Source of the DNA: Octopus bimaculoides
Taxonomy: Eukaryota
DNA length: 63,264 bases
Assembly: GCF_001194135.2 (NCBI RefSeq)
Contig: NC_068997.1
Span: 43,255,851-43,319,114 of the forward strand
Direction of reading: 5' to 3'
Shown here piece after piece: positions 1-63,264 of this stretch. Within the stretch, counting starts at the first letter, position 1. The number at the start of each line of letters is the position of its first letter. The translations under genes were made by a program, and so were the position numbers. Under the pieces are notes generated by a model. It saw nothing but the letters and a program-made list of their open reading frames with translations. It had not been told where the DNA came from and did no database searches.

Positions 1-79
1 TATTTATATATATTTATATATATATAAAGAAAGAATAAGATAAAGAGACCAATGGCAATATATAAAGCAGGAATATTAG

Positions 80-285
80 TTTCAATTTTGGCACAAGACC
101 AGCAAGTTCCGAGGTGGGACTAAATCGTTTACATCGACCTCAGTGCGCAACTGGTACTTATTTTATTGACTTTGAAAGGATGAAAGGCTAAGTCGACCTC
201 GATGGAATTTCAACTCAGAACGGAAAGACGGATGAAATGCCGCTAAGCATTTTGTCCGGCGTGCTAACGATTCTGCCACCTTCTA
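80..285 (-). mobile_element. SINE family B (tRNA-related head ggcggcgagctggcagaatcgttagc)
   Basis: gaaaggatgaaaggctaagtcgacctc...ctaagcattttgtccggcgtgctaacgattctgcc; CpGs intact. Confidence 0.85.
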
Positions 286-1377
286 ATGGTACTTATATTG
301 ATAATTAACTGGAATATTGAACATTTATACATCATCGGTTGTAATTCCATTCACATCTCGGGTTGTATAAGAGGAATATTGTCCAAAATACTGTACTTGA
401 TAAATACTTTATTTTATCGACACCATAAATATGGAAGACAAAGTTGTCCCCGATCCAGTGACATAACTCGGGTATATGCCACCCGGATCAGTCCTCGAGT
501 CCCACATCTACTCAGTACAGCATATACATGCCTATGCGACAGACCACCCGTGAGTGCTTCCCCCATAAAAGCGTTATCCACCCTCTCCTTTCCCTAGCTA
601 CGCTTCTGTACCATTCAGCATCTCAGCTCAAGGTCTATATCACAATTTAGAATGTGAAAAGTCATAACTAAAGAACGCGAGGCATTTGTTCGACACACAC
701 GCCAGGTTATGACCTGGAGGGCTTTTTTTTTTTTTGTAAGGAATCACAGCGATAAGGAATTGTGAAATGTTGATGACTGGACCAGCAGTTACACATCTTA
801 ACGATGCAAACAATTTACGTGGTCACTCGCCCCGCTAGAAACAGTAGCCATACCTTCATTAAATAAAACATCACCGTCTTAAAAGGAAAGAAACGATAGG
901 CTTGAGACTGTAAACAAAGTCACTTTAAATGTGGTAAAAAAAAAGGATGAAGTCACGCCTGGAGTGACTTTAATCACAGAGCTACTCTAAGTTTACTCCA
1001 TCGGATTTAACTTGGTGCTAAGCATTCTCATCATTCTGATAAATACGGTCGTTGCTTTTAACTGCAAGTTAGCCCTGATCGAACATACTCGAGGCTACAT
1101 TATTCAATGTATTCTTTCTTTAAAATGGAAGGATGCAGTTTGGGAGTGATTTGGCTGCTATTTCTAATGGATCGAGTGATCATATTTCCTTGACAGATGA
1201 AATGCGATTTGTAAGCAAGGGGAAGTAACACTGGTTTATAGACCGTTGTATCATTTCCCCTGAGCGCGCTCTTTTCATTGTTATTCTACGATCTGACAGA
1301 ATATGCTGCTAAAATGTCATTTACAAACATCAAGTTGTATTTAAGTTAATAAATAGAAAATTTGTAATCAAAACAAT

Positions 1378-1683
1378 ATGCCATTCGGAATGAAGCCTGT
1401 GTGTTCTTCTTGTAAGTCGACGTCTTCGACAATGTGGCGCAAAGGAAGCCAAGGAGAAATCCTTTGTAATTCTTGTGGTGTCAAGTCCTGCAACAAAGAC
1501 AACCCAGACGGTGCCACTGGCAGCACAACCAATTCTACTAAAAACTCTACTTCTCATTCGTCATCTGCAGGACCAGTTCTTAGAAAAAGTTCCCGTATTC
1601 GTCCGACCAAAAATCGGATACAGACAACATCGAAATCGCTGGGGACCAAAGGCAAAAGTCGCCGAAATATTTTTAAGAAAACG
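1378..1683 (+). CDS. GATAD1: GATAD1 coding exon 1 (GATA-type zinc finger)
   Basis: ATG at 1378; ends ...AAA ACG|gtctgt, phase 0. Confidence 0.92.
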
Positions 1684-4600
1684 GTCTGTTTTGTTTTTGC
1701 ATTTGGTTTGCATGATTGCTTCTAATGATGTTGTTATTGTCGTTGTTGTAGATTGTGATGGCTGTGCTATCTTTATTCGTGTTATGATTGCTGTTTAACG
1801 CCGGGAGATTAGCCTTAATCAAGCATACAAGAAGTTGTCGTAGTCATGCTACCTTTTTTCTGTGACATCACTTTCCTAGAACTATATTTATTCAGTGTCC
1901 TTGTTTCTATTAAATACTATCATATGATTTAAAATAGATTTAAATGCTATTTCTAGAAAGTCGAGCTGACAGCGAAGAGACTAATTAGTTTAGAGATTAC
2001 CGCCGTTTGCTTACGGTGATTGCTGTTGCAGATATGTGAAATGTTTATTTGAACAAGAGATAGCCTCTTTCCGGGTTGTTCTTCATTTTCGTGTAATGAT
2101 TGAAGCGCATTATAAATGTTATGTATTGGTTGTTTTAGGTTTACATATTGTTTGAGGAAGAAATAAGTCAACCTCGGAAGCTGCTATCGTTTAGCCCCAC
2201 CTCAATTCTGATCAAACAGACGCACGAGCGAAAGACATTCTAAACGTAGCCATTTTATCATGTTTGTTTTCCAAACACGGTGCATCTAGGATCACACCAT
2301 CTAATATGTTCCCCTTTTTTTTTAAGACAATAGAATGGTATTTGAAAGAGAATCACGAAGCAGCTTTCCTACTATTTTACCAGTGATATAACACTGTATA
2401 ATGTGATATCTATATTCGCCTGATACATTCGTGGTGTGTGTATGGATCTATAATGTACGGTATATGTATATTTGTGTTATTTAGTGTGTATATATATATA
2501 TTTAGGTTTTGAATTGACTAATGTCTTTGATCTTCTGTAATCTTCCAGCATCCGATCAAAGCACCAACAGCTGTATCCACCATTGTGTCAGGGGACAGTG
2601 TTTTCTACAATGTAAGTTGAACCTTTCATTACTTTTAACAGCTAGTCCAAAAACATTCTAGGATTCAACACGATTGAGTATGAAAAGCTGCCTACATTAG
2701 ACAAGACCAAGCCACACAATACTACACACACACACAATTTAGTTTGAGGTGAAAAGTTTGTGGCCCAAACCTTTTCCAGGTCATTCATTGGCTTACTTTT
2801 GATAAACTTATCCTCAATACATAGAAAATGGAGAAGCTGAATGTGGTTTTGGTGGTAGAGTTAGTTGAAAAGTATACCTAGATATTTGCCTCGGTCTACT
2901 CGGCTAACAACAGCTTTAACTTCTTAACTGAGCAGTTTAACTGCATGGAAAGGCTTCATTAACTATTTTTCAGTTGTTCAAAATTTGCAAACCTTTCACA
3001 CCCATGCTAACATGGCAGAACTGGTTATAATAGAATTTGTTTTTTTTTAAATATGTCTTTGTGTCTGTTTGTCACCTCCATGCTGCTTGATAAGTGGTGT
3101 TGGTTTGTTTACATCTCTGTAACTCAGCAGTTCAGCAAAAGAGACCAGTAGAATAAGTACCAGACTTTTAAAATATACATAAGTATCAAGGTTAATTTGT
3201 TTGACTAAAACCCTTCAATGCTGTGCCCCAGCATGGCTGTGGTCCAATGACAATTGAAAGTTGAAAGATCCTCCTTCTATCTCTATATGATGTTAGTATG
3301 TTTAACCCTTTCATTACTGTATTTATTTTGAGATGCTATGTTTCTTTCAATTACTTTAAATATAACAAAAAATTTAGTAAAATAACTTAGTTATCATTCA
3401 GCTTGTGTTAGGAACATAAATTGCGTCTAAGGTTTGGTGGAAGATTTTGATTCAAAACCTACAAAAACAAGACATTTGTATGTAGAGCCAGAGCCGGTTT
3501 CAGCCAGATTGGTATCGAAAGGATTAACATGCTTTCTTTCTTAATTACCTGCAGCTAGTGATTTCACCTTCACCATTGCCTCCTTCTCCTCCACCTGTTT
3601 CTCTTTCTTGGTATGAGTTTAACAGGTTTGCCATACAATATATTGGCCTTCTACTGAATCACATATACTTCATCTAGAAGTCAGACCATCCTGAGATATC
3701 ACTTCACCAAATCTCTCCATGTGTTTTTTTCCTCCGTCATATGTGCATTCCACAGTCAGCTTGCAGCAATTAAACACCTGTGATGGTGCCACGTAAAAAA
3801 CACTGGTGTTGGTGCCCCATAAAAAGCACCCAAAACATTATAAAGTGGCTGGTATTAGGAAGAGTATCCCGTTGTAGATACCAAGTCAAAGCAGACAATG
3901 GAGCCTGGTGCAGCTCCTGACAAACCATCCAACTCATGCCAGCATAGAAAACTGACATTAAATGATGATGTGAGTATAGCAGCAGTCATCTCTCTTCCTG
4001 CATAAATCGTCTGACCTGGCCACTCCCTCAACATTACACATCATTAAGGAAGATGTTACATAGCTTCTTCAAATGCAGTCACTACATGCAAGTCTGCCAC
4101 TCCCATGTGGGCCTGTACAGCCACAGCAGATGCTGCACTGCTATCAGCTGACTCAAATTCTCCAGGCACAAATACATGGTCTTTTGAAACCAACAGATGC
4201 CTGTCTGATATATATGTTATGGGCTTCTACACAGTTTCCAACTTTGATCATAGGTTATCTGGATCAGAGCTGATCTAGAGCTAAACAGCACTGCCAATAT
4301 CCTAGTTATGATATTTTCTATACTTCTGCTACCACATCATCACTATTTAGGTCACTTAAGTAACAGAAACTATCAACACAGATTTCTTTTCCCTACTATG
4401 ACTGTATGGGTGGTGTAGCAAATTTGTGCCAATTGCTGAGAGCCAGCTTAATTCTTTTTGAAATATATATCTAACAAAATGCAAGATGTGGTTTGATTAA
4501 TTTTGAAAATATTCAAGAAATTAAGAGAAATTTAGTTAAATAACTAATTTGTTCATTTTTAAGCTGGTGTTTGTTGCATAACTTAACAAAAACACCACCA

Positions 4601-5881
4601 CCTAAGACCTTGGGTACTTTATTGCAAACATTAGGGCCAGGTTTCCAATCTGAGGATACTTCCCTCCTTCCTCCAGTCTTGGAAGACTTGTAACAGTCCG
4701 TGGCTAAAAGGTAAAGAAAAGAACAGTTGTTACATAAAATTATGATGGCAAGTTTTAATTAAGAACTAACTCTTAAGTATTCAGATTATTCAGTCAAATA
4801 TATTGCTTAATTTATTCACTTTGTATTGAATTAATCCTGCATTGTCTCTTAGCTTTAGCTTTGAGATTTTGATGATGTGATTCTTTACTTTTAGAATGAC
4901 ATTCTAGAGTAGATTTGAAAAACCAGATCTGGCCAGTTTTAACATAAAACAAATAGAATATTTGGGCTGGATATGGTTGGTTTAAATGCTAAAGGGTTAA
5001 ACAAGGAATGAAACCCTTCTGCTCTGCTTCTAGTCACAGTTAATTGGCACAGACAAGATATGAGTGGCTTTTCGGCCCAACTGACCAGCACTCTATCTAC
5101 TCACCTAACTCTAAATATTATTTGATAGTAATTTCTTATGTCTAATTTTTTTCAATTTTCTCGATTCCCTAGGGTTTGTACTATCAGGTCGGTGATATAG
5201 TTTCCCTCCTTGATGACGATGGACAGTCTGTATACTATGCACAATTACGAGGTTTGTTACAAGATCAATATAATGAAAAGAGTGCAGTTATTTCCTGGCT
5301 GCTTCCTACACAGTCAAGCCCCAAAAATCGCTTTGATCCCAGCACATATATCTTAGGTAAGTAATTCCTTTTTATTTATGTATTCTTTTATGAACTTATA
5401 TGTATCAGCGTGACAATGAAACCTTAACCTAGTTACAATACACATACATATTCACTATACAGTCTGGTTTATGAACAAATAATTATCTGATATATGGAAT
5501 TGTATCCATAAGTATTTAGTTTCACTGTGGAATTAGACCCTTAAGGTCTTTGCAACGGCTTAGATTGAGAATTGAATTGACAGTAAATTTGCTTCTTTGC
5601 AATCTATTTACATTAAATCTAGAAGGCTATTTTAATCTAGTACTGATACTGTTGCATATAGTGCGGGTGGCACATAAAAGACACCATTTCGAGCGTGGCC
5701 GTTTTCGTGCGGGTGACATGTAAAAGCACCCACTACACTCTCTGAGTGGTTGGCGTTAGGAAGGGCATCCAGCTGTAGAAACTCTGCCAAATTTAGACTG
5801 GAGCCTGGTGTTGCCATCCGGTTTCACCAGTCCTCAGTCAAATCGTCCAACCCATGCTAGCATGGAAAGCGGACGTTAAAC

Positions 5882-5913
<32 letters not shown>

Positions 5914-6345
5914 CATTTTTATTTAGCAAGATGAAAACAAATAAGGGAGATAACTCCAACAATTTTATAGATTAGTTTGCTTCTGGTCTTTGAAATTTTG
6001 TAGATTCGTTTGCTTCTGGTCTTTGAAGCTTTCTGGTACTCTTGTTAATTTATGTTCTCTTCATGTTACATTGCAGGACCAGAAGAAGATTTGCCACGCA
6101 AGTTGGAGTTTATGGAATTTGTGTGCCATGCCCCATCTGACTATTACAAGTGCTTCAAACAGCCATACCCTTGCAGGACAAACACACCTGAACTCAGCTA
6201 CGTCTGGAGCCCTTTCCAGCCTTGCATTCGCATTGTGCCATCTAAAGATGAGATATTCGACACTAAACACTGTCCCAAAAAGACCGAGAAGTTGAAACCA
6301 GATAAAAAAGACAAACACACAGACAAAGAGAAAGAAACTCATTAG
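1378..6345 (+). CDS. GATAD1: GATA zinc finger domain-containing protein 1, join(1378..1683,2549..2611,5173..5356,6077..6345), 273 aa
   Basis: N-terminal C-x2-C-x17-C-x2-C finger (CSSCKSTSSTMWRKGSQGEILCNSC), then KGKSRRNIFK-T-HPIKAP, YYQVGDIVS, YYAQLRG..QDQY.EKSA..WLLPT and GPEEDLPRKLEFMEFVCHAPSDYY, all matching the GATAD1 family as I know it. All three introns are GT-AG, phases 0,0,1; total 822 nt. Confidence 0.96.
2549..2611 (+). CDS. GATAD1: GATAD1 coding exon 2 (HPIKAPTAVSTIVSGDSVFYN)
   Basis: tcttccag| acceptor and |gtaagt donor; 63 nt; too short for the ORF track. Confidence 0.95.
3302..3527. mobile_element. piggyBac-type MITE
   Basis: TTAA-CCCTTTC ... GAAAGGA-TTAA termini. Confidence 0.7.
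3775..3970 (+). mobile_element. RTE-LINE 3'-UTR-derived repeat (family A), old copy
   Basis: aaaagcaccc...gacattaaatgatgatg tail. Confidence 0.7.
5173..5356 (+). CDS. GATAD1: GATAD1 coding exon 3
   Basis: ccctag|GGT TTG TAC TAT...TTA G|gtaagt. Confidence 0.96.
5655..5912 (+). mobile_element. Family A repeat (RTE 3' end), young copy
   Basis: ggcgttaggaagggcatccagctgtagaaac...ggaaagcggacgttaaac(gat)n. Confidence 0.9.
5961..6026. repeat. 33-bp tandem duplication upstream of the GATAD1 exon 4 acceptor
   Basis: aattttatagattagtttgcttctggtctttga / aattttgtagattcgtttgcttctggtctttga. Confidence 0.9.
6077..6345 (+). CDS. GATAD1: GATAD1 coding exon 4 (terminal)
   Basis: ttgcag|GA CCA GAA GAA GAT...CAT TAG. 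Confidence 0.95.
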
Positions 6346-6401
6346 ATTATGTAGAAATAAAGGATTCTTTTCATTTTAATTTTTAGTAAAATTCCTGAGT
6401 T

Positions 6402-6437
<36 letters not shown>

Positions 6438-6980
6438 CACATGTTGCTAGAATGTGTGAATGCATGAAACAGGTTACTAATGAGATTATATTTATTCAAA
6501 TGATTAACCTCTACAAATAGAAATCAGAAAATTGCTGAAACCAACAGAAATACATATATGTTGAATTCTATTAAACTGTTGTTTAGCCTAAGGTCAGCCT
6601 TGGTTGAGAAGACCTATACTCAGACATACCAGCCATGAATATTCGTCTTTGATTTATATTTAATGTATCTAGGATGATGATATCTAATGTGAGGAAAATT
6701 TGGCTGCTATTTCAAGCAGGCCATCACAATAAAGAGACTTACTCTTTCAATTCATTATGTCGACACTTTTAGCATTTAAACTGGTCATATCAAGCCCAAA
6801 TACTCTACATGTTTTATGTTGAATCTGGCCTCTCACACCTACCCTACAATGTCATTCTAAAAATAAACCAATTACATCCAAAGCTACAAGACAATGCATG
6901 ATTAATTCAAAACAATGTGAATATCTAAGCATTACATTTGGTAACTTTATTGTTAAAAGAGTTAACATTGCAGATATGTA

Positions 6981-7700
6981 TTGGGTCATCCCATAAATAA
7001 TGCAATTTTTTTATACTTCTTTTATTTTTCGAAATTAAGATAAAAAAAGTTCTTTTTTAATCTAAAATATACACTCCTTCATTTTCTACAATTCTCTTCC
7101 ATCTATCTGGTAGACTTGCAAGGCCCCTCTTCCAAAATTCACTTATCCGTGATGAAAAATACTCCTCCAGTACTGTTCTGACCTCATCTACAGGATTCAT
7201 ATATTTTCCGTTCAAATTATTTTGAAGACTGTGGAATAAATGATAATCAGATAGGGTAATGTCCAGTGAATATGGTGGCTGGGGCATTGTTTCCTATTCA
7301 AACTGTTCCAGCCTTTGGAATGTCATCCCCACTGTATGTGACCGAGCACTATCCTGATGGAAGAACCTTTCGCCTTGAACCCAAAGATGGTCGTTTTCCT
7401 TCTAGTGCTGACTTGAATGACCAAATCCAAGTTGATGCAAGTAGTTTATCTCATCCCCCTCCAACTTTTAGTTCATGCAATTGGAAACACCGCATTATTT
7501 ACGGAATGGCCCCAATATGTTGGCAATATTGATTGCTGCGGTATACAAGCTGTATGTTGAACACTGCTATCTATTGACTGTTTATGATGACTTCTTGTAA
7601 ACTTGAGTTAACTTCCACCATAAAATGACAGTTTCTGTAGGTTTGCAGAGTAGTTATATATTGAGTTTATTCAGGTTGTCAAGAAATGTATATTGACAGT
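6981..7700 (-). mobile_element. Mariner transposon remnant (3' half)
   Basis: PQPPYSLDITLSDYHLFHSLQNNLNG...LPDRWKRIVENEG (degenerate HPPYSPDLAPSDY); terminal TA+ttgggtcatcccataaataatgc. Confidence 0.85.
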
Positions 7701-8039
7701 GTACGTATGTTGTAACTTTCACTGAATCTTAACAAGCAACAAGAATGGTAGAAACATCTGGCCTAGGGTTGTAACATTTGACTCAAATGTTGTGTGGGAG
7801 TTTTGTCACCTACAGCGATGGGCGACACCCAGGCAGCTCTGGTGTTGTGAAGGAAGGGGCCAAAACACATACAGAGCTGCTGCAACACCTGATAAGACAT
7901 CAATACCTGCATTCAGAGACAGAGTAAAGCTGCACCCTCAGCATGCAAGTGTTTTCCCTAAATATATCGTACAATTTCAATGTAAAAGTGTATCAAGATG
8001 TTTTGTAAGGCACAAACAAATAATCACCACCTAGAGTTG

Positions 8040-8420
8040 CTGTTGGCACTCCATCGCTTACGACGTCGAGGGTTCCAGTTGATACGATCAACGGAACAGC
8101 CTGCTCGTGAAATTAACGTGCAAGTGGCTGAGCACTCCACAGACACGTGTACCCTTAAAAAATTTCTCTGGGATATTCAACGTGACACAGTGTGACAAGG
8201 CTGGCCCTTTGAAATACAGGTACAACAGCAACAAGAAGAAAGAGTGAGAGAAAGTTGTGGAGGAAGAGTACAGCAGGGTTCGCCACCATCCCCTGTCAGA
8301 GCCTCGTGGAGCTTTAGGTGTTTTCGCTCAATAAACACCCACAACACCCGGTTTGGGAATCGAAACCACGATCCTATGACCGCGAGTCCGCTGCCCTAAC
8401 CACTGGGCATTTCGCCTCCA
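8040..8420 (-). mobile_element. tRNA-derived SINE family D
   Basis: Minus-strand head ggaggcgaaatgcccagtggttagggcagcggactcgcggtcataggatcgtggtttcgattccc with A/B boxes, followed by a non-tRNA body. Confidence 0.85.
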
Positions 8421-8589
8421 CTCACAACCTAGAACTCAATATAGAAAAGATGTGAACTAAGGAAAAGAAAACTTTTTAATTAGTGAATCTGTTCACATCA
8501 AAACAGAATACCCACATTACTGTAAAAGATTTATTTAAATTACTACTGTACAAATGTTTCCATAATGGACTACAGTAAGTTCATATATA

Positions 8590-9125
8590 TAAGTTCAGAG
8601 TTATTACCTCTGTCAATAGCAAAAAGCTTTTCTCTCAGAGAGAAAAGCAGATTGTATGATGCTCGTGTACAAACAGTGATGCTACATAGTAGTGAAACAT
8701 GGCCTGTGAATGTAGAGGATATGCTAAGACTAAAAAGGAAAATGAAGCTAGCATGCTCCATTGGACATGTGTCAGTATGCATACATGACAAAGTGCAAAG
8801 GCTTGGAAGAAATGAAACCAGCATGCTCTGCTGAATGTGCACGTGGGATGGGGTATAAATATTTTAAGAAAGAATTGGGCATAAGATATATTAGATGTAG
8901 TAAGAGGGAAGCCTGCACTGGTTTGGTCATGTGATGCATATGGATGAGGACAGCTGCATAAAGTGCCAACCACTAAATGTCGATAAGACCTGTGGAAGCA
9001 GGAAGACAGGGAATGAAATAGTGAAGATTGACCACAGGATGTTGAGCTTCGCAGAAGAGATGACAGAGGATTGAAATGACTGGCAATAGACTATATTCAA
9101 GAACACATCTACTGCAGCAAAACTG
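8590..9125 (+). mobile_element. Degenerate RTE-clade LINE 3' coding fragment
   Basis: KSRLYDARVQTVMLHSSETWPV (RTE post-RT LYG.ETW motif); frameshifted. Confidence 0.8.
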
Positions 9126-9801
9126 AGGTCCTAAAAGCATATTGCTTTGTCTATACCCTTACATTCAAGCTGTCCCCACAAACCAACTTCCCATCACCCT
9201 TCTAACTATAGCACTAGCTCAGCTGCTGTAATTATAATTGTATAAGAGCAGAGATGCACCATGTGCAGTAAGTTCACCGTCATCAATTCACCACAAGGAA
9301 ACTATTAATGGTGAGATACTATGGATATATTTTCTTGGTAAACTTTCTTCCCAGAGAATTGATAGCAGTGAACTTACTTGTATTCGAGATGCACATATTT
9401 CATCCCCATACTTTGGTGTTCCTACTTTCCCATCTCTTTGGAACTACCTCCCCATGTCACCCACCCTACATTTTCAATATCATCCCATACCACTATTGAA
9501 CATCATTTCATATTGGCCATCAACCCACCCTTGTTCATTATTCTCACTACCTTGGATTTCCACCCTTGTTGCTGAAGTCTTCCCCACCCCCACCCCAACA
9601 CTTCACATCATCCCTTTATTTCATGTCAATAAGGTTTTTGTTACAATGCTGCTCCCCACTCATCCTTTTATTTTGCGCTGCCACTTATCACTAGTGAACT
9701 GACCCTTTATTTGACCAGACAAAATTGTAGTGTTGTCTACCAGTGGTGACCATAATGTCATTTGACCAGATACAACTAAGGGACTAAATGTATAGAGTTT
9801 T

Positions 9802-10140
9802 GAAGGCACATGACTCAGTGGTTAGAATATCAAGCTCACAATCATGAGGTAGGGAGTTCAATTCCTGGACTGGGTGGTGGGTTATGTTCTTGAGCAAGAC
9901 ACTTTATTTCATGTTGCTCCAGTTCACTCAGCTGTAGAAATGAGCTGCAATGTCACTAGTGCCAAGCTGTATCAGCCTTTGCCTTTCCCTTGGATAACAT
10001 TGGTGGCATGGAGAGGGAAGGCTGAAATGCATGGGCAACTGCTGGTCTTTCATAAACAACTTTGCCCAGACTTGTACCTTGGAGGGGACTTTTCTAAATA
10101 CAATCCCATGGTCATTCATGACTGAAGGGGGTCTTTACCA
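9802..10140 (+). mobile_element. tRNA-derived SINE (D-related subfamily), decayed
   Basis: gaaggcacatgactcagtggttag...cttgagcaagacactt...; paralogue of 50812-51145. Confidence 0.82.
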
Positions 10141-10650
10141 CTTTACGAGAGACCACAAAGCTTACTTGACTTACATAGGTGCTACTCAATGTTTGCAAGT
10201 AGTTTCAAGCAATCAACCAAACTGACCATCTCTGAAAAGATGGACAATTTGAAAAACAATAAACACAAAAGGAAGTTTTAATATCAAGAACTTATTTAAA
10301 AAAATACATTTTTTTTCTTTCTTTCAAAACAAGATGGGTACATAAGGTTGTTTAAAGTTCAATTTCGAAAAAAGAAAAACAAAATTTATGGTATAAGCTA
10401 CGAATCCATATCACTTCCAATAGAACAGCTTTTCAACATGGAACCATATTCTGAATGGAATGCAAGTTGCTCTACTATATTTGCCTGAGACACAGTCCCC
10501 ATGGCCAAGTTCTTCCCAGAAGTTTCACATCTCAAGTCAATTCCAGTTGATGCTATTCAGCCATTTCAACTCAAATCTCAACATAAAACTTCTACTGAAG
10601 AAACCACAAGAGTCAATATCCAAAAATTCAACAGCATTTGCTAACGTAAC

Positions 10651-10683
<33 letters not shown>

Positions 10684-11667
10684 CTTTACAGATTACTAGT
10701 AGAAACATATATTTGTCTTTATTGAAAAACACTGTTCAATGTGATCGTTATCATCAGTTTAAAAATAGGATTATCCTGCTGCCAGTGCATTAGGAGGTAT
10801 GTGCAGTGATTATATTCTGTGTATCAAGATGGATTGATTGAAGCTGAAGGGAACTGCTAATTACTATCATCAAGGTCAGGAGGTATTACATTAACATGAA
10901 GTCTACACTCTATACTGAAGCATTAGACTCATTTCATACATACTCATTTGCACAAGACTATATCCAAGAAAAATTTGTCTGTCAACATTTTCCTGTTATT
11001 CACAGATCATACCCAAAGACCATCAATCAGCGTTCACACCTATTTCCAAATTTCCTCCTACCTGAAGATAAATGATTCCCAAGATCAGTAATGTAAATTA
11101 TATAGAAATAAATCTTAACTTAAAGAACTCATCTGTTATTATAACATCATAAAAAGATTTTAAATGCATTTCTTAATTTTCATGTCTGCTGTTCATGAAG
11201 AATTTCAAGTAGTTGTCTTCTACCTACAAAGATGTCTAGTTGCAGACAAGGAAACTCACAAACATCCTTCAAATACGCACTGATTAACAATTCCTCAAAT
11301 ATATATCACAAGCAGAGTTGGTATTTGGAAGGAAAATTTTTGCTTTGATTATACAGACAAACTGCAAAAAGAGAGAACTTATTTATATTTCCTATCAGTA
11401 TTAAATCCATCCAATAAACATGAAATGTTGAAATTTTACCCTGAAATTTTTCAATACTAAAATTTTTTTAAAAAAATTCAAAGATGGTTTAATTTTACTA
11501 TAAAATAAATAATTCAAAGATGCAAATTTTAAAATCTTCCTAACAATTTTTTTTCACTTGCGGAGCACCCAAAGACGAGTAAATTTCCATGAAGTGTGGG
11601 GCAGTTAAATTTTTCTAAATTATTTCTTTCTTGCTATAAAATATTTTGATTAGGTAATGTTAGTTTA

Positions 11668-11792
11668 TCAGGAAGTTTTGTAGTTTTTAGACAATCTTTC
11701 ATTCCGCTTAAGAAATTTTTTCTTGAAATACTCATAAGAACTAATCATTATTGCACAAGCAGGAGCAACTTTCACAAGGCGTGGCACCAATC
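11668..11792 (-). CDS. SLC25A40: SLC25A39/40 coding exon 9 (terminal)
   Basis: gtctag|GA TTG GTG CCA CGC...ACT TCC TGA; not in the ORF track. Confidence 0.95.
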
Positions 11793-14700
11793 CTAGACAA
11801 AAAAATAAAAATATAATAATTAGTAAAATAAAATAAAAACATAATGCTAATTACTTACATTGACATAAGGCCACACATTTGTAAGGGAAGGGTATAGTAA
11901 TTTGAATTGGCCTTAGTACAAATAAAACCAGTACTTTGTTCATCGACTTCATGGGGCAGAAAGATAAAATCAATATCAGAGGGAATTAACTCAAAACCAA
12001 ATACTGGAACATAGTGTTTAAGTGGGTTAGCTATTTAACCAACATTAAATACTGATTTCTAAAAAAAGCATAAGTCCTTGAATGTTGGGGATGAGCACAG
12101 TTGATTCAATTAACCCCTAATATTTGACTGGAACTTCATTTTATCAACCTGGAAAAAGCTGGAAAGCAAATCTGATCTCAGCAAGATTTGAACCCAGAAT
12201 ATAAAACGCTGAAAGAAAATACTATTATTTCTGTAATGATTTTACTAATAATGACTATTGTTCCAAGGTAATGTCTACATTTCCAGAAGCACTTCAAAGA
12301 AGACAAAGAGCAAAAAAGAAAAAAAATCAAATGGCAAGGGAAAAAAATAAGAAACTTCAAGGCATTTATAGACTAAATGCAAAATATTTAAAAAAAAACA
12401 ATAAATCGTCATATACACAGGGTAAACAGCAAGAATGGCTTGTATTTTTATTTATATGTTCCAGCAGATTTGAACATGAATCTGCTTACCACTGTTGTTT
12501 CATCACAGAACAACTTTTTTACAATGAAAGTATATTCATAATACACTCGATTCCTTAGTGCAAGAGATTGGGACTAATGGTGTCTTGACATCATTGTCTG
12601 ATCAGTCAAAGGCACTCCAGACAAATGATTCTAACAAAAGTTCAAGGCCCTTGTTTATAATTTCAGTAAACTGTTTGCTAATATGTGCTTACCTGCAAAT
12701 AATGACTGAAATCCTTGACTCCTGTAAAGCTGTTTTATCAAAGACCATGTAGATGAAGACATATTAGTTTCAGGACCTAGAACAAGAGACAAAATGGATA
12801 GCTTTAGAAAATATAGAAACAACACCAATCATCATCATCATCATCGTTTAACGTCCGCTTTCCATGCTGGCATGGGTTGGACAGTTTAACTGAGAACTGG
12901 TGAGCCAGAGGCTGCGCCAGGCTCAATCTGACCTGGCAAAGTTTCTTCAGCTGGATGCCCTTTTTGATGCCAACCACTCCAAGAGTGTAGTGGGTGCTTT
13001 TACGAGGGCCAGTCAGGTGGTTCTGGCAACAACCACGCTCGAAAGGTGTTTTTTACGTGCTACCTGCATGGGAGCCAGTCCGGCAGCACTGGCAAGGATC
13101 ACACTCGAATGTTGTTTTTCACGTGCCACTAGCACATGTGCCAGTAAGGTGACGCTAAAGTCTGAAATATGAAACAACAGATTTGGTTAATGGTCATCAG
13201 TTTCGTCTGCCGTTACGTTCTGAGTTCAAATTCTGCCAAGGTCGACTTTGCCTTTCATCCTTTCGGGATCAATAAATTAAGTACCAGTTACGCACTGGAG
13301 TCAATGTAATCAACTTAATCCCTTTGTCTGTCCTTGTTTGTCCCCTCTATATTTAGCCCCTTGCGGGCAATAAAGAAATAAGAATCATTGGCACACGGGG
13401 AAGAATGCTTAGCAGCATTTCATTTGTCTTCACGTTCTAAGTTCAAATTCCATCAAGGTCAACTTTCCCTTTCATCCTTTTGGGAGTCGATAAATTAAGT
13501 ACCAGTCGAGCATTGGGACCAATGTTATCTACTTACTCCCTCCCCCAAAAGTGCTGATCTTGTGTCAAGATTTGAAATCAATAATCTTATACTTAAGGCA
13601 GTAAATTAGCTGAATCGTTATTATGCCAGGTAAAATGCTTAGCGGCATTTCATCCATCTTTACATTCTGGGTTCAAATTTCACAAAGGTCGACTTTGCTT
13701 TTCATCCATTTGGGAGTCAATAAATTAAATACTAGTCGAGCACTGGGATCGATGTAACTGACTTATTACCTCCCACCAAAAAATTTCAGGCCTTGTGTCT
13801 ATAATAGAAAGGATTATTATGTAGGTGGTTGCATAATCATGGCATTTTGGGTAACTGTATCCTGCTACAGACTTGGATTAACCAATGCTTTGTAGATAGA
13901 ACTGATGGATAGAAACTGTGCAGAAGCTCATCCTATTATGTGTGTGTGTGTATGTGTGTGCATATGTTTTTGTCTATGTCCTATAACTTAGTAGTTAAGC
14001 AAACAGATTTCGATAAGTAAAAGGATAAAAAGGACGTGGTGGCACATGATTTAGCAGACGGAGCATTGGACTCATGATCATAAGATTGTGGTTTCGATTC
14101 CTGGACCGGGCGACGCGTTGTGTTCTTTAACAAAACACTTCATTTCATGTTGCTCCAGTCCACTCAGCTGGCAAAAATGAGTAATCCTGCAGCAGACCAG
14201 GGTCCAATCCATGTGGGGAATGTATACGCTACAGAAACCAGGAAACCGGTCCTATGAATCGATATGACTTAGGAAGGATCACTCAAAAATAAGTATTAGA
14301 GTCAATATTATTGACTAAGATCCCTTCAAGATAGTACCTCAGAAATGTGGTAATCTAAAGACTGAAATGAGTAAAAAGAATAAAAGAATAATCCTTAAAT
14401 ATTTTAGATCTTATTTTTTTTTTTTTGCAGTTCAATGACATTAGTATTAACCTGTGATAGCCACAGACTGACATAGTTATTAGAGCAGTTATGATGTGCC
14501 ATAGAGCTATGTCTACAACTCTGACTGTACCATTTACTTTAGCTGAATGACAAAAAGTAAAACTGATTCCACTCTTCAAAGCTGAATGATTAACACGAGG
14601 GAAGACATCCAGCTGTAAAAACAATTGAGACAAAGAGCTCATGAGATAAAAATGTAAACTTCTTAACCACAGCTATAACAGCAGCCATACTTTACTTACA

Positions 14701-15489
14701 CAAAAAATGAAATCTAAAATAAATCATATTAATATAATAACACTATGATTATAGTTGCCATTCCTTCCGTGTAAAGTGAGCTGTATGTAGCCCTCAATAT
14801 AGGTCTATAGTCCAAGTTGCCCTATACTTACATATTTCTTAACCCTGTACCCGAAATAATTAAAACAAACTTACATCCAGGAAAGTGTAGACCAAAAGTG
14901 ATTTGCCGATGTGTTTTGATGACATCAAATGGCAGCGTACAGATAGCAGCAATCTGAAAAACAGATACATTCATGTTTAATTTAATGTCACTGATTTCAC
15001 AAACATTTATCTCAAATAGTATAATGAATATAAAAATAAGAAATACACATTCACACAGGTCATACACACACACACACACACACACATATATATCAGTGGG
15101 TGAAGGGAATAGAATAGGTAGTTACATACTACATATGTTTCAAAAAACACACCAACCATATATTATGTAACCTTAAAGTTCTATGCAGAGTCCAGTGTTC
15201 CTTCTATTCGAGTACTTTTCTACCTGTCTCTTAAAGGTCAACTGTCATAATGAATTCACCAAGAGAAACAGAAAAATCTTCTACATTTTGACAGTCAAGT
15301 GGGGAGTGGAAGTAATATTTTGTCAAGTAATCAATTATTTACTTCCTCTGCTGACAAATTCCAGTGAGCTAGAAAGAGTGTGCATAAACAAAACATACAC
15401 ACAAACATACATATGTATATACACATAAATATACATATACGTGTGTGTGTAGATAGATAGATATAGATACACACACACATATACGCTTA

Positions 15490-15550
<61 letters not shown>

Positions 15551-15774
15551 GCACTCCGTCGGTTACAATGACAAGGGTTCCAATTGATCCGATCAACGGA
15601 ACAGCCTGCTTGTGAAATTAATGTACAAGTGGCTGAGCACTCCACAGACACGTGTACCCTGAATGTAGTTCTCAGGAAGATTCAGTGTGACACAGAGTAT
15701 GACAAGGCTGGCCCTTTCGCGAATCTATGACCATGAGTCTGCTGCCCTAATCACTGGGCCATTGCACCTCCGCC

Positions 15775-15810
<36 letters not shown>

Positions 15811-17727
15811 TACAAGTACATATTTACACACATTTATACACTGGCAGTGCCCCAGCATGGCCACAGCAATAGAGCTGAAACATATAAAAGAATACATAGG
15901 CACATATGCATACTAGCAAAAAATAGTAATACACACACATAAGTATGTATGCATGCATTCACTTGGATATGCACAAAAAAATATGAATGCATGCATAAAA
16001 AAAATCATACATACTTAAACCATAAACTTGAGTATCATCATCATCATCATCATCGTTAACGTCCGCTTTCCATGCTAGCATGGGTTGGACGATTTGACTG
16101 AGGACTGGTGAAACCGGATGGCAACACCAGGCTCCAGTCTAATTTGGCAGAGTTTCTACAGCTGGATGCCCTTCCTAACGCCAACCACTCAGAGAGTGTA
16201 GTGGGTGCTTTTACGTGTCACCCGCACGAAAACGGCCACACTCGAAATGGTGTCTTTTATGTGCCACCCGCACAAGAGCCAGTCCAGGGGCACTGGCAAC
16301 GATCTCGCTCGAAAATCCTACGGGAGCCAGTCAGGCGGTACTGGCAACGGCCACGCTCAAAATGGTGCATCTCATGTGCCACCCGCACAAGAACCAGTCC
16401 AGGGGCACTGGCAACGATCTTACTTGGCTTGCCGGGTCTTCTCACGCACAGCACATTTCCAAAGGTCTCGGTCAGTACACATATATTCATGCACACATGT
16501 ATTAATAAATATATATGTTCACACCAACCATAAATGATCATATCTAAGTGCTTAACCACATAAAAGTATGAACAAATACACACATAGGTCCATATATGTA
16601 TATACATACATGGACATATACACATATACACATGCACCTAAACACACACACAAATAAATACACATGCATACATATAAATTAACATCAACATGCACAGAAG
16701 CATGCATCAGTTAATATTTAAATTAACAATAGTCACACTTGATTACTGGAAATGGGTAAAAAGTTGCAAGACAAGTAGATACACTTTACTGATTAGTTAT
16801 CATTTACTCTGTGTTACTTATACAAGCCTTGTTTATGTTTGAGTCTAAACAACTGTCTGTATCACAACCATTTTGAATTTTTTGGATCCAACTACTTTAT
16901 TATATATATATAATAATGGTCCTAAGATGGTAGAAAGATAAAGTATTTCCAATGCAGCATTCATCCTGAGCTTTAGGTTGGATTCCAGACTAATATCAAA
17001 ATTCTTCAAGTGTAGAAAATCCAGCTTTCACAATGGTAAAACCATTTCATGAGTTTATTGAAGAGTAAAATATAATCCAAATAAGAAGATAAAGAAAGAC
17101 TAACACATTATCGATGATGTATTCAAGTATTTTCTTGTCTTATCTGGATTATAGCATTTGTTCATTTTGTGTCTGTTTTTTCTCCATGAAACCATGGATT
17201 AGATGAAAACTTTATAATTATAATTGAAATTGTATTTTACAGCTGGATGCCCTTCCAGTGGCAAACTGGTATCTGATTCTTAAGTAAAGGTGAAAAAGGG
17301 AAGGTAATTAACAGGTATATAAGGAGGGGGTCAAGAGTGCAAAAAGGTAGCAGCAAATATTGGCTTGACAGGATACAAATATAACATTTACATACTCGAG
17401 CGAGATCATTGCCAGTGCCCCTAGACTGGCTCTTGTGCAGGTGGCACATAAAATACACCATTTTGAGTGTGGCCGTTGCCAGCACCGCCTGACTGGCCTT
17501 CGTGCCGGTGGCACGTAAAAGCACCCACTACACTCTCTGAGTGGTTGGCGTTAGGAAGGGCATCCAGCTGTAGAAACTCTGCCAAATCAGATTGGAGCCT
17601 GGTGTAGCCATCTGGTTTCACCAGTCCTCAGTCAAATCGTCCAACCCATGCTAGCATGGAAAGCGGACGTTAAATGACGATGATGACAATGATGATATAT
17701 ATATAATATATAATATTATATAATATA

Positions 17728-17767
<40 letters not shown>

Positions 17768-17931
17768 NNNNNNNNNNNNNNNNNNNNNNNNNNNNNNNNN
17801 NNNNNNNNNNNNNNNNNNNNNNNNNNNNNNNNNNNNNNNNNNNNNNNNNNNNNNNNNNNNNNNNNNNNNNNNNNNNNNNNNNNNNNNNNNNNNNNNNNNN
17901 NNNNNNNNNNNNNNNNNNNNNNNNNNNNNNN

Positions 17932-17995
<64 letters not shown>

Positions 17996-19019
17996 CAAAT
18001 ACAAATAACAAAAAAAAGCAGCCATGTGACCCAAGCAAGATTGATCAAGCATTCTACTGACCACCAGTAACCACTCAAGTCATGCCTGTGCTTACTCAAG
18101 CTATACTCACACACATAAACCACATTGAAATTTCACTTCTACTCATGATAAAGTGAATTAGCTTAAAACAAGAGTTGAAGACAATTCATGCAACTCTGTA
18201 GATCACCAGGAGTATATTTATAAGGTACATGTGAAACCTTCCAGACATCAAGTTCCACATGGGATGTCAACATGCTTGATTATTCATAATTCAAATACCA
18301 AAATAATGTTTATAACAATGTATAAGAGTCAGTCATACTTACAGAGCCAGCAGTGGCTCCTGATATTAAAGTTTCGTGAAATTCAATATCAGTGGACATA
18401 TTTTTCATCAGAATTCTTGCCTTGATTGCTTCATAACCAAACCAGTATATACCTGAAACGATTAGACAAGATATCAACTTTAACGTCACTGATGCTATAA
18501 AAAGAAAAGTACAACACATATCAATTCAGAATTCAATCTCCTTCGAAATAGTCCCCTTTTGAAGCCAGACTTTATCCAACATCGTTTCCATTGGTGGAAG
18601 CATTCCTGGAACCCCTTTCTTGGGATAGCAATCAGCCACCTCGTTACATTCTCTTGGCTTTCCTTGAAGTCTTGAAATTTTGTTCCTTTTAAGTGGGATT
18701 TGATTTTTGCCTTGGTTTCGGGGTCATAGCAATAGACCCATGATTCGTCACCTGTTATGACAATTTTCAAAATGTTTTCATCTTCCTCAATGCAATCAAG
18801 GAGATCCTGTACAAATGACACCTGATCTTTTTTGAGACAACTACACTCTACACACTTTACTTCCAAGCACTGCCATAAACAAGGGAAGTGAGCAGGACTG
18901 TTATAACTTAGTGTGTGCATGTGCAACTGAGTTCAAGATCAGCCTGTGCCAAGCAGTTTCACACTGTGTACTTTAGCTCTCTTACCATAGCTACAGCCCC
19001 AATACTTTTTCAATCAGAC

Positions 19020-19065
<46 letters not shown>

Positions 19066-22000
19066 NNNNNNNNNNNNNNNNNNNNNNNNNNNNNNNNNNN
19101 NNNNNNNNNNNNNNNNNNNNNNNNNNNNNNNNNNNNNNNNNNNNNNNNNNNNNNNNNNNNNNNNNNNNNNNNNNNNNNNNNNNNNNNNNNNNNNNNNNNN
19201 NNNNNNNNNNNNNNNNNNNNNNNNNNNNNNNNNNNNNNNNNNNNNNNNNNNNNNNNNNNNNNNNNNNNNNNNNNNNNNNNNNNNNNNNNNNNNNNNNNNN
19301 NNNNNNNNNNNNNNNNNNNNNNNNNNNNNNNNNNNNNNNNNNNNNNNNNNNNNNNNNNNNNNNNNNNNNNNNNNNNNNNNNNNNNNNNNNNNNNNNNNNN
19401 NNNNNNNNNNNNNNNNNNNNNNNNNNNNNNNNNNNNNNNNNNNNNNNNNNNNNNNNNNNNNNNNNNNNNNNNNNNNNNNNNNNNNNNNNNNNNNNNNNNN
19501 NNNNNNNNNNNNNNNNNNNNNNNNNNNNNNNNNNNNNNNNNNNGGTCAGTTGAACCTTAAACAATGTGGTTGGGAAGCAAACTTCCTAACCACACAGCCA
19601 AACCAATTTTTTTTTTACATCAAACATACTCTTCACTCTTTGACAATCTGAAACAGACTACTAAATATTTATTTATCTACATACTGATAATTTAGCCAGC
19701 ATAGAGTAAAAAAGTAATAAGAAGAGAATGTGTGAGTTCAATGAGAAATTTAAAAAAAGAAAACCAAACTAACCTGAAAAAGGAACATCTCTGAATAATG
19801 TGGGCCCTAGACCTCGCCATAAGGATGCAAGACCTCTTTGAGAAACTTCATTTTTGATAAACCCTCCAATCATAGAATAACTGAAATTCGAAGACTGGAG
19901 TTGGGTTCGTACTAGTTCCAAAGGACTTATCACAGTTGCAGCCCAAACTGAGAAGAAGAAAGACAAAACCATTAGTATAATTATAGTAGAGGGAGTAGTG
20001 GTGGAGTTGGTAATGGTGTTGGATTATACTTTCAGTAGTATCAAGTGGTGTTAGTAATGTTGGTGGTGATATGGGAGGAGGAGGAAAAGGTGAAGAAGAA
20101 GAAATTAATAAGGTTTTCATTTTGCTTACCTCTGGCAACCATTCCAGCAACCATAGGTTTCCAGAGATCATTATGGTCCCAGGGTTTGTGTTTTAAAAAT
20201 GACTTTAGCTGTTCATAAGATGTGAAGTATATAACTGTAGCAGGTACAGCCATCACTCTGGAAGCATGAATAACAGGAACAACATCAATAGTGAACTTTA
20301 AAGATGATGGAACAAGGGTATTGAACAAATGACTAAATGTGAGAGTGAAAGGGTGAGTGAGATAGAGTAAAAGAATGAAAGTGAGGATGAGAGTGAGTGA
20401 CTGAAACTGAGAAAGAGAGAGAGAGAGAGAGAAGTGAATGAATGAAGCTATAAAAGATTGAAAGCAAGATTGTAAGAGAAAATAAGTGAGTGTGAATGAG
20501 TGACTGAGTACAAGTGTGAGCATGAGTGTGATTAAGAGTAAGTTAGCATAAATAAGTTGAAAAAGTGAGTGGAATTACGAGGTAGATGAGGTTACATGAA
20601 ATATAGCGTACCTGCTATGTGGTAATAAATCAAAGCGAGAAGAGTAAAGTGAAATGGTTTACATGTATGAAGACTGATTTGGTACGGCTGGACAGAGAAG
20701 CTACAACGAAGGCGGGGGCTCGCAACGAGGTTGGGGGGGNNNNNNNNNNNNNNNNNNNNNNNNNNNNNNAGGGGGGCTCGCAGCGAGGGCAGGGGGGGCC
20801 TCGCAGCGAGGGCAGGGGGGCTCGCAGCAAAGGCAGGGGCCTCACAGCGAAGGCAGAGGCCTCGTAGCGAAGGCAGAGGCCTCACAGTGAAGGTAGGAGA
20901 ATTGTAGTGATGAACAGATGATTTTTGCCAACCAGGTAAGTAATCTTTTGGTTGTGATCTCAGATATTTATGTCTGTATGAGAAACTCAAGCAGTCCAGA
21001 TTAAATACTTGACAAAGACATGCTACTGAATCTCAAAAGAAACTCCAAACCCACAGCATGAACATGTAATAACTGGCCACTGTAAGTTCTTTAGTGACAG
21101 ATGCAAGCTGAAATTCATTAGAAATCACAAGGGAAAGCAGATCTCGGTATTAGATGTGAATTAACAGCAGGGAAGAGAAGTGAAGAATCCAGAATTATGG
21201 GTGAGATAGATGAAGAAAGGGAAATGCTGATGAGGCAATAAGCAAAAACAATACTTACAGAGTTGGGGGAAGACCACTCCATAGAGAACGGAGTCCTTCT
21301 GTACGTGTTATTTTGATGAAGGCATCCTAGAAGAAAATTTACAAATAATTTCTAAGCAGTCTGGTATTAAGTTACATGGCTTCATATTTCTGATATGAAA
21401 TGAAAAAATACCAGACAGGAACAAATGTAACATAATCAAAATAAGAATTTTTTTTTTTTTTTGATTTTTGTCTTGCAAGGTACTTGGTGACCCTGTCAAT
21501 GCAGGTGCCACTTAAAAGCACTTGGTCCACACTGTAAAGTGGTTGGTGTTCGGAAGGGCATCCAGCTGTAAAAACCCTGCCAAAACATTCACAGAAGTCT
21601 GGTGCAGGCTTCTACCTGGCCAGCTCTTGTGAAACCATCCCACCCATTCTAGCATGGAAGGCAGACGTTAAACGATGATGATGATGAACCATTGATTTAA
21701 GATCAATATAAGACTAAATGAGTCTGTATTACAGTATCTCTCCATTTATCTAAGACTTGTGTTATCTGTGGGTTCTTATGTTCTAAACAATTTCTTCCTT
21801 AATCTTCCTTGGTCATCTTCTTCAGTTAGTATCTTCTACCATCAATTTACAGCACTTTTTCTCTCAGCAAGTAGAGACATAAGCATGGCTGTGCAGTTAG
21901 GAATTTAGCTTTGAAACCACACAGTGTAAGGTTCAATTCCAATATGTGGCACGTTAGACAATTGTCTTCTACTGTAGCTCCAGATAGACCTTGTGATTGA

Positions 22001-22074
22001 AAATGTGTGTGTGTTGTGCAATTAGACTGAAGCCAAAGCCATATGGTTGAATAGCAAACTTCTAAAACACAGAG

Positions 22075-22115
<41 letters not shown>

Positions 22116-25100
22116 CACACACACATACCTACATCGTCATCATTGTTTAATGTCCGCTTTCCATGCTAGCATGGGTTGGACAATTTGACTGAGGACTGGT
22201 GATCCAGATGGCTGCACCAGGCTCCAGTCTGATTTGGCAGAGTTTCTACAGCTGGATACCCTTCCTAACGCCAACCACTCAGAGAGTGTAGTGGGTGCTT
22301 TTACGTGCCACTGGCACGAAGGCCAGTCAGGCGGTACTGGCAACGGCCACACTCAAAATGGTGTATTTTATGTGCCACCCGCACAAGAGCCAGTCCAGGG
22401 GCACTGACATATATATATACAACAGACAGACACACATACATATAGAGATAGAGAGATAAGAAATGAATGGGGTAATAGCAAAGCAATTCATCCAAGAGGG
22501 CAGTGACTTTTGTATAAAAAAACACAAATCAATAAAAAGCTCCCAGTACATATAAAAAAAGGTTGACAATAACAAGGGGATCCAAAAATAAAACTTAAGT
22601 CAAAAATAACACTATGACATATACAACAATAAAGTTTGGCCATTTTCATTATGGACCGTAGTATATGGTAAGGCACAGAACTGGTCCAACTCATACCAGG
22701 ACGGAAAAAAAACCCCCCAGATATCATGATGATGATGATGAAGCTGAAGATGGAAATGAGAAATCTTAACTTACTATTGTTCCAGAAAAATGTCCTGGTT
22801 TGGAGAACCATGGCAGTGGTTTACCATTAGTTCCATTGGTACACGTACACATGTGCTCCATGAGTCCGTTGCAGTATATGAATTGTTGCCCTCGGTTCAA
22901 GGGTTGTCTTTGACTCTGTAACCGAATTTTTACAACATCTAGTGGTGTCACTGGAAATAAAGACGGAAACAGTAAGACAAAAATTTGATATGTCTGCAAG
23001 AAATACAGGGAGCAAGACAGAGAGCTAAAGATTCAGGGAACTTGGTATCATGTCTTTTTGACTATGACTCTCTCTCTCTCTCTCTCTTGTTGTTGTTGAT
23101 TAGCTCCTGGTCAGTCCTGACCCAACAGCCCTATGATCAAAAATGTTACAGCCACAAAAATCAGGTTTGTTTTCAACCCTTTAGCATTTAAACCAGCCAT
23201 ATCCAGCCAAAATATTCTACTTGTTCAAACTGGCCAGATCTGGCCCTTCACACCTATCCTACAATATCATTCTAAACATTAACAGTTACCTCATAAAAAT
23301 CTGACAACTAACAGACAATACAGGATTAATTCAAAACAATATGAATAAATAAGCAACACATTTAACAGAGTAATTTGAATGTTAAAGGGTTAAACATAGC
23401 GTATGTAAAACTATAATTAACCAAGAGTCTATACTATATTTTTAGATGGCAAGGTGAGGTTTGAGGGAGATTTGAATGCTATTTCTAGAAGATCAAATGA
23501 TCGCATTGAAACTCCCTGTTTGACAACTGCCAGTATGTCTCAGTAAATAGTGAGTGTACTTATGTCTGTCAGTGGCTAGATAGCTACTTAAAACAGTCAG
23601 TAAAAGCGTGGTACATATTAATGAACTATCCTCAATTCCAAGTGACAGACATAATGTGTATGTATATGTATACATGTGTATATGTATAGAACAACTCTAT
23701 ACAATCCATATATCTTTGACCCATTGATGAAAATACACCACTACCTGGAAAATTTTAAAACTATTTTCATATTAATGTTTGTAATTCCATGTGTATATCT
23801 TTTTGATTACCTCCTTATTATGACTCTATATAATGTATAGAACAATCTGTGTGACATATTGATAGATGTATTAAGATATGTGGATGGGTGGAGAGAGACT
23901 TCCAGCTTCGCCTTACTGGTACTTGTGCCGGTGGCATGTGAACAAAACATTGGAGTGACTCCTGTGCAGGTGGCACATAAAAAACACCATTTCAGCGTGG
24001 CCATTGCCAGTACCGGTGGCATGTAAAAAGCATCCACTACACTCTCGGAGTAGTTGGCATTAGGAAGGGCATCCAGCTGTAGAAACTCTGCCAGATCAGA
24101 TTGGAGTCTGGTGTAGCCATCCGCTTCGCCAGTCCCTAGTCAAACCGTCCAACCCATGCTAGCAATGGAAAGCGGACGTTAAACAATGATGATGATATAC
24201 ATGATGGACTCTCCCATCGAAGACAACATATGAGTGTTCAGCTTTTTTTTTTCTTTTGCCAAACAACCTACATAAATGATTTGTTTATAGTGATCGAAAG
24301 TATGTGCCATACATAAGCTCACTCCCTCCATTAAATTGACATCCTTGAACAGGTGCACAATGTACCATGCATCAGATGTCGAAGTGATCACAGAGCAACA
24401 AGAGATAAAGTATCTTACTCAAGAACACAATGCACTACTTATTCTAGGAATTGAAACCAGGATCTTGTAATCATGAGTGCAACACCATAACCACTAGACC
24501 ACGTGTCCTCACTTCCTCTCACACACACATCACATGACCAACCAGACTATCAGATGTTACACATCACTGGTCACAATACACCTTGCATTGTTTTAACCTT
24601 CAAATAATGCCACCCTCTGGCTGGGCAAGCAGGCCAACATTCTCCCTTGATCAAAAGCAATGTGAAATGAAGTGTTTTGCTCAAGAACACAACATGCCAC
24701 CCAGTCTAGGGATCGAACCCACAATCTCATGATCTTGAGTGCAACACCCTGACTAGTCCACACACTTTCGCATATATATACATACACACATACATATTTG
24801 TGCACATAGATACACAAATATAAATATACACAAAGGTGTATATATATATAAACATATTTGCCAGTACCTCCTGACTGGCCTTCGTGCCGGTGGCACGTAA
24901 AAGCACCCACTACACTCTTGGAGTGGTTGGCATTAGGAAAGGCATCCAGCTGTAGAAACTCTGCCAAATCAGATTGGAGCCTGGTGTAGCCATCTGGTTC
25001 ACCAGTCCTCAGTCAAATCGTCCAACCCATGCTAGCATGGAAAGCGGACGTTAAACAATGATGATGATGATACATTACAATATTATTTAAGGCAGCGAGC

Positions 25101-26611
25101 TGGCAGAGTCATTAGCATGCCGGGCAAAATGCTTAGCGGTATTTCGTCTGTCTTCATGTTCTGAGTTCAAGTTCCGCCGAGGTCGACTTTGCTTTTCATC
25201 CTTTCGGTGTCGATAAATTAAGTACCAGTTATGCACTGGGGTCGATGTGATCGACTAATCCCCCTCCCCCACAATTTCAGGCCTTGTGCCTATAGTAGAA
25301 ATGATTATTTAAAATAGTTTGAGTTGACTCCATGCAACGAGGTTTCTGTAAGAATCCTGTGAAACCTAAAGTCGCAAAAAGACAAATCAAACCTGTTTTA
25401 ACTCATAATATATGTCATTCCTACTAAATGTGTTGAGTGCCTTTTTATTTTATTAGTTCACTCATAAAAACATATACATTTACATACATATTTACATTTA
25501 ATACATACATGCACGCACACACACACACACACACAAAAAAAAATATACACACATATGATGGCTGCCCCCTCGTTATCGAGTATGGCCATTGCACGAAGCT
25601 TAACTTAACGGTGCTGTGATCGAATGTGACTTTTTAGCCCAGCCGAAGATCTACAATGTCTTGCACAGAGTTGGCATCCAAAACCTTTACTGGCAATAGC
25701 TGGCTGTTGTTGTAATTGGGCTCCATGTACCTTTGCGTGTCGTTTAAGTCCTCCTGCTGAATCACATTCCCTTCCACATGCCCGACAGACATGATTAGTA
25801 TGGTGTGTAGCATCGTCACCAGCGGCCTGGTGGTCAATCNNNNNNNNNNNNNNNNNNNNNNNNNNNNNNNNNNNNNNNNNNNNNNNNNNNNNNNNNNNNN
25901 NNNNNNNNNNNNNNNNNNNNNNNNNNNNNNNNNNNNNNNNNNNNNNNNNCCAGACACTGCATGTCAGTGTCATAGGAAGACCCTTACCATCTGGAAGTGC
26001 AACAACAATGCCCTTCCTGACATCCCTCCTTAATTTCTCATGTGTAATTATACACACATATACATAAACACACATAAATCAATATAAACACATTAATACA
26101 CCACACCCATTCATATGTATATTAATACAGATATGAAGAGAGGTGTGTGTGTATATACAAATATCAGTAAAGTATATGCAGATTCCATTTAAACTCAATA
26201 CCAACACAGACCCTAACATTAATCACTTCTTCGAGAATTCTAGAAAAGCTGCATGTTGTTGGTTCATATAACAATAATGTGAGACCAAGTAACAACTTGT
26301 TCCTCAGGGTTCCAAAGAATTCTCTACTGATTCCAAAGGAGGATGTACCACCCATAATAATAATTATGATAATAATAATAATCTTTTCTACTATTGGCAC
26401 TAGGCCAGAAATTTTGGGGAAATGGATTAGTTGATTACACCGAGGCCAGTGCTTGACTTGTACTTAATTTATCAACCCTGAAAGAATGAAAGACAAAGCT
26501 GACCTTACCAGATTTTGAACTCAGAACATAAAGGCAGGTGAAATGCCACTAAGCATTTTGTCTGACATGTTAATGATTCTGCCAATTTGCCACCTTAGCA
26601 ACCATAATAAC

Positions 26612-26670
<59 letters not shown>

Positions 26671-29600
26671 CAGATTTTGGCAGAAGGCCAGCAAATTCAC
26701 AGGAGAAGATAAGTTGATTACAGTGACCCCCAGTACTCAACTGGTACTTACTTTATCAAACCTGAAAGGATGAAAGGCAAAGTCAACCCTAGTGGAATTT
26801 GAACTCAGAATGTAAATATGGACAGAATGCCACTAAGCATTTTGCCTGGCTTGCTAACAATTCTGCCAGCTCACTGCCTGTAACAACAACAACAACAATA
26901 ATCCTTTCTACCATGAACACAAGGCCTGAAAATTTTGAGGAAAGGGGCTAGTGATTAACTGTTAGTTGACCCAAGTGATTAACTGTTATTTGACCCAAGT
27001 GATTAGCTGTTATTTGACCCAAGTGATCAGCTGTTATTTGACCCAAGTGATTAATTGTTATTTGACCCAAGTGATTAACTGTTATTTATTTCATCAACTC
27101 CAAGAGGATTAAAGGCAAAGTTGACCTTGGCGACATTTGAACTTTGTCAGAAGAAATGCATTTTGAATGGCACAATAATAATTCTACCAGCAACCAATTT
27201 CCATTTGTTTTCTTTAATAAGTTTATGTTAGAAGCAGAAGCTTAAGCTAACAAAACAATTATACAATACTAGCACAGTCACTGCTAACAAGAGTTTTGTA
27301 TGTACTTATATTACACATATATAAGTACATATATACATTTGAGTATATATACATTTGAGTCAATACATATGCTGTAGGCAGACATGAATTTTAAATATTT
27401 TAGGCAGGAGAGGGAGAGTCATGTTCACAGACAAAGATGAAATTGTTCTTTATAAACTTTTTTGCCTCTTTTACTTGTTTCACTCATTGGACTGCAGCCA
27501 TGCTGGGGCACTGGCTAAAGGGTTTAGATGAACAAATTGACTCCAGTGCATGTTTTTTAAGTCTGGTACTATCAGTCTCTTTTGTCAATCCACTAAGTTA
27601 TGATGACATAAACAAATCAACACCACTGTCAAGCGATGGGAGTGGAGGGACAAATACAAACTAAAAGACACACACACACACACACACACATATGTATATA
27701 CATACACACAAACACAGTTTCCATCTACCAATTCCCTCAAAGTATTGAGTCAGCCCAGGACTATAATCAAAGACATTTGCCCAAGATACCATGCAGTGGG
27801 ACTGAACCCAAAACCATATGGTTGTAAAGCAAGTTTCTTAACACACAGCCATGCCCAGACCTATTGAAACCAATTTACATTTTTTTTGTCCTATATCATC
27901 AAACTTTATTACTCACTACTAATTTCCTCAAACACTGACATTTATTTATTAAATAAAATCTTAGCATGATACAGGACTGCCCCAGTTTATCACCGTATTT
28001 ACAGAACCCCAAAAGGACCCAGTTTCTTCCAGTGACAAGAGTCAGGATTTGGTCTCAAGATGCACAAAGCCAAAACAATGTTCAAAACATTCCATTAATC
28101 CACTGCCCTTGACTCTAACTCCTTCTGCTGATCCTGAAAGGATAAAAGCCAGAGCTGACCTAGATAGTATTTGAAACCAGAGCAAAGAGAACCAAACAAA
28201 TTCTGCAAGGAATTCAATCCAATGTTACTATGACTGCCTATTTGATACCACACAATAAATGCTATGGAATAAAAGCAGCCAATTATTTTCCAATGAAGAA
28301 CACAGCAAACCTATTAGGTGACATAGTTAAATAAAGCAAAAACATTAAGTGAAACTGGAGTTTGCATTCTGTGTCAATCAGAACAGATAATAAGATAAGA
28401 TGGGTCAACTGAGATAGATTACTTAAATAAAAAGCACTTATAGTTGACCTTAGAAATGCTTTTCTTTTATAAAGACAAACAGATCTTAACCTAGTATTAT
28501 CATCATTTATATTTTTTTTGTTTTAAACCTTCAATATTCACATTATTCTGTCAAAATTAATGTGTATTCATTTATTGTGAATTAATCACACATTATCTTG
28601 TAGCTTTGAGATTTCAATGATGTGATTGTATATTTTTCAAACGACATTGTAGTATAGGTGTAAAAGGTCAGATTCTGACACTTTGAACATTAAACTGAGA
28701 AAAAAATTGGGAAAGATATGGCTGGTTTAAAAGTTAAAGGTTTAATGAACTTTCATTAGAAATAGTGATTAATGGTTACTAAAAGTGGTGCAAGACTACA
28801 TTTCAAAGAAGAGCTGATTATACTGACACTTAGTACTAAACTGGGTACTTGTTTTATTAAATCCAGAAGGATGAAGAGTAAAATCAATCTTGGTAGGATT
28901 TGAACTCAGTACATAGAGAGATATAACTAAAGATTGTAAAGTATTTAGTCTTATGCTCTATCAATCTTGCTAATTTACTACCTTTAATAATACTGGTTTC
29001 AAATTTTGGCACAAGGCCAGCAGTTTCGAGGGAGAGGGTAAGTCAATTACATCAACCCCGGTATTCAACTGATAGTTATTTTATGAACCCTGAAAGGATG
29101 AAAGGAGAAGCAGACCTTGAACTCAGAATGCACAGATGGACAAAATGCCGCTAAGCATTTTGGCTGGTGTGCTTATGATTCTGCCAGTTTACCACCTTCC
29201 CAACTTTAATAATTTTGATTTCATTTATTGGCCAAAGTATTGAGGACAATACAAGGATGAGATAAAAACACACAAAATGGGATTCACATCACGCAAAAGA
29301 AGATCAACAAAAATGAAGGGTAGAAGAAAAATTCCCCAATAGTGGGGAAAGATCAGCTGGGGTAATTCAGAGAACCCAACCCACACAAAATCCACAATTA
29401 TTCTGCCACATATAAGGCATCAAAAGTCCCTTCTCCCAGATTTTTTTATCCTATTTAGAAAAGTATATTCAGAGGAGGCCCATTCGATCTTACCAGTCTT
29501 ACTATCTCTCACCTATTTTTTGTTAAACACACAGGAAGACAGCACCTCTTTCTTTATACTCATCTTCCCCTTCAGTGATATTTGACAAAGTTGATGTGAG

Positions 29601-32600
29601 TTAGGCCAGAAATGAAAACATCCGTTTTCAAACCTTTCAGACTACCACACCATTTCTTCTGCCACAATCACCTAACAGAGAAAGACTAACCATTCTCCCC
29701 TGCCAAAGGGAGGTGACACATTGCTCTTCACACGACAGCAGCTGTTTGACACAAGTCGCTAATGTGGGAGCACTGAACAATAGCATGAAGGATGGTTTTA
29801 TTGCTCTTAGTGCATCTTGAGTAGATTCATCAGCTGACACCACTGTACTTGTAGAGCTAGTCTTGAATAAGTAATGCTCCACTGTAGCACTGCCATGCTA
29901 AGGAATTTTGGAAGTTACCTAGAATCTCTCATTAGAAAGTCCTCCAGAAAAAACTGTTCAGGCTAATCTTGTCAACACCCAGAGTAGCTCCCTGGTCATC
30001 ATCAATCATACCCTCCACTAAATCACTATAGAATGCATTGGGTTGATTCCTGCTGATAGTGTTGTCTAGCTGGTATAATGCTTTGACTGTCAGCAGCATT
30101 CTAGAATGCCACACACCCAACTGCAGTCTACACTTGACCCATGATCACAGCTGTAGAAAAATGTATCACAAAAACAGCACCAATACCAGCTTGCCTCTAT
30201 TTGTTGTCATCATTATAGTGGTTAAGACATTTCTGTAGGTGCATCTGCTTCAATGCATGTCAGTACAACATTGGTGATGACATCCCAAGATTACCACAGA
30301 ATGGGTGACAAACAGATAGATTACCTAACAAGAGGAACCTGGTCCTTCCATAAGCAGCTTAAAAGCATGCACTCCTCCAGCCTGTTCAGATATTTCTTGG
30401 AACAAGGTACAGCAATTAAGTGGTAGCATACTACCAAAGAAATGCAGATATTAGCCACTTCTATCCAACTTAGACACAAGACTTTAATTTTGAATGAGAA
30501 TAATGATTATAATGACACTTAGTAATTAATTAGATGAAAACATGAAGGGATGCGACTAAATGGCTCGAAGCATTGGTGTCCAACAAAATACTTTCATTAA
30601 ATTTGAGTGAAGATTATGAGTGTGTATGCATGTTAAAGCCACATTTGGGTGCACACGTAATGGTCATAAGAAAAAATTCCCAAACTGAGTGACTGGATAG
30701 AAATTTACTTTTAAATTTCTCTTTCATATAAATATTTTGTCTGCTTTCACATTTGGCTTCAACCTTTATTCAATGCTAGATCAAATTAGATCTTAAAATG
30801 CAAACTTTCTTTAAGCATTTCAAGTGACCACTTACAAGCTCCCTGGTCCAGGTTTGTATAGTACAGGATAGTGAGCCTGTAGGCCCCTAATTACAGCAAA
30901 GCATTATATTTTGTGGTTGTGAGGTTAAGATCCTTGCTTCCTAACTACATGGTTTCAGATTCAGTCCCACTGTATGACACATTGGGCATCTTCTTCTATA
31001 GCCCAGGGCTGACTAAGACTTTGAGAATGGATTGAGTTGATGGAAACTGAAAGAATCCATTCATATATTTATATGTATTTAATAATAAATTAGTGAGATC
31101 CAGTATGGTCATGATACAGATAGTTGATTAGCTTCAAGCATAGACAAAGCTTGTATAAATAATACATAGATGATAAGCAATCAATAAAGTTTATTAATTA
31201 GTGTATCCAATACACTTCCTCCCATATTGAATTAGATGGAAATTCTGATAAGATGACTGCCACTATACAACTCCAGCATACAGCAAAAAATGTTACTGAT
31301 TATGTGGTGATAAATTAAGGACAACCTCAAGACACTGAGCCTTATGGAAGAGATGACTAAGGAGTGAGATATCTGGTGCCTGGCTGTATTCAAGAAGACC
31401 CATCCTCCACAGCAGAAATGATAATGTTGCTTTACCTGCATGTGTCTTCCTTGAGAAAGTGCTATGCTGCACTGACAAGATGTGCGCTGCTTTCTCCACA
31501 AAGTCTACACAGCTGGTCTTCCCTCAAACCCCATCTGTGCAGGTTTGTTGGTATCAGGTGTGTTATACACTGCCTGCAGCAGGAAGGAAATGTGGAAAGG
31601 CTTTAGTCTCCACAGGTCAGTCCATATGACCTTCCTCTTAGGGAGGTCCTATTTAGTCCAAGTACCCTGAGATACCAGCTCCACAGCTCTTGATTTTCTT
31701 CTTTCCTCCTCCTGGTACCACATTTTTGCCTGGACCATAGCCCTCCTCGCCCTGATGTCTGCCTTCTTCCATTGTTGGAAATGGGAAGAACTGAGACCCT
31801 GGCAACCTCTACATGTAACTCCAAGACATATACATCAGGTCATTAAGAATGAAATGTCCGACTTTCTTATGCACCAAGTTTGACAGTTGTCAATTCTAAT
31901 GTTTTATCCTTACAATTCTTTGTTTTACAACATTGAAGAGCTACACCATCACTTTTCAAAATGCAATTTATCATGTCTAATTATATTGTGAGTTTTCTCA
32001 TGTAAATCAATTTTTGTGAACCCATGGATAGATCAAAAATTTGTGTTGCTTATGAATATGAGTTCTGTCATGGGACCAATGCATCCCAGACAGCTTGAAA
32101 CATCAATAAAGTGTTTGGTGAAGACGTGGCGAATGAGCACACTGTATGTCAATGGTCCGAGAAGTTCCAGTCTTGTGACTTTACTCTTGAAAATCAGCTT
32201 CGTGGTAGATCTCAGTCCAAGGTGGCTGAGCTGGAAACTGTAGTGGAAGTGGATACATCTCAAACTACACGTGAGTTAGCAGCAAGGTTTGATGTTTCAA
32301 TTCCAAATGTATTGGGCTACCTGAAACAAATTGGCAAGGTAAAAAAAGCTGCACAAGTGGGCACCACACAAACTGAACAAGCATCAAAGGACACATCATG
32401 AAACTTGCTGTTCTTTGCTGTCATGGTGTAAAAGTGAACCATTTTTGCATCGCATTGTTATGTGTGATGAAAAAGGATTCTTTTCAACAATAGCATGCGT
32501 TCCATATATATAACTGCATGTGAATGCCTACATGTACATGTGTATGTATATGTATATAAATGTATGTATATATATGTACATTAATATATATATATATATG

Positions 32601-35600
32601 TGAGTGTATATTTATATTTGCTCATATGTGAATTGATACATACATATCATGTGTATGTGTGTGTGTGTATTCTTTGTTATGTATTCATGTATACAGTTCA
32701 TTTGTATACTTGTCTAACTTTATTTTATGTACATATTGATGTCTGTATGTGGGATTGTACAACTATCTTACAAATGACACTATATCCGGTGGCTTTTATC
32801 TTTTTTATATTCTTATCACTTCATCCCTTCTTTTCCATTTCGCTATCTTATAATGATAATATTCCTTTCTATTATAGACACAAGGCCTGAAATTTTGCAG
32901 GAAGGGGCTAGTTGATTGCATCAATCCCAGGGCACAACTGGTACATATTTTATCAACCTCCAAAAGGATGAAAGGCAAAGTTAACCTTAGCAGAATTTGA
33001 ATGTAAAGACAGACAAATTGCCACTAAGCAATCTGCTGTCAGTTCACCACCTTATCTTATAATGATAATATTAATCACCTACAAACTCTCCATAACCACT
33101 CCATAAATGCCATCTGTACAGATAAGAGAATGACCTTCCTAAAAGCACAGGCATTTCTACTTCATTGGAGTTTGTGTATAGAGGAGTGATTATGATCAGT
33201 TGCTTGACCATATCACATGTTCAATCCCCCTTCGACTGTTGAAACCGTATGAATTTTTTTCCCAGTTTCTCTTGGTGAATTTTTACAAATGAACTTGTAA
33301 GAGACAGGTAGAAAAGTACCTGAAAAGAAAAAATAGTGAACGTCTGTGAAGCACCTTAAAGTTACATAACATTCATTCATTGAATATGAATGTACACACA
33401 TGTATGTGTATGTGCGTATTTGTATCCTCTTGTCTTATCACATGATAATTGTAAAAGAGTATTATTGCCAAAGAAGCAGTGTCATCCATATCAAATATTC
33501 TGTGAAAACATGTATGGTCATGGGGAAATATTACCTTGCTTGGAAACAGGTGAAGGTTGGCAACAGGAAGAGGTATCTGGCTGGAGAAAATCTGCCTCAA
33601 CAAACTCCATCAACTCATTCAATCATGGAAAAATGGACATAAAAATGATGATGCTGGTGATGTTCTTAAATTCTTTAAAAATCAGTAAAAGTTGATTTAC
33701 ATTTTCTTATTTTCCTATTTATAATTAACTTTTAAGAATATTTTTTGTCTTCTATTTGCTAAACATAAGTTCCTTGGATACAGACTTATAAAGCCAGTCC
33801 AAGGTGAGGAATTAGTAGAACCATTAACACATCAGGCAGGATGCTTTGTGATATCTATTCCAGTTCTGTGTGTTTTGATTTCAAATCCTGCTTCTTCTGT
33901 CAGGTGTTGTAACAAACATAGAATTAGCAATATGGGAAATGAATGGAAATCTAGTTTCCTTGGTTCAATCAGAAGATGAACTACCACCGCCGTCATATTA
34001 CATATAATTCAATGTGATCTTTAAATATATAAAAAAAAAAAAAGGTTCCCCACTCCTTCAATAGCTTGTTGCTACTTAGCTCCAGATTAGCTCTGTTCAA
34101 GCAGACCCACATCCAAAACATTCCAGTTGCATGATCACATACACACAACTATGTATTATACTTAATGTAAATACATCATTGAAAGGCAAATTTACTGTGG
34201 TATTCATCCAAAGATATCTCATGCACATGATGGCTGTGTAGTAAGAAGCTTGCTTCTCAACCACATGGTTCCAGGTTCAGTACCACTGCATGACATAGCC
34301 TCAGGCTGATGAAAGCCTTGTGAGTGTATTTGGCAGACAGAAACTGAAAGAAGCCTGTCATAAATATATATATATATATATANNNNNNNNNNNNNNNNNN
34401 NNNNNNNNNNNNNNNNNNNNNNNNNNNNNNNNNNNNNNNNNNNNNNNNNNNNNNNNNNNNNNNNNNNNNNNNNNNNNNNNNNNNNNNNNNNNNNNNNNNN
34501 NNNNNNNNNNNNNNNNNNNNNNNNNNNNNNNNNNNNNNNNNNNNNNNNNNNNNNNNNNNNNNNNNNNNNNNNNNNNNNNNNNNNNNNNNNNNNNNNNNNN
34601 NNNNNNNNNNNNNNNNNNNNNNNNNNNNNNNNNNNNNNNNNNNNNNNNNNNNNNNNNNNNNNNNNTATATATATATATATGTATGTAAGGCACATGGTTT
34701 AGTAGTTAGGGTGTTGCACTCATGATCGGGAGATCGTGGGTTCAATTCCCAGACCGGGTGTTGCATTGTGCTCTTGAGCAAAGCACTTCATTTCACCTTG
34801 TTCTACAATCATTTCATCACCTGACATGTGGCACATGGTGCACCTGTACAGGTAATGTCGATTTTGTAGAGAGAGTCAGCTTATGTGCATACAAACATTT
34901 GATCACTATAAACAAATCATCTGTATGCAAGAAATTGCCGAACCCTCATATGTCGTCTAATGATGGGAAAGTCCACACACACACACAGATAGATAGATAT
35001 CATTTGTGCAGGTTGTTCGGCAAAAGCTGAATGTTAATACATCGTCTTTGACATAAGAGTCCATCATATATATGTATATATGAGGGAGAAGAAAATAATT
35101 CCAGTAACAGTTAACAAGAATGCTTGATGCATTTTGGCCATGTTGGGCCTTATCAATGGCATTGGCATGTAATTGCAGACAGCCACATTGGTATGGCACA
35201 TAGCAGCCAGGTTGAATAAAATCCATTATATGCAATAGAAGCAGTATTAAAATAGCCATCTATGTAGCAGGCAGGCAATACAATTTGCAATACAACTAAA
35301 TGTTTTTCACCGTTTTTCTGTAAAGACAAATCTCATTTAAGCTAACTGTTGAGGCTGAAATGCATCTGGCATTCTCGCTAACTGCTGTTGGAATGATTTT
35401 TGTTTCTCTTCGATATATATTGTTTTTAAACACATCATATCCATAAGAGATGTTATTTCTGGATGAATACTGCAGTAAATTTACCTTTCAACAATGTATT
35501 TACAATAAATATAATAAAAAGATGGCGAATTTAATGAAATGCTGCTTCTATTGCCCATAACACATGAAAATTGAAAATTATCCAATTAGACATTGAGATG

Positions 35601-36843
35601 GAATCCAACAAAGAAATGAACACTGATTGTGTAACACCAAAACTTATCCAGATATTCTATTAGCGACCTCAATTATAATCAGGTTAAAGTACCTGTTACC
35701 TGGCTGTGTTCCAGACTCTCTCAACTTCAACAACAACAACTATGCTGACCAAGTTTCACTCCTAATGATGATGCAATAATTGCAAATATGTAGAGAGAAA
35801 ATAACAATCAGAAATTACTCATTTTACCCCGGCTACTAATTTTGCACCCACCTCTCTCTCTCTCTTTATATATATATATACATATTTACAACTCCTAAAT
35901 GTACTTTACATCCTTACCTTATTTATATTGAAATTCCCTCAACTATCTCTGTTTAATTCATTCTTCTATTACTATAATTCTATTTACCTACTCTATCTTA
36001 CCTCCAACCAACCTGTAAACCCCTCACCTGAACACATAAAAATACAAATCATAAATAGTATCATTCAGTCTACTATAATGAATCCATAAACAAACATATA
36101 AAACACTGAAGGGTATATCTATTGCTCCCTCTGAAGATATTATACTTAGAAATGATGTTTTGCAAACAACTTGCACATACAAGTGCTACCAGTCGAGAGC
36201 TCCACATACCAGAAGCCAGCAAGTGTACAGGGTCATCAGGAGAGAATGTGTGCCATTTCAGGGCCTACTTCTCGACGGCATCAATGCGCACCAGCCCCAC
36301 CTCACTGATATGAGGCCCCGCTTGCTAGATCAACTGGTTATCAAATAAAGCTCAATATTCTTCTAGCCATCGCTCATCGTCTCTTTTTAACCAAATCCAG
36401 TGGCTAGCCTTTTCCACTGTATTTTGGATATCACTCATGGTGGTATTTATCTTACGATGATTTAGGTCTAACGATAACAGCAGTCGTCTCACACTGTGTT
36501 CAACAAACCCTCTACATCCAACTTCGACTGGTAAATGCTTCACTTTCCAACCTGCATCTTTACATTCCTCAAGGAGGAATATGAACTTAACATTTAATCA
36601 ATTCACTGTGTATAATTGAAACAGCTGTAAGGGATACTGTTCAATTTGCTGTTGATAATAAACCCTTATTAACTTCACAATCTCCATTTTCTTCTTCCTT
36701 TATATGAATATAAACTACAGATTTTTATATATATACCTATTATTTTAGGGAAATCAATTTTCCCCCCCAAAATATTAGGTATTGAACCAGTATTTCCTTG
36801 GATGACACCATCCTTTCATGAGGCTAAGACAATGTCTAATCAA

Positions 36844-36883
<40 letters not shown>

Positions 36884-39800
36884 CTTATATATATGTAGTG
36901 AAACTACCTCCCGCCATTAGATACAAACTACTATCGCCATTACATACAATCTTCTCATTTAAATATAAATAAATGCCAGCGTAGTAGAGAACCCATTCCT
37001 TGTCATCACGTGACTGATTATTATTCGAATCGGCAACTTCTTCGAACCTTTCCCGCCAGAACGCAAACTGACCAATCACGGCCCCTAATAAGGTCACGTG
37101 ATAGAGTAAAATTCTGAAGCCATCGGGAGCCCATAGTTTGTTATAAATAGCTTTAACTCGGCAACCAAATTTGTCTCGGTCCAGTTTCTCTTTGAGAACT
37201 GTTCCGTGTACCACNNNNNNNNNNNNNNNNNNNNNNNNNNNNNNNNNNNNNNNNNNNNNNNNNNNNNNNNNNNNNNNNNNNNNNNNNNNNNNNNNNNNNN
37301 NNNNNNNNNNNNNNNNNNNNNNNNNNNNNNNNNNNNNNNNNNNNNNNNNNNNNNNNNNNNNNNNNNNNNNNNNNNNNNNNNNNNNNNNNNNNNNNNNNNN
37401 NNNNNNNNNNNNNNNNNNNNNNNNNNNNNNNNNNNNNNNNNNNNNNNNNNNNNNNNNNNNNNNNNNNNNNNNNNNNNNNNNNNNNNNNNNNNNNNNNNNN
37501 NNNNNNNNNNNNNNNNNNNNNNNNNNNNNNNNNNNNNNNNNNNNNNNNNNNNNNNNNNNNNNNNNNNNNNNNNNNNNNNNNNNNNNNNNNNNNNNNNNNN
37601 NNNNNNNNNNNNNNNNNNNNNNNNNNNNNNNNNNNNNNNNNNNNNNNNNNNNNNNNNNNNNNNNNNNNNNNNNNNNNNNNNNNNNNNNNNNNNNNNNNNN
37701 NNNNNNNNNNNNNNNNNNNNNNNNNNNNNNNNNNNNNNNNNNNNNNNNNNNNNNNNNNNNNNNNNNNNNGCTGTAAACACTCATACACACATGTATCACT
37801 CACATACACACTTTTCTTTGTATGACGGCCTGTCTTTGATTATGTTATTATATGTCGCATTCACACTCTCACACAGACATACACTTTAACGCCATAATAA
37901 ATATCTCTGTTATTCCTCTTATACGGTTGTGGTCTTTCATTACTGGTCATCTATGTTATCGTCGCATAACATATCATATATATCATCCATCGATATATAA
38001 TTGTGTGTTCGACCGTGTGACACGTTTAAATAAAAGGAGTCCTGTTTTTCCATTCGTCACCATTTCTCCTTTTTGAGTTCGCACGGTCGTTCCCTTACAT
38101 ATATATATATATACATACATATAAATGTTATCTTTTTTTTACTTGTACCGTCATTGTAAAATTTTTAGTTGAATGTATCAATCCCAAGATTTTTTCTTTT
38201 TTTTTTTAAAACCTGGTACTTATTCTATCAGTCTCTTTTGCGAAACCACTAATGTTACAGGTACACAAACACACCAACACCAGTTAAACACAGACACAAA
38301 GGCATACACACACACATAGATATACATATATATGATGGGCTTTTTCCAGTTTCTGTCAACCAAATCCACTCACTTGGTTGACACTTGCCCAAGGTGTCAC
38401 ACAGTGGAACTGAACCCCGAACCACATTGTTGGAAAGCAAGCTTAACACACACACATACATACATACATACATACACATATATGTATGTGTGTGTGTATA
38501 TATATATTCTTTTATTTAAGTCATTTGAGTGTGGCCATGTTGGAGCACCACCTCAAAGGATTTTAGGTGAACAAATCGGCTCCAGGACTTATTTTCTAAG
38601 CCTGGTACTTCTCACGGGTACTTTTGCCGAACCGCTAAGTTACAGGGACGTAAACACACCAACATCGGTTGCCAAGCGGTGATTTCGGGGGNNNNNNNNN
38701 NNNNNNNNNNGGGGGGGGGGGGACAAATACACACACGTGTGCGTGTGTGTGTATACATATATATACGACGGGCTTCTTTCAGTTTCCGTCTACCAGATCC
38801 ACCTACAAGGCTTTGGTCGGCCCGAGGCTATAGTAGAAGACACTTGCCCAAGGTGTCACCTAGTCGAACTGAACCCGGAACCATGTGGTTATATCGGTAC
38901 TACTAAAATACAGAGGTTCCGCTTAAACACAGAGATCCCGATGCATCTACGTAACGATATGTTTTTACAGTGCACACTCGTTAGGGTTATTTTAGGGCTA
39001 GTTAGGTTTAGGGTTACGTAGATGCGTCGGGACCTCTGTATCAAAGTAGTACCGTAATATCAATACATGTATGTATATGTGTAACGTGATGGTAGTTTTC
39101 CAAATCGTTATCTATGTACTTTAATGTAACTAAAACGCATGTGGTCACTAAACTAAAAAGAAAGTGTAGTTTTAATTTGTTAACAATTTAAAATTATGCA
39201 ATACGAGTTTCTGTAAGAGCGAAATTATAAGCCGTATACCGAAATTAATGGTCATACTTCAGAATTACTGTAACCTGAGGTGGCCATAATGCGAGGTATG
39301 CCTGTAGTATCTTTATTCAGTTTGTTTTGCCCCATTCACAAAACACTATCTTGTAGGTTAAACACAAATAAGTTTGCCACAGCTGACAGAGCACTCGTAT
39401 TGTAAAGAAAGGGGACAAATCTCACAAAGTATTTTGTGGAACACCTAATAATTTCGTAAATCTCTCGTGCTGGAAGGTTAGGGTTAGGGTTAGGGTTAGC
39501 TGTCAGAATTGAAAGTAGAACTGACAAGGAACGTTACTGCTGGTTTGAGTTGATTCTTTGGCTACTGACTAGCCGGAGCTATCTATCTGTCTGTCAGTCT
39601 GTCTATCTCACTATCTCTCTCTCTATCTATCTATCACTCGTTCACCTCTGTTTGTGTCCGTAGAATTTATCAAATTAGAAAACGCAAATTTAATATAAAA
39701 ATATATTTTCTGAAATTGCAAATTATTTAAAATATAAAAATATAATTTTCAACAGAGAGAATTTATCAAAATAGAAAACAAATGAAGTTTGAAGTTTTAA

Positions 39801-41293
39801 AATAATAGGATCGACCACTCACGACTAGCTAGCGCGGACGCGCGACTGCGCGTTCGGGACCACTCTGCTTTAGTAGTACCCTTATACTCTGTGTGTTTTC
39901 AAACGCATGGATATAGGTGTCAAATTTGTTCCAATAACTTTCGAGTGATAGATAGATACAGACAGACAGACAGATAGCTCGCTCCGGCCAGTCATGGTAT
40001 TAGCTGTCAGTAGCCAAAGAATCAACTCAAACCAGCAGTAACGTTCCTTGTCAGATTTTTCTACTTTCACTTCTGACAGCTAATACCATGACAGTGCCCC
40101 TTATTTTATTGACACCACTCTGCCCACCAGTTCTGAGTTCAAATCTCTCGGCTGGATTACAAGTATATCTAATATAACATTATCCAAGTTATTCCTTTAA
40201 AAAAAAAAAGACAGGAGGTTGTCATTTAAGGGAAATCTAACTGCTATTTCTAGTAAATAGCTTGACCATCCAGACAACGACACTCCCTCGTTAGCTTGAG
40301 ATGTATGTAAACAGGACAGGAAAGTTGCTATGTTACGTCGACCTAATTTTAATAGTTTTAGCACGTGGATTCTATACATGAAATTAGCACGATAGATGTA
40401 GACAAAATATATCGAATTAAACAGTATATGATGAGGTAGAGTTAATTTTGGTAACGGTTAGAATAAATGAAAGGTTAGGGGTCGAACATTATAGAATGCT
40501 AAAATATCAACAGTGCTTACATAATATAAACGAAATCGTAGACGAGCGAAATTACGGACGTAATTTTGAAACTTATGCAATAACACCTCTATATTCTTTT
40601 TTTTTACAAAGAAGGACAAGTGTCGGAAAGGTGAAATTCGTTCACCCCTCAAGGCAATCGGATTAATTTGTTGCCGAGGGAAGGCACTACCAATTCCTTT
40701 AGATTCCCGACAACCTCCCGTCTTTGTATATAAATACGTATTTTGAGGGCCACAATCACTGCTTAAAAAATTGTTGCGAACACATGTCTAAAACTGTGAA
40801 TATTCCAAACAATGGGGAGCTTCTACGTATTAGTATTTTTTTTTTAATTGAACAGAACAATTTAGGTAACGTAGTCAGTCCTAGATACAGAGTATCTGAA
40901 TAAAAAATGGGAGTGTCACGGCTGGAATACCCCTGGTCATAGGTTTTCTCAATAATGATTGACCTGGGGCTAAACAACAACTAAACAAATTTATATATAT
41001 TAAATACACTCTACTATTATGTCAGGGCAGTGGGTTGACAGAATCGATAAGGCATGAGACGAAATGCCTTGCGGTATTAAGTTACGGTCCGTAACGTTCT
41101 GAGTTCAAATCTTGCCGAGGTCAACTTTGCCTCGGTTACTTAAATTACAACAGAGAATAGAAAGAAAAAAAAGAGTTCGATAATTACTTGTTATCGAGGT
41201 AACCAGGGCACCAGAGCATGACGAAAACATTTGTTGGACAGCTGTTATCTTACTGGTCATTCCGCTATCACCAGCTTGTTGCATAACCATCAT
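11668..41293 (-). CDS. SLC25A40: Mitochondrial carrier SLC25A39/SLC25A40 family (glutathione importer), complement(join(11668..11792,12693..12776,14875..14953,18343..18452,19774..19947,20130..20257,21259..21326,22775..22950,41188..41293)), 349 aa
   Basis: Three carrier signature motifs: [33 protein letters not shown]. Family-specific segments [63 protein letters not shown]. All 8 introns GT-AG with matching phases; 1050 nt. A39 versus A40 cannot be resolved; probably the single invertebrate co-orthologue. Confidence 0.95.
12693..12776 (-). CDS. SLC25A40: SLC25A39/40 coding exon 8 ([27 protein letters not shown])
   Basis: ttctag|GT CCT GAA...GCA G|gtaagc; not in the ORF track. Confidence 0.93.
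12831..13150 (-). mobile_element. Family A repeat
   Basis: (atc)n gtttaacgtccgctttccatgc... plus internal tandem units. Confidence 0.88.
13201..13815 (+). mobile_element. Three tandem family B SINE copies
   Basis: Three successive gttcaaatt...gtcgactttgc.tttcatcc...taagtaccag cores. Confidence 0.85.
14033..14285 (+). mobile_element. tRNA-derived SINE (D-related)
   Basis: ggactcatgatcataagattgtggtttcgattcctggaccggg...gctccagtccactcagctgg. Confidence 0.78.
14875..14953 (-). CDS. SLC25A40: SLC25A39/40 coding exon 7
   Basis: tttcag|ATT GCT GCT...GGA T|gtaagt. Confidence 0.95.
15547..15772 (-). mobile_element. Internally deleted family D SINE
   Basis: Shares both ends with 8040-8420. Confidence 0.8.
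16035..16495 (-). mobile_element. Family A repeat, longest copy, includes the RTE ORF2 C-terminal end
   Basis: About 4 internal units, then (minus strand) gaccgagacctttggaaatgtgctgtgcgtgagaagacccggcaagccaag. Confidence 0.9.
17398..17695 (+). mobile_element. Family A repeat
   Basis: Same core and (gat)n tail. Confidence 0.9.
18343..18452 (-). CDS. SLC25A40: SLC25A39/40 coding exon 6
   Basis: tttcag|GT ATA TAC TGG...GGC TCT|gtaagt. Confidence 0.95.
18505..18835 (-). mobile_element. Internally deleted mariner remnant
   Basis: [18 protein letters not shown] (TGDE motif) fused to C-terminal [12 protein letters not shown]. Confidence 0.85.
19774..19947 (-). CDS. SLC25A40: SLC25A39/40 coding exon 5
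   Basis: tctcag|TT TGG GCT GCA...TCA G|gttagt. Confidence 0.95.
20130..20257 (-). CDS. SLC25A40: SLC25A39/40 coding exon 4
   Basis: ttccag|A GTG ATG GCT...AGA G|gtaagc. Confidence 0.95.
20707..20893. repeat. GC-rich ~20-bp minisatellite (gcagcgagggcaggggggctc), interrupted by a gap
   Basis: At least 7 degenerate units, with divergence increasing toward 20893. Confidence 0.85.
21259..21326 (-). CDS. SLC25A40: SLC25A39/40 coding exon 3 ([22 protein letters not shown])
   Basis: ttctag|GAT GCC TTC...ACT CT|gtaagt; not in the ORF track. Confidence 0.95.
21485..21686 (+). mobile_element. Family A repeat
   Basis: Same core; gacgttaaacgatgatgatgatg tail. Confidence 0.85.
22135..22407 (-). mobile_element. 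Family A repeat
   Basis: Same core, reverse orientation. Confidence 0.88.
22775..22950 (-). CDS. SLC25A40: SLC25A39/40 coding exon 2
   Basis: tttccag|TG ACA CCA CTA GAT...ACA ATA|gtaagt. Confidence 0.96.
23173..23393. mobile_element. piggyBac-type MITE (related copies near 4730-5000, 6775-6965 and 28523-28745)
   Basis: tcaa-CCCTTTAGCATT ... AATGTTAAAGGG-ttaa. Confidence 0.72.
23900..24195 (+). mobile_element. Family A repeat
   Basis: Same core and tail. Confidence 0.88.
24340..24770 (-). mobile_element. Two D-related SINE fragments
   Basis: ctcaagaacacaa...gaaaccaggatcttgtaatcatgagtgc repeated twice. Confidence 0.7.
24860..25071 (+). mobile_element. Family A repeat
   Basis: Same core and tail. 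Confidence 0.9.
25088..25310 (+). mobile_element. SINE family B, full length
   Basis: aaggcagcgagctggcagag...ggccttgtgcctatagtagaa. Confidence 0.88.
25556..26038 (-). mobile_element. RTE-clade LINE 3' end with two C2H2 fingers
   Basis: [21 protein letters not shown] and [22 protein letters not shown], followed by a short 3' UTR with an ATC-type tail. Confidence 0.75.
26600..26670. repeat. Compound (AAT)n(GAT)n microsatellite; many other (TA)n, (CA)n and (GA)n tracts occur across the window, most N-gaps sitting in (TA)n
   Basis: Read directly from the sequence. Confidence 0.9.
26951..27087. repeat. 24-bp tandem repeat x5.7 (gtgattaactgttatttgacccaa)
   Basis: Units start at 26951, 26975, 26999, 27023, 27047 and 27071; no spacers. 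Confidence 0.95.
27460..27855 (-). mobile_element. SINE family C (tRNA head, internal TA/TG microsatellite), decayed
   Basis: ttttacttgtttc...gactgcagccatgctgg...(CA)n...agacatttgcccaag...cacacagcca. Confidence 0.82.
29000..29200 (-). mobile_element. SINE family B
   Basis: ttcaaattttggcacaaggccagc...gattctgccagtttaccacc. Confidence 0.8.
31833..32500 (+). mobile_element. Mariner remnant (5' half, HTH region)
   Basis: TA+catcaggtcattaagaatgaaatgtccg terminus; [32 protein letters not shown]...[13 protein letters not shown], with stops. Confidence 0.85.
32865..33055 (-). mobile_element. SINE family B
   Basis: Same core, decayed. Confidence 0.78.
34688..34970 (+). mobile_element. D-related SINE
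   Basis: ggcacatggtttagtagttagggtgttgcactcatgatcgggagatcgtgggttcaattccc. Confidence 0.78.
36165..36310. repeat. Unclassified interspersed repeat (second copy at 53105-53240)
   Basis: caaacaacttgcacat.caagtgctaccagtc...tcgacggcatcaatgcgcacc is shared by both loci. Confidence 0.75.
36894..38099 (+). mobile_element. Probable solo LTR (Gypsy-like, 4-bp TATA TSD) in SLC25A40 intron 1, antisense to the gene
   Basis: Starts TGTAG (36894) and ends TTACA (38099), flanked by tata/tata inside (TA)n. Contains TCACGTGA x2, GACCAATCA, TATAAATAG (37142) and AATAAA (38029). CpG-rich. A 555-N gap hides the middle. Confidence 0.7.
37000..37190 (+). promoter_or_regulatory. Pol II promoter-like motif cluster in the LTR U3
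   Basis: E-box TCACGTGA (~37006), CCAAT (~37072), E-box GTCACGTGA (~37093) and TATAAATA (37142), in canonical order. Confidence 0.55.
38200..38890 (-). mobile_element. Two family C SINEs; the second is cut by the palindromic element at 38895
   Basis: Family C body and head motifs occur twice. Confidence 0.82.
38895..39054. mobile_element. 160-bp palindromic MITE-like element with internal TTAGGG-like repeats
   Basis: Arms cggtactact/agtagtaccg, atacagagg/cctctgtat and tcccgatgcatctacgtaac/gttacgtagatgcgtcggga (19/20). Confidence 0.75.
39496..40092. repeat. About 600-bp composite inverted repeat
   Basis: 39496-39612 is the reverse complement of 39943-40083; the right arm contains a 102-bp unit with perfect 20-bp TIRs (39991-40010 and 40073-40092). 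Confidence 0.85.
41188..41293 (-). CDS. SLC25A40: SLC25A39/40 coding exon 1 ([35 protein letters not shown])
   Basis: In-frame stop upstream of the ATG; ends A|gtaatt, which joins TG of the next exon to give ATG (M-TPLDVVK). Which Met is used is uncertain. Confidence 0.88.
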
Positions 41294-42198
41294 TCCACCC
41301 GATGCGTGTTCCTTGTTACGCTGTTATCACTGGTCTTCTTTTCTGTTATTGTTATCGTAATGGAGGGCAGATAGAAGTAGGATGCAAACACCAGCTTGTG
41401 TAACTATGTTTGATTGAAAAATAAAAATAATAATGTCTAGTTAATCTGCATGTTTATGCACTGTTTTCTTGTTACTGTTTTGTCATTGAAGTTAAAAGAC
41501 TGATTTGTTTAAAAGTAATTCATTTCCGACCATCTGAAGACAGATGTAAAAGGAGGGGGAAAATATGCATAAAGTGTGCTTGTATACTTGTCGTAGTGTC
41601 TAATGTGTGATTTTACATGTTTGCGACAAGGTGCATTAACGCCGGATATGTTAGTTTCACCCGGGAAGCCATGCAAACAATCTCAGTAGACTTCGCCTGG
41701 CCTCGCAAAAGCACATCGCACATGTGTAACATACAGCAAGCCAGTGTTATGAGTATTTTTTTTTTCCTGTGTAGGTTAATACAAATATTCTTATCACTTA
41801 TGCTTATTTCTAAAGTGGAAAATTTTTTTAAAGTGTTTTGGGGAAAGAAGAGAAAGGGTTTAAAAAAAAAATGATATTTGTGGAAGAAACGAAATACGAA
41901 ACTAATTTTGTTTTCCCCCAGTTTCGTCGACAGTTTTCTTTTTCCGTTTTTTGTTTTGTTTTTTTATTGTTTAATGCTATGCTCGCCCTGTCACGTAAGC
42001 ACATGCAAAGATATTCTTCCCGTGATTATCCTATACTTTTCTCGTCCATGCATCTAAGGTTGCATCATCTAGTGTATCCTTCTTTTACGAAGATGACAAA
42101 GTAAGGTTTGAGGGAGATAACACAGACTCGTTGGTTTCATAACAACTGTAGTGGTAATAGGTGGTGACAAAAGTTACAGTAATTTTTAATAGTATATA

Positions 42199-42237
<39 letters not shown>

Positions 42238-42238
<1 letters not shown>

Positions 42239-42663
42239 GAAAGACTCCCCCCCCCCGCCATTTTCTCGCAAATTATTTTTTCTTGTTTTTTTTAGTTTTT
42301 TTCTTCTTTTTTCTTTTTTTTTTTGTCAAAAACCCACGTTTTCCGATACAGAGATTCCGGAAAATTGCCAAAAATCCCACCCCAAATTCTTCATTTTTCA
42401 CTTTTTACCGTAACCCTAACCCTAAAACCCTAACCTTAACCCTAACCCTGAGTAGAACAATTTTTTCCGCATATTTTGAAAAACAAAAATTTCTAAAAAA
42501 GTTAGAAATGAAGAAATTGATGGGGTTAATTTTAAAATGCCAATTTTTGCCAGTTTTTTTGCAGATTCGTATTCTTCATAGCCGAAAATGGGGATTTGTG
42601 TAGAAAAAAAAAATCAAATAAAAAAAGGGGTGTCTTTGGTGGGGTACAAAAGGAAGTCTTGCC
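42238..42663. mobile_element. Possible MITE with internal (CCCTAA)-like array
   Basis: ggaaagactccc / ggaagtcttgcc, 10/12 inverted match, in (TA)n; telomere-like repeats at 42411-42449. Confidence 0.45.
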
Positions 42664-42914
42664 ATATATATATTGTAGTGTGTGTGTTTTCAGCGATGAA
42701 TATCTACAAAGATCATAAACATCGGCGAAAAATACAGAAAAACTCAATGCTTTACAAGTGAAGTCCCTTGAGATGTTTGTTCTGCAACCAGTTACAGACT
42801 CTCTAATTATTCTCGTCAGAAATGCAGTAGACCAGTGTTTGACTTGTTAGAAAAACCTTTAACCAATCTATTGCGATATAAGATATAATGCATAGCACTA
42901 AGAGGACCATCCGA

Positions 42915-43195
42915 GCATGATCTTTGCCAGAGCACTTGTCTGGCTTTCATGCCAGTGGCACATAAATAGCACCATTTGAGCGTGATTGTTACCAGCATTG
43001 CCTTACTGGCATTTGTGCCGGTGGCACGTGAAAAAACATTCGAGCAAGGTTGTTGCCAGTGCCACTGGACTGGCTCCTGTGCAGGTGGCACGTAAAAAAC
43101 ACCATTTTGAGCGTGGCCATTGCCAGTACCGCCTGACTGGCCCTTGTGCTGGTGGCACGTAAAAGCAGTGTAGTGGGTACTTTTCCCACTACACT
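42915..43195 (+). mobile_element. Family A internal tandem units, tail missing
   Basis: 3-4 gtggcacgt...ccattgccagtacc units. Confidence 0.75.
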
Positions 43196-43549
43196 CCGAG
43201 ATGTCAAGCTCAGAAAAATAAATATATAAAAAAAAGATTTTTAAGAAGACATGCTAAAAAAAAAAAAGAGTAAAATAAATGCACAATTCCCCTTTACTTT
43301 TGATGATAACGTTGGAAAAAAAGCAATAAATAAACAAAATATGGATAGAAGAGTTATCGCGTTTTTGCCGAAAATGGTAACTTCGAAATAAAATTTCAAG
43401 TAAAATATTGGAAATAGATAAAAACAAAGGTTATTTCCATAGTCAGCGTTAAAAATACTATTAAAAAAATGCAATAAAAAAATTTGTCTGAAAATGAAAT
43501 GTTTTCTCCCAAAAAATTTACTGGGGAAGGGGTTAAACACAAACATTAA

Positions 43550-43770
43550 ACTTGGCAAGCTGGCAGAATCATTAGCATGTCGGACAAAATGCTTAGTGGC
43601 ATTTCTTCCAGTTCTTTACATTCAGAATTCAAATCCTGCTGAGGCCAGCTTTACTTTTCACCCTTTCAAGGTCAATAAAATAAAGTTTCAGTCAAACACT
43701 GGAATCGATATAATCAGCTTCCCCATTCCCTGAAAATTGCTTCTCTGGAGCCAAAATTCGAGAGAATTAT
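43550..43770 (+). mobile_element. SINE family B
   Basis: ggcaagctggcagaatcattagc... Confidence 0.78.
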
Positions 43771-44009
43771 TATGTATGGGGAATATTAACACTATTGTTT
43801 TGAAATCACAACCCTAAAGACTATCAGAACTGAAGTCTTCGTCGTCATGGTCATCATCATCATCACTTAATGTCTGTTTTCCATGCCAGCAATATATTTA
43901 AACCTTATACATATTGTTCATAGATTACATTGTTATTCTCATCAGTATGATATTCCAGTTTGCAAATTTGACGATACTGGCAGTTGTGCATGCACGACCG
44001 AGCGACATA

Positions 44010-44042
<33 letters not shown>

Positions 44043-44049
44043 ATGTCAG

Positions 44050-45140
44050 ATATCAATCTTCTGGCCGCCTCTTTAATCTTTGCCAATTTGCTGCCAATTC
44101 AAAGGTTTTCCAGTCTATTATTCGTGACCTCCTTTATGCAGATGACTGTGACTTGGTCACTCATACAGTGGATGACATGCAAATACTCATGAATTGCATT
44201 TCTGCTTCTTGCAAGGCATTTGGACTTGGCATTAGCCTGGACAAGACTGTTGTAATGTTCCAGCCTGCACCAGGAAATCCATATATGGAACCAGCTATTT
44301 TGGTTGAAGGAACAATTCTGAAGGTAGTAGACAAGTTTGTCTACCTGGGCAGCACACTCAGCCGTTCTTGCTCCCTGGATGAGGAAATATCTTTNNNNNN
44401 NNNNNNNNNNNNNNNNNNNNNNNNNNNNNNNNNNNNNNNNNNNNNNNNNNNNNNNNNNNNNNNNNNNNNNNNNNNNNNNNNNNNNNNNNNNNNNNNNNNN
44501 NNNNNNNNNNNNNNNNNNNNNNNNNNNNNNNNNNNNNNNNNNNNNNNNNNNNNNNNNNNNNNNNNNNNNNNNNNNNNNNNNNNNNNNNNNNNNNNNNNNN
44601 NNNNNNNNNNNNNNNNNNNNNNNNNNNNNNNNNNNNNNNNNNNNNNNNNNGAGGCAATGGTGCACAAGCACCAGTTACATTGAACTGGACACTTTATTAG
44701 AATGAAGGATAGCAGGATTCCTAAGCAGATGCTATATGGAGAACTTGTGAATGGAAGGAGACTCCGGCAGAAACCAAAGCTGCGATGTAAGGACTGTGTC
44801 AAGTCCTCATTAAAGGCCTGTGATATGCAGGACACTGACTGGGAGAACAATGCCTGTCATCACCACAGATGGAGGAAGCAGGTTAAAGAGGGGATCGACA
44901 CTTTTGAGAGAGCACGTATCCAGCATGAAGAACTTAAGTGAGCTGCACGAAAGTGCACGGCTTGTATAGTGAATGGAGAATACTTGGTCTGCAATATTTG
45001 CAGTCGTGTATGCTTGTCAAGAGCAGGGTGCATTAGCCACCAACGGAGCCGCAAATGCAAAATATAAGTTAGTCCTAGAGCACACAATGTTCCTGAAGGT
45101 CAGCAATGGTCTTCCTCGGTCACGAGTGGACGGCCATTAT
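44050..45140 (+). mobile_element. 5'-truncated RTE-clade LINE (RT end to 3' end)
   Basis: IRDLLYADDCDLV (YADD), VVDKFVYLGSTLS, MKDSRIPKQMLYGEL, degenerate C-terminal zinc finger; contains stops and a gap. Confidence 0.92.
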
Positions 45141-46134
45141 GTATATTCAAATATGAATTAGAAGCAGTGCTAGTGTTGTAAACATTATCACACATACACA
45201 CATCCACTTGTTTGCTGGTAGGCTGTGAGATTACTCTCTCAAAGCACTGGGTATTAAAATACCTGAAAGTCACAGACAGGTGAGACAACTCACCCCAAAC
45301 CCCACTCAAGGACTGAATTGAAGGTGAATTTGCCTCCAATTCAAATTTGAATTCATGCTGGAATTTATTCTTACACATGTATTGTCAGGGCATACCAGCA
45401 AATGGTTTTTACACCATTAGTATGTAGTCATGGACTGGTGATTCACTTCCCCTCCAATTCAGTTCAAGTACTTTAAGAGAGTCATCTCCACCGTGCCGAC
45501 TGGTGAACAAGCAAATCACATACATTCAGTACGTTCAATTGTATATATATATAGATGTGTGTGTGTGTATGTGTGTTTCAATATTATTGTTGATGCACTA
45601 TGATACAACTAAATTGTTGCATTTCCTATTATATTTCTTTTTACCCTCTTTCTTTCTCTCTCTTCCCTCTTTTCTTTCTTTTCTTTTTCTACTTCACTAC
45701 CTCACTCTTCCTCACTTTTCTCTCTCTTTCTCCCCCCATTCTCTGTAAGGAATGCTCTTGGGGCTTTATTTATATTGTAAAATTCTGTCTCTACATACAA
45801 TTCTATTTTCTCTTTGAACTTTTCCCTCTAACTCTCTACTTTCATTATGTCTTTTATCTACACTTAAAAACTTATTCAACCATCAAATACATTGATTTAT
45901 CTATTCAAATATTAGAATATTAATTATTTTGTTTTTTTGGTTAGCCTTGCTTTCATCAAATATCTATATCAACAGCAGCTTTCAAATAAAGAAGCAAATT
46001 TGCTTTGAAGAAGTTGCAATATGAAACTCAGAATAAATAACTATGAAAGCATCCAATTCTTTCACTGTCGTTACTAATATATTAACTCTACTTTATGCAT
46101 TGAGTACTCTTCCCTTCATTTGGGCACCCACACA

Positions 46135-46497
46135 AACACACAAACACACACAATGCTAGACCACACTCGTCTTTGGTAACTCTTGAAAAATTATTGGAGC
46201 TTGGTTGGGAAGTGATGCCACATCCACTATATAGCCCTGACCTTGCACCATCAGATTATCATTTATCCTGAAGTTTGCAAAATTCTTTGAATGGTAAAAC
46301 TTTCAATAATGATGATGACCTGAAATTGCACTTGCTTCAGTTTTTGGCTGATAAGGATCAGAAGTTACCAGAAAGATGGCAAAAAAGTCATCAAACAAAA
46401 TGGATAATATGTAATTGATTAAAGTTCATTCTTTGTATGAAAAAATATGACTTTTATTTCACACTAAAAAAAACAAATTACCTTCTTGCCAACCCAA
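46135..46497 (+). mobile_element. Mariner remnant (3' end)
   Basis: LGWEVMPHPLYSPDLAPSDYHL; ends ttgccaacccaa+TA. Confidence 0.85.
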
Positions 46498-46509
46498 TAT
46501 CATCATTAT

Positions 46510-46700
46510 CATTATCATCATCATCGTTTAACATCCACCTTTGATGCTAGCATGGTTGGGATGGTTTCACAAGAGCCAGCCAAGCAGAAGCCTGCACCAG
46601 ACTTCTGTGACTGTTCTGCCAAGATTTTCACAGCTGGATGCCCTTTCAAACACCAACCACTCTGCAGAGTAGACTTAGTGCTTTTTACAGAGCACAGGCG
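46510..46700 (-). mobile_element. Family A repeat, old copy
   Basis: catcatcgtttaacatccac...cagctggatgccc. Confidence 0.75.
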
Positions 46701-47759
46701 AGGTCTTCTTTAATTTTATTTTATCTTATTCTTTATTTTACTTTATTCTATTATGTTAATTCGTTAACCCTCATGCACATACATAAATAAAAAATAAAAC
46801 AATTTTATATATTCAATCTGTTGGAATGAATAGATAGGTCAAAATGTAATTTTTTAATGTCTAACTTTTCCCTGATGACATTTTGCTCATAACTTACAAA
46901 TGTAAATTTAATGCATACATTTGTAATTTATTTATTTAATGAGCACAAATGGAAGCAGCTGTAGGAAGAAATTATTACCAATTTATCAATAAATAAATAC
47001 TAACCACTAACTCTTCATTTTCTTCTCTTAATTTAATATGGATTATATACTTCATGTATGCCTATTGATTTTAGAACCAGTGTTTTCTTTGATGTAATCA
47101 TCCCTTTAAGAGTTTAATATATCCTCTAATTAACTTATATATATATATACATGATGGTTTTTCATTTGTATCTGAGGAAGACCATCACAGACCATTAAGA
47201 ATACTGTGTAATCAGACAAAATTATATGGCAGAATTCTGGTTTAAGTACCCCATATAACCCCGCATAACTTTTATTTTGGGGGAACCTTTAGAAAATTTT
47301 TGAAAATTTGCATTCTACACCTGGGAATTCATATAATTAGGAGAAAAATTTTAAAAAAAAATTTGTTAAACCCCTTCTTCCCTCCCATAAATCCTAAATG
47401 TTCCACACTTTTTCAAATAGTCTAAATTTTTTGCTTAAATCCCAGCAATGGACCACCTTTGAATGCATCATCATTCCATTAAATGTGTTTATGGAGAAAA
47501 ATATTGAAAAACATCAAGTCATGTCAGAGTGACAAAGAAATGAGGAAGGTATCTGGTAGTCATGAGATGTGCTAAAAATAACAGCTAAATTACCCTTCAA
47601 TCATGCATGAACTTTTTGGCATAAATGTATGAATTCCCATGTATAGAACACAAGTTTGCAAAAATCTTCTGAGAATTCTAAAACATAAAAAAGTTATGAA
47701 GGATTATATAGGGTGCTTAAACTAGAACTTCTGCCAACTATACTTTACAGTTATAGCTT

Positions 47760-47985
47760 TGCTGGTGTTTAATGTGCCCAGCTGTTGATTGACATACATG
47801 TCCACAGATACAGCAGACAAATCTTCCTCCATTCACTACACTGATGATGTGTTTTCAAGCAGCTCACTTAAGTTCAGAATGCAGACTGCCTATCTCTTCG
47901 AAGATTCCCACTCCTTCTTTCACTCATTTCCTCTAGTGGTGGTGATGACAAGCATTGCTATCCCAAATGACCTTCCATATCTCAC
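47760..47985 (-). mobile_element. Old RTE LINE 3' fragment
   Basis: Reverse complement aligns by eye with 44840-45050. Confidence 0.7.
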
Positions 47986-48065
47986 ATGCCTTTTATCAGG
48001 ACTTTATACAATCCTTACATAAATACACACATGTGTGTATGTGTATATATATATATATATATATA

Positions 48066-48364
48066 TGGGAGAATGTACGAAAAAAAACAACAACAGACGA
48101 GGACAGGTGGTGTAAACAACAAAAGGATGTATTAGTTTGACGCTCGGGAATACAGAAAGTCTTTAACGTTTCGAGCTACGCTCTTCAACAGAAAGAATAC
48201 GGAGAAAACAAGGAGAAAAGATGATAAAGGTAATAAAGGAGGTTTACATAAGTGGAAAAGTTCAAAAGTTCAAAAGTTTTTTAGACGTCGTGGTATATTG
48301 AGGCGATTTCCAATCAGAAGATGGGTCCAGTGTAATCCGTGGGTAGGAGAGGTGCAGCCGGAGG

Positions 48365-48368
<4 letters not shown>
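48066..48368 (-). mobile_element. Penelope-like element terminal fragment (young, CpG-rich) inserted in (TA)n
   Basis: Hammerhead-type motif plus a pyrimidine-rich 3' region, flanked by TA microsatellite; no clear GIY-YIG ORF is seen. Confidence 0.55.
48129..48200 (-). ncRNA. Type I minimal hammerhead ribozyme-like fold (A6U core variant)
   Basis: Minus strand: GUAUUCUUU-CUGUUGA-A-GAGC GUA GCUC-GAAA-CG...CGUC|AAACUAAUAC. Stem II is 4 bp, stem III is ACG/CGU, stem I is interrupted; predicted cleavage between 48139 and 48138. Confidence 0.6.
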
Positions 48369-48409
<41 letters not shown>

Positions 48410-48874
48410 ATTATATGTATTTATTTTCTCTAAGTTACCAATTAACTCAGACAAAATAAATTGGTTAATAGATACCAGGGTAGCAAAGATCACCAAATGA
48501 CTGTGGTGTAACTGCTGTTTATGAGGTAGAAACTCTTTGTTATTTTGAGTACTTGAGTAAATATATAAATTTAGTAAAAGGAGTAAAACGCATATGTTAA
48601 ATGGATTCATCCATTTAACATATGCGTTTTGCTCCATTTACTAAATTTATATATATATATATGTATATATCATCAGTAGTTCATATAACTGAAAAAGAAG
48701 CATTGTTATGGCCAATTAGAGCATTTAGCCTTATAGACTAGAGAAGCTATGAGCTCACGGCAATTTGACAGACGAGTCACCTATACAGCTAAGCACTTTA
48801 TAGGTGAAAAATCAATGGTCACTCTCTGACTGACTATAATAATCAAATTCCTAAATATTTCTTTTTTCTCTTTT

Positions 48875-49260
48875 ACTTGTTTCAATCATTTGACTGTGGC
48901 CATACTGGAGCACTACCTTTAGTCGAGCAAATCTACCCCAGGACTTATTCTTTGGAAGCCTAGTACTTATTCTATCGGTCTCATTGGCCGAACCGCTAAG
49001 TTATGGGGACGTAAACACACCACCATCGGTTGTCAAGCAATGTTGGGAGGACAAATACAGACACACAAACATATACACACACATACATATATATACATAT
49101 ATACGATGGGCTTCTTTCAATCTCCATCTACCAAATCCACTCACAAAGCTTTGGTCAGCCCGAGGCTATAGTTAAAGACACTTGCCCAAGGTGCCACGCA
49201 GTGGGAATGAACCCGGAACCATGTGGTTGGTAAGCAAGCTACTTACCACACAGCCACTCC
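48875..49260 (-). mobile_element. SINE family C, full length, young
   Basis: Complete body, microsatellite and head; most CpGs retained. Confidence 0.9.
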
Positions 49261-49287
49261 TACGCCTAATATATATATACATACATA

Positions 49288-49497
49288 TATATTAAAAATG
49301 GGGGAGGCCGGTTTATGGGATTACCTTAGGTTTCCCGTCCATAAAAGGTTTAGCTTTGTGGTGTTTTGTCAGATCCCAAAAACCTGTTGGCCCACGATCT
49401 CTTAAAAATAGATCTGACGATACACCATAAAGCTAAACCCTTTATGGATGGGAAACCTAAGGTAATCCCATAAACCAGCCTTCCCCATTTTTAATAT
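49288..49497. mobile_element. 210-bp MITE with ~88-bp TIRs in a TA context
   Basis: 49288-49375 pairs with 49411-49497; several mismatches are CpG-type transitions. Confidence 0.88.
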
Positions 49498-50811
49498 ACA
49501 CTGCTCTACATCTTAGAGTGTGCTTCTTCTTTTGGATTTGTTTTCTGCAGACGGTGTATATATATATATATATATNNNNNNNNNNNNNNNNNNNNNNNNN
49601 NNNNNNNNNNNNNNNNNNNNNNNNNNNNNNNNNNNNNNNNNNNNNNNNNNNNNNNNNNNNNNNNNNNNNNNNNNNNNNNNNNNNNNNNNNNNNNNNNNNN
49701 NNNNNNNNNNNNNNNNNNNNNNNNNNNNNNNNNNNNNNNNNNNNNNNNNNNNNNNNNNNNNNNNNNNNNNNNNNNNNNNNNNNNNNNNNNNNNNNNNNNN
49801 NNNNNNNNNNNNNNNNNNNNNNNNNNNNNNNNNNNNNNNNNNNNNNNNNNNNNNNNNNNNNNNNNNNNNNNNNNNNNNNNNNNNNNNNNNNNNNNNNNNN
49901 NNNNNNNNNNNNNNNNNNNNNNNNNNNNNNNNNNNNNNNNNNNNNNNNNNNNNNNNNNNNNNNNNNNNNNNNNNNNNNNNNNNNNNNNNNNNNNNNNNNN
50001 NNNNNNNNNNNNNNNNNNNNNNNNNNNNNNNNNNNNNNNNNNNNNNNNNNNNNNNNNNNNNNNNNNNNNNNNNNNNNNNNNNNNNNNNNNNNNNNNNNNN
50101 NNNNNNNNNNNNNNNNNNNNNNNNNNNNNNNNNNNNNNNNNNNNNNNNNNNNNNNNNNNNNNNNNNNNNNNNNNNNNNNNNNNNNNNNNNNNNNNNNNNN
50201 NNNNNNNNNNNNNNNNNNNNNNNNNNNNNNNNNNNNNNNNNNNNNNNNNNNNNNNNNNNNNNNNNNNNNNNNNNNNNNNNNNNNNNNNNNNNNNNNNNNN
50301 NNNNNNNNNNNNNNNNNNNNNNNNNNNNNNNNNNNNNNNNNNNNNNNNNNNNNNNNNNNNNNNNNNNNNNNNNNNNNNNNNNNNNNNNNNNNNNNNNNNN
50401 NNNNNNNNNNNNNNNNNNNNNNNNNNNNNNNNNNNNNNNNNNNNNNNNNNNNNNNNNNNNNNNNNNNNNNNNNNNNNNNNNNNNNNNNNNNNNNNNNNNN
50501 NNNNNNNNNNNNNNNNTTTAATGTCCCACTAATATTATGCATGTTGTGAAAATTTACTTTAGAACATTTCTTTACCTCTCACTAACACACCCTTTCATGT
50601 TTGCATTACCTCTCTTTTCCTCACTGAGAGTAGATCATATTTTCAAGTAATTTTAGCTGCTATTTTTCAGAATAAACATCACACACAACATCCCTATGAG
50701 ATGGCAAAAAATAATTAATATAGTTTTGTAGGTGTTTGTTTTGTAGTTTTGGACACACCAAAACACTCATGTCCATATATACCTATATGTGGGTGTGTAT
50801 CTTTTATTTTG

Positions 50812-51145
50812 AAGGCGCATGGCTCAGTGGTTAGAGCGTCGAGCTTACGATCACGAGGTTGTGAGTTCGAATCCCAGACCGGGCTGCCTGTTGTGTTCTT
50901 GAGCAAGACACTTTATTTTATGTTGCTCCAGTTCACTCAGCTGTAGAAATGAGTTGCAACGTCACAGGTGCCAAGCTGTATCGGCCTTTGCCTTTCCCTT
51001 GGATAACATCAGTGGCATGGAGAGGGGAGGCCGGTATATTTATAGAAGACTGCTGGTCTTCCATAAACAACCTTACCCAGATTTGTGCCTGGGAGGGTAA
51101 CTTTCTAGGTGCAATCCCAGGGTCAGTCATGTCCGAAGGGGGTCT
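50812..51145 (+). mobile_element. D-related SINE, young
   Basis: gaaggcgcatggctcagtggttagagcgtcgagcttacgatcacgaggttgtgagttcgaatccc. Confidence 0.85.
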
Positions 51146-51164
51146 CAGCAGCACCTTTTATCTT

Positions 51165-51540
51165 TAATCATTTGCTTGTTTCAGTCACTAGACTGCGACC
51201 TAGCTGGGGCCTCGAAGAAATTTTAGTTTGAATGAATTGACTCCAGTACTTATTTTTTGTTAAGCCTGATACTTATCCTGTTGGTCTCTTTTACCAGGAT
51301 ATAAACACACCAACACTGGTTGTCAAGTGGTACAAGGGGACAAACACAGACACCAGGACACATGCAAAGGTTTGTGTGTGTGTGCTGGGCTTCTTTCAGT
51401 TTCCATCTACCAAATCTACTCACAGGGCTTTGGTCAACCCAAGGCTATAGTAGAAGATGCTTGCCTGAAGTGCCATGCAGTGGAACTGAACCTAGGACCA
51501 TGTGATTGGGAAGCAAGCTTCTTACAACACAGCCATACCT
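51165..51540 (-). mobile_element. SINE family C, decayed
   Basis: Same architecture. Confidence 0.8.
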
Positions 51541-52509
51541 GCACCTTAAAAGCATGTTTATTTTTACTTTTTCTTGAAGATTGTTTGACCACAGTGGCAA
51601 GATGACGACTGGGTCCAGCCTGTGATACACTGGGACACCTGCCGAGCCAGACCTGTTCTCCTGACATTCCCAAGCCCTTTTTGTCATTTACTGAATCTGT
51701 TTGAGACATTTTAGAGTAAGTTACAAGTGCATTTTTTGATTTCTGCCAACCAACCAATTCAATGATTTTTCTAAGATTTGGAGTACAGGAAGTACCTGTG
51801 CAGATGGATTATTTTAAGTGGGTGAAGCTTGCACTGCACTACCCCCACCTATTGGCCCAAGAAGACTTTCACCAGTGTGCCATGAAAATTGACAAAACCA
51901 AGAACTTTCAAGGCCTCATGTTTTATTTCGGAGATTTCCTTCTCCTAGGTAGATTACCAACCAAGGTTTAAGAGCTTCTACCTGCCCATGAGGTAACCTA
52001 TCCCATTCCAGACACCAAACTGACACTCAAACACTCTATAAAGTGATCAAATATCACTCCGGTGACCGACATGGAGTAGCTCATTCATTAAAAAGAAAGA
52101 AAGAAAGAAAGAAAGAAAGAATGTGATTTGCAAATGTAAATAAAAATTATATATAAATATAAAAAAAGTAAAAGATATGCAATAAATATAAATATGTATA
52201 TAAAAGTAAAAATATACATATATATATATAGATAGATATAAAAAAATAAAAAAGGTATGATGTGTAAATAAGAATTACATATAAATGATATTGTATAAAG
52301 AAAAGTAAAGGATATGCAATTAAAAGATACAAAATAATATATATATATATTATATATATATANNNNNNNNNNNNNNNNNNNNNNNNNNNNNNNNNNNNNN
52401 NNNNNNNNNNNNNNNNNNNNNNNNNNNNNNNNNNNNNNNNNNNNNNNNNNNNNNNNNNNNNNNNNNNNNNNNNNNNNNNNNNNNNNNNNNNNNNNNNNNN
52501 NNNNNNNNN

Positions 52510-52795
52510 GGATTTGGTAGACGGAAACTGAAAGAAGCCCATCGTATATATGTATATATATATATGTATGTGTGTGTGTATGTTTGTATGTGTGTGTTTG
52601 TCCCCCCAACATCGCTTGACAACCGATGCTGGTGTGTTTATGTCCCCGTAACTTAGCGGTTCGGCAAAATAGATCGATAGAAATAAGTACTAGGCTTCTA
52701 AAGAATAAGTCCTGGGATCGATTTGCTCGACTAAAAGGCGGTGCTCCAGCATGGCCACAGTCAAAAGACTGAAACAAGTAAAAGAGTAAAAGAGT
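52510..52795 (+). mobile_element. SINE family C, young, head lost in a gap
   Basis: gatttggtagacggaaactgaaagaagccc...aagactgaaacaagtaaaaga. Confidence 0.88.
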
Positions 52796-53104
52796 ATATA
52801 TGTACATATTTACAGACATCTTGTTGGGTGGCCGTTGACTGTTCAGGAGTTCATCCACCCTTTGACAGGTCTTATTTTTCATCCTGCAGGGTGTCCAACA
52901 ACACCCTCCTCACCAAGCAAGCCTGGTGGGGTTGCCAGTTTAGTCGCCGATGACCCAACCATACAACAGGTTGTACTGGATTACATGTTACCAGTAGTAC
53001 TCAAGAGCAACCTGACACACATATATACATATATATATATAGATACACACACACACACACATATACATATATATACATGGAAACAAACATACATATATAT
53101 GTCT

Positions 53105-53257
53105 TGCAAACAACTTGCACATGCAAGTGCTACCAGTCAAGAATTCCGCATACCGGAAGCCAGCAAGTGTATGGGGTCATCAGGAGAGAATGCGCGCCAT
53201 TTCGGGGCCTACCTCTCGACGGCATCAATGCGCACCGGCCCGCATTGATGCCGTCGA
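53105..53257. repeat. Unclassified interspersed repeat ending in a perfect 17-bp foldback
   Basis: Homologous to 36165-36310 but retains its CpGs; hairpin at 53216-53257. Confidence 0.75.
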
Positions 53258-53739
53258 TACATACTTACTTACATACATACATACATACAGAGCAAGAGAG
53301 AGAGAGAGAGGCAGACAGGCAGGCAGAGATATTGAAATAGATACTTAGAGAAAGAAAAGCAATCAGTCATGTATTTGTAGTCTGTAATGCTATTAAGAGA
53401 GAAAGTTAGGTCAAGAAATTGTCAATGAGGGGGAAAAGAATGTTGTCATGAAATTGTCAACAGGAAGAAAGAAATTTTTAAATTTATTTTTATTTTCGTA
53501 AAAATTTTTTTTTACATTTTCGTAATTGTCTTCAGATTTTCTATGTTTTAAACATCAGAAATTACAATTCTGAAGAAGAATTTTTAATTCCCTTTCTTTC
53601 TTTCTTTTTTTTTCTTCTTTGCCATTCCCACATTCAGTTCTTCCTTTCAAAGAATTCAGCCAAATATAACTGTTACATCTTTGGCATCTTTTCTATTTTA
53701 TATTTTTTCACCTGATGTCTGATGTTTTTTTTTATCTTT

Positions 53740-54135
53740 TATCATTTATTTGTTTCAGTCATTAGACTGTGGTCATGCTGGGGCACCGCCTTGAACTTTT
53801 AGTCAAATGAATTGACCCCAGCACTGTTTTCTTTTAAGCCTGGTACATATTCCATCAATCCCTTTTGCCAAACTGCTAAGCTATAGAACATAAACACACC
53901 AACACTGGTTGCGAAGCAGTGGTGGAGGAAAAACCACAAACACACACACACACAACACACACACACACACACACACACATGACAGGCTTCTTTCAGTTTT
54001 CATCTACCAAATTCAATCATTGGGCTTTGGTCAGCCTGAGGCTATTGTTGAAGATACTTGCCCAAGGTACCACACATGGTGACTGAACCCAGAGCCATGT
54101 GGTTGGGAAGCAAGCTTTTTACCCAGCAGCTGCGA
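53740..54135 (-). mobile_element. SINE family C, decayed
   Basis: Same architecture. Confidence 0.82.
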
Positions 54136-54289
54136 CTATGTATTTTAATTTCCATGAGCGTGACTTTAAACTGCATGAATTAGTGGGACGATAGTTGGAG
54201 AGTTGGAGAGTTTTGAAAAGTCTGGAACCACCTCTTGCCAATTATTGGTCCCAGGTCTTCTCTTATCCAGAGTACATATATATCATACG

Positions 54290-54690
54290 TGGCTGTGTGG
54301 TAAGTAGCTAGCTTACCAACCACATAGTCCCGGGTTCAGTCCCACTGCGTGGCATCTTGGGCAAGTGTCTTCTACTATAGCCTCGGGCCGACCAAAGCCT
54401 TGTGAGTGGATTTGGTAGACGGAAACTGAAAGAAGCCCGTCGTATATATGTATATATATATGTGTATGTGTGTGTATATGTTTGTATGTGTGTGTTTGTC
54501 CCCCCTATCATCGCTTGACAACCGATGCTGGTGTGTTTATGTCCCCGTAACTTAGCGGTTCGGCAATAGAGATCGATAGAATAAGTACTAGGCTTCTAAA
54601 GAATAAGTCCTGGGGTCGATTTGCTCGACTAAAGGCGGTGCTCCAGCATGGCCACAGTCAAAAGACTGAAACAAGTAAAAGAATAAAAGA
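54290..54690 (+). mobile_element. SINE family C, full length, young
   Basis: gtggctgtgtggtaagtagc...aagtaaaagaataaaaga. Confidence 0.9.
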
Positions 54691-56083
54691 ATATGTACAT
54701 ATGTATGAGTGTGTGTGTATATATATATATATATNNNNNNNNNNNNNNNNNNNNNNNNNNNNNNNNNNNNNNNNNNNNNNNNNNNNNNNNNNNNNNNNNN
54801 NNNNNNNNNNNNNNNNNNNNNNNNNNNNNNNNNNNNNNNNNNNNNNNATATATAAAATCAAAAAAAGCAACATGGATTTTCAAGGTTATTGCAGTATGCA
54901 CGTTTCATGCCACTCCATTTATTTAAGTAATGTGAGCATCACATTAAATATAAAATGCAGAGCAATCTTCAGCTGCACAAGGATACAGAAAATTAACTGA
55001 AAATTTCATTTCAGCAGAATAGACATATTACTGTTGTGACAACATTTAAACAATCTAAGTGGGAAAGAAGAATACATAAAAACCGTCTTGGCATAGCCAC
55101 ATGGTTCTGGGTTCAGTCCGACTGCATGGCACTTCAGGCAAGGGTCTTCTACATAGCCTTGGCCTGACAGAGACAGCAGCTAAATGTCCTTGAAATTACA
55201 TCCTATATATGTTTGTATGAGACAGCAAGCAAGTCCCTACGCAGTTAACAGACCTAAAAATAGGAATCAAATCTCCTTCAATTCAAACTCTTTTGTTACA
55301 TGAGTGTGTGTGAGTGTGTGTGCGCATCTATGTATGTATGTGTGTATGTATGTATGTGAGCCATCAAGGGAGCATGTACATTGCATCCTGATCAAGTAGA
55401 AATAATAAACAAACCTCCTTCAGCTCTCTGCCTTTGTGCATGTGCATATGTATGTCTTATTCAATAGAGATGTCTACGTTGTAACTAGACCTGGTAGAAA
55501 TAGAAACTAAACTCCTCCAAACCACACCTCACTCACTTATATATGTGCATGAGGGAGAGATCTACATCATAGCTAGACATGGTTGAAATAACAACCATAT
55601 TTCACCCCGATCACATTCTACTGCCTTCTGTGTTTGTACCTTTATGTATGAAACAATGAGGGAGAATGCTGCATATGAGCTAGGCATGCTAGAAACAGCA
55701 GCCATATCTCCCTTGAACCCTAACTCCATCGTCTTTATGCATGTGTGCATGTGTAACGAGATATACTTTCTATTCCCAGAGCTATTAGAAATAGGAGTTG
55801 AATATCTCATAAATCATGCGTATAGTCATATATATGAACTTACTAAAAAGACTTGTATATGGTAGCACTAGATGCTAGAAGTAGAAGTCAAGTAAACCTC
55901 AAATCACACCTTGCTGTTATATGTTTGTATGCACGAGCAATCATATGTGGTTTTACATGAGTTTATAAATATTCAAAATAAGTATGCTCAAACGAATCCA
56001 CTGTATTTTGATTTTTGATAAATTGCATTGGAAAAGACCCTGACAATGCACTCTTAATTGTTTTAAGTAATTCAGTACGCATG

Positions 56084-56116
56084 CACACACACACACACGC
56101 GCGCGCGCGCGCGCGC
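56084..56116. repeat. (CA)n(CG)9 alternating purine-pyrimidine tract
   Basis: cacacacacacacacgcgcgcgcgcgcgcgcgc. Confidence 0.92.
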
Positions 56117-56394
56117 TAAAGTACCTAAAATAAAATAATAAGCTTTCATTTTTTTTTTAATATTATTTTCTTGCAAAACACAATTTTGTTTTTCAAAACA
56201 CTATTTCCGTAATTTGTCTGAATGAATATTTTTCATTTTTTCCTAATTAGTTATTTAAAATTTTTTTTTAATATTAATTGTTCAAAATAAAAGATATGGT
56301 TTGTGTACTCATGCATAAGTATTAACCAAGCGACATAACTCTAATTAGTAGTTACGTCCCTTTACGAAGTATGCTTTTTTTTTGTGCTTCAATA

Positions 56395-56790
56395 ATATTG
56401 GCTTCAAACTTTGGCACATAGTCAACAATTTTGGGGAAGCGTGTAAGTGGGTTATAACAACCCCAGTGCTCAATTGGTACTTATTTTAATCGACCACGGA
56501 AAGGTGAAAGGCAAAGTCGACCTTGACGGCATTTGAACTCAGAACGTTAAGACGGACGAAACGTGTGCATTTCGCCTGGCATGCTAACGATTCTGTCAGC
56601 TCACCGCCCTTGCACTTTACTAATATTGATTTCACGTTTTGGCACAAGTCCAGCAATTTTGATGGCAGCGTAAATCGATTATATCAACCCCAGTGCTCAA
56701 CTGGTACTTATTTTATCGACCTCGAAAGGATGAAAAGCGAAGTCGATCTTGGCGTCATTTGAACTCAGTCAGTAAAAGCGGACGAAATGC
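56395..56790 (-). mobile_element. Two tandem family B SINEs, CpG-retaining
   Basis: gaaaggtgaaaggcaaagtcgaccttgacggc...; second core atcgacctcgaaaggatg. Confidence 0.82.
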
Positions 56791-57539
56791 TTTGGAGCAT
56801 ATGTAGTTAATCAGATAACTAATTAGGGACATTGCTATATCGGCAGCTCCATTAGACACACATACATGCCTCTTCTCTCTACACCCGGGAATGGCTGGAT
56901 TCATGCTGTCTTCACTCAACCATTAGTCCTTCTTATAAATCTCTTAGGCCCCATACAATTCACTACACTCTGCCATTTCTCTTCAGAATCTCGTGTGGAT
57001 TCCTCCTGATTATACAATTTGTCCAAGTGGAGGTCTATTAGGTGGCTGCTAGACCCGCTAGAAATAGCAGACAAATCTCGCTCACTATATAAATGAATTA
57101 ACACAAAATACAGGAAAGATATTAGCGAAGAAATTTTTTAAAGATATTTACTTTAGAAAGAGCATCAAACAAAAGAGACTGGTTGAACTTACGATCAACG
57201 GCGTGGGTTTTTCTCTTGGCAGAGTGAAAAGTTTGAGTACCCGAGGTAGGTGCCTCAGTGTTTAAGGGTTAATATGAGTAGAAGTAAGGAAGAAACATCG
57301 GACAATTTAAATGAACACATGTTTAGGGTCAAAAGCAAGTTAAAGAAAGCCAACAATCAATCGTGTGTGCGTGTGTGTGTGAGTGAGAGTGAGAGAGAGA
57401 TGTACATAACATTCTTAGTCTCAAATACATTGTACACTTATAACCAAGGCCGTATTGTCAAATTACGTTTGCAGCTATGGTGATTATATGAAAATTATCG
57501 AACTATTAATGAAGCAGCTAGTTTATTTTATTAGAGATT

Positions 57540-57870
57540 AGCTTAAAAGCTGCACTCGGTGCGGACCTTTATACTGGCTTGCGAGAAGGCTAATAGGGCA
57601 CAAAACGAAAAACAGCTAAATAGCCTGGTCAATAATATGTTTGTAATGACTATATGCCCCGCTGGTGTTTGATCAGACGTTAACGATGGATGAGAATCAA
57701 TTCTCTAATGCAACCATTCTATTGTTGCAGCTACAATTTGAATTCCAGCTATTGGCCAATTTGTCCCGAGGTTCGTATCTCGAGGTAAAATTAACGAAGC
57801 GAATGTCATTTATCTCCCCCTTTATCCCTAACGTCACCTGACAAACGCCAACCAACATGGCGTGCATTTG
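57540..57870. promoter_or_regulatory. Candidate (bidirectional) promoter in a CpG-retaining unique region
   Basis: TATAAA on minus (57573-57568), palindromic ATTGGCCAAT (57751-57760), CRE-like TAACGTCA (57829) and YY1-type CAACATGGCG (57853-57862); motif matches only. Confidence 0.35.
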
Positions 57871-58199
57871 TCAAGCTTTACCTGCTTGAAGTAGTAACCC
57901 AAGTACTTTTGAATCATATATCACCGCTAGATGTCCAAGATGCAAATAAGGGGAAGATATTCAATCCCGAGTTCATTCTCGTTGCAAAAAGGTATAATAC
58001 GTCAATACAGAGCAAATGTAAACAAAATTACAGCGGTTGCAGACAGAATTTCGCCTTTATTATAATAGACATATCAAAAAAATATTACAAAACATTTTAA
58101 TAGTAGCAAATTTGTTTTATTTGAAAACTTACCGAGCTTATAAACCTACTCTTTACATCGAACTGTGGGCTATATGTTGAGTACTCTATCGTATTTGTG

Positions 58200-58395
58200 A
58201 AAAGCGGTAAGTAGCAGAATGGTTAGCAAACCGATGGCATTTCATCCACTTTTGCAAACTTAGTTTAAATTCCACCGAGGTCGATGGTTCCCTTCATCAT
58301 TTTCTTGTTGATAAAATAAGTGCCAGTCAAGGTTTCGGGTCAATATGACCAACTACTCACTTCACCAAATCTCAAGCCTTGTTCCTACATTAAAA
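58200..58395 (+). mobile_element. Old family B SINE inside duplicated unit 1 (paralogous copy at 59828-60023)
   Basis: aagcggtaagtagcagaatggttagc...gaggtcgatgg...aaataagtgccagtc. Confidence 0.7.
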
Positions 58396-58544
58396 AGGAA
58401 TATTTCATGTACGATTTTTATTTACCCATCCTTACTATCATATCCCCTTACAGTTACACGATTGTTTACAATGAAATGTTCTATGTGAATATATCGAGAA
58501 TGAAGTATCGTTTCTGGTTGGAACCTCCAGGTTTCCTGTCCTGA

Positions 58545-58706
58545 AATTGCCTGGCTAAGAGTTCATACGGTTGGAGGAACAATACCGGACACCTTGTAAC
58601 TATGTTATGGTACCAGCCAGCATGTTACAGAGGGTGTTTAAGAACTCAAAGGTGCATAAAACGGCAGACCCACACAAGTGTGTCCCCTACTTTGTTTCCT
58701 CAAAAC
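58545..58706 (+). CDS. YDYIG family copy 1, truncated by an assembly gap
   Basis: Identical by eye to 60173-60334 (offset 1628). Confidence 0.4.
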
Positions 58707-59429
58707 NNNNNNNNNNNNNNNNNNNNNNNNNNNNNNNNNNNNNNNNNNNNNNNNNNNNNNNNNNNNNNNNNNNNNNNNNNNNNNNNNNNNNNNNNNNNNN
58801 NNNNNNNNNNNNNNNNNNNNNNNNNNNNNNNNNNNNNNNNNNNNNNNNNNNNNNNNNNNNNNNNNNNNNNNNNNNNNNNNNNNNNNNNNNNNNNNNNNNN
58901 NNNNNNNNNNNNNNNNNNNNNNNNNNNNNNNNNNNNNNNNNNNNNNNNNNNNNNNNNNNNNNNNNNNNNNNNNNNNNNNNNNNNNNNNNNNNNNNNNNNN
59001 NNNNNNNNNNNNNNNNNNNNNNNNNNNNNNNNNNNNNNNNNNNNNNNNNNNNNNNNNNNNNNNNNNNNNNNNNNNNNNNNNNNNNNNNNNNNNNNNNNNN
59101 NNNNNNNNNNNNNNNNNNNNNNNNNNNNNNNNNNNNNNNNNNNNNNNNNNNNNNNNNNNNNNNNNNNNNNNNNNNNNNNNNNNNNNNNNNNNNNNNNNNN
59201 NNNNNNNNNNNNNNNNNNNNNNNNNNNNNNNNNNNNNNNNNNNNNNNNNNNNNNNNNNNNNNNNNNNNNNNNNNNNNNNNNNNNNNNNNNNNNNNNNNNN
59301 NNNNNNNNNNNNNNNNNNNNNNNNNNNNNNNNNNNNNNNNNNNNNNNNNNNNNGAGGGGACAATACAAAAACATGTGGTGACACATAACACGAAAAAAAT
59401 AAAATGAAAATAAAATTTTAAATATGGTA

Positions 59430-59490
59430 ACATGAATGATACATGAAAATGATACATGAAAATGATACATGAAAATGATACAGGAAAATG
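59430..59490. repeat. 13-bp tandem repeat (acatgaaaatgat) x~4.5
   Basis: Read directly from the sequence. Confidence 0.9.
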
Positions 59491-60172
59491 TGCTGCTTGT
59501 CCCACCTCAAGCAGCAACACTTACTTCCTTCTGAATCCCGAGTCCTTCAAATTTTTCTCTCAGTTCCTCATATCCTACTTTTACCGGTATCCTTTTCGAG
59601 TTCGCATCAGTTTTCCAATACTTATAACCTTTTTTTAATGTTTTGCAATCACTTCCTTCTGGCTCTGAGACACCAGCACACACATGTGCCAACAACAAAT
59701 ATCAAAAAAATATTACCAAACATTTTAATAGTAACAAATTTGTTTTATTTGAAAACTTACCGAGTTTATAAACCTACTCTTTACATCGAACTGTGGGCTA
59801 TGTGTTGAGTACTATTTCGTATTCGTGAAAAGCGGTAAGTATCAGAATGCTTAGCAAGCCGATGGCATTTCGTCCACTTTTGCAAACTTAGTTCAAATTT
59901 CACCAAGGTCGATGGTTCCTTTGATCATTTTGTTGCTGATAAAATAAGTGCCAGTCAAGGTTTCGGGTCAATATGACCAACTACTCACTCCACAAAATCT
60001 CAAGCCTTGTTCCTACATTAAAAAGGAATATTTCATGTACGATTTTCATTTACCCATCCTTACTATCATATCCCCTTACGGTTACACGATTGTTTACAAT
60101 GAAATGTTCTATGTGAATATATCGAGAATGAAGTATCGTTTCTGGTTGGAACCTCCAGGTTTCCTGTCCTGA

Positions 60173-60406
60173 AATTGCCTGGCTAAGAGTTCATACGGTT
60201 GGAGGAACAATACCGGACACCTTGTAACTATGTTATGGTACCAGCCAGCATGTTACAGAGGGTGTTTAAGAACTCAAAGGTGCATAAAACGGCAGACCCA
60301 CACAAGTGTGTCCCCTACTTTGTTTCCTCAAAACCTCCAGAAAAATGGTAAAATTTTCTACAAATACCCCTCAGGTGTTGTAGACTACGATTATATCGGA
60401 ATATAA
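60173..60406 (+). CDS. Uncharacterised ORF, YDYIG family copy 2 (NCLAKSSYGWRNNTGHLVTMLWYQPACYRGCLRTQRCIKRQTHTSVSPTLFPQNLQKNGKIFYKYPSGVVDYDYIGI*)
   Basis: 77 open codons after an in-frame TGA (60170-60172). The ATG at 60230 gives 58 aa, apparently too short for the ORF track. Homologous to the inverted ORF at 60548-60772. Confidence 0.45.
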   Translation, partial: NCLAKSSYGWRNNTGHLVTMLWYQPACYRGCLRTQRCIKRQTHTSVSPTLFPQNLQKNGKIFYKYPSGVVDYDYIGI

Positions 60407-60547
60407 TATGAAAAAGAAAAATTTGCGAAAGTACACACATATATACTGACACACATAACATATATATCCACAAAATGGAACTTGAAATTTCGAAAAAATA
60501 TTCGAATGTGTGTCAGAATATAAGTGTGCGCGACTTCTTTTTACACG

Positions 60548-60940
60548 TTAATTTCCGATATAGTCGTAATGTACGCTATCTGAGAGATATTTGTGGAATA
60601 TTTCCTTAAAAAGTATCCATTTTTTCTGAAAGTTATGAGCAAACAATTGTGCGGAGGGCACACCTGTGAAGGTTTGCTCAAAATATCCCCACAAACACCA
60701 AAAACAAGGTGAAGATGACTCTGACTTCACTCTAGTCTTCAGGTGTCCGGGTGCGTCCCCCGGCGCACACATTCCCTAGCCTCTAATCACCGTGAAAGGT
60801 TGAAAGAGACTGAATATTATTTGAAAGGAAAGCCTTGGAGGAATCGTTTCCGATATTGTGACGTCATAATGACCATATGAAGACATAAAGAAATCTCTGG
60901 AGTAAACGAGAAATTCTTGAATGAATCTCTTACATAGACT
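60548..60940 (-). CDS. Uncharacterised reading frame, YDYIG family copy 3, with one internal TAG at 60776-60778
   Basis: tag|SLCKRFIQEFLVYSRDFFMSSYGHYDVTISETIPPRLSFQIIFSLFQPFTVIRG*GMCAPGDAPGHLKT...LFAHNFQKKWILFKEIFHKYLSDSVHYDYIGN*; aligns with copy 2 using codon-sized gaps. Exon, gene or pseudogene status is unresolved. Confidence 0.45.
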
Positions 60941-61488
60941 CTACACACGTACGCACACAAGACCACACACACATGTACACAAATATTTATAAACATACTG
61001 TGTGCGTTCACATCGGTGTGTATGTGTCTGTATATGTGTGTGTGTGTGCGTGCGTGTTTGCATGTTTGCATACACTTTAAAAGGTGTGATAGGTGACACA
61101 ACACATTATATAAAGGTTGGGACATAGTAGATAAGTTACACAATGCACTCCTACGTTCGACGTTGTTTGACAATAAACTCTCATAACCTCAGATAAGCTA
61201 GTGTACTGAGTTTGAGCCATCGTTTAAAAAAAAAAAGAATACAATAGACGTTACCGATATTTATGCTTTATATAACGTATACGTAAGCCGATATTGCGTA
61301 AGCCGGTAGGCCCTATGACACGACACGGTGCAGCCAACTCACTTCGTCAACATCATTAGCAAAAATAGGTCGACTAATTGAAACACGTGTAGATTATATA
61401 AATACGACACACCATTTACGTTTTCTGTCAACCCACTTCTTTTACTTATGCGTGTGTGAACACACACAGACATACACACACAAACATA

Positions 61489-61519
<31 letters not shown>

Positions 61520-62315
61520 NNNNNNNNNNTATATATATATATATATATATATATATACGCACACACACGGACATGCATATATTTGTGTGTGTGTGTGTAA
61601 TACATCAAGTACAAGACATCACCAACGAGTGAAAAATACAGGACAAAATACTAAAAAATACACGATACGAACAGGACGTCACAAACAAGTGAAAAGTCCG
61701 TAAACACATAATGAGGGACAAATACGGGACAAATTACCAAAAGAAGTTTAAGCCCTCCTCAGATGTTGACTGTTAATCACTACCTATTTCGAGCTTTCAA
61801 CGACAAGATAGGAAACCTTCATAAAACAGCAGCATCTAGACATTTTAAAAATATATAATTTGTGGGGAGTTAGAGCTTCGTACGAACAAACAACGACAGA
61901 GTGGACGTACAGAGTAAACAATCGACGAAGACAAACATTAAGTGCCGTTAGGCCAAGACACATTGTAAAGGGTAATGCCTGGGAGAAATTTTGAAAGGGT
62001 ATAGATAAATAGAAGAGAAGAAACAGTAGAAGTGAAAGAAAAAAAAAGAGAGAAAAAATGTCGAGAGGCGAGGAAAATGACGTCTATCTAAGTGAACGTC
62101 GCATCCAGAAAAGACATAGGTGAGAAAAATGACCGTCGTTGATTATTCGTTCGAAGCTCTAACTCTCCACAAACTTTATATTTTTAAAATGTAAATAATT
62201 TTAAAAGGAGAAAAAGCCTCAACGAAGTTTTTTTGCGAAAAATTGCATAAACCTGTCCTGATCAAGAGGCCTATCTATCGGGGAAGGTATGGTCTGACAT
62301 GCCATAAACAAAAAT

Positions 62316-62565
62316 TTATATAAGACATTCGGAATCTCCTGCAACTCTTCTGGACGATCTCCTTGTTTTTAAGTTGGTGAATGCTGCCATAATCCTTGCC
62401 TTCAGTTCATCTTTGGTGTTACAAGGAGTTTTGTTGGACTTGCACTCCACCCTCTTGACCCAGGGCAGCACTACCTCCTCCAGGCACTTGATGTAGGCCT
62501 CCATGTTGAGTGTTGGGCCGTATGGGAAAATGAATGGAGGCATAAGGTCACCGTTACTAGTGATC
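62316..62565 (-). mobile_element. Tc1/mariner-superfamily transposase fragment, internally deleted
   Basis: GDLMPPFIF...YIKCLEEVVLPWVKRV joined directly to CNTKDELKARIMAAFTNL; the catalytic middle is missing. Confidence 0.75.
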
Positions 62566-62665
62566 NNNNNNNNNNNNNNNNNNNNNNNNNNNNNNNNNNN
62601 NNNNNNNNNNNNNNNNNNNNNNNNNNNNNNNNNNNNNNNNNNNNNNNNNNNNNNNNNNNNNNNNN

Positions 62666-62760
62666 GTTTCCGATATTGTGACGTCATAATGACCATATGA
62701 AGACATAAAGAAATCGCTGGAGTAAACGAGAAATTCTTGAATGAATTTCACACATAGACG
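62666..62760 (-). CDS. YDYIG family copy 4 (5' part only, truncated by a gap)
   Basis: cag|RLCVKFIQEFLVYSSDFFMSSYGHYDVTISE; near-identical to 60846-60940, with AG at the same position. Confidence 0.38.
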
Positions 62761-62887
62761 CTGCACGCGCACGCATACAATAGCACACACACGTGTGCAC
62801 GAAGAAACATTTATATAGTGTATGCATTCACATTAATGTGTGTGTGTGTGTGCATACCCCTCAGTCTACCAACATATACAGATACAA

Positions 62888-63200
62888 AGGCGTTGAGCTG
62901 GCAGAATTTTTACCTCGCCGGATTTAATGCTTAGCTGCATTTCGTCCGTCTTCATGTTCTGAGTTCAAATTCCTCCGAGGTCGTTTTTGCCTTTCATCCT
63001 TTCGGGGTCGATAAAATAAGTTGAGCTCTGGGATCTATGTAACAGACTTAGCCCCTCCCCCGAAATTATTGGCTTTGTGCCAATATTTGAAATCAATATA
63101 TACAGACCTGGAGGCAGAGAGCTGGCAGGATGGTTAGCATGCCGAGCATTTCTTTCGTCTTTACTTTTTTGTCTTTCATCCGTTCACAGTCAATAAAATA
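62888..63200 (+). mobile_element. Two family B SINEs (one full, one deleted)
   Basis: aaggcgttgagctggcagaa... and ggcagagagctggcaggatggttagc... Confidence 0.82.
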
Positions 63201-63264
63201 AGTTAATTTTTAATCACCCACAAGGGGCCGACATAGAGGGGACAATACAAAAACATGTGGTGAC

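Follow-up and report, generated by a model that had tools for sequence, protein, structure and literature searches.

Two open reading frames ending in YDYIG face each other in a 63,264-nt stretch of the Octopus bimaculoides genome (the window), and they raise the question of whether this locus holds a family of small genes or a repeat. An earlier note on this DNA had read them as duplicated units of about 130 codons, belonging either to a lineage-specific tandem gene cluster or to a decaying unknown element. Our overall reading, which we consider probable, is that the facing frames are the arms of a non-coding palindromic repeat lying within a second repeat. As for the narrower conclusion that the YDYIG units are a non-coding dispersed repeat and not a gene family, we hold it with high confidence. 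According to the explanation that we prefer, an interspersed repeat of the foldback/MITE-like kind, about 390 bp long (60290-60679), would carry both frames on its arms, and the dispersed repeat enclosing it, for which we use our own label E (60130-60289 plus 60684-60815), would provide the N-terminal halves of both frames. Both frames would be stop-free by chance in this one copy.

Facing frames and the hairpin

The plus-strand frame lies at 60173..60409 (78 codons and a stop, with an ATG at 60230), and the minus-strand frame at 60548..60775 (75 codons and a stop, with 74 aa counted from the ATG at 60772); on our reading, both are accidental open frames. The former ends in VVDYDYIGI (stop 60407-60409) and the latter in VHYDYIGN (stop 60548-60550), with 141 nt separating their last coding bases. 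These ends, this distance, the length of 58 aa for the plus ORF counted from its own ATG, and the common motifs GHL.T, C..CL, QT.T.V and YDYIG had been given in the earlier note and were confirmed. LF..N.QK is a further common motif, and the two peptides show 39% amino-acid identity. On the other hand, the supposed units of about 130 codons are not open: an in-frame TGA at 60170-60172 on the plus strand and an in-frame TAG at 60778-60776 on the minus strand leave real stop-free stretches of 78 codons (60173-60406) and 75 codons (60551-60775). What is left of the proposed element is a palindrome nested in another repeat, instead of a 130-codon coding unit. By direct reading of the sequence, an AG dinucleotide stands right behind each of the two upstream in-frame stops.

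The robust similarity between the two sides is confined to 60291-60456 versus 60679-60502, where the inverted repeat has 78% identity (z = 19 against shuffles). The left hairpin arm (60291..60456, plus strand) includes the final ~38 codons of the plus frame, its stop and ~47 nt past the stop, and the right hairpin arm (60502..60679, minus strand) the final ~43 codons of the minus frame, its stop and ~46 nt past the stop. Between them is a 45-nt loop (60457-60501), inside which lies the conserved apex AACTTGAAATTTCGA (60479..60493). The palindromic element as a whole measures 390 nt (60290..60679) and has AAAA on either side (60286-60289 and 60680-60683). Its inverted repeat extends to the ends of the insert (CGGCAGACC... 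versus GAGCAAACC...), giving the terminal inverted repeats that are required of a MITE or other non-autonomous TIR element. The 394 nt of 60286-60679 fold into a single long hairpin with a DNA dG of -73.6 kcal/mol (z -10.4), and none of 100 shuffles folded as well. Within the arms, a repeat search detected no tandem subrepeats.

The DNA identity, put at roughly 70% in the earlier note, turned out to be uneven: it is 66% over the whole frame, rises to 77% for the final ~32 codons and reaches 81% over the 50 nt past the stop. Toward the outside, 60130-60310 shows 59% identity with its opposite counterpart (z = 2.6), and the similarity farther out is not significant (z = -0.6). The codon-sized gaps reported before were found for two indels in the well-aligned tail (3 and 12 nt); elsewhere the gaps are of 1-8 nt and depend on the aligner. 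Since each arm is an inverted copy of the other at the DNA level, matching frames on their opposite strands give similar peptides, and scans for genes should take into account that inverted DNA repeats automatically produce seemingly "paralogous" peptides from their two strands. Where a genome is AT-rich and full of repeats, a pair of 75-codon open frames can persist by chance. That two frames of 75-78 codons stay open in homologous register, with the two clear indels of the tail in multiples of 3, has by rough estimate a chance of a few percent; this speaks against our reading, though the locus was selected for that very property.

We also considered that the ~390-nt hairpin family could act as long hairpin RNA, for example in host introns or UTRs, and give rise to putative endo-siRNA or miRNA-like small RNAs, or that a subset of copies could encode a YDYIG micropeptide, but we regard this as barely credible. 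If the small-RNA reading were true, the conserved apex and the kept arms would mean selection on the fold, and the family would be an addition to the large cephalopod-specific small-RNA repertoire; a search for small-RNA libraries that contain the hairpin gave none.

The host repeat and the class of the element

E consists of a high-copy left part (60130..60289, plus strand), which includes the first ~39 codons of the plus frame and the in-frame TGA, and a right part (60684..60815, plus strand), which includes the first ~31 codons of the minus frame and the in-frame TAG (60776-60778). Copy number was judged from the raw reads of genomic runs (about 1.9 Gb each), in which unique places have a depth of at most 1. 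The left part has a raw read depth of 67-170, the right part one of 55-140 that drops at about 60815, and the hairpin arm modules reach 40-160 in three raw-read runs; from these depths, we put E and the arm modules at roughly 100-250 copies dispersed in the genome, and the hairpin at about a hundred or more. Exact 60-mers of the left E part occur at a depth of 495-4000, where single-copy sequence has 11-18. Upstream of 58506, the equivalent of 60134, another copy of this part diverges. The alternative offered by the earlier note, a decaying unknown element, holds in its second half; decay is not obvious, considering that exact 60-mers of the outer part of the element stand at about 40-120 times single-copy depth.

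In short-form copies of E, 60289 is joined straight to 60684, as seen in 26, 27 and 14 reads of the runs X21, X22 and X23 and in contigs. This direct junction in other E copies marks the hairpin as a separate unit of 390 nt with AAAA on each side. Accordingly, filled and empty related sites both exist, and there are multiple dispersed copies with different flanks, as is expected of a MITE; the loose read ends past 60402-60415 are diverse, with an agreement of about 0.5. We moderately favor a specific model of insertion and mobility, in which the hairpin would have inserted into E, duplicating a 4-bp AAAA target, and would have spread as a non-autonomous DNA element, with a putative transposase acting in trans. 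The AAAA on both sides of the insert was observed at the single junction compared with short-form E, and a microhomology-mediated deletion fits it equally. The observed junction fits neither the TA and TTAA target duplications of Tc1/mariner and piggyBac nor the ends of Helitrons, which have 5' TC and 3' CTRR and insert between A and T, and these possibilities were rejected for that reason.

The same junction could have arisen in the opposite direction, from an ancestral foldback palindrome of ~690 bp made of E arms and inner arms, with short E produced by central deletions through palindrome instability. In a large share of E copies, 60290 is followed by a diverged form of the insert, so that the long form could be ancestral. 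The end points 60289 and 60684 are moreover symmetric in the arm alignment and have AAAA microhomology, the short E form makes a weak hairpin (z = -2.4), and the two E parts share a 10-nt perfect complement (CCGGACACCT / AGGTGTCCGG). Nevertheless, the E parts are just 59% alike (z = 2.6), and the inner palindrome and single arms occur in other contigs with flanks that show no similarity to E, and we therefore consider the ancestral long palindrome rather doubtful.

The arm module, of ~125 nt, is indeed present in public contigs without any E similarity. It is single in L001 and L007 and forms convergent pairs in L006 and L010 (77%). In L010, an unrelated contig, the convergent arms lie at 3423-3608 and 3616-3784 with the same apex (GAAACTTGAAATTTCGA) at the center; the module also occurs there as a direct tandem (copies a and b, 168 nt apart), and the flanks of the pair show no obvious target-site duplication. 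These contigs bear on a further explanation, by which a SINE- or retroposon-like unit of ~340 nt (E part plus tail) inserted twice independently, tail to tail, and the palindrome is coincidental. The region is packed with SINEs, close relatives of each arm exist separately at 88-93% identity or above, and the single modules of L001 and L007 would suit such a unit. However, the convergent layout recurs with the same apex in L010, a convergent pair recurs in L006, and the short-form junction is symmetric about the palindrome. The outer arm parts are also barely alike (59%, z = 2.6). A tRNA-like head was found neither by ARAGORN, which detected no tRNA over 57400-63264, nor by Rfam, which gave over the same range only sub-threshold, low-complexity miRNA matches in microsatellites; a poly(A) or simple-repeat tail is likewise absent. 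Two independent insertions are thus quite unlikely.

Turning back to the nested palindrome that we prefer, the element is an unclassified foldback/MITE-like repeat. Among MITEs, those whose terminal inverted repeats are very long or near full-length, such as zebrafish Angel, fold into a single hairpin. The present element resembles them in its size of ~390 bp, almost wholly inverted repeat with a short loop, in its tens to hundreds of dispersed copies that nest in other repeats, and in the short direct repeats around the insert that show up by comparison with a paralogous empty site. Its 390 nt without coding capacity are well within the small size (under ~800 bp) of MITEs. In contrast to hairpin MITEs, its arms are only 78% identical, and its 4-bp AAAA flank, seen at one junction, could be matched to no hallmark target duplication of a named superfamily. 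Classical foldback elements, such as Drosophila FB, have kilobase-scale arms with arrays of short subrepeats. The likeness to FB consists in the long inverted arms with hardly any or no sequence between them and in the direct tandem that the arm module can form (L010), but the arms here are ~170 nt long and have no internal repetition such as the tandem subrepeats of FB. Like octopus tRNA-derived SINEs, the element is short, abundant and dispersed, and is carried as a passenger in transcripts of related species; it differs from them in being palindromic and in lacking a tRNA-like head and an A-rich or simple-repeat tail, and it is not a SINE by these features. SINEs make up about 11.6% of the O. 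vulgaris genome, and repeats account for 43-66% of octopus genomes, hundreds of their families being unclassified (PMC13282606), so the element is no biological surprise. To cephalopod genomics it adds a further palindromic repeat without a class, lying within another repeat.

Coding signals, transcripts and protein matches

On the one hand, the dN/dS between the two arms was 0.48 (Nei-Gojobori, protein-guided alignment, 66 codons), a value that is not significant, has dS saturated at 0.95 and is subject to ORF-ascertainment bias. We judged it unreliable, and the variant spectra of the family were therefore used instead. On the other hand, substitutions across the family copies look neutral and without codon periodicity. 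The variable sites over genomic copies are distributed over codon positions 1:2:3 as 22:23:24 (p = 0.96), and the family variants as 7:14:12 in the plus frame and 15:9:12 in the minus frame. The changes listed comprise 19 synonymous, 52 non-synonymous and 3 stop-creating ones: the Trp codon at 60200-60202 is TAG in 25% and TGA in 19% of reads, and a Ser is changed to a stop at 60723 in 18% of reads. Among nine module copies, third-position conservation is 0.55 versus 0.63 and 0.66, a difference that is not significant and carries ORF-ascertainment bias; all three module copies found otherwise than through an ORF contain in-frame stops. Purifying selection on the frame and conservation ending at the ORF limits, as in a protein-coding family, were thus not found. 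Instead, two positions inside the ORFs, 60289/60290 and 60683/60684, are repeat borders and copy-number steps.

In three RNA-seq runs, each sampled at about 6%, the YDYIG locus had 0-5 reads at a likeness of at least 97% and no splice joints, and the reads that map at lower stringency bear variants of other copies. Five peptides, from both arms and a transposase-like ORF, gave no match in Pfam, and a word-indexed protein search with the plus peptide gave none either. An exhaustive HMMER profile search of 1.84 billion proteins found no homologue with an annotation or a domain. Five of its 8 matches are short unannotated ORFs (51-158 aa) over other copies of the repeat, and the matched ORFs continue past YDYIG into unrelated sequence. 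Two others, bacterial TPR and WG-repeat proteins, are spurious, and P0002 (174 aa, no name, with ENA and JGI/IMG records) is an internally repetitive ORF and probably spurious. The minus-strand ORF 59507-59698, which lies beneath exact contigs from the RNA runs, had no Pfam match and no homologue.

These results can be weighed against real lineage-specific small protein-coding genes or terminal exons ending in YDYIG, in a local cluster with pseudogenes. Such genes would account for the 75-78-codon frames in homologous register with 39% amino-acid identity, for the codon-sized indels of the tail and for the AG dinucleotides just past the upstream stops; moreover, UniRef A0A0L8I0S6, an "uncharacterized protein" of 51 aa from O. 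bimaculoides, overlaps another copy of the left E part. Against them, the similarity is undiminished beyond the stop codons, variation is uniform by codon position with stop-creating variants in 18-25% of reads, module copies without ORF ascertainment have stops, and repeat borders and copy-number steps cut the ORFs. Locus-specific transcription or splicing was absent from the three RNA-seq runs, and an annotated or domain-bearing homologue from the 1.84 billion proteins. We give this explanation almost no credence, and the tandem gene cluster proposed earlier is not supported in view of the codon-neutral variation, the in-frame stops in many copies, the lack of locus transcripts in three runs and the 100-250 dispersed copies, which are largely the findings that the earlier note itself had named as refuting it. 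The frames do resemble lineage-specific families of small secreted peptides of molluscs, being short, clustered and Cys/Tyr-containing with a conserved C-terminal motif, but differ from them in the absence of frame selection, the many stopped copies, the conservation past the stop, the lack of locus transcripts in three runs and the lack of annotated homologues. Description of the repeat can serve the curation of repeat libraries and the removal of false gene models, such as the 51-aa model of 2015 that overlaps an E copy.

Local duplications and gaps

The apparent local cluster exists because a repeat-rich block is segmentally duplicated (58071-58706 corresponds to 59699-60334, and 62666-62851 to 60846-61031, and the end of the stretch repeats sequence from 59354 onward). 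The first duplicate (58071..58706, plus strand) is direct, is truncated by a gap and has 96.5% identity over 636 nt, comprising a degenerate SINE, the left E part and 45 nt from the start of the hairpin arm. The further copy formerly placed at 58545-58706 is within it and is 100% identical to 60173-60334, and thus is not independent. The other proposed copy, 62666-62760, matches 60846-60940, a flank outside the robust repeat; it belongs to a duplicate (62666..62851, minus strand, 84%) of 60846-61031, which lies beside the right E part.

Considering the fourteen N gaps in the window, the cluster could be an assembly artefact, such as a collapsed or duplicated repeat consensus near gaps. The 22 differences between the 636-nt copies are all in the first 382 nt, and the last 254 nt, beside the gap, have none, as such an artefact might produce. 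However, the diverged part of each copy is covered by distinct exact contigs of single-copy depth from independent runs of different years. Exact contigs at roughly single-copy depth also cover 60500-60704, a 187-nt contig covers 60272-60458, and the palindrome layout is independently present in L010. An artefact is accordingly very unlikely for the cluster. All ORFs that cross N are artefacts.

As for the gaps themselves, the two sides of 58707-59353 are not continuous with each other. A contig past 58706 goes on like 60335-60364, but the second copy has the identical sequence at this place and could be its source, and by contig extension the sequence left of 59354 resembles 63218-63235. No bridging contig was obtained for the gap 62566-62665, and the gap 61520-61529 is within an (AT)n microsatellite. 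The mariner-like remnant at 62316-62565 has no similarity to the hairpin arms. SINEs crowd the region around the YDYIG frames, and several true SINE copies adjoin them.

Two facing frames and the inverted repeat

We found two open frames facing each other in the window. This eukaryotic DNA is AT-rich (GC about 36%), is interrupted by 14 N gaps and holds numerous SINE copies and microsatellites. By frame reading, the + strand frame (60173-60406, stop at 60407-60409) ends in ...VVDYDYIGI, and the - strand frame (60775 down to 60551, stop at 60550-60548) ends in ...VHYDYIGN. Every motif listed in the earlier note is present. The duplicated unit of ~130 codons that it proposed is closed in both arms, with an in-frame TGA at 60170-60172 (+) and an in-frame TAG at 60778-60776 (-) upstream. 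The N-terminal halves of the frames, containing GHL.T and C..CL, lie within E, a host repeat (60130-60289 and 60684-60815). The C-terminal halves, containing QT.T.V, LF..N.QK and YDYIG, lie within the hairpin, a 390-nt palindromic insert in E (60290-60679), and the boundaries between insert and E cut inside both "ORFs". The best reading of the YDYIG locus is a palindromic repeat of foldback or MITE-like kind, nested in a second repeat; both are unclassified.

The + arm was compared with the reverse complement of the - arm by gapped alignment, scored against shuffles. The inner segment (about 60291/60311-60456 against 60679/60654-60502) showed 78% identity (z 19), the following 180 nt outward showed 59% (z 2.6), and the distal ~100 nt showed no meaningful identity (z -0.6). 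Identity was 77% over the last 32 codons and 81% over the 50 nt beyond the stop codons, and similarity reached to ~20 nt from the common centre. Since the similarity continues past the stops and nearly to this centre, the arms behave as a DNA inverted repeat and not as two genes. As DNA, 60286-60679 (394 nt) folds into a single long hairpin with a dG of -73.6 kcal/mol, against -32.9 ± 3.9 for shuffles (z -10.4).

Nesting, dispersal and classification

Reads matching up to 60289 and then jumping to 60684 onwards (TATCCCCACAAAC...) numbered 26, 27 and 14 in three runs, and several contigs carry the same join. These direct joins indicate that E also occurs as a 292-nt form lacking the 390-nt centre. 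The insert and the inverted repeat have the same outer limits.

We considered whether two chance insertions could have produced the palindrome. Related contigs were fetched via short ORFs over other copies, matched by exhaustive protein search. They contain the arm module, a ~125-nt piece of the hairpin arm, at 72-78% identity and have no similarity to E. The module is single in contigs L001 and L007, in direct tandem in L010 (copies a and b, 168 nt apart), and in convergent inverted pairs in L006 and in L010 (3423-3608 / 3616-3784, 77%). The centre of the L010 pair is GAAACTTGAAATTTCGA, and its apex is identical to window positions 60479-60493. The recurring tail-to-tail layout and the conserved apex indicate that the palindrome itself is the element, and not two chance insertions.

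Copy number was taken from the raw reads of three genomic runs (~1.9 Gb each), all from the same species, in which a unique place has a depth of at most 1. At a likeness of at least 85-93%, the depth of E was 67-170 over 60130-60310 and 55-140 over 60684-60815, and that of the arm modules (60351-60415 and 60585-60620) was 40-160. Exact 60-mers of 58509-58660 had a depth of 495-4000 in assembled contigs of 2015-2025 runs, compared with single-copy contig depths of 11-18 and 45-64 in two of the assembled runs (X1 and X2, respectively). From these depths, the E and arm-module families have ~100-250 copies, as an order of magnitude for an assumed genome of a few gigabases, and this assumption agrees with the read depth at unique sites. 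At least four other organisms also have runs in which 31-mers from the repeat region occur. Many reads of the three genomic runs mapped to 60150-60820 pass, at no fixed position, into one and the same perfect palindrome, AGGTTCGTCCATCGATCGATGGACGAACCT. Its most likely source is the preparation of the libraries ("GENOMIC OTHER", of proximity-ligation type), as a bridge linker or ligation junction, and not the genome.

The hairpin corresponds to a MITE in being small and non-coding, in having inverted termini, in its copy number and in the existence of related empty sites. At the one junction seen, the insert has AAAA on both sides, which may be a target duplication or, equally, the microhomology of a deletion. 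The repeat does not have the features of a SINE. Repeats are reported to make up 43-66% of octopus genomes, among them hundreds of SINE, TIR and MITE families that are unclassified (PMC13282606), so an unrecognised family is to be expected.

Coding potential and transcription

A coding gene family disagreed with the data in all four criteria tested. Variant spectra of genomic copies were mapped to each arm. Among the sites listed, variants in the + arm fell on codon positions 1:2:3 as 7:14:12, with 9 synonymous, 25 non-synonymous and 2 stop-creating changes; those in the - arm fell as 15:9:12, with 10, 27 and 1, respectively. Both arms together gave 22:23:24 (chi-square p = 0.96), with 19 synonymous, 52 non-synonymous and 3 stop-creating changes. 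The Trp codon at 60200-60202 is TAG in 25% and TGA in 19% of reads, and at 60723 Ser is changed to a stop in 18%. The upstream stops were absent among the variable sites listed (TGA 60170-60172 at a 25% threshold; TAG 60776-60778 at an 8% threshold), and accordingly they appear to be common to most copies.

The three copies found by adjacency only, and not via an ORF (L006b, L010b and L010c), each have 2 stops within ~30 codons. In ORF-derived copies, reading continues beyond "YDYIG" into unrelated residues, indicating that the stop position is not conserved. The arm versus arm dN/dS was 0.48, from a protein-guided alignment with saturated dS, and mismatches in the DNA alignment of the arms fell on codon positions as 29:20:25, which is not significant. 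Pfam, a word-indexed search and HMMER over 1.84 billion proteins gave no annotated or domain-bearing relatives. One HMMER match, a 51-aa "uncharacterized protein" from O. bimaculoides, overlaps a different copy of E in its left part.

Over 59940-60940, three RNA-seq runs (each ~6% sampled, 1.7-1.9 Gb) gave 5, 4 and 0 reads at a likeness of at least 97%, with no splice joints among them. At 88% likeness, a few dozen RNA reads of both strands were seen, carrying variants of other copies. Family members ride as passengers in contigs from RNA runs of this species and another. We consider it very improbable that the hairpin gives rise to putative small RNAs or a putative micropeptide.

Local duplication, gaps and neighbouring repeats

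The earlier note had counted 58545-58706 and 62666-62760 as further copies and had proposed a tandem gene cluster or a decaying unknown element. The former is merely the end of a 636-nt direct duplicate (58071-58706 against 59699-60334, 96.5%) left of the gap at 58707-59353, and the latter is duplicated flank DNA. Each diverged duplicate is covered by distinct contigs of single-copy depth, so the local array is a genuine segmental duplication, of a block rich in repeats, rather than an array of genes. All 22 differences between the 636-nt duplicates fall within the first 382 nt (5.8%); the remaining 254 nt, the high-copy part, are identical, which likely reflects consensus-like assembly beside the gap or gene conversion.

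In an independent DNA run, one contig extends past 58706 with letters equal to 60335-60364; since the two copies are identical over their last 254 nt, it may derive from the second one. On the other side of the gap, contigs put ...CAAGGGGCCGACATAGA, matching 63218-63235, ahead of 59354, and one contig of run X14 connects 62992-63235 to 59354-59464 with zero mismatches. These matches indicate that the two sides of the gap come from separate parts of a larger block that was duplicated. Given this X14 join, and since the last 29 nt of the window equal 59354-59382, the block spanning roughly 59354-63235 seems to form a tandem repeat. The gap probably conceals a SINE-bearing segment resembling 62852-63235. 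N-spanning ORFs of 236-278 aa are artefacts.

For the gap at 62566-62665, no bridging contig was found; its right flank is an 84% duplicate of 60846-61031, and its left flank is a very high-copy transposase-like remnant. This ORF fragment (62316-62565, -; ITSNGDLMPPFIFPYGPTLNMEAYIKCLEEVVLPWV...KTPCNTKDELKARIMAAFTNL) had no Pfam match, and we take it to resemble the C-terminal region of a transposase of mariner/Tc1 type, internally deleted. Its contig word depth was 14,000-190,000 against 11-18 for single copy, indicating a very high-copy element. Nearby, a 58-nt inverted-repeat pair (61840-61897 / 62135-62192; 90% complementary, arms 237 nt apart) has a word depth of about 1,500-2,000, ~100x single copy, and resembles a MITE in its own right, ~350 bp long.

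The segment 59354-59698 is low-copy and is covered exactly by contigs of the RNA-labelled X14 and by ~10-20 RNA-seq reads of both strands. An ORF of 63 aa within it (59507-59698, -; …SEPEGSDCKTLKKGYKYWKTDANSKRIPVKVGYEELREKFEGLGIQKE…) has a protein-like composition and gave no Pfam match or homologue; the segment could represent a transcript that is untranslated or lineage-specific. Immediately right of the gap, 59437-59490 is a tandem array of about 4 copies of the 13-nt unit ATGATACATGAAA.

SINE-like repeat copies with a B-box-like GAGTTCAAATTCC lie at 58180-58411, 59810-60040, 62887-63102 and 63094-63210, with ~10 more in 1-57000. ARAGORN called no tRNA in them. They are extremely abundant (word depth up to 1.8-5.7 million), and RNA runs too are rich in them, from both strands. 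Microsatellites of (GT)n/(CA)n and (AT)n occupy 60940-61060, 61440-61600 and 62770-62855, and the gap at 61520-61529 sits within an (AT)n tract. Rfam miRNA-family matches in the microsatellites are palindromic low-complexity sequence (25-45 bits against gathering thresholds of 75-101) and not real miRNAs. Upstream of the YDYIG locus, 57596-57987 is another dispersed repeat, with a word depth of about 2,000-3,000 (~150-200x single copy).
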